From: Macrostomum lignano | Taxonomy: Eukaryota | Assembly (NCBI GenBank): GCA_002269645.1 | Contig: NIVC01000083.1 | Location: forward strand, 186,001-250,000 | Direction: 5' to 3' | DNA length: 64,000 bases | Shown: positions 1 through 64,000 of the stretch, piece by piece | Numbering within the stretch: the first letter of the stretch is position 1 | Layout of the letters: each line of letters begins with the position of its first letter | Program-made: the position numbers and the translations under genes | Notes under the pieces: model-generated | Told to the model about the DNA's origin: nothing | Databases searched by the model: none | What the model saw: the letters and a program-made list of their open reading frames with translations, nothing else

Positions 1-29
1 GACAGCTGTTAGTTTAGGTAGCTTATTGG

Positions 30-456
30 TTGGGTAGTTAGTGGGGTAGGCAGATTAGTAGTCAGTTGGGTAGGCAGATTGGTAGACAGTTGGGTAGGTA
101 GATTGGTAGACAGTTGGGTAGGTAGATTGGTAGATGGGTAGGGGCAGATTGTTAGATAATTGGGTAGGGGCAGATTGGTAGACAGTTGGGTAGGCAGATT
201 GGTAGACAATTGGGTAGGGGTAGATTGGTAGACAGTTGGGTAGGCAGATTGGTAGACAGTTGGGTAGGTAGATTGGTAGACAGTTGGGTAGGGGCAGATT
301 GGTAGACAGTTGGGCAGGCAGATTGGTAGACAGTTGGGTAGGCACATTGGTAGACAGTTGGGTAGGAAAATTGGTAGACAGTTGGGTAGGCACATTGGTA
401 GACAGTGGGGTAGGCAAATTGGTAGACAGTTGGGTAGGCAGATTGGTAGACGGTAG
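30..456. repeat. 24-bp minisatellite TTGGGTAGGCAGATTGGTAGACAG
   Basis: Tandem copies; begins about 9 nt into Eph intron 9. Confidence 0.9.
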
Positions 457-465
457 ACAGCTCAC

Positions 466-38361
<37,896 letters not shown>

Positions 38362-39039
38362 TGCTGTCCTAATAAATAAATTCATTATTTATTACTACTG
38401 GGGAAATAGCTTATTAAAAAACTAATTGGCAGTGTAAAAAATCACACTTTAGGAAGCTTTTTTCACTCCAGCCGCTGCTTCTTCCAGGGGGGAGGGAGAG
38501 TGAGGCGGGTTCTCATAAACTTATCCACCAATAAGAATTGCTTTGGGCAGCAAGCATTCTGCTTTCTCCATACCAGCCAAGGAATGCTAATTTTTTCTAA
38601 ACCCTGGACTACAAAATAGATGTCTGGAAAGTGAGGCGAAAGCTAACCAGTGTAAAACAATTTACCAAATGAAAGAGGTGTTAAGTTCTTAGAAAGCTAC
38701 TAGGTTTGAGTTCTTTAATCCTCAAGGTTAAACCTCTACCAAAGTCTCAATAACTGGGATCGATATTATAAATCAGGTTTTGATTCTAACGCACACGATT
38801 GACTTGGGCTTGCCAGTCTGGTTAAGCACAGTAGCTATGGGGGTATGATTTTCTCAAAGCAATGGATTTCTTTTCATGCTTGACCAGCTGTTTCCTGGTT
38901 TGAAAGGAATGGAGAAACGGGGGGGGATTGTTTAGTGCTGTTTTATAACCGAAAATATTTTTTTAGTGCGCTTCGCAATTTTTTTCAACGGTTTCTTTTT
39001 TAAGTTTGGTCTGTTTTCGGGTCTGAATGGTACTGGAGG

Positions 39040-39455
39040 GGAGTGAGAAGGGAGTGACAGTGGAGTGAAAGTGGAGTGAGAAAGGAGTGACAGTGGAGTA
39101 AGAGTGGAGTGAGATCAGAGTGACAGTAGAGTGAGATCGGAGTGACAGTGGAGTGACAGTGGAGTGAGATCGGAGTGACAGTGTAGTGAGATCGGAGTGA
39201 CAGTGGAGTGACAGTGGAGTGAGATCGGAGTGACAGTGTAGTGAGATCGGAGTGACAGTGGAGTGAGAGTGGAGTGACAGTGAAGTGAGATCGGAGTGAC
39301 AGTGGAGTGAGAGTGGAGTGACAGTGGAGTGAGAGGGGAGCGACAGTGGAGTGACAGTGGGCTGACTTTGGGGTGAGAGGGGAGTAACAGTGGGGTGACC
39401 GCGGGGTGAGGAAGGCGTGAGTGGAGTAGCAGTGAAGTGAGAGTTGAGTGAGAGG
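39040..39455. repeat. GTGACAGTGGA/GTGAGATCGGA minisatellite
   Basis: Direct. Confidence 0.85.
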
Positions 39456-40399
39456 ACAGAGGAAAGTCAAACAAGATAAGCGTTATAACTCTAATTAATT
39501 TCTTTAGTCGGGAACTTTAAAATAACGAAAAGGATGACCAAGTAAAACAGCAGGCCACCAGGTGAAAACCATTACACAATTCCAAGATAGGTCCAAGTCA
39601 AATTAGAACGAGTCTCCAAGACAAAAACAGCTTTCTCAGTACAAAGAATGCAAATTAGGTAAGCAGAAAAAAAACTTGATTTAATTGATCAAGGGTCAAC
39701 TACAATTTATGATGCAACCCAGATGACCCTAATTGGCCAATCGCAGACACCATCAACTTCCTGCAAAAATAGCCAAGCGCAATCGAAACTTGAGATGCTG
39801 GACAAAAGCTAGCAGAAAATCCAGGTAGACAAACCGTTTTTTTGCGTGCGAAATTCTCTTTCAACCAAAGGTACAAACGACCACCCAGGAAAAAAGAAGA
39901 AGCAATTCCGACTCTTTGTTTGCAAAGCTTTTAAAGAAATTTCTCATCCAGCATTGCAGAGGTATCTAATGTACATAGGATAGACAAAAAACTTCAATCG
40001 CTCATTGTCAATGCTCAAAACTAAAGTCTCAGCGCCATTAGCGAAAGAAATATGTTTTCGGGGGGCATCATGGCGCATCATCCAGAATGCATGATGCCTT
40101 AATCACCCGACAATATTCGTGAGCACACACGCACAAATACGCACTCTTTTTCTGCTACCAGAAGAGCACAAGACAGTATAGGGATTCGGTCTTATCAGGA
40201 AACTGGGCAAGCAGCTGCCTCATGAGTCATCTTCGACTCTTAGTGAGTTCCCTTAACCAGGCTTCCTAGTCAACAAAAATTCAATGTTTTTTTACCAGTT
40301 TAGAGGAGATACAAGTGTTTAAATTTTAAGACAAACATACCAAGTCGAATTATGGACAAAAACTACGTGAACTCTGGCAAGTTGCCGTTGGAGATTCTG

Positions 40400-41350
40400 A
40401 CACTGGCTTTGGCGCCACTCTCTGACTGACACTGATTTTGGCGCTACTCTAATACTGATTTTGGCGCCACCCTCTGATTGACATTGATTTTGGCGCCACT
40501 CTCGAACTGACACTGATTTTGGCGCCACTCTAATAATGATTTTGGCGCCACCCTCTGACTGACACTGATTTTGGCGCCACTCTAATACTGATTTTGGCGC
40601 CACTAAAATACTGATTTTGGCGCAACTCTAATACTGATTTTGGCGCCACTCTAATACTGATTTTTGCGCCACTCTAATACTGATTTTGGCGCCACTCTAA
40701 TACTGATTTTGGCGCCACCCTCTGACTGACACTGAATGTGGCGCCACTCTAATACTGATTTTGGCGCCACTCTAATACTGATTTTGGCGCCACTCTAATA
40801 CTGATTTTGGCGCCACTCTAATACTGATTTTGGCGCTACCCTCTGATTGACACTGATTTTGGCGCCACTGTGACACTGATTTTGGCGCCACCCTTTGACT
40901 GACACAGATTTTTGCGCCACACTAATACTGATTTTGGCATTACCCTCTGACTGACACTGATTTTGGCGCCACACTAATACTGATTTTGGCGCTACCCTCT
41001 GACTGACACTGATTTTGGCGCCACTCTAATACTCATTTTGGCGCCACTCTGACACTGATTTTGGCGCCACTCTCGGACTGACATTGATTTTGGCGCCACT
41101 CTCGAACAGACACAGATTTTGGCGCCACTCTGACACTAGCTTTGGCGCCACTCTCGGACTGACACTGATTTTGGCGCCACTCTGACTAACACTGGCTTTG
41201 ACGCCACTCTCGGACTGAGACTAATTTTGGCGCCACTCTGGCTAACACTGGCTTTGGCGCCACTCTCGGACTGACATTGATTTTGGCGCCACTCTGACTA
41301 ACACTGGCTTTGGCGCCACTCTCGGACTGACACTGATTTTGGCGCCACTT
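40400..41350. repeat. About 22-30 bp minisatellite with CTGATTTTGGCGCCACTCT core
   Basis: Direct. Confidence 0.92.
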
Positions 41351-42134
41351 CAGCAACATCAAAACTAAACTAATGGCTATACACTTTAGAAAACAGAGAC
41401 AAACGCCAGAAAAAACTCGCAGAAACAGAAGTTTATACGGTATACACATTAAACCAATTAATTAACCCGCTAGCCATCAATATACCGAAACAACAGTCCC
41501 CATAGCCACCATCGAATGCGGGCTAAAGTGTCGAGATAGGATTGTAGAAAGAAACTCGTCAACTACCCAGCTACGCTTCACTTTCAACTCTAAGCGTTCG
41601 CCAGAATTCAGCAATCTGAGCGTGTTTTTGGCCGGCTATAGTCTGTCAACTGCATCATGATGCCTACCCATGCTCGGCAGCTGTCATTAAGAAAGTATAA
41701 TATCTATGGCTAACTATAATTAGGTTTGCTTTTTGTTCCAGAAAATGTCTATCTGTCTGCCTGCCTGCCTGTCTGTGTGTGTGTGTGCACAGAAGGTTTT
41801 TAACAGTGTGAAGAAGTTTCTCTCACTTATCCATATATATATATATCCCTAAATAGTTGGCAACGCGGGGCCACAGCACTGAGTAGTCTATACACTCACT
41901 GCAAGGACAGGAAGGGCGCTTTATGCAGTGCGAGCCTCTTAAGTGTGAAGCGCAAACACTTGTGAGAACCGCTTGCTGCGAATTTGAGAGCAAAGACGAC
42001 TTAGAGAGAGAGAGGGGGGAGAACTGTATTTGAAAAGAAGACCCAAATACCCGCTGAACTGAAGTGAGAAATTAGAAAATATATATTATCGTCAACAAAC
42101 TTGAGCTGTAAAGATAAACTAAGAGACACAACTG

Positions 42135-43060
<926 letters not shown>

Positions 43061-43484
43061 ATGACAATGATAGAAATCGATATTGCAGCAACCATGGATC
43101 AATACTCCTGTAAAAGTGACTCAGAACGCACACAAATGCAGTACACTTTAATCTGCACTTCCTATCGCACACATCTGTCCTCATCAGCTCAACTCTCACT
43201 CAAACCCTGCAATGCTAGACTTCAGTCAATAAAAATGAATCGCAGTGCAGTCAAAGCAGTGCACACGGGGGAATATTTAGACACCAGTCAGCTATGGATT
43301 CAAATACTCAGATTTCCAATCTACAAATACCTCACTGAGAGTCGGCCAGGGCAGGATTAATAATGAATGTGATAAAGCGATGCAATCAGTTTGAATTTCT
43401 GATAAAGAATCGCTCAAAATATTTAGAATGTTTTAAGCAGTAATGAGAGGAAAAGAGAAAGGGACATTTTCGACAGCTCGAAAA

Positions 43485-44070
<586 letters not shown>

Positions 44071-44899
44071 GAGGTAAACAATGAAAGGGCAGCATGCAGG
44101 GAGGTGCAGGGCGGGAATGAGAGACAAATCTGCCAAAATGTGATCAAACAAAACGCACGACAAACCGGTTGAAACGGAAGAGACTCCAGGAAGGGAGACC
44201 AGAAAGAGAAATATGCTTGGCTAAAAGCAGAAAACCGCAGCAGACCTACGAGAGTCAGCAGTCAAATTCGCAGATACATCATGCAGTTTCACTAGCATGG
44301 ATATAGCAGAGGGAAACAGATCCCATCCCAGCCTAGAGCTGGAGAAGGCTTTGAAAAAGAATTTTCAAAAGGAAAACGGCGGCACCTTTGCATACCTAAA
44401 CACCCCCTATTTAACAGAGGCCCAGGCCAATACAGTTTGCTAAGCATCAGCTACTCACCTCAGGAAAGCGATGCGGAATTGACACCATTTGCCACCAACC
44501 TCCTTCCCTCCCCAATTTTCCCTTGCCCTCACCTGCCTAGTAGCCATGGGAAGCCATTAATTCTCCCTTCTACTACAGGCGCAGCTTGTCAATGAATGCT
44601 CACTGAAGTGTGGCAGGTGTTGGCAACCTTGCCGCTCCAGACCACTCAAGCCGACTCTTGCATATATTGAAGTTTTCTATATACATGTATAATAAATTTA
44701 AAAAGTATAGTTTCTGGATTCTAGCGCCTGAAGTGAAGTGGGCAAAAACCTATCGAACGGCTCAATTTTCTGTAGCTTCTCTTCTGAACCTTGCAGACAG
44801 AGCAGGGAATTAGCTGAAATTAGAAGCCAGCCGAGAAAAGGTGAATTGTAAACAATTTGTTCTTCTACCTTTTCACCTTATCTCTCTCATCCCTGCTGT

Positions 44900-45775
44900 T
44901 CCTTCTCATCTTTTATCTCACCCACTCTCCCCTCTACCCTTATCTCACCCTCTCTCCCCTCTACCCTTATCTCACCCACTCTCCCCTCTACCCTTATCTC
45001 ACCCTCTCTCCCCTCTACCCTTATCTCACCCACTCTCCCCTCTACCCTTATCTCACCCTCTCTCCTTACCTCACCCAGTCTCCCTTATCTCACCCACTCT
45101 CTTCTTATCTCATCCCCTCTACCCTCTACCCACTCTCCCCTCTACCCTTATCTCACCCACTCTCCCTCTACCCTTATCTCACCCACTCTCCCTCTACCCT
45201 TATCTCACCCTCTCTCCCCTCTACCCTTATCTCACCCACTCTCCCCTCTACCCTTATCTCACCCACTCTCCCCTCTACCCTTATCTCACCCTCTCTCCCC
45301 TCTACCCTTATCTCACCCACTCTCCCCTCTACCCTTATCTCACCCACTCTCCCCTCTACCCTTATCTCACCCACTCTCCCCTCTACCCTTATCTCACCCA
45401 CTCTCCCCTCTACCCTTATCTCACCCTCTCTCCTTACCTCACCCACTCTCCCCTTATCTCACCCACTCTCTCCTTATCTCACCCACTCTCTCCTTATCTC
45501 ATCCACTTTCTCCTTATCTCACCCACTCTCCCCTTATCTCACCCACTCTCTCCTTATCTCACCCACTCTCCCCTTATCTCACCCACTCTCCCCTTATCTC
45601 ACCCACTCTCCCCTTATCTCACCCACTCTCACCTTATCTCACCCACTCTCCCCTTATCTCACCCACTCTCCCCTTATCTCACCCACTCTCTCCTTATTTC
45701 ACCCACTCTCCCCTTATCTCATCCCACTCTCCCAAAATCTCACCCACTCTACCCTAATCTCACCCACTCTAATTC
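44900..45775. repeat. CT-rich 27-bp/20-bp minisatellite TTATCTCACCCACTCTCCCC(TCTACCC)
   Basis: Direct. Confidence 0.92.
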
Positions 45776-46379
45776 TGCAATACCCTTCATCTCTCTAATT
45801 CATAGCTCTTATTTCTCCTATTTATGTAGCCATTTCCATCCCACACTTTTGACGCTCTTCAGGCGTCACAAGCAGGCTAATCAACAGCGAACAAACAGAC
45901 ACAAATGACTTGATAATATAAATGGATTACAGACTTGCATCAAGAAGTGGAAGCAGAAAATATCAACAGAACAACCAGAAAGAAAAGTTCTTGACTTCTG
46001 TACCGGCACCAGAAAGTATCAATTTTGTAGTGTTTGCTAGAACAAACTGCTCCCTTTCCGGAATCCTAGAAGCCCAGTTGGCGGACGGCAGAACAATTAG
46101 GCCAGCTTATACCAACAATAAGTGATTATGCGCAGGCACACATATATAATCGACAAGATGTCACTTGGCTACATTTATTAAAAATAGCTAACAAATTCGC
46201 TTGTTGAACGGTGAGAACTGAAAAACTAAGGCAATAAATTTTACGAATTATTTTATAACCCACCGGCTAGTACGAAGTGTAACTGCGTAGGTTCAATATC
46301 TGAGGTTCTAATAGAATTAGGGACTTCGAAACCTGACGAATCTGCACGCATTGTGATTACCAAAGCAGAAAATGGAAGA

Positions 46380-47650
46380 TGGAATCAGAGGAGGAAGATG
46401 GGATCAGAGAGAAAGGGGGACATGGAGATGGGATCAGATGAGGGATATGGGAGTAGAGAGGAGGGAGATAGGACCAGAGGAGGGAAATGGGAGCAGAGGA
46501 GGGAGATGGGAGCAGAGAGGAGGGAGATGGCATCAGAGGAGGGAAATGGGAGCAGAGAGGAGGGAGATGGGAGCAGAGAGGAGGGAGATGGCATCAGAGG
46601 AGGGAAATGGGAGCAGAGAGGAGGGAGATGGCATCAGAGGAGGGAAATGGGAGCAGAGAGGAGGGAAATGGGAGCAGAGAGGAGGGAGATGGGATCAGAG
46701 GAGGGAAATGGGAGCAGAGAGGAGGGAGATAGGACCAGAGGAGGGAAATGGGAGCAGAGAGGAGGGAGATGGCATCAGAGGAGGGAGATGGGAGCAGAGG
46801 AGGGATATGGGAGCAGAGGAGGGATATGGGAGCAGAGGAGGGTATGGGAGCAGAGGAGGGATATGGGAGCAGAGGAGGGATATGGGAGCAGAGGAGGGAT
46901 ATGGGAGCAGAGGAGGGATAAGGGAGCAGAGGAGGGATATGGGAGCAAAGGAGGGATATGGGAGCAGAGGGGGAGATGGGATCAGAGAGGAGGGAGATGG
47001 GATCAGAGAGGAGGGAGATGGGATCAGAGAGGGGGAGATGGGATCAGAGAGGGGGGATGGGATCAGAGAGGGGGAGATGGGATCAGAGAGGGGGAGATGG
47101 GATCAGAGAGGGGGAGATGGGATCAGAGAGGAGGAGATGGGATCAGAGAGGGGGAGATGGGATCAGAGAGGGGGAGATGGGATCAGAGAGGAGGGAGATG
47201 GGATCAGAGAGGGGGAGATGACATCAGAGGAGGAAGATAGGATCAGAGGATGGAGATAGGATCAGAGAGGAGGGAGATGGGATCAGAGGAGGAAGATAGG
47301 ATCAGAGGAGGAAGATAGGATCAGAGGATGGAGATGGGATCAGAGAGGAGGGAGATGGGATCAGAGGAGGAAGATAGGATCAGAGGATGGAGATGGGATC
47401 AGAGAGGAGGGAGATGGGATCAGAGAGGAGGGAGATGGGATCAGAGAGGGGGAGATGACATCAGAGGAGGAAGATAGGATCAGAGGATGGATGGGATCAG
47501 AGAGGAGGGAGATGGGATCAGAGAGGAGGGAGATGGGATCAGAGAGGGGGAGATGACATCAGAGGAGGAAGATAGGATCAGAGGATGGAGATGGGATCAG
47601 AGAGGAGGGAGATGGGATCAGAGAGGGGGAGATGGGATCAGAGAGCAAAG
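46380..47650. repeat. Purine-rich about 21-bp minisatellite GGGATCAGAGAGG(A)GGGAGAT
   Basis: Direct. Confidence 0.92.
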
Positions 47651-48049
47651 ACAGACAGAAAGTAGATACATACATGTATTGAAAGGAAAGATGCATCAGA
47701 CAGATGGCCCACAATGAGCAATCAACAAATGCAAGGAGCAACTCAAAGTTGTTAACAAATAGAAAAACAGGGATAAAAAACTGAAGCGCAGCGATGCTGT
47801 ATACCTTAGTTCTTCATCTCAACTGCGCGGTACAGGTAGCTAGACTTTGGGGCTTCAAAAAAGCCATTATGAATTTAGAAAAAACCCTGTCTGCGAAGCA
47901 TCTGTGTTGCAGACTCCTACAAGCTTTAGTAAAAAAGAAGAATGAAAAAACCTTACTGTCAAGTGGTTGGGCCTTGGTGAACAGAAAATATTGTTACACA
48001 GGAGAGGGACATCAAGGAGAACTGGATGTAGGTAGAGTCTGGTAGGGTT

Positions 48050-49740
48050 GCTAGTTTGCGAAGATTCTATAGTTTGCGAAGACTGCAGTTTGCGAAGACT
48101 GCAGTTTGCGAAGACTGCAGTTTGCGAAGATTCTATAGTTTGTGAAGACTGCAGTTTGTGAAGACTGCAGTTTGCGAAGATTCTATAGTTTGTGAAGACT
48201 GCAGTTTGTGAAGACTGCAGTTTGCGAAGATTCTATAGTAGTCTTGTGAAGACTGTAGTTTGCGAAGATTCTATAGTTTGTGAAGACTGCAGTTTGTGAA
48301 GATTCTGTAGTTTGTGAAGACTGTAGTTTGTGAAGACTGTAGTTTGTGATGACTGTAGTTTGTGAAGACTGTAGTTTGTGATGACTGTAGTTTGTGAAGA
48401 CTGTAGTTTGTGAAGACTGTAGTTTGTGATGACTGTAGTTTGTGAAGACTGTAGTTTGTGATGACTGTAGTTTGTGAAGACTGTAGTTTGTGAAGACTGT
48501 AGTTTGTGAAGACTGTAGTTTGTGATGACTGTAGTTTGTGAAGACTGTAGTTTGTGATGACTGTAGTTTGTGAAGACTGTAGTTTGTGAAGACTGTAGTT
48601 TGTGATGACTGTAGTTTGTGAAGACTGTAGTTTGTGATGACTGTAGTTTGTGAAGACTGTAGTTTGTGAAGACTGTAGTTTGTGAAGACTGTAGTTTGTG
48701 ATGACTGTAGTTTGTGATGAGTAGTTTGTGAAGACTGTAGTTTGTGAAGACTGTAGTTTGTGATTACTGTAGTTTGTGATGACTGTAGTTTGTGATGAGT
48801 AGTTTGTGAAGACTGTAGTTTGTGAAGACTGTAGTTTGTGATTACTGTAGTTTGTGATGACTAGTTTGTGATGACTGTAGTTTGTGAAGACTGTAGTTTG
48901 TGATGACTGTGGTTTGTGATGAGTGTAGTTTGTGATGAGTGTAGTTTGTGATGACTGTAGTTTGTGAAGACTTAAGTTTGTGATGACTGTGGTTTGTGAT
49001 GAGTGTAGTTTGTGATGAGTGTAGTTTGTGATGACTGTAGTTTGTGAAGACTTAAGTTTGTGATGACTGTAGTTTGTGATGACTGTAGTTTGTGAAGACT
49101 GTAGTTTGTGAAGACTGTAGTTTGTGAAGACTGTAGTTTGTGATGACTGTAGTTTGTGAAGACTGTAGTTTGTGATGACTGTAGTTTGTGAAGACTGTAG
49201 TTTGTGAAGACTGTAGTTTGTGATGACTGTAGTTTGTGAAGACTGTAGTTTGTGATGACTGTAGTTTGTGAAGACTGTAGTTTGTGAAGACTGTAGTTTG
49301 TGAAGACTGTAGTTTGTGATGACTGTAGTTTGTGATGAGTAGTTTGTGAAGACTGTAGTTTGTGAAGACTGTAGTTTGTGATTACTGTAGTTTGTGATGA
49401 CTGTAGTTTGTGATGAGTAGTTTGTGAAGACTGTAGTTTGTGAAGACTGTAGTTTGTGATTACTGTAGTTTGTGATGACTAGTTTGTGATGACTGTAGTT
49501 TGTGAAGACTGTAGTTTGTGATGACTGTGGTTTGTGATGAGTGTAGTTTGTGATGAGTGTAGTTTGTGATGACTGTAGTTTGTGAAGACTTAAGTTTGTG
49601 ATGACTGTAGTTTGTGATGAGTGTAGTTTGTGATGAGTGTAGTTTGTGATGACTGTAGTTTGTGAAGACTTAAGTTTGTGATGACTGTAGTTTGATGACT
49701 GTAGTTTGTGAAGACTGTAGTTTGTGAAGATTCTATATTT
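48050..49740. repeat. 16-bp minisatellite GACTGTAGTTTGTGA(A/T)
   Basis: Direct; 618-bp internal duplication. Confidence 0.95.
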
Positions 49741-50439
49741 TGTGAAGAGGTCACACAGAAGTTATTATCATACATAACGCTAGTTAAAATTTGTAAGTCC
49801 AACATTCTAGTTCCAAATCTCCATGAAGAAGAATTCAGCAAGCTGGAGAAAAAAAAATAAGAAGGTCGGGCCCGACTTAAGTGGCCCTCTAAATGCAGCC
49901 TCCTAACACTGCAGCAGGTCTTCATCCAATACTACAGGACACAAGAGCTGCTGGAATTGGCTGCCCTGCCGCGCAACCTGGCAGCTGTGAAGGATCCTTT
50001 AGAAGTCATTGATCCATATTATATAGCCCCCAGAGGCGCTGCTCAAGTCGCTTGGGAGTGGGGGGGGGGTTGAGGGAGAAAGAAAAAAGTTGCCAGAAAA
50101 CAGCAGTTGCTGCTGCTGCTCCTGCAAGAAGAAGACCTGACCTACTCAACCGTCCAAACTGGGAGGCCAAAGAGCAAAAAAGTAGAGATTCTACAATACA
50201 CATCAGTTGCGCATGTTACAGACAGTAACATGTCATGTCATAGGACTGGGTTAAATTCACAACAAGCATGGTCTCTCATGTTCCATAACAGCTGTTGATG
50301 ACAAACAAAGCAATGCTTTCGCGACAGTCGATCCGCAGTCATGCCCGTTGGACGCTGAGTAATCACCATGGCAGATAATAAAAATAATGATTAATAACTT
50401 AGTAAAATATTAATCATGATAGATAATAGTCAAGATAAC

Positions 50440-52110
50440 TAATCACCCACTTAAATGATAATAACGATGATTAATCACTCAGTTAGATGATAATCACAAT
50501 GATTAATCACTCAGTTAGATGACAATCACGATGATTATTCACTCAGTTAGATGATAATTACAATGATTAATCACTCAGTTAGATGATAATCACGATAATC
50601 AATCACCCAGTTAGATGATAATCACGATGATTAATCACCCAGTTAGATGATAATCACGATGATTAATCACCCAGTTAGATGATAATCACGATAATCAATC
50701 ACCCAGTTAGATGATAATCACAATGATTAATCACCCAGTTAGATGATAATCACGATGATTAATCACCCAGTTAGATGACAATCACGATGATTAATCACCC
50801 AGTTAGATGATAATCACGATAATCAATCACCCAGTTAGATGATAATCACGATAATCAATCACCCAGTTAGATGATAATCACGATGATTAATCACTCAGTT
50901 AGATGATAATCACAATGATTAATCACTCAGTTAGATGACAATCACGATGATTAATCACCCAGTTAGATGATAATCACGATGATTAATCACCCAGTTAAAT
51001 GATAATCACGATGATTAATCACTCAGTTAGATGATAATCACAATGATTAATCACTCAGTTAGATGACAATCACGATGATTATTCACTCAGTTAGATGATA
51101 ATTACAATGATTAATCACTCAGTTAGATGATAATCACGATAATCAATCACCCAGTTAGATGATAATCACGATGATTAATCACCCAGTTAGATGACAATCA
51201 CGATGATTAATCACCCAGTTAGATGATAATCACGATAATCAATCACCCAGTTAGATGATAATCACGATAATCAATCACCCAGTTAGATGATAATCACGAT
51301 AATCAATCACCCAGTTAGATGACAATCACGATAATCAATCACCCAGTTAGATGATAATCACGATGATTAATCACCCAGTTAGATGACAATCACGATGATT
51401 AATCACCCAGTTAGATGATAATCACGATAATCAATCACCCAGTTAGATGATAATCACGATAATCAATCACCCAGTTAGATGATAATCACGATAATCAATC
51501 ACCCAGTTAGATGACAATCACGATGATTAATCACCCAGTTAGATGATAATCACGATGATTAATCACCCAGTTAGATGACAATCACGATAATCAATCACCC
51601 AGTTAGATGATAATCACGATAATCAATCATCCAGTTAGATGATAATCACGATAATCAATCACCCAGTTAGATGATAATCACGATAATCAATCACCCAGTT
51701 AGATGATAATCACGATGATTAATCACCCAGTTAGATGATAATCACGATAATCAATCACCCAGTTAGATGATAATCACGATAATCAATCACCCAGTTAGAT
51801 GATAATCACGATAATCAATCACCCAGTTAGATGATAATCACGATGATTAATCACCCAGTTAGATGATAATCACGATAATCAATCACCCAGTTAGATGATA
51901 ATCACGATAATCAATCACCCAGTTAGATGACAATCACGATAATCAATCACCCAGTTAGATGATAATCACGATAATCAATCACCCAGTTAGATGATAATCA
52001 CGATAATCAATCACCCAGTTAGATGATAATCACGATAATCAATCACCCAGTTAGATGATAATCACGATGATTAATCACCCAGTTAGATGATAATCACGAC
52101 GATTAATCAA
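50440..52110. repeat. 32-bp minisatellite AATCACCCAGTTAGATGATAATCACGAT(GATT/AATC)
   Basis: Direct; 544-bp internal duplication. Confidence 0.95.
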
Positions 52111-52989
52111 TAAAGTTTATGCTTTCAATGATGATTCAATAATTAGTATTACAGTTAAAATCAAAGATTGTTCTTACTGAACACTACTTATACTCTGCCA
52201 AATAGTTTACAACTGAGTTAATAACCACATTTACCTCTACAATATTCTAGACATAACTGTAACGAAAAAATGAAAATTTATTTTAACAGCATTTAAACAA
52301 ACCAAATGAATGGAGTAAAATTTTATTTATAACCTCAAGCGACAGCTGGTAAAGTTGACAGTCACCCTCAGCTTGCAATCGGTTAAAAACTTTATTTAAC
52401 TATAATCCATATATAAAAAAGCATAAAAACACGACTTTATTATACTACTTAGATAGTACTTAGTAGTATATACACCAAATTTGATTACACGATTGACAAA
52501 TTCGTATTAAAATAATTTGCAGTTTATTTATTTTACTACCGAGTATAGTAGCTATGCGTTATAGTTGAGATAGAAATGCAGGACTGACAACACAAACTGG
52601 GATTATAAGATATTGTGAAAGATTTTCATGCGAACATGCTTAGGTATGGATTACCTTTAGATGTTATTAGATGAGAATGGCAAAGCAATAAAAGATCATT
52701 ATTGGGAGAAATCTAAGATGACTAGAACCCAGCTTCATCAACTATAATAGTTGTAGATACGAGCTATCCTTTGAACTCTGTTCAGATGGTCTAGATTTAG
52801 GCTACATACTACTATTAGTAACCCGAAACTATGCCTGATATTTATGCCTGTAGAGCGAATGCTACACCAAATTTTTTGTAAAAAACTTTTTGACAGCAGT
52901 TTTGCTTTTACACTACTATTAGTAGTTTTAGCCCAGACAGATCTTAGTAAAAGTAGTTGGGCTGCATGGGAGTCTCTCAAGGTAAAGAA

Positions 52990-52995
52990 TTTATT
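52990..52995 (-). promoter_or_regulatory. Candidate HDAC8 polyadenylation signal AATAAA
   Basis: AATAAA on the minus strand about 860 nt after the HDAC8 stop, beyond the TC-rich tract; position only. Confidence 0.2.
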
Positions 52996-53109
52996 GTGTT
53001 CATTCTTTAATCTTTCATACTAGGATCAGGGAACGTTAAGAAACTGCTGGCAGAAAACCGAGCTACTAAATTATTACCCTATTGGAACAAGAAAAGAAGA
53101 TCAGGACGG

Positions 53110-53790
<681 letters not shown>

Positions 53791-53852
53791 AGCGGGATGG
53801 CAGCAGGCATGCATGCATGTGTAGTGTATACTCAGATGTATACTTGGAAAGC

Positions 53853-54179
53853 CTAACGCAACTGCAGGGCCTCGGCAAGCCGTTTGAGATTCTCCACCGC
53901 CGATTCCACCAACAGTCGCAGCTCTGTCGAATCGTTCAAATTTCGTTTCAACGACGGCGTCACGTCTAAGCAGAAGTCCGGGCCGTACTGGGAGAAGAAG
54001 GAGTGCTCGGGGATGTCTTTGTCTAAGTCAACGCCAACAGCCAGGGCAGTGATGGCGGTCCACAGCTTGGCAGTTGACGGGAAATGATAGCCGCCACCGC
54101 CCAGGAGCAGCAGCGGCCGGCGGCTCTGCAGCAGAAGCTTCACGCAGTCCAGGTAGCCCGTCAGGGTGAGGTTAAAGAT
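53853..54179 (-). CDS. HDAC8: HDAC8 exon 3 with stop codon
   Basis: ccgcag|IFNLT...LLLLGGGGYHFPSTAKLW...EALQLR TAG. Confidence 0.92.
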   Translation of the reverse strand: MFNLTLTGYLDCVKLLLQSRRPLLLLGGGGYHFPSTAKLWTAITALAVGVDLDKDIPEHSFFSQYGPDFCLDVTPSLKRNLNDSTELRLLVESAVENLKRLAEALQLR

Positions 54180-56567
54180 CTGCGGCGTGCGGCAATGCGG
54201 GGCAGGGATATAGCTGCGGGCTGGGGCGGCTGTGGAGCCAGGGGTCTGGGAGGCTGGCCCAGCAATTGAGGATCTGGGAGGCTGGCCCAGCAATTGAGGA
54301 TCTGGGAGGCTGGCCCAGCAACTGACACTCTGGGAGGCTGGCCTAGAAACTGAGAATCTGAGAGGCAGGTGGCCCAGCAACTGAGGATCTGGGAGGCTGG
54401 CCCAGCAACTGATGATCTGGGAGGCTGGCCCAGCAACTGAGGATCTGGGAGGCTGGCCCATCAACTGACAGTCTGGGAGGCTGGCCCAGCAACTGAGGAT
54501 CTGGGAGGCTGGCCCAGCAACTGACACTCTGGGAGGCTGGCCCAGCAACCGAGGATCCGGGAGGGTAGCAACGGCCCAGCAACCCAGGATCCGGGAAGGT
54601 AGCAACGGCCCAGCAACTCAGGATCCGGGAGGGTAGCAACGGCCCAGCAACCCAGGATCCGGGAGGGTAGCAACGGCCCAGCAACTCAGGATCCGGGAGG
54701 GTAGCAACGGCCCAGCAACTCAGGATCCGGGAGGGTAGCAACGGCCCAGCAACTCAGGATCCGGGAGGGTAGCAACGGCCCAGCAATCCAGGATACGGCC
54801 CGGCACGCCAACCTTGAACTCGTCTGTTGCCAGGGCATCGGCGCCGCACTGACACACCACGGCGCCGGGATCGAAGGCCTCAAAGGCGGCGTCAATCACG
54901 GCGGCAAAGCTGGCAGCGAACTGGGCATCGCTGACGCCCTCTTTGAGCGGCACATTGACGCTGGCGAAGCGACCGGGCCCTGCGCCGATGTCGTCGGAGT
55001 CGCCGCTGCCAGGAAAGAAGCCGTCAGCCCGATAGTGGAATGACACCTGCCAATCAATCAACGGGTTTGAATAGGCACTTAATGTCAGATTGGTAGATAA
55101 CACTAAACAGAGCACTAAGTCGAATTCTTAGGATGTCAGATAGGGCGCCTGAGACACATTTGTACAATGTCAGATACGGCGCCAAAGACACATTTGTAGA
55201 ATGTCAGATACGGCGCCAAAGACACATTTGTAGAATGTCAGATACGGCGCCTAAGACACATTATCAGAATGTCAGATAGGGCGCTTAAGACACATTATCA
55301 GAATGTCAGATAGGGCGCCAAAGACACATTTGTAGAATGTCAGATAGAGCGCTTGAGATGCATTATTAAAATGTCAGATAGAGCGCCTAAGATACATTTG
55401 TAGAATATCAGATAGAGCGCCTGAGACGCATTCTTAGGATGTCAGATAGGGCGCTTAAGACACATTATCAGAATGTCAGATAGGGCGCCAAAGACACATT
55501 TGTAGAATGTCAGATAGAGCGCTTGAGATGCATTATTAAAATGTCAGATAGAGCGCCTAAGATACATTTGTAGAATATCAGATAGAGCGCCTGAGACACA
55601 TTCTTAGGATGTCAGATAGGGCGCCTGAGACACATTGTAGAATGTCAGATAGGGCGCCTGAGACGCATTCTCAGAATGTCAGATAGGGCGCCAAAGACAC
55701 ATTTTCAGAATATCAGATAGGGCGCCTGAGACGCATTCTCAGAATATCAGATAGGGCGCCTGAGACACATTATCAGAATGTCAGATAGGGCGCCTGAGAC
55801 ACATTTGTAGAATGTCAGATAGAGCGCCTGAGACACATTTGTAGAATGTCAGATAGAGCGCCTGAGATGCATTCTTAGAATATCAGATAGAGCGCCTGAG
55901 ACACATTCTTAGGATGTCAGATAGGGCGCCTGAGACACATTCTTAGAATGTCAGACATGGCGCCAGCACCAACCGTCAGAATCCCGGCAGAGTAGTAGAA
56001 CGCCTCCTCAACCCCGTCGCCGTGGTGCAAATCCAAATCAATGTACATAACCCGATCGTAGCGCTTCTTCAACTCCAACACGCCGTACACGATGTCGTTG
56101 ATGTAGCAGAAACCGGAAGCTTCGTCCCGTTTAGCGTGATGCCAACCGCCAGTCCAGTTGATGGCCACGTCGAACTGTCCAGCTGACAGGGCCTCGGCCG
56201 CAGCCACAGTTGCCCCGGCAACTAACGAAGCGATGTCGAACGCGCCGCGAACTGGCGGACAATCGTAGGCGAAGCCGAATTCTAACAGATCCGAGTCGAG
56301 CTCGTCGGCTTCAAGACCGGCGCTGCTCACTCGTTTTAATGCCGACAGATAGGCCTCGGAGTGAAAGCCGAGCAGTGCAGACTCTGGCAGGGGTTTCAAA
56401 TCCGATAGCACGGTTAATCGGTCCAACAGTTTGTAGGCGTGAATCAGCGAATGCACCAGAACTGATCGGCCGCGCACTTTTGGCAGCTGAGCGCTCAGCT
56501 CAACAAGTTGGCGACTGTAGGCCAGAGCGACTCGCCTGTCGCGTACAGCCGATGCAGGGACTGCCGC
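53853..56567 (-). CDS. HDAC8: Histone deacetylase 8 (class I), 3 exons, 384 codons plus an unlocated initiator
   Basis: Join 56567-55974, 55046-54813, 54179-53853, all phase 0. Motifs YDCP, INWTGGWHHAKRDEASGFCY, YIDLDLHHGDGVEEAF, FFPGSG, GADALA, GGGGY, IPEHSFFSQYGPDF match HDAC8 rather than HDAC1/2/3 (from recall of the family). Confidence 0.93.
54240..54795. repeat. 28-bp and 34-bp related minisatellites filling HDAC8 intron 2
   Basis: GGATCTGGGAGGCTGGCCCAGCAACTGA and GGATCCGGGAGGGTAGCAACGGCCCAGCAACTCA. Confidence 0.92.
54813..55046 (-). CDS. HDAC8: HDAC8 exon 2
   Basis: VSFHYRADGFFPGSG...VNVPLKEGVSD...QCGADALATDEFK|gttggc. Confidence 0.92.
55130..55960. repeat. 34-bp minisatellite filling HDAC8 intron 1 (ATGTCAGATAGGGCGCCTGAGACACATT...)
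   Basis: Direct; 170-bp internal duplication. Confidence 0.93.
55974..56567 (-). CDS. HDAC8: HDAC8 first recognisable exon (no ATG at its start)
   Basis: ttccag|GCG GCA GTC: AAVPASAVRDRRVALAYSRQLVELSAQLPKVRGRSVLVHSLIHAY...ILT|gttggt. Confidence 0.88.
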
Positions 56568-56574
56568 CTGGAAT

Positions 56575-57370
56575 TGGGTTCCGCGTCTGACTGGTTTGGG
56601 TTCCGTGTCTGACTGGTTTGGGTTCCGCGTCTGACTGGTTAGGTTCCGTGTCTGACTGGTTTGGGTTCCGTGTCTGACTGGTTAGGTTCCGTGTCTGACT
56701 GGTTAGGTTCCGTGTCTGACTGGTTTGGGTTCCGTGTCTGACTGGTTGGGTTCCGTGTCTGACTGGTTTGGGTTCCGTGTCTGACTGGTTAGGTTCCGTG
56801 TCTGACTGGTTTGGGTTCCGTGTCTGACTGGTTAGGTTCCGTGTCTGACTGGTTTGGGTTCCGTGTCTGACTGGTTAGGTTCCGTGTCTGACTGGTTTGG
56901 GTTCCGTGTCTGACTGGTTAGGTTCCGTGTCTGACTGGTTAGGTTCCGTGTCTGACTGGTTTGGGTTCCGTGTCTGACTGGTTGGGTTCCGTGTCTGACT
57001 GGTTTGGGTTCCGTGTCTGACTGGTTAGGTTCCGTGTCTGACTGGTTTGGGTTCCGTGTCTGACTGGTTAGGTTCCGTGTCTGACTGGTTTGGGTTCCGT
57101 GTCTGACTAGTTTGGGTTCCGTGTCTGACTGGTTTGGGTTCCGTGTCTGACTGGTTTGGGTTTCGTGTCTGACTGGTTTGGGTTTCGTGTCTGACTGGTT
57201 TGGGTTCCGCGTCTGACTGGTTTGGGTTCCGTGTCTGACTGGTTTGGGTTCCGCGTCCGACTGGTTTGGGTTCCGTGTCTGACTGGTTTGGGTTCCGCGT
57301 CCGACTGGTTTGGGTTCCGCGTCCGACTGGTTTGGGTTCCGTGTCTGACAGGTTTGGGTTCCGTTTCTGA
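56575..57370. repeat. 21/22-bp minisatellite GGTTCCGTGTCTGACTGGTT(TG/A) directly upstream of HDAC8
   Basis: Direct. Confidence 0.95.
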
Positions 57371-57789
57371 CTGCTTGCGTTCTGCTTGCGGGGTAGAAGT
57401 TCGTTATAGTTCCCATGTACAGAAAGTACAGAAGTATCCCATGTACCACGTGTGCAGGCAGAAAATAGCTACCAAAGTCAGTAAGCAGTCAACTATAGAA
57501 AATAAATTAGTTTAACAAACACTATATTGACGCAATTCAAAACAACTTGAGCGGACAGACTTGAATATTTTGAAATGCAATAAAAGTGCCTAAGCTTTAA
57601 TTTAATTGCATTCGATGGACACTAGCCACAGCAACATTAGTCTTACCAAGTGCAAAAAATAACAAAGCACAATTCAAACATTCCTCTAAGCGACATATTT
57701 GTAACATATTTAGATTTCCGACGACAAACGAAGGACGTAATAAAAACATTTAGATTTTAGCGCATGACAGCATAGGCTATTCTGTGAAA

Positions 57790-58010
57790 AATCGATCGAT
57801 TTTTGTATGAAGTCAGATGCTATTTTTAGAAAGATGCCCTATCAGAATCATCGATCGATTTCCACGTGACGTAAGATTCTATATTCAAAAACATCGATTT
57901 ATTTCTGCATGACGTCAGATGCTATATTTAGAATTATCGATCGATTTTCACGTGAAGTCAGATGCTATATTTAGAAACATCGATTGATTTCCTCATGATG
58001 TTAGATAATT
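57790..58010. repeat. Degenerate about 43-bp repeat (ATCGATCGATTT..CACGTGA(A/C)GTCAGATGCTATATTTAGAA)
   Basis: ATCGAT recurs near 57850, 57893, 57936 and 57979. Confidence 0.7.
57898..57903 (-). promoter_or_regulatory. Candidate NARS2 polyadenylation signal AATAAA
   Basis: AATAAA on the minus strand about 210 nt after the NARS2 stop; position only. Confidence 0.3.
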
Positions 58011-58112
58011 ATTTTTAAAACACTAATAATCTTTCGCATGTGACACAAGATGATGTTTTTAGAAGCGTAAGAAAGCACTTTTTCGCAAATAAACAAGAAC
58101 AGCATTGTTAGT

Positions 58113-58706
58113 CTAAGACGGGCAGTGATGAAACGATCTAGGAAACGGCACCAGCTCTTTCACCGACGTGCTACCGCCTACTAGAAATCTGAGAAATCGA
58201 TCCACGCCCAGTCCGTAGCCGCCGTGAGGCGCGCTACCGAATCTGCGCAGTTCCAGATACCAATGCAGACGTTCTACGGAAGACTCCAATAGTTGATGAC
58301 GCTTAATCGACTGGTTCAATCGAGTCGAGTCTGACTCGCGAACGCTACCGCCGAGTACTTCACCAACGCCTGGCAACAATAGGTCGAAACTAGCAGACAG
58401 TCCCGGACTCGATTCTGCGCAGTAGAACGGTCGGGATTTGACTGGGAAATCGGTGACAAAAACGGGAATATTGCCGCACAGTTGGACTAGCGCCAACTCG
58501 TGTTCTCGTCGAAGATCCGACATGCCCATAGTCGGCGGCACTTTGAATTCGCCCGTCTTCTCCATCAGAGCTTTGACAGCATCGGCAAATGTTAAACGTG
58601 CAAAAGATTTAGATAGAAGGTTCTCGATTGCTGACAAATTGTTGCCACTGTCAGAGTCTTCGTGATTAGCTAATTTGGACAGATCCTCAGGACACTGGGA
58701 GATTAC
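58113..58706 (-). CDS. NARS2: NARS2 last exon (motif 3, stop)
   Basis: ttgcag|VISQCPEDL...PFPRSFHHCPS TAG. Confidence 0.92.
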   Translation of the reverse strand, partial: VISQCPEDLSKLANHEDSDSGNNLSAIENLLSKSFARLTFADAVKALMEKTGEFKVPPTMGMSDLRREHELALVQLCGNIPVFVTDFPVKSRPFYCAESSPGLSASFDLLLPGVGEVLGGSVRESDSTRLNQSIKRHQLLESSVERLHWYLELRRFGSAPHGGYGLGVDRFLRFLVGGSTSVKELVPFPRSFHHCPS

Positions 58707-61700
58707 CTGCAAGTTTTCAGTTTGAGTCATTTTATCTGATTCTATCTCTAGTTTGAGTCCAATTCTAACTATCCCTATCCCTAAACTTCTATCCCTATCC
58801 CTAAACTTAGTCAGCTTCCCTGAGTTAAGCCAGATTCTATCCTTAATCTTAGTTGGATTTTATCCTTAAATTAAGCCAGATTCTATCCTTAATCTTAGTT
58901 GGATTTTATCCTTAAATTAAGCCAGATTCTATCCTTAATCTTAGTTGGATTTTATCCTTAAATTAAGCCAGATTCTATCCTTAATCTTAGTTGGATTCTA
59001 TCCTTAAATTAAGCCAGATTCTATCCTTAAATTCAGTTGGATTCTATCCTTAAATTAAGCCAGATTCTATCCTTAATCTTAGTTGGATTTTATCCTTAAA
59101 TTAAGCCAGATTCTATCCTTAATCTCAGTTGGATTCTATCCCTAATTAAGCCAGATTCTATCCTTAATCTTAGTTGGATTCTATCCTTAAATTAAGCCAG
59201 ATTCTATCCTTAATCTCAGTTGGATTCTATCCCTAATTAAGCCAGATTCTATCCTTAATCTCAGTTGGATTCTATCCTTAAATTAAGCCAGATTCTATCC
59301 TTAATCTCAGTTGGATTCTATCCTTAAATTAAGCCAGATTCTATCCTTAATCTTAGTTGGATTTTATCCTTAAATTAAGCCAGATTCTATCCTTAATCTT
59401 AGTTGGATTCTATCCTTAAATTAAGCCAGATTCTATCCTTAAATTCAGTTGGATTCTATCCTTAAATTAAGCCAGATTCTATCCTTAATCTCAGTTGGAT
59501 TCTATCCCTAATTAAGCCAGATTCTATCCTTAATCTTAGTTGGATTCTATCCTTAAATTAAGCCAGATTCTATCCTTAATCTCAGTTGGATTCTATCCCT
59601 AATTAAGCCAGATTCTATCCTTAATCTCAGTTGGATTCTATCCTTAAATTAAGTTGGATTCTATCCTTAATCTCAGTTGGATTCTATCCTTAAATTAAGC
59701 CAGATTCTATCCTTAATCTTAGTTGGATTCTATCCTTAAATTAAGCCAGATTCTATCCTTAATCTCAGTTGGATTCTATCCTTAAATTAAGCCAGATTCT
59801 ATCCTTAATCTCAGTTGGATTCTATCCTTAAATTAAGCCAGATTCTATCCTTAATCTCAGTTGGATTCTATCCTTAAATTAAGCCAGATTCTATCCTTAA
59901 TCTCAGTTGGATTCTATCCTTAAATTAAGCCAGATTCTATCCTTAATCTCAGTTGGATTCTATCCTTAAATTAAGCCAGATTCTATCCTTAATCTCAGTT
60001 GGATTCTATCCTTAAATTAAGCCAGATTCTATCCTTAATCTCAGTTGGATTCTATCCTTAAATTAAGCCAGATTCTATCCTTAATCTCAGTTGGATTCTA
60101 TCCTTAAATTAAGCCAGATTCTATCCTTAAATTCAGTTGGATTCTATCCTTAAATTAAGCCAGATTCTATCCTTAAATTAAGCCAGATTCTATCCTTAAT
60201 CTTAGTTGGATTCTATCCTTAAATTAAGCCAGATTCTATCCTTAATCTTAGTTGGATTCTATCCTTAAATTAAGCCAGATTCTATCCTTAAATTCAGTTG
60301 GATTCTATCCTTAAATTAAGCCAGATTCTATCCTTAATCTCAGTTGGATTCTATCCCTAATTAAGCCAGATTCTATCCTTAATCTCAGTTGGATTCTATC
60401 CTTAAATTAATCCAGATTCTATCCTTAATCTCAGTTGGATTCTATCCTTAAATTAAGCCTGATTCTATCCCAAATTTCAGTTGGATTCTATCCTTAAATT
60501 AAGCCAGATTTTATCCTTAATCTCAGTTGGATTATTAGGGATCCAATTTTTCCGGATTCTATTTCTAAATTAATCTAGTCCATCCCTAAACTTAGCCAGA
60601 GTCTATCCCTCAATTAATCTAGAGTCTATCCCTAAATTTAGTCAATCCTATCCCTAAGAAAAAAGCAGATAAAATACAGGCACAAATCTTACACAATTAG
60701 ACGCAGTTTTCAAAAGCCATTCAACGTGATTGCACAGAGCATCTGTGGAATCTAATTCCGTAGCCTCAGCCTCTAGCATAGAGAACTCGGCCAGGTGATA
60801 AGTAGTGAGGGATTTCTCTGCTCGAAACGCCCTTCCTAAACAGTAGACGCGAGACAGGCCCAGAGCCAGCGCCTCCAGGTGCAGCTGCGAGGACACGGTC
60901 AGATGAACCGGCGAGCGGAAAAATGACTCCGAATCTGCTAGGCGAAAAGTTTCGCCGGCGCCCTCGCAGTCGTTGGTGGTTAGTACTGGGGCTTCTACCT
61001 GCCCGGGAGAATGATGGAAGTTGATGCTTTATACATGTAGGGTAGAATTCTTAGAAGCAGTTAACGAGATAGACGGAGAAGGGAGACGGGTGGAAGAGAG
61101 GGAGAGAAGGGTAGAGGGGGAGGGTAGAAGAGACGGGTAGAGGGGTAGAAAAGATGGGGAGAGGGGTAGAAGAGGGGGAGAGGGGTAGAAGAGAGGGGAG
61201 AGGGGTAGAAGAGAGGGGAGAGGGGTAGAAGAGGGGGGAGAGGGGTAGAAGAGAGGGGGGAGAGGGGTAAAAGAGAGGGGGGAGAGGGGTAAAAGAGAGG
61301 GGGAGAGGGGTAGAAAAGACGGGGAGAGGGGTAGAAGAGAGGGGGAGAGGGTAGAAGAGATGGGGAGAGAGTAGAAGAGACAGGCAGAGGGGTAGAAGAG
61401 AGGGGGAGAGGGGTAGAAGAGACGGGGAGAGGGGTAGAAGAGAGGGGGAGAGAGGTAGAAGAGACGGGGAGAGAGTAGAAGAGAGGGGGAGAGGGTAGAA
61501 GAGACGGGGAGAGAGTAGAAGAGACGGGGAGAGGGGTAGAAGAGACGGGGAGAGAGTAGAAGAGAGGGGGAGAGGGTAGAAGAGACGGGGAGAGAGTAGA
61601 AGAGAGGGGGAGAGGGTAGAAGAGACGGGGAGAGAGTAGAAGAGACGGGGAGAGGGGTAGAAGAGACGGGGAGAGAGTAGAAGAGAGGGGGAGAGGGGTA

Positions 61701-64000
61701 GAAGAGGGGGAGAGGGGTAGAAGAGACGGGGAGAGAGTAGAAGAGAGGGGGAGAGGGGTAGAAGAGGGGGAGAGGGGTAGAAGAGGGGGAGAGGGGTAGA
61801 AGACGGGGAGAGAGTAGAAGAGACAGGGTAGAACAGACAAGTAGGCGGCAGAAGAGCATGGACCATAATAGCGCTCTGCCGATATGTATCGAAAACCAAT
61901 ACAGACAGGCAATCAGACTTCACCTCAAGATAGTGGCGCTCGTCAAGTGCCGACCGCAGCGCCCGGTTCAATGCGGCGCGCAGCCGGCAGACGGCCTGAA
62001 AGCCGGCCAGTCTGGGACGCAGATGCGGACTCTGTCTAGCGGTGTCCGGCCGCTGCTCCTGGTGGAAGCTCAGACCGGATGCCCGGTCGGCCGGGCCGGT
62101 CACAGCGAGACTGCTAGCTTGAAGTTCCAAGCCGTTAGCGGCTCGATCAGTGGCGGAGAGGCGGCCGACAACTCTCAAGCAGGTGTCCGCTGAGACATCG
62201 GCGGGCAGGAGCTCGGATGGCGAGACTACAATCTGAGTTGCAAAGGTTTTTATTGGTTATACTATATGTAACTGCAGTACTGTACTACTGTATGCATACA
62301 ATTGTACCATTGATTGCGTAGTTACCACTCCTTATCCTTTTGTAACTAACCGCAGCTCCAGTTTCTACTCATAGCTCATGCATACCTAGCCACCTCACTA
62401 CTTCTACACTTCACTCACTACCTCTTCACCTCATCACTCACTACTTCTCCACTTCATTCACTACCTCTCCACATCATTCACTACCTCTCTACCTCACTCA
62501 CTACTTCTCCACCTCACTCACTACCTGTCTACTCACTCACTTCCTCCCCACCTCACTCACTACCTCCCACCTCACTCACTACCTCCCACCTCACTCACTA
62601 CCTCTCAATCTCACTCACTACCTCTCCACCTCACTCACTACCTCTCCACCTCAATCACTACCTCTCCACCTCAATCACTACCTCTCCACCTCACTCATTA
62701 CTTCTCCACCTCACTCACTACCTCTTCACCTCACTCACTACCTCTTCACCTCACTCACTACCTTTCCATCTCATTCACTACCTCTCTACCACTACCTCTC
62801 TACCTCTCTACCTCACTCTCTACCTCTCACCTCACTCACTACTCTCCACCTCACTCACTACCTCTCCACCTCACTCACTACTCTCCACCTCACTCACTAC
62901 CTCTTCACCTCACTCACTATCTCTCCACTTCACTCACTACCTATTCACCTCACTCACTACTTCTCCACCTCACTCACTACCTCTCCACCTCACTCACTAC
63001 CTCTCCACCTCACTCACTACCTCTCCACCTCACTCACTACCTCTCCACCTCACTCACTACCTCTCCACCTCACTCACTACCTCTCCACCTCACTCACTAC
63101 CTTTCCATCTCATTCACTACCTCTCTACCACTACCTCTCTACCTCTCTACCTCACTCTCTACCTCTCACCTCACTCTCTACTCTCCACCTCACTCACTAC
63201 CTCTCCACCTCACTCACTACCTTTCCATCTCATTCACTACCTCTCTACCACTACCTCTCTACCTCTCTACCTCACTCTCTACCTCTCACCTCACTCACTA
63301 CTCTCCACCTCACTCACTACCTCTCCACCTCACTCACTACTCTCCACCTCACTCACTACCTCTTCACCTCACTCACTATCTCTCCACTTCACTCACTACC
63401 TCTTCACCTCACTCACTACTTCTCCACCTCACTCACTACCTCTCCACCTCACTCACTACCTCTCCACCTCACTCACTACCTCTCCACCTCACTCACTACC
63501 TCTCCACCTCACTCACTACCTCTCCACCTCACTCACTATCTCCCACCTCACTCATTACCTGTCTACTCACTCACTTCCTCTACACCTCACTCACTACCTC
63601 TCAATCTCACTCACTACCTCCCACCTCACTCAATACCTGTCCACTCACTCACTTCCTCTCTCATTCACTACCTCTCTCTCACTCACTACCTCTCTCGTTC
63701 CCTACCTCTCTCATTTACTACGAGCTACCTCTTTCATTCACTTTCACTCTTTCGTTCACCATCTCATTCTACTTATTGACTACTTTTATTTCTAAAGTAT
63801 ACCGTATGCATCTTAACTACCAAATCAACCCCATCTTCCAGCATGCTGAATTTATAGATCCCGCATACTAGATAACAAGATTAAGAACTAAACTAACCTG
63901 CAGGGTTTTATGAGTAGTACCATCGCCCAACTCGATGAAGCTAACTTTTTTCTGACGTCTGAGGCTTCGCACCCAGCCTACTAAACTGACTTCACCAGTT
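58113..64000 (-). CDS. NARS2: Asparaginyl-tRNA synthetase, mitochondrial type, 5'-partial, 4 exons
   Basis: Join >64000-63898, 62232-61924, 60998-60693, 58706-58113, all phase 0. OB-fold GWVRSLRRQKKVSFIELGDG, PHLRPR, TTNDCEGAGETF, LTVSSQLHLE, FRAEKS...HLAEFSMLEAE, GGSVRE, WYLELRRFGSAPHGGYGLGVDR, PFPR. Confidence 0.92.
58770..60655. repeat. 23-bp units alternating as a 46-bp dimer, filling a NARS2 intron
   Basis: GATTCTATCCTTAA followed alternately by ATTAAGCCA and TCTCAGTTG. Confidence 0.95.
60693..60998 (-). CDS. NARS2: NARS2 exon (class II motifs 1-2)
   Basis: gggcag|VEAPVLTTNDCEGAGETF...KTASNC|gtaaga. Confidence 0.9.
61070..61840. repeat. GA-rich minisatellite (GGGGAGAGGGGTAGAAGAGA) filling a NARS2 intron
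   Basis: Direct. Confidence 0.92.
61924..62232 (-). CDS. NARS2: NARS2 exon
   Basis: actcag|IVVSPSELL...LELQA...SPHLRPR...HYLE|gtgaag. Confidence 0.88.
62390..63720. repeat. 20-bp minisatellite CTCACTCACTACCTCTCCAC filling a NARS2 intron
   Basis: Direct. Confidence 0.93.
63898..64000 (-). CDS. NARS2: NARS2 exon (partial, anticodon-binding OB fold)
   Basis: TGEVSLVGWVRSLRRQKKVSFIELGDGTTHKTLQ|gttagt. Confidence 0.88.

What the first reader, a model, noticed from the sequence alone, without database searches (positions are those of the whole stretch)
56470..56600. HDAC8 has no start codon of its own; a phase-0 acceptor fits a spliced-leader AUG
Seen: the conserved HDAC8 frame runs up to ttccag|GCG GCA GTC at 56567. 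The first in-frame Met is about 175 codons downstream, past essential residues. The ORF track opens this frame only at an internal GTG (56477). Established: flatworm spliced-leader (SL) exons end in a conserved AUG that can act as the initiator Met. Inference: SL addition here gives MAAVPASAVRDRRVALAYSRQLV..., an N-terminus close in length to other HDAC8 proteins, so the protein would be translatable only after trans-splicing. Competing model: a cis-spliced 45-nt exon at 57416-57372 (ATG GGA ACT...GCA|gtcaga, MGTITNFYPASRTQA), also phase 0 but with a weaker donor resembling the GTCAGA in the adjacent satellite.
Basis: partly seen in the sequence, partly recalled or inferred. Interest (0 to 1): 0.82.

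Follow-up and report, generated by a model that had tools for sequence, protein, structure and literature searches.

The report
HDAC8 start codon donated by spliced leader
This flatworm (Macrostomum lignano) HDAC8 gene has no start codon of its own and almost certainly borrows the AUG at the end of the trans-spliced leader RNA, a mechanism already known in flatworms, so it is a clean example and not a new kind of thing.

Summary
On the minus strand a three-exon HDAC8 gene (56567-55974, 55046-54813, 54179-53853) begins right after ttccag|GCG. Upstream the frame runs only into a 22-bp satellite and a stop, with no ATG. The first in-frame Met is residue 174, past the catalytic His-His.

The window is Macrostomum lignano: NCBI PAA91663.1 differs by one residue over all 384. 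That protein is annotated "partial" and starts exactly at AAVPAS.

Published work gives the M. lignano spliced leader (SL) as ...TTGCATG and the trans-splice acceptor motif as [T/C]TNCAG. TTCCAG fits, and it is the only such motif between the upstream gene's stop and the first HDAC8 exon. The Mlig_3_7 annotation cuts genes at SL-read peaks, which explains the annotated start.

An asparaginyl-tRNA synthetase gene ends 1.5 kb upstream on the same strand, an operon-like layout. SL-AUG plus exon 1 gives MAAVPAS..., with an N-terminus two residues shorter than human HDAC8.

One paralogous locus reads ATG where the others read CAG. This may be real, or an artefact of RNA-seq polishing.

I could not reach any SL-containing read. 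The mechanism has been known since Cheng et al. 2006, so this is a new member of a known kind and of modest interest.

The parts
56568..56573 (-). TTCCAG 3' splice acceptor, the proposed SL trans-splice site (the exon starts at 56567)
   Evidence: Sequence. Fits the published M. lignano trans-splice motif [T/C]TNCAG. It is the only such motif between the AsnRS stop and exon 1. The NCBI CDS of paralog g2 starts on the base after it.
55974..56567 (-). HDAC8 exon 1 (594 nt, phase 0, no ATG before codon 174); donor ACG|gttggt
   Evidence: identical exon structure in PAA91663.1.
54813..55046 (-). HDAC8 exon 2 (ttggcag|GTG ... AAG|gttggc)
53853..54179 (-). HDAC8 exon 3, ending in TAG
56574..57373 (-). 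22-bp satellite (~37 units, CCAGTCAGACACGGAACCCAAA in gene sense) filling most of the presumed outron / intercistronic region
   Evidence: TRF. Copy number is ~15 units in L001 and ~200 in L002.
57372..57416 (-). Candidate 45-nt cis exon (ATG...GCA|gtcaga) of the competing model; judged not used
   Evidence: Present. Its donor is the first satellite unit. Both differences in L001 are non-synonymous. It is absent from all annotated models.
56535..56539 (-). Possible minor alternative acceptor gacag|G (the exon would start at 56535); the SL AUG would then be out of frame (MASRSGLQSPTC*)
   Evidence: The annotated CDS of paralog g1 starts one base after the equivalent site; translation.
58113..58730 (-). 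Last exon and stop codon of the upstream asparaginyl-tRNA synthetase gene on the same strand; the gene runs past 64000
   Evidence: Pfam PF00152 and NCBIfam asnS, matching to the profile end. Called gene in L001/L002. N-terminal exon at 63999-63871.
57898..57903 (-). AATAAA, candidate poly(A) signal of AsnRS, 210 nt after its stop
   Evidence: pattern match only.
58162..58163 (-). Cryptic GT donor (TCG|gtgaaag) inside the AsnRS last exon, used by older ML2 gene models to fuse AsnRS in frame to the 56567 acceptor
   Evidence: P0239 reads ...FLVGGSTS|AAVPAS; coordinates.

Best explanation
This is the Macrostomum lignano HDAC8 gene, a downstream, operon-like neighbour of an asparaginyl-tRNA synthetase gene. 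Its pre-mRNA carries a satellite-filled outron ending in TTCCAG. The 35-nt spliced leader (CGGTCTCTTACTGCGAAGACTCAATTTATTGCATG) is trans-spliced onto base 56567. The last three SL bases, AUG, then sit in phase 0 with GCG GCA GTC and serve as the initiator codon, giving MAAVPASAVRDRRVALAYS..., a 385-residue HDAC8. Without trans-splicing, no active enzyme can be made from this copy. Shown here: there is no genomic start codon; the species is M. lignano; the acceptor fits the published motif; frame and N-terminal length fit; the annotated 5' end sits on the acceptor; the ORF is under purifying selection. Inferred, not shown: SL addition at this exact site, and ribosomal initiation at the SL AUG.
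For: Species: 384/384 residues covered, with one difference from NCBI PAA91663.1 of M. lignano; DNA is 92-96% identical to two Mlig_3_7 loci. No in-frame ATG between the upstream stop and codon 174. The SL ends in ATG and the trans-splice motif is [T/C]TNCAG (PMC8629364); the site is TTCCAG and is unique in the intergenic region. Mlig_3_7 gene boundaries were cut at peaks of SL-containing reads and ORFs were called with TransDecoder (PMC5730564). The resulting CDS is '5' partial' and starts on the first base after CAG; if the transcript reached further upstream, the open frame would have added ...FQ. None of eight independent M. lignano models has a Met start. With the SL Met, residue 15 aligns with human HDAC8 residue 17. 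The three copies differ by 9, 9 and 4 synonymous versus 1, 2 and 1 non-synonymous codons in the three pairwise comparisons, so the ORF is maintained. The same-strand AsnRS stop lies 1545 nt upstream, of which ~950 nt are tandem repeats; this is within the repeat-adjusted 1-kb operon criterion of PMC8629364. In paralog L002 the CAG is replaced by ATG, which matches the SL's last bases at exactly this position. Use of the SL AUG as initiator is established for flatworms (Cheng et al. 2006, as cited in PMC9851317, and PMC12582326).
Against: No SL-containing read, EST or cDNA for this gene could be reached. A search with the N-terminal 83 residues found no transcript-derived fragments. No paper or supplement names Mlig014527 or Macrostomum HDAC8. 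The annotated start is indirect evidence that depends on my reading of the pipeline description. The paralog g1 annotation starts 33 nt further down, after gacag|G, where the SL AUG would be out of frame, so more than one site may be in use. An in-frame CTG (codon 15) could in principle serve as a non-AUG start.
Confidence: 0.82

Rival explanations
1. A cis-spliced 45-nt first exon (57416-57372, MGTITNFYPASRTQA) supplies the ATG, and the satellite is an ordinary intron removed from GCA|gtcaga to ttccag|GCG.
For: The segment exists, is in phase 0 and is intact in all three copies. This gene's real donors (GTTGGT, GTTGGC) are also non-consensus, so a weak donor alone does not exclude it.
Against: The donor is just the first of ~37 identical satellite units. 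A transcript containing this exon would have given a complete ORF with Met, yet the evidence-based annotation is 5' partial and starts at the acceptor. Both differences in L001 are non-synonymous, whereas the CDS shows about 9 synonymous to 1 non-synonymous. It would add 15 residues with no counterpart in HDAC8 relatives. An out-of-frame ATG lies 27 nt upstream of it.
Confidence: 0.05
2. HDAC8 is made as an in-frame fusion with the upstream AsnRS. A cryptic donor in the AsnRS last exon (58163) is cis-spliced to the 56567 acceptor, so the AsnRS ATG is the start.
For: Two ML2-assembly gene models (P0239, P0125) are such fusions, and P0239 joins ...GGSTS directly to AAVPAS. Flatworm acceptors are often shared between cis- and trans-splicing (PMC12582326).
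Against: The fusion deletes the conserved AsnRS C-terminus, which matches the asnS profile to its end. The later evidence-based annotation keeps two separate genes in both loci. Gene predictors that require an ATG are expected to create such fusions when the downstream gene has none. At most this is a minor isoform.
Confidence: 0.05
3. The copy in the window is a non-functional duplicate whose 5' end was lost to the satellite, or it uses a non-AUG start (in-frame CTG at codon 15) or the downstream Met 174.
For: M. lignano is a hidden polyploid with redundant copies (PMC10468722). No ATG is present.
Against: All copies share the same 5' structure and an intact ORF, with a strong excess of synonymous differences. 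A product starting at Met 174 would lack the His-His dyad. The gene is in the transcript-based annotation.
Confidence: 0.06

Closest known systems
Flatworm mRNAs that use the SL 3'-terminal AUG as initiator methionine (Cheng, Cohen, Ndegwa & Davis, J Biol Chem 2006; called 'slORFs' in PMC9851317)
   Same: The SL ends in AUG, the acceptor is in phase 0 with a conserved ORF, and there is no usable genomic AUG. In Schistosoma mansoni the SL AUG is in frame in 28% of trans-spliced transcripts, and more than 40 cDNAs need it.
   Different: Different species (a free-living macrostomorph) and a different gene. Neither the SL junction nor translation from the SL AUG has been demonstrated here.
[quoted passage not shown] 2017; Ustyantsev & Berezikov 2021)
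   Same: A same-strand upstream gene, a repeat-inflated intergenic distance, a TTNCAG acceptor, and a gene conserved with human.
   Different: Polycistronic transcription of AsnRS-HDAC8 was not seen here. A separate promoter within the 740 nt of unique sequence upstream of the satellite is not excluded.
Human HDAC8 / Schistosoma mansoni HDAC8 (PDB 1T64; smHDAC8 entries such as 6HSF, 7P2S)
   Same: Class I zinc deacetylase fold, 45-48% identity to vertebrate HDAC8, catalytic residues present, similar N-terminal length.
   Different: The vertebrate and the recombinant schistosome proteins begin with a Met that I take to be genome-encoded (from memory, not checked here). Here the Met codon is not in the gene.

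Membership tests
SL-AUG-initiated flatworm mRNA (slORF) | The organism has an SL RNA whose exon ends in AUG | tested here: met
   Window = M. lignano; SL CGGTCTCTTACTGCGAAGACTCAATTTATTGCATG (PMC8629364). The SL gene itself is not in the window.
SL-AUG-initiated flatworm mRNA (slORF) | [quoted passage not shown] | tested here: met
   TTCCAG|G at 56573-56567 fits [T/C]TNCAG and is unique in the intergenic region.
SL-AUG-initiated flatworm mRNA (slORF) | The SL AUG is in frame with the conserved ORF, with no stop in between | tested here: met
   ATG + 56567... translates to MAAVPASAVRDRRVALAYSRQ; the alignment to HDAC8 starts at residue 15.
SL-AUG-initiated flatworm mRNA (slORF) | No genomic in-frame AUG that could give a functional protein | tested here: met
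   Upstream there is a stop and no Met; the first Met is residue 174, after the His-His dyad.
SL-AUG-initiated flatworm mRNA (slORF) | Transcripts with the SL joined at this acceptor | not testable with these tools
   Indirect only: the 5'-partial CDS starts on the base after CAG in an annotation built from SL-read peaks. No reads or cDNA were reachable.
SL-AUG-initiated flatworm mRNA (slORF) | Translation actually initiates at the SL AUG | not testable with these tools
   Needs ribosome profiling, N-terminal proteomics or a reporter assay.
HDAC8 (class I Zn-dependent deacetylase, Pfam PF00850) | Hist_deacetyl domain above the Pfam cut-off | tested here: met
   251 bits against a cut-off of 27.9, residues 34-322.
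HDAC8 (class I Zn-dependent deacetylase, Pfam PF00850) | Closer to HDAC8 than to HDAC1/2/3 | tested here: met
   PDB HDAC8 chains at about 1e-109 versus HDAC1/2 at about 1e-90; the database hits are named HDAC8.
HDAC8 (class I Zn-dependent deacetylase, Pfam PF00850) | Catalytic His-His dyad, zinc ligands D/H/D and the catalytic Tyr | tested here: met
   GGWHHAK, DLDLHHGDG, CGADAL and GGGGYH all align with the human motifs. The residue roles come from established HDAC8 structural work, not tested here.
Flatworm operon (polycistronic unit resolved by SL trans-splicing) | Same-strand upstream gene within 1 kb after subtracting repeats | tested here: met
   From the AsnRS stop at 58113 to the acceptor at 56567 is 1545 nt; tandem repeats take 800 + 151 nt. 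Criterion from PMC8629364. The arrangement is kept in L001 and L002.
Flatworm operon (polycistronic unit resolved by SL trans-splicing) | A single precursor transcript spanning both genes | not testable with these tools
   Only a hint: older gene models fuse the two genes.

The most novel reading that the evidence does not exclude
The CAG-to-ATG difference between recent paralogs (window and L001: ttcCAGgcg; L002: ttcATGgcg) is real and not a polishing artefact. It would then record a switch between an SL-donated and a genome-encoded initiator codon at the same three bases. One possible route is that a reverse-transcribed trans-spliced mRNA wrote the SL's AUG back into the genome.
Probability: 0.3. 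Interest if true: 0.6.

Novelty: new member of a known kind. Interest (0 to 1): 0.3.

Why it matters
It is a tidy case in which a conserved, essential enzyme cannot be translated unless its mRNA is trans-spliced. That explains why every automatic gene model for it is 'partial', runs into a satellite, or is fused to the neighbouring tRNA synthetase. Practically, M. lignano proteins that begin directly after a TTNCAG acceptor should have a Met added, and should not be treated as truncated. Transgenes or knock-ins at such genes must keep the acceptor. If the paralog with a genomic ATG is real, the pair offers a natural experiment on how start codons move between the SL and the genome.

Tried and rejected
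1. Direct transcript evidence. A protein search with the M-prefixed N-terminal 83 residues found nothing. The two longer searches returned only genome-derived M. lignano models, with no transcript assemblies.

2. Literature and supplements. 'Mlig014527' and 'Macrostomum + HDAC8' gave no relevant paper. The supplements of PMC5730564 and PMC5173321 do not list the gene, and PMC8629364 has no supplements held. Wasik et al. 2015 is not held.

3. SL sequence in the window. No SL gene, and no SL tail of 8 nt or more, in the window, L001 or L002. There is therefore no local SL locus and no retro-inserted SL.

4. Conservation of the candidate cis exon across paralogs. This was uninformative, because the whole intergenic region is about 97% identical.

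5. The AsnRS 5' end, to see whether the upstream gene is itself trans-spliced. It lies beyond base 64000.

6. Pseudogene reading. Rejected on the synonymous excess and the intact ORFs.
Full report
**What is in the sequence.** The gene lies on the minus strand. Reading down from 56567, the sequence is acccaattccag|GCG GCA GTC CCT....

The spliced coding sequence has three exons:
- exon 1, 56567-55974, donor ACG|gttggt;
- exon 2, 55046-54813, ttggcag|GTG ... AAG|gttggc;
- exon 3, 54179-53853, ccgcag|ATC ... TAG.

Together they make 1155 nt, that is 384 codons plus a stop.

Upstream of 56567 the same frame stays open only through satellite-encoded sequence (...T*PVRHGTQTSQTRNLTSQTRNPNQSDTEPKPVRRGTQFQ|AAVPAS) and contains no Met. 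The first in-frame Met is residue 174 (RVMYIDLDLHH). The mechanical ORF list opens the frame at GTG 56477. The satellite is a 22-bp unit repeated about 37 times at 56574-57373.

**What the gene is.**
- Pfam gives Hist_deacetyl at 251 bits.
- PDB HDAC8 chains match at about 1e-109, against about 1e-90 for HDAC1/2.
- The motifs GGWHHAK, DLDLHHGDG, GADAL and GGGGYH align with the human catalytic and zinc-binding motifs.
- A protein starting at Met 174 would lack the His-His dyad.

**Which organism.**
- The full-length query hits NCBI PAA91663.1, [quoted passage not shown]. It is 384 aa, covers 100% of the protein and differs at one residue.
- Two Mlig_3_7 loci were fetched: L001 (NIVC01000082.1, copy g2) and L002 (NIVC01001635.1, copy g1). 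They align with the window at 92-96% identity over the unique flanks.
- The three copies differ by 9, 9 and 4 synonymous against 1, 2 and 1 non-synonymous codons in the three pairwise comparisons. The reading frame, including its first 44 codons (no difference in the first 132 nt), is therefore being maintained.

**None of the M. lignano models has a start codon.** There are eight models:
- PAA91663.1 and A0A1I8FBH4 start exactly at AAVPAS.
- PAA65595.1 starts at RVALAY.
- Two ML2 models read through into the satellite (R/SGTQFQAAVPAS), and one does so in a shifted frame.
- Two ML2 models are fused to the upstream tRNA synthetase.

**Trans-splicing in this species.**
- Ustyantsev & Berezikov (PMC8629364) give the single 35-nt SL as CGGTCTCTTACTGCGAAGACTCAATTTATTGCATG.
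- They report [T/C]TNCAG as the top motif at trans-splice acceptors.
- They estimate that 30% of genes are trans-spliced.
- They define operons by a repeat-adjusted intergenic distance below 1 kb, and note that repeats inflate the distances within operons.

The site here is TTCCAG. On the minus strand between the upstream stop (58113) and 56400, the motif occurs only at this site and once inside exon 1, where it is out of frame.

Wudarski et al. (PMC5730564) built the Mlig_3_7 annotation as follows. They trimmed and mapped SL-containing reads, cut transcriptional units at the resulting peaks (the TBONE pipeline), and then ran TransDecoder. A 5'-partial CDS that begins on the very first base after CAG (L001 position 6001) is what that pipeline yields when the mRNA starts at a trans-splice site and the ORF has no Met. 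Had the transcript reached further upstream, the open frame would have added at least ...FQ. This is my reading of the pipeline description, not a read-level observation.

**The resulting protein.** SL-AUG joined to 56567 translates as MAAVPASAVRDRRVALAYSRQ.... Residue 15 of that protein aligns with residue 17 of human HDAC8, so the N-terminal length fits.

**Context.**
- The 205-codon ORF ending at 58113 on the same strand is the C-terminal exon of an asparaginyl-tRNA synthetase. It matches Pfam PF00152 and the NCBIfam asnS profile through to the profile's end.
- That gene runs beyond base 64000.
- The distance from its stop to the HDAC8 acceptor is 1545 nt, of which 951 nt are tandem repeats. 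This meets the published operon criterion.
- An AATAAA lies 210 nt after the stop.
- The same gene order holds in L001 and L002. The satellite there has about 15 and about 200 units, so the spacer ranges from 1.15 to 5.2 kb.

**Mechanism.** The best explanation is that HDAC8 is matured by SL trans-splicing at TTCCAG|G, probably from a precursor shared with AsnRS, and that the SL's terminal AUG is its initiator. That flatworm SL AUGs can serve in this way was shown for Schistosoma mansoni by Cheng et al. 2006. [quoted passage not shown] The conserved terminal ATG of flatworm SLs is also noted in PMC12582326, PMC7653826 and PMC10468722.

**Rivals.**
1. The 45-nt cis exon. Its gtcaga donor is merely the first of about 37 identical satellite units. 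It is absent from every model, both of its differences in L001 change the amino acid, and it would add 15 residues that have no counterpart in HDAC8 relatives. On the other side, this gene's two real donors (GTTGGT, GTTGGC) are also non-consensus, so donor weakness alone is not decisive.
2. A cis-spliced AsnRS-HDAC8 fusion, from the cryptic donor TCG|gtgaaag at 58163 to the 56567 acceptor, as in the ML2 model P0239. It removes the conserved AsnRS C-terminus and is best seen as a predictor's way round the missing ATG, or at most as a minor isoform. It does show that independent software picked the same acceptor.
3. A pseudogene or a non-AUG start. This is disfavoured by the synonymous excess and the intact ORFs.

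**An unexpected detail.** At the three bases that are CAG in the window and in L001, L002 reads ATG (aattcATGgcggcagtc). That ATG is in frame and matches the last bases of the SL. The copies differ by only about 1% in exon 1, so two adjacent changes producing exactly ATG at exactly this spot are very unlikely by chance (roughly 1e-5). I see three explanations and cannot separate them:
- a real variant;
- conversion from a cDNA of the trans-spliced mRNA;
- an assembly artefact, since Mlig_3_7 was polished with Pilon using RNA-seq as well as genomic reads (PMC5730564), so SL-bearing reads could have overwritten the acceptor.

Each of the three implies that an AUG sits directly before GCG GCA in the mRNA or the coding sequence, so each supports the main reading.

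The annotated CDS of this copy starts 33 nt further down, one base after gacag|G (window equivalent: exon start 56535). An SL AUG joined there would be out of frame (MASRSGLQSPTC*). This hints at a minor, unproductive alternative site.

**What is missing.** I saw no SL-containing read, cDNA or peptide. The databases I could reach hold no transcript-derived fragments of this gene, and no paper or held supplement mentions it.

**Verdict.** The mechanism is well known and the public annotation already embodies the trans-splice boundary, so this is a new member of a known kind and of modest interest. The paralog ATG is the one point worth a follow-up.

Noticed in passing
L002:5965-5967 (equivalent to window 56570-56568): Paralog Mlig014527g1 has ATG where the window and L001 have the CAG acceptor. 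It is in frame and identical to the SL's last bases. It may be a real variant, a cDNA conversion, or an artefact of Pilon polishing with RNA-seq.
   Followed up: partly
window 56574-57373; L001:5665-5995; L002:~1560-5960: The 22-bp outron satellite varies from about 15 to about 37 to about 200 units among three otherwise ~97% identical copies. The distance between the two genes therefore ranges from 1.15 to 5.2 kb.
   Followed up: partly
window 55124-55964, 54245-54798, 53131-53792: Each HDAC8 intron carries its own tandem array: a 34-bp unit x25 in intron 1, and 34-bp and 28-bp units in intron 2. A GA-rich array follows the stop codon.
   Followed up: no
window 55973-55968 and 54812-54807 (minus strand): Both cis introns use GTTGG donors (gttggt, gttggc) and not the GT[G/A]AG consensus reported for M. 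lignano.
   Followed up: no
window 57842-57992: A 43-bp tandem repeat between the AsnRS stop and the satellite. Its units contain TGACGTCA-like and CACGTG-like motifs and the AATAAA at 57903. It could be 3'-UTR or transposon sequence, or a promoter-like element for HDAC8.
   Followed up: no
window 58163 to 56567 (minus strand): Older ML2 gene models (UniProt A0A1I8IXP0, A0A1I8FNT6) fuse AsnRS in frame to HDAC8 through a cryptic donor in the AsnRS last exon. This is probably a predictor's workaround for the missing ATG.
   Followed up: partly
window 56535-56539 (minus strand): A possible secondary acceptor gacag|G, where the g1 annotation starts. An SL AUG joined there would be out of frame and stop after 12 codons.
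   Followed up: partly
window 63999-63871 (minus strand): An N-terminal OB-fold exon of the AsnRS gene (TGEVSLVGWVRSLRRQKKVSFIELGDG...). The gene's 5' end lies outside the window, so I could not check whether it is itself trans-spliced.
   Followed up: no
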